The position numbers and the translations under genes were made by a program. The notes under the pieces were generated by a model. That model worked only from the letters and a program-made list of their open reading frames with translations, was not told the DNA's origin and did not search any database. From a bacterium (lineage in GTDB: Bacteria > SAR324 > NAC60-12): 12,996 nt of DNA. Within the stretch, counting starts at the first letter, position 1. Each line of letters begins with the position of its first letter. The stretch is taken from contig CBDDTI010000267.1 in the NCBI GenBank assembly GCA_965233585.1, positions 1 to 12,996 of the forward strand, given 5' to 3'. This document shows positions 1-12,996 of the stretch, one piece after another.

Positions 1-9458: not shown

Positions 9459-12400
9459 TCACACACCTTGCATATTCTCTTGACCAATCTCTTCCAAACT
9501 ATCAAAGGTGACGTCATCTCCAATCAGGACAAATGGGGCCCAATAAAGAGGACCTCCGAATTTTTCTGAGCGTCTCAGAGTAGCTGTAGCCTGGTAGAGA
9601 GCCTCACTTGCTTTTTGTCCAAGCTTCAAATGCTGGTAGAAGCTGCGCATAAACTCGATGGTGGCTTTGTCATCGATAGCCCATAGTGAAGCAAGGACTG
9701 ATCTCGCACCAGCACCTAGAAATGCGCGAGCGATGCCAATGACACCCTCAGCTCGAATGTGGCCCCTTGCACTGTGACAGCAGCTGAGAACAACAAGTTT
9801 GGCCCGCACCTTAGCATTCTGCACCTCGGCCATAGTAAGCACAACATCTTCTTCGTCAAGTATTGGCTTGCGTTTTTCAGGAGGAGGAGCGAGAGCAATT
9901 TCGCCTGTTTCGGAATTCCCGTGCGCTGCAATGTGGACTAAGGCTGCTTTGTGTAGCTCTTCTAGAAAACTAGCTTTCGTAGCTTCCTGTCCGATAAGAG
10001 GCTTAACTCCAACCATCTTGGCTATTTCTCGAGCCTCTTCGTTAGCTTGGTCTAGTCATGATACTGGCTCTGGTTTCTGTTTTCGTTTGAGTTTCACCAA
10101 GCCAACGTCTGGATCTCCAACAACCACAGCTCCCTTCAGATTATGATAATCAGATGGACACTCAAAGATTTCTTTCATTATTGACAAGGAGGGCAACACT
10201 CGTATTCTATGTTTCTCTGCCAGGCTTCTGTTGTTTTCGTCTCGAAGGGCCGCGAAAGGAACCCTATGGAGTTCCTCATCAGGAACAATTATGATATCTT
10301 TGGCTGTTTGACCCTGAAATGCGCAGCCCAACAATACATCATAAAGTTTCTCCAGCGCACTTGGTCTGTCTGTTGAAGTGATGCACTTGGAAGGAAAGCA
10401 ACCTTCTTGGTGTTTCTCCAGGTTTTCCAACTCTTGCAATTGGTCGGTATGTTCACTCCTGCCTATTTGTCGAGTTTTCCTTGACAGAAATGAGCGATCT
10501 TCGCATTCCACAGCCTTAACATTAACGCCAATTTCAATAAGTGCTTCACCAAGCAGATTCTTCCACTCGGTTGCTTCGCCTATGAACTTGGGTTCACCAT
10601 TCGGCTGAAAACTCCAAACTATCACATTTTCCTTTCCCTTACCAGAGAGAGCATAGTATATGATGCGACCGTCTAGACGTGAAGTGACCTCACGCATCTT
10701 TGTTCCACTAAGGTTTTCCCTATTGACTTCTCTTGGGTCTTGGTGGCCGTACGATACCACCATCATGTCAGCAAGAGCCGCTGAACGTCCGCGCTCAGTG
10801 ACCAGTAGTGCTTCTGCGTTTTTCGCTTGCTGAAGGAGACACTGTGTGTAGAGACGGTAAGCGCCGGCCTGTACATCACTTAAAGAAATCTTGTACGCGT
10901 CTTTCTCAAAGAGAAGTCGTCTCACTTCAGCATACATGGTAGTACACTGTTCCAAGTGATCGCAGGCAAGTTCAAACTTCTGGAGCTTTGAATAAGAGAT
11001 TCCAAGGTCGAAGTGGCAGGAACCGCTCTTGTCTAACCTTCCCATCTTCTCAGCATAGCTCAAAGCCTTTTGCTACAAGTCAATGGCTTTCGTCATTTCC
11101 CCTAATTGCTGATACACCTTGCCAAGATTTAAGTAGCCAGTCATCTCACCAACCAGTTCTCCTATAGAGCTTGAATAGAGATTTGCTTCTCATTATGCTT
11201 AATGGCCTGTTTGTAATTTTCTAGACGATAGTTGACCATTCCGATATTGCCGTGGGCGGCTGCTTCTCCCTGTTTTTCCTCCAACTCTTCACAAAGAGAA
11301 AGATGTCGCAAATGGCATTCAAGCTCTTTCTTATGATTTCCAATGGAGTTGTACGCCCTTCCTAGGTTTCCACACATAGCGCCAGTCCATTCGCTTGTCA
11401 CCGACGGCTTTGGCGTAATATAGGCCTTTCTCTGATATCTCCACAGCTTGAGAATACAGTCCAAGGACATGAAAGGAATTTCCCAAATTGGCGTATGAGG
11501 CACCTTCTAATGCCTTGTCTTCGATAGACTTGGCAATATCAAGGCTCTGCTGATAACATTCAATTGCTTCGTGGTAATTTCCATGCTGGAAATGTATGTT
11601 TCCCACCTTCTCGACCGACCTTCCCTCTCGGCCTTTGTTCCCCAATTCCCTGTTAATAACGAGATTAAATCTGTGATGTTCCAGCGCCTCTTGGAATTCT
11701 CCGCGGGAATAGTAGATGCCTCCCAGGTAGGCGTTGGCTAGCCCTTCTGCAACCTTGTCACCAGTTGATTTAGAAATCTCCAAGAATTTGTTTTGCATCT
11801 CTATGGCTTCTTCGTAATTGCCCAAAGATCTGTGGGTGTTTCCTAGGAAACCATAGGCATCACCCTGGTACGTTTTATGGCCAATTTCTATCGAAAGCTG
11901 CAGCATTTTTTCCAAATTTTTCTGTGCTTCCCTATTTTCTCCCAGAGAATGCTGTGATCTTCCAATTCTTCCTAAAGCATATGCTTGTGCCGCCTTATTC
12001 TTTAGCATATCTGCGATGGACAATAGGGCTTCATAATTACTAATCGCTTCTTTTAGCTTCCCACGATAATGATAAACATTTCCAAGGGACCCCTTTGCGT
12101 TTCCCTCGCCTAACCTGTTGCCCGTTTCTTGGTAGAGTGTTAGCTGCTGTTGATGAAGTGCAAAAGCCTTGATATAATCTCCTTTGGTAAGGTAAAAATT
12201 ACCCAGATTTCCACACGCTTTTGTCTGACTCTCTTTATCCTTGACTTCCTTGGCCATTTCAAGGTGCTTCTCGTTGTGAACAATGGCCTCTGGATATCGA
12301 CTCGTCCTGTAGAAAACACTACCCAGTCCACCATGGGATTCACCGATCGCCAGCTTATCTCCGACGTCCTCTGCAACGGTAAGACTTTCACTAAAGTATC

Positions 12401-12946
12401 TAATTGCACTTTCGTTGTCACCAAGGTCGCTGAGGGTGACACCTAGGTTATGTAGACATTTCCACTTTTGCTTTTGGTCTCCTGTTGTGGAATTTGCATC
12501 CAAGGACTTTGTATGAAATTCAAGACCTTTCTGCAAGTTCCTAACTTGGAATAGGCACTGCCAATTGAAGCAGAGGCAAATGCTTCGAGATCTTTACGAC
12601 CGGTTTTTTCAGAAAGGGAAAGACACTTGTGGCCGTAATCAAGAGACTTCTCGTAATTATCCAAGGAGAGAAACACTTCAGCGAGTTCGCCACAAACCTT
12701 AGCCTCCATGACTTCGTTTGATGTCTTCTGAACCTTTAATAATGCCTGTTCTAGTAAACTTGCTGCTTGTTCATAATTGTTGGAATGCTTTTCTCTGACA
12801 AGAAGCTCTCGGGCACTTAAAAGAAGAGTTGAAAGTTGTTCTTCCTCTTCTGCTTTCTTTTCTGTTAAGATAGCCGACGCACCTTCCGTTTGCTCTTCAC
12901 TTAGATGCCCTTGGGAAATATGAGTATCATTTCGTCTGGCTTCCAT
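9459..12946 (-). pseudogene. TPR-CHAT (TTC28-like, caspase-superfamily) gene with a disrupted single coding exon
   Basis: Five track ORFs join into one protein: 15 regular and 1 degenerate 40-aa TPRs, the ALLVTERGRSAALADMM linker, then the CHAT motifs [67 protein letters not shown] and [11 protein letters not shown]. Lesions: -1 nt at ~12538, +1 nt at ~11385, -1 nt at ~11174, TAG at 11073-11075, TGA at 10056-10058. Repaired length is 3489 nt, or 1162 aa plus stop. Confidence 0.9.
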
Positions 12947-12952
12947 TTCTCT

Positions 12953-12996
12953 CTGAAATATTCATAAGTTTTGTTAAAATTAAAGCATCTAAACTC
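12953..12996 (-). other. 3' end of an intron (splice acceptor) 6 nt upstream of the TPR-CHAT ATG
   Basis: The minus strand reads ...TTTTAACAAAAACTTATGAATATTTCAG|AGAGAAATGG, with the acceptor AG at 12954-12953. There is an in-frame TGA further upstream, and the ATG is in a purine(-3)/G(+4) context. Confidence 0.6.

Follow-up and report, generated by a model that had tools for sequence, protein, structure and literature searches.

Our analysis of the window, the whole stretch of 12,996 nt under study, reveals what is very probably the main exon of a scleractinian TTC28-like TPR-CHAT gene, now a recent pseudogene that decayed stepwise, on a mis-binned host contig. By direct reading, four minus-strand frame pieces (12961-12443, 12593-11331, 11506-11162, and 11072-9459) join into a TPR-CHAT reading frame of ~1,160 codons, broken by three frameshifts of 1 nt each and by two in-frame stops, bearing out the TPR-CHAT gene with an intact dyad and five point lesions proposed in an earlier sequence-only reading. 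From its N-terminus, the intact protein would have a segment of ~80 residues, then ~14 TPR units of 40 residues each, followed by a middle domain of ~250 residues and, at the C-terminus, a caspase-like CHAT protease domain that bears the His-Cys dyad. The window copy cannot make this protein: lesion L1 shifts the frame, four more lesions come after it, and the final TGA removes the catalytic half. The family is a known one, and the locus is an ordinary pseudogene within it. Its features, with the evidence used to place each, are as follows.

9467..12952, minus strand: main coding exon of the TPR-CHAT pseudogene, with predicted splice boundaries (ORF pieces, sequence, and RNA contigs of relatives)
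10899..12697, minus strand: ~14 40-residue TPR units of the LGN/Pins type, TPR_12 (register table, Pfam, and profile search)
9516..10358, minus strand: CHAT domain, caspase-like, PF12770 (Pfam and alignment to 8ROT)
9114..9466, minus strand: predicted intron of 353 nt, GT..AG (relatives' RNA-derived contigs and sequence)
7517..9113, minus strand: predicted last exon, with a short C-terminal tail and 3′ UTR (blastn of L007-L010 tails and sequence)
12538..12539, minus strand: L1, G missing, frameshift, GGA-AC vs GGAGAC in relatives (G present, in an Asp codon GAC, in 10/10 loci)
11384..11385, minus strand: L2, net gain of one base, frameshift, ATGGACTGG vs ATGGA-GGG in relatives (absent in 8/8 loci)
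11173..11174, minus strand: L3, one T missing from ATTTCA, frameshift (TTT in 7/7 loci)
11073..11075, minus strand: L4, TAG in place of Gln codon CAG (CAG or CAA in 8/8 loci)
10056..10058, minus strand: L5, TGA where relatives encode Arg (AGA in 8/8 loci)

Coral origin and exon-intron structure

The contig, although deposited in a bacterial assembly, is mis-binned coral host DNA, as indicated by the low density of ORFs on the bin's small contigs, the coral metagenome label carried by the runs, and a Death-domain exon with 79% identity to a Montipora protein. A genome serving as a prokaryotic species representative thus holds ~7 Mb of coral DNA, which its completeness and contamination figures leave undetected. 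The contig is eukaryotic and carries no CRISPR features, and an Rfam scan of the window gave no match. The segment 9467-12952 is devoid of any interspersed repeat and is flanked by repeats with 10-34 copies in the bin, in line with the transposon-free exon and repeat-dense flanks described earlier. The Death-domain ORF was considered as a part of the TPR-CHAT gene and rejected, as it is encoded on the opposite strand, where it forms the terminal exon of a gene of another type. The Death-domain gene near the TPR-CHAT locus belongs to a class that has expanded alongside the family (glycosyl transferase 1 / PNP plus DD).

The splice sites of the window are predicted for this copy from RNA contigs (X16 and L007-L010) that look RNA-derived and that, being 89-95% alike to the window, represent transcripts of relatives. 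The X16 contigs diverge from the window beyond 12953 and before 9465, and the spliced L007-L010 contigs pass from 9465 to ~9113-9115. In the window, an AG acceptor (tttcag) is located at 12954-12953, just upstream of the main exon, the start ATG is located at 12946-12944, and a GT donor (CAAG/GT) is located at 9466-9465, just downstream of the main exon. The relatives' splice junctions at 12953 and 9466 indicate that the TGA at 9461-9459 sits within the 353-nt intron and that the gene end previously placed there (GV followed by a stop) is a read-through into the intron. Thus, the gene is predicted to be spliced, contrary to its description as intron-free, with coding continuing in a third exon. 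The predicted third exon encodes the C-terminal tail G/QPDGNPDGAKV and a stop codon, TAA, at 9078-9076, followed by the 3′ UTR; the tails of L007-L010 match the window in blastn with 73-83% identity, reaching position 7517, and the window tail has 12 residues rather than the 30 of L007 owing to a 10-nt insertion.

TPR array, CHAT domain, and family membership

In a read-through translation with X at the breaks, the 40-residue TPR register is held through ~14 units (residues 84-683), matching the 40-residue period noted before. Pfam TPR_12 is matched at 1.8e-57, together with other TPR families. Profile A2, in which the TPR columns are included, retrieves GPSM2/Pins TPR structures with E values of 1e-69 to 1e-77 and matches TPR proteins only.

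With the TGA read as X, the C-terminal segment matches PF12770 with an E value of 2.3e-59 and 201.7 bits (cut-off 24) over profile positions 3-289 of 289; the two CHAT pieces, scored separately, match it at 8.3e-10 and 3.4e-45. The codons of the dyad are intact: His is encoded by CAC at 9923-9921, and the catalytic Cys is encoded by TGT at 9779-9777, with TGC just before it at 9782-9780. The CHAT-only profile A3 matches DdvA (8ROT) with an E value of 0.0011 and pairs H862 and C907, the residues that form the DdvA dyad according to its structure paper, with the AAHG His and the second LSCC Cys, respectively. Among relatives, His is kept in 114/120 and Cys in 118/120. A phmmer search of PDB sequences with the intact CHAT domain of relative P0011 gave 0 matches, and profile A3 gave 4 matches in the PDB at E values up to 10, among them DdvA and a second CHAT chain; neither search retrieved a chain of Csx29 or separase. 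A contig scan of genomes yielded a single distant bacterial CHAT, from Marinoscillum, with 33% identity, which forms the outgroup row.

The family search gave 4,124 matches at E<=0.001 among 8,000 scored, and the named ones are coral proteins annotated as "tetratricopeptide repeat protein 28-like". The closest named relatives, from Oculina, Porites, Stylophora, and Pocillopora, have 32-42% identity (E ~1e-99 to 1e-104), and unnamed relatives reach 85-93% identity. In the window frame, the TPR array precedes one CHAT domain at the C-terminus, the order that defines the coral TPR-CHAT family, and the intact relative P0134 shows the same order, with TPR_12 at 3.2e-77 and CHAT at residues 862-1142.

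Lesions, course of decay, and alternative explanations

Relatives at 88-90% nucleotide identity are open at all five lesion sites. Specifically, the residue lost at L4 is Gln in 5/5 proteins as well as in 8/8 loci, displacing the Tyr proposed from sequence alone, and the base missing at L1 is G, not the A used in the earlier repair. The residue lost at L5 is Arg in 6/6 proteins, as had been suggested, but the proposed CGA>TGA change at a CpG does not hold, the codon being AGA in 8/8 loci. Translation from the ATG at 12946 goes out of frame after 136 codons, and L5 cuts CHAT ahead of both His and Cys. The TPR-CHAT frame is not an open reading frame and cannot give the TPR-CHAT protein.

Four other runs were compared with the window as Logan contigs, and the single-base differences listed for them cover L1 to L4. 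In run X5, six contigs with a combined 1,295 nt match the window without a difference, at depth 2-6, and contig record 24 agrees fully with it across L1, an agreement that would be non-independent if X5 is, as it may be, the source sample of the window; contigs of X1, X7, and X16 keep the extra base. L2 is present in X1 contig record 4 (11267-11507, depth 72.3, no gap), with no contrary depth in X1, and is absent from an X7 contig. At L3, the base is present in 90.9 of 167.1 of the X1 depth and missing from the window-like rest (~76 of 167), and it is present in X7 and X16. The L4 site reads CAG in X1, X7, and X16 (11075 A>G).

Protein P0007, encoded on a separate contig of 137,611 bases in a second assembly, is identical to the window over the 334 residues after its start codon. 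It starts at a TTG three codons past L4 and ends at L5, and these bounds suggest that L4 and L5 are present in the second assembly, the contig of which may stem from the same material as the window. Protein P0123, on a 1.47-Mb contig, begins just past L3, reads Gln at the L4 site, and terminates one codon short of L5, an end that fits the X1 change 10060 G>C (TCA>TGA, in a Ser codon). X1 is ~0.7-0.9% divergent from the window, has L2 and L3, lacks L1 and L4, and carries this extra stop of its own; X1 could be a sister species, in which case a shared pseudogene and a segregating allele are not cleanly separable. A 420-residue frame-b piece compared with the protein collection for the out-of-frame tail of L2 gave 3 matches, none identical. 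The lesions thus combine presence in other data, for L4 and L5 by way of the bounds of P0007, with absence from intact relatives, as defines a pseudogene.

The branch dN/dS of the window, from a crude three-taxon Nei-Gojobori calculation, is 0.285 overall and 0.125 in CHAT, as compared to 0.25-0.52 for two intact relatives. Among 159 family-conserved columns of the middle and CHAT domains, the window departs at 30; it shares its residue with the intact relative L007 at 28 of these, and L007 departs too at the other 2, so 0/159 conserved residues have been lost by the window alone. The low branch dN/dS indicates that decay is recent. Inactivation is recent, as first proposed, and the sequence besides the lesions still looks selected. 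The lesions would have accrued stepwise, with L2, L3, and probably L5 common to the window and the ~0.7-0.9% divergent haplotype, L1 and L4 private to the window lineage, and the extra stop private to the other lineage.

The locus could instead be functional in the species, with the window representing one broken haplotype that is retained or tolerated in a presence/absence-type polymorphism like those of plant NLR loci. L1 and L4 are missing from X1, X7, and X16, haplotype copy-number variation of the family is described in the available part of PMC12314368, and the low branch dN/dS is also consistent with such a segregating null allele. However, the sole near-identical haplotype, that of X1, is also broken, carrying L2 at full depth, L3 in its window-like part, and its own Ser-codon TGA (P0123 and P0009), and the sequences that are open at L1-L4 (X7, X16, and L006-L011) are 4-12% divergent, indicating that they are other genes or species. 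We therefore consider a null allele unlikely, and an older shared pseudogene that is still decaying the likelier account; of the earlier alternatives, a recently inactivated copy or a null allele, the former is upheld and the latter is the less likely.

Artefacts of assembly or sequencing in a low-coverage host contig, concealing an intact gene, are highly improbable. The window-identical X5 contigs have a depth of 2-6 only, L3 lies inside a T run, and L4 and L5 appear in other data by inference from P0007 only, but L2 and L3 are found again at a depth of ~70 in X1, an independent sample, L1 reappears when X5 reads are assembled independently, and the other contig of 137,611 bases carries an identical ORF with L4 and L5 as its bounds. 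L2, moreover, is outside any homopolymer run and L1 is merely next to short 2-base runs, and it would be odd for 3.5 kb to hold five errors that all disable the gene while the 159 conserved columns hold none. The five lesions are real and not assembly noise, and the assembly error that had been allowed for the three indels is unlikely. That the locus still functions, through recoding (programmed frameshifting or stop read-through), a truncated TPR-only product, or a regulatory transcript, is barely credible: the promoter-proximal 136 codons are open and close relatives are transcribed, yet the three frameshifts go in both directions, the two stop codons differ, and 0/21 X16 RNA contigs are at least 99% alike to the window. 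Recoding in particular is rejected since the lesions are not conserved among relatives.

Family turnover and comparison with known systems

The recent stepwise pseudogene would be a casualty of birth-and-death turnover in a tandemly expanding family. The host DNA in the bin contains five copies, of which one is clearly intact; several close relatives carry differing disabling lesions; and, in the material covered, roughly half of the close copies or more have lost their frame, with the dyad retained in nearly all open ones. An intact relative on contig C236 is open over 1,243 codons. The fast turnover proposed for the family thus finds support, and the retained dyad together with the many dead copies agrees with protease activity being under selection while genes die rapidly. 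The available parts of three coral papers (PMC12314368, DNA Res 2025; PMC9145168, 2022; PMC6208414, 2018) describe coral TPR-CHAT DCP / TTC28-like genes as massively expanded and variable in copy number, and that of PMC12314368 reports 6-362 TPR-CHAT genes per coral, with tandem duplication in non-syntenic, haplotype-variable regions. With expansion, tandem duplication, and copy-number variation in print in these sources, the family is better characterised than the sequence-only reading supposed; its pseudogene load and biochemistry are not in print. By itself the locus is minor, a single dead copy among hundreds, and constitutes a small, well-resolved case of stepwise decay, with lesions part shared and part private between two haplotypes.

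An immune or cell-death role of the coral family is conjecture, and is presented as conjecture in the available parts of the same three papers. The TPR array would, on the model of separase, craspase (Csx29), and DdvA, restrain the protease until a partner binds. A broader reading, which we regard as doubtful, would make coral TPR-CHATs ligand-gated innate-immune or cell-death proteases with live and dead alleles under pathogen pressure in a Death-domain immune neighbourhood; it would entail separase/craspase-like action, a diversified TPR array as sensor, and polymorphism like that of NLR clusters.

DdvA (8ROT), craspase Csx29, and separase share with the coral CHAT a CHAT domain with a His-Cys dyad, and are described in the available part of PMC11506125 as TPR-gated, allosterically controlled proteases; in contrast, the coral locus is without CRISPR or sigma-factor context, and the mechanistic resemblance is one of analogy. 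The locus does not belong with Csx29, a class defined by a sequence relationship together with a CRISPR gRAMP neighbourhood. Birth-and-death families of immune type, such as NLR clusters, show the same young duplicates with differing lesions per copy, and their pseudogenes show the same mix of common and private lesions between haplotypes; NLR-type families are immune, whereas such a function of the coral family is conjectural. Human TTC28 (TPRBK) likewise has, by its described architecture, a TPR array followed by CHAT, but is conserved as a single-copy gene and is said to act in cytokinesis, whereas the coral family is expanded lineage-specifically; TTC28 is given as the canonical animal homologue, with 1-2 copies in most metazoans, in the available parts of PMC12314368 and PMC9145168.

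The architecture matches that of the coral TPR-CHAT / TTC28-like genes themselves. The coral papers count gene models, and their available parts (PMC12314368, PMC9145168, and PMC6208414) contain no tally of family pseudogenes and mention pseudogenes only in a general model of duplicate fate. The locus shares with these genes the same long N-terminal TPR array and single C-terminal CHAT, and also the many paralogues in host DNA, the repeat-rich surroundings, and a Death-domain gene nearby; the window copy differs from them in being dead, with five lesions.

Structure of the gene and its five lesions

Direct reading of the window reveals four successive minus-strand open pieces (12961-12443, 12593-11331, 11506-11162, and 11072-9459), the last of which is broken by one stop. 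Pfam assigns the first three pieces to TPR families and the fourth to CHAT (PF12770), with a full-length CHAT match when the TGA is read as X (2.3e-59, profile positions 3-289 of 289). The read-through protein, with X at the breaks, has 1,161 residues as far as the splice donor and carries fourteen TPR units of 40 residues, in perfect register across residues 84-683, spanning lesions L1 to L4. Direct reading, Pfam, and the 40-residue register confirm the core of the sequence-only reading, a TPR-CHAT frame with five point lesions; both residues of the catalytic dyad are intact, as it had stated. A blastn comparison of the window with the rest of the bin locates repeats with 10-34 copies at 1751-2500, 3501-3750, 4501-5250, 5751-6750, and 7001-7500, and finds inside the exon only three paralogue matches, at the CHAT end, consistent with the claim that no transposon or repeat lies within the exon despite repeat-dense flanks.

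Features of the TPR-CHAT gene
12952-9467, minus: main exon; ATG at 12946; relatives' mRNA has an in-frame TAA before the ATG
353 nt following the main exon, minus: intron, from spliced contigs of relatives and window splice motifs
from 9113, minus: last exon; short tail, then long 3′ UTR
12539/12538, minus: L1, one base missing
11385/11384, minus: L2, one base in excess
between 11174 and 11173, minus: L3, one T missing
11075-11073, minus: L4, TAG stop
10058-10056, minus: L5, TGA stop
9923-9921, minus: catalytic His, CAC
9779-9777, minus: catalytic Cys, TGT

The gene is not intron-free, contrary to what had been proposed. Contigs of an RNA run (X16) match the window to 12953, directly after tttcag, beyond which their sequence is unrelated to it; on the opposite side the match stops at 9465 and the contigs continue past it. 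Being 90-95% alike, they derive from a relative of the window copy. Four contigs of an 89% relative (loci L007-L010) match to 9465, resume at 9115, and continue to 7517 at 73-83% identity, and in L007 and L009 an unrelated 5′ leader is joined exactly at the acceptor. The window has splice motifs at 9467/9466 (CAAG/GTGTGT) and 9114/9113 (tctatag/GT), and the "GV-stop" at 9464-9459, formerly taken as the gene end, is intron. The model places one or more putative 5′ UTR exons beyond the window end. The window's tail stops after 12 residues, versus 30 in L007, because a 10-nt insertion relative to L007 (9076-9095, minus) puts a TAA in frame; conservation of the tail among relatives is poor, and the insertion is therefore not counted as a sixth lesion.

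Metagenome contigs were scanned with an intact 1,160-residue relative (P0134), yielding 11 loci with 88-90% DNA identity to the window, which were placed in a multiple alignment. At L1, GGAGAC stands in all 10 covering loci; the base lost is therefore G, and the codon is one for Asp, not the Asn of the proposed repair with A. The extra base at L2 is absent from 8 of 8 covering loci, and at L3 7 of 7 read ATTTCA, in agreement with the proposed repair to ATT TCA. At L4, the covering loci have CAG or CAA (8/8) and the protein relatives Gln (5/5), where Tyr had been suggested. At L5, the covering loci have AGA (8/8) and the protein relatives Arg (6/6); the suggested Arg holds, the suggested CGA>TGA change does not, and L5 therefore involves no CpG transition. 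The earlier anatomy thus stands overall, the exceptions being the introns and three guesses at residue level.

Reality and age of the lesions

Four runs (X16 and the DNA runs X1, X5, and X7) were compared with the window as Logan contigs, and so provide evidence of presence only. X1 shows 12 differences and 1 gap from the window in 1,741 nt across seven contigs (~0.7% divergent, a count that omits one contig with 25 differences), and its word share of 0.76 corresponds to a divergence of at most 0.9%. In X1, a depth-72 contig that covers 11267-11507 carries L2, and zero depth lacks the extra base. At the L3 site, 90.9 of 167.1 depth has the extra base and the window-like remainder (~76) is without it; the contig with the base also differs at five nearby sites and is therefore a second, paralogue-like sequence. 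L1 and L4 are absent from X1, and a G>C change at 10060 converts the Ser codon immediately preceding L5 to TGA. The relative P0123, on a 1.47-Mb contig, matches the X1 pattern, beginning after L3, having Gln at L4, and ending ...PEPV, as P0009 also does. Both L2 and L3 occur in two haplotypes. Only the window lineage has L1 and L4, and a stop of its own marks the other lineage.

This combination of shared and private lesions is the signature of a real pseudogene, still decaying. Assembly error, raised earlier for the indels, is made unlikely by the recurrence of L2 and L3 in X1 and by read support for L1 in X5, where six contigs (depth 2-6, 1,295 nt in total), one spanning L1, show 0 differences from the window; X5 may be the source sample, so that its match counts as read support and not as independence. 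The shared and private pattern in X1 versus the window argues against consensus errors as the source of the lesions. A simple one-off null allele, also raised earlier, fits poorly with the X1 lineage sharing L2 and L3 and having its own stop. P0007, a 335-residue ORF identical to the window on another contig (137,611 bases), starts at a TTG three codons past L4 and ends at L5; in P0123 and P0012, relatives without L4, the start is called at an upstream ATG instead. The P0007 boundaries are taken as indirect evidence that a second assembly carries L4 and L5.

For dating, the window (broken codons masked) was codon-aligned with two intact relatives and Nei-Gojobori distances were apportioned to the three branches, a crude procedure. 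The window branch has dN 0.049, dS 0.173, and ratio 0.285 (CHAT domain, 0.125); the intact branches have ratios of 0.25 and 0.52. A set of 72 distant relatives defines 159 columns with conservation of 90% or more. The window deviates from the conserved residue in 30 of them; intact L007 shares its residue in 28, and in the remaining 2 L007 deviates as well. The low ratio and the matched departures indicate that most of the branch was under purifying selection, supporting the earlier proposal of recent inactivation; the relatives used may be paralogues, or orthologues from other species.

Coral origin and family turnover

The window makes up all of contig C267. Its source assembly (12.0 Mb, 747 contigs; stated completeness 92.5%, contamination 2.1%), catalogued as a prokaryotic genome, is a bin of chimeric make-up, a mixture of bacterial and non-bacterial contigs. 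In the five large contigs, which sum to 2.92 Mb, long open frames take up 83-86% of bases; in the 696 contigs below 30 kb (7.1 Mb) the median is 10% (80 sampled). G+C is ~39% in all contigs. The gene-dense contigs (~2.9 Mb) look bacterial and the small gene-poor ones (~7.1 Mb) look like coral DNA, a fraction that the stated contamination does not betray. The window has low coding density, interspersed repeats, a perfect (TTA)26 microsatellite (3966-4044), and a Death-domain exon. Coral and coral-reef metagenomes are among the runs with window stretches or near relatives, and scleractinian corals supply its best named protein relatives; the window is therefore coral DNA, as first proposed despite the bacterial filing. 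Coral DNA mis-binned in a bacterial reference genome is a by-product more useful than the pseudogene itself. All three DNA runs and contigs L008 and L010 depart from the window at 12990 into one common other sequence, and the last six bases (12991-12996) therefore look like an assembly-end artefact.

Other features of the window
1486-1776, plus: Death-domain terminal exon (PF00531, 1.9e-12)
4170-4430, plus: short ORF with helicase motif-I-like LPTGLGKS (DEAD PF00270, 3.5e-4, under the curated cut-off), probably a gene or transposon fragment

Compared with the C-terminus of a Montipora protein named "death domain-containing ATP nucleosidase-like" (Death + PNP_UDP_1), the Death-domain exon shows 79% identity; against an Orbicella glycosyl-transferase-1 + Death protein the figure is 72%. 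The exons upstream of it lie outside the window, and its gene is convergent with the TPR-CHAT gene.

The locus is a real pseudogene that decayed recently, and it belongs to a coral gene family whose massive expansion is already known and published. PMC12314368 (DNA Res 2025) names "TPR-CHAT domain-containing proteins"; a pair of Acropora genomes has 276 and 304 of them, and coral totals range from 6 to 362, versus 1-2 in most metazoans. The paper describes tandem duplication in non-syntenic regions, copy number differing between two haplotypes, and expansions independent in sister species; the domains most enriched in those regions include CHAT and TPR as well as NACHT and glycosyl transferase 1. 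Portions of PMC9145168 report a TTC28-like expansion in Montipora derived from canonical TTC28, and portions of PMC6208414 had already suggested an apoptotic-signalling role. The parts available of these three papers contain neither biochemical evidence on the family nor a link to craspase, a word absent from PMC12314368, and a literature search combining "CHAT domain", TTC28, and protease found no paper.

A mid+CHAT query matches 4,124 proteins at E<=0.001 among 8,000 candidates scored, the named ones being "tetratricopeptide repeat protein 28-like" of Stylophora, Pocillopora, and Oculina, together with unnamed Porites products. Among the best 120 of the 4,124, 114 keep His at the catalytic His column, 1 has Leu, and 5 truncated entries are blank there; at the catalytic Cys column 118 have Cys and 2 have gaps. 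The bin's host DNA holds five CHAT-bearing copies.

CHAT-bearing copies in the bin's host DNA
C236: open, 1,243 codons; both motifs present
C267: the window's own copy; broken
C257: TAG; in pieces
C290: at least four frames
C658 (locus L003, 1201-2058): 421-codon CHAT-only frame; LSCGHS, catalytic Cys replaced by Gly; no TPR visible upstream in frame

Of the 11 metagenome loci, four have an uninterrupted ATG-to-stop frame, three of these being one gene seen thrice; a stop interrupts another at codon 17, stops or frameshifts break a further four, and in the last two similarity gives out part-way. A sister copy ~85-90% identical has the same HRVPF frameshift in P0124, P0125, P0127, and P0013, on at least four contigs of different assemblies; within the same small clade it is a second copy that died independently, and P0128, P0130, and P0131 are grouped with it. 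Two more close protein relatives have independent lesions of their own: P0010 has a C-terminal frameshift, and the His region is deleted in P0008. This variety of lesions and the His and Cys counts bear out the idea that copies are born and die quickly and that live ones retain the dyad.

Comparison with known TPR-CHAT proteases

The coral TPR array belongs to the LGN/Pins type, with matches to GPSM2/Pins structures at E 1e-69 to 1e-77. Arrays of this type are peptide-binding scaffolds. An intact member would most likely be a partner-gated cysteine protease. Sequence searches with the coral CHAT domain detected no Csx29 or separase chain, so we describe the family as one that would work like these proteases, not as belonging with them. 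According to the DdvA (8ROT) paper, separase, craspase, and DdvA are TPR-CHAT proteases that stay off until allosteric signalling brings the dyad into alignment, and H862/C907 of DdvA form a caspase-type dyad. A CHAT-only profile of the coral domain matches DdvA at E 0.0011, placing the AAHG His on H862 and the second LSCC Cys on C907, such that the coral domain and DdvA share their dyad positions in the profile alignment.
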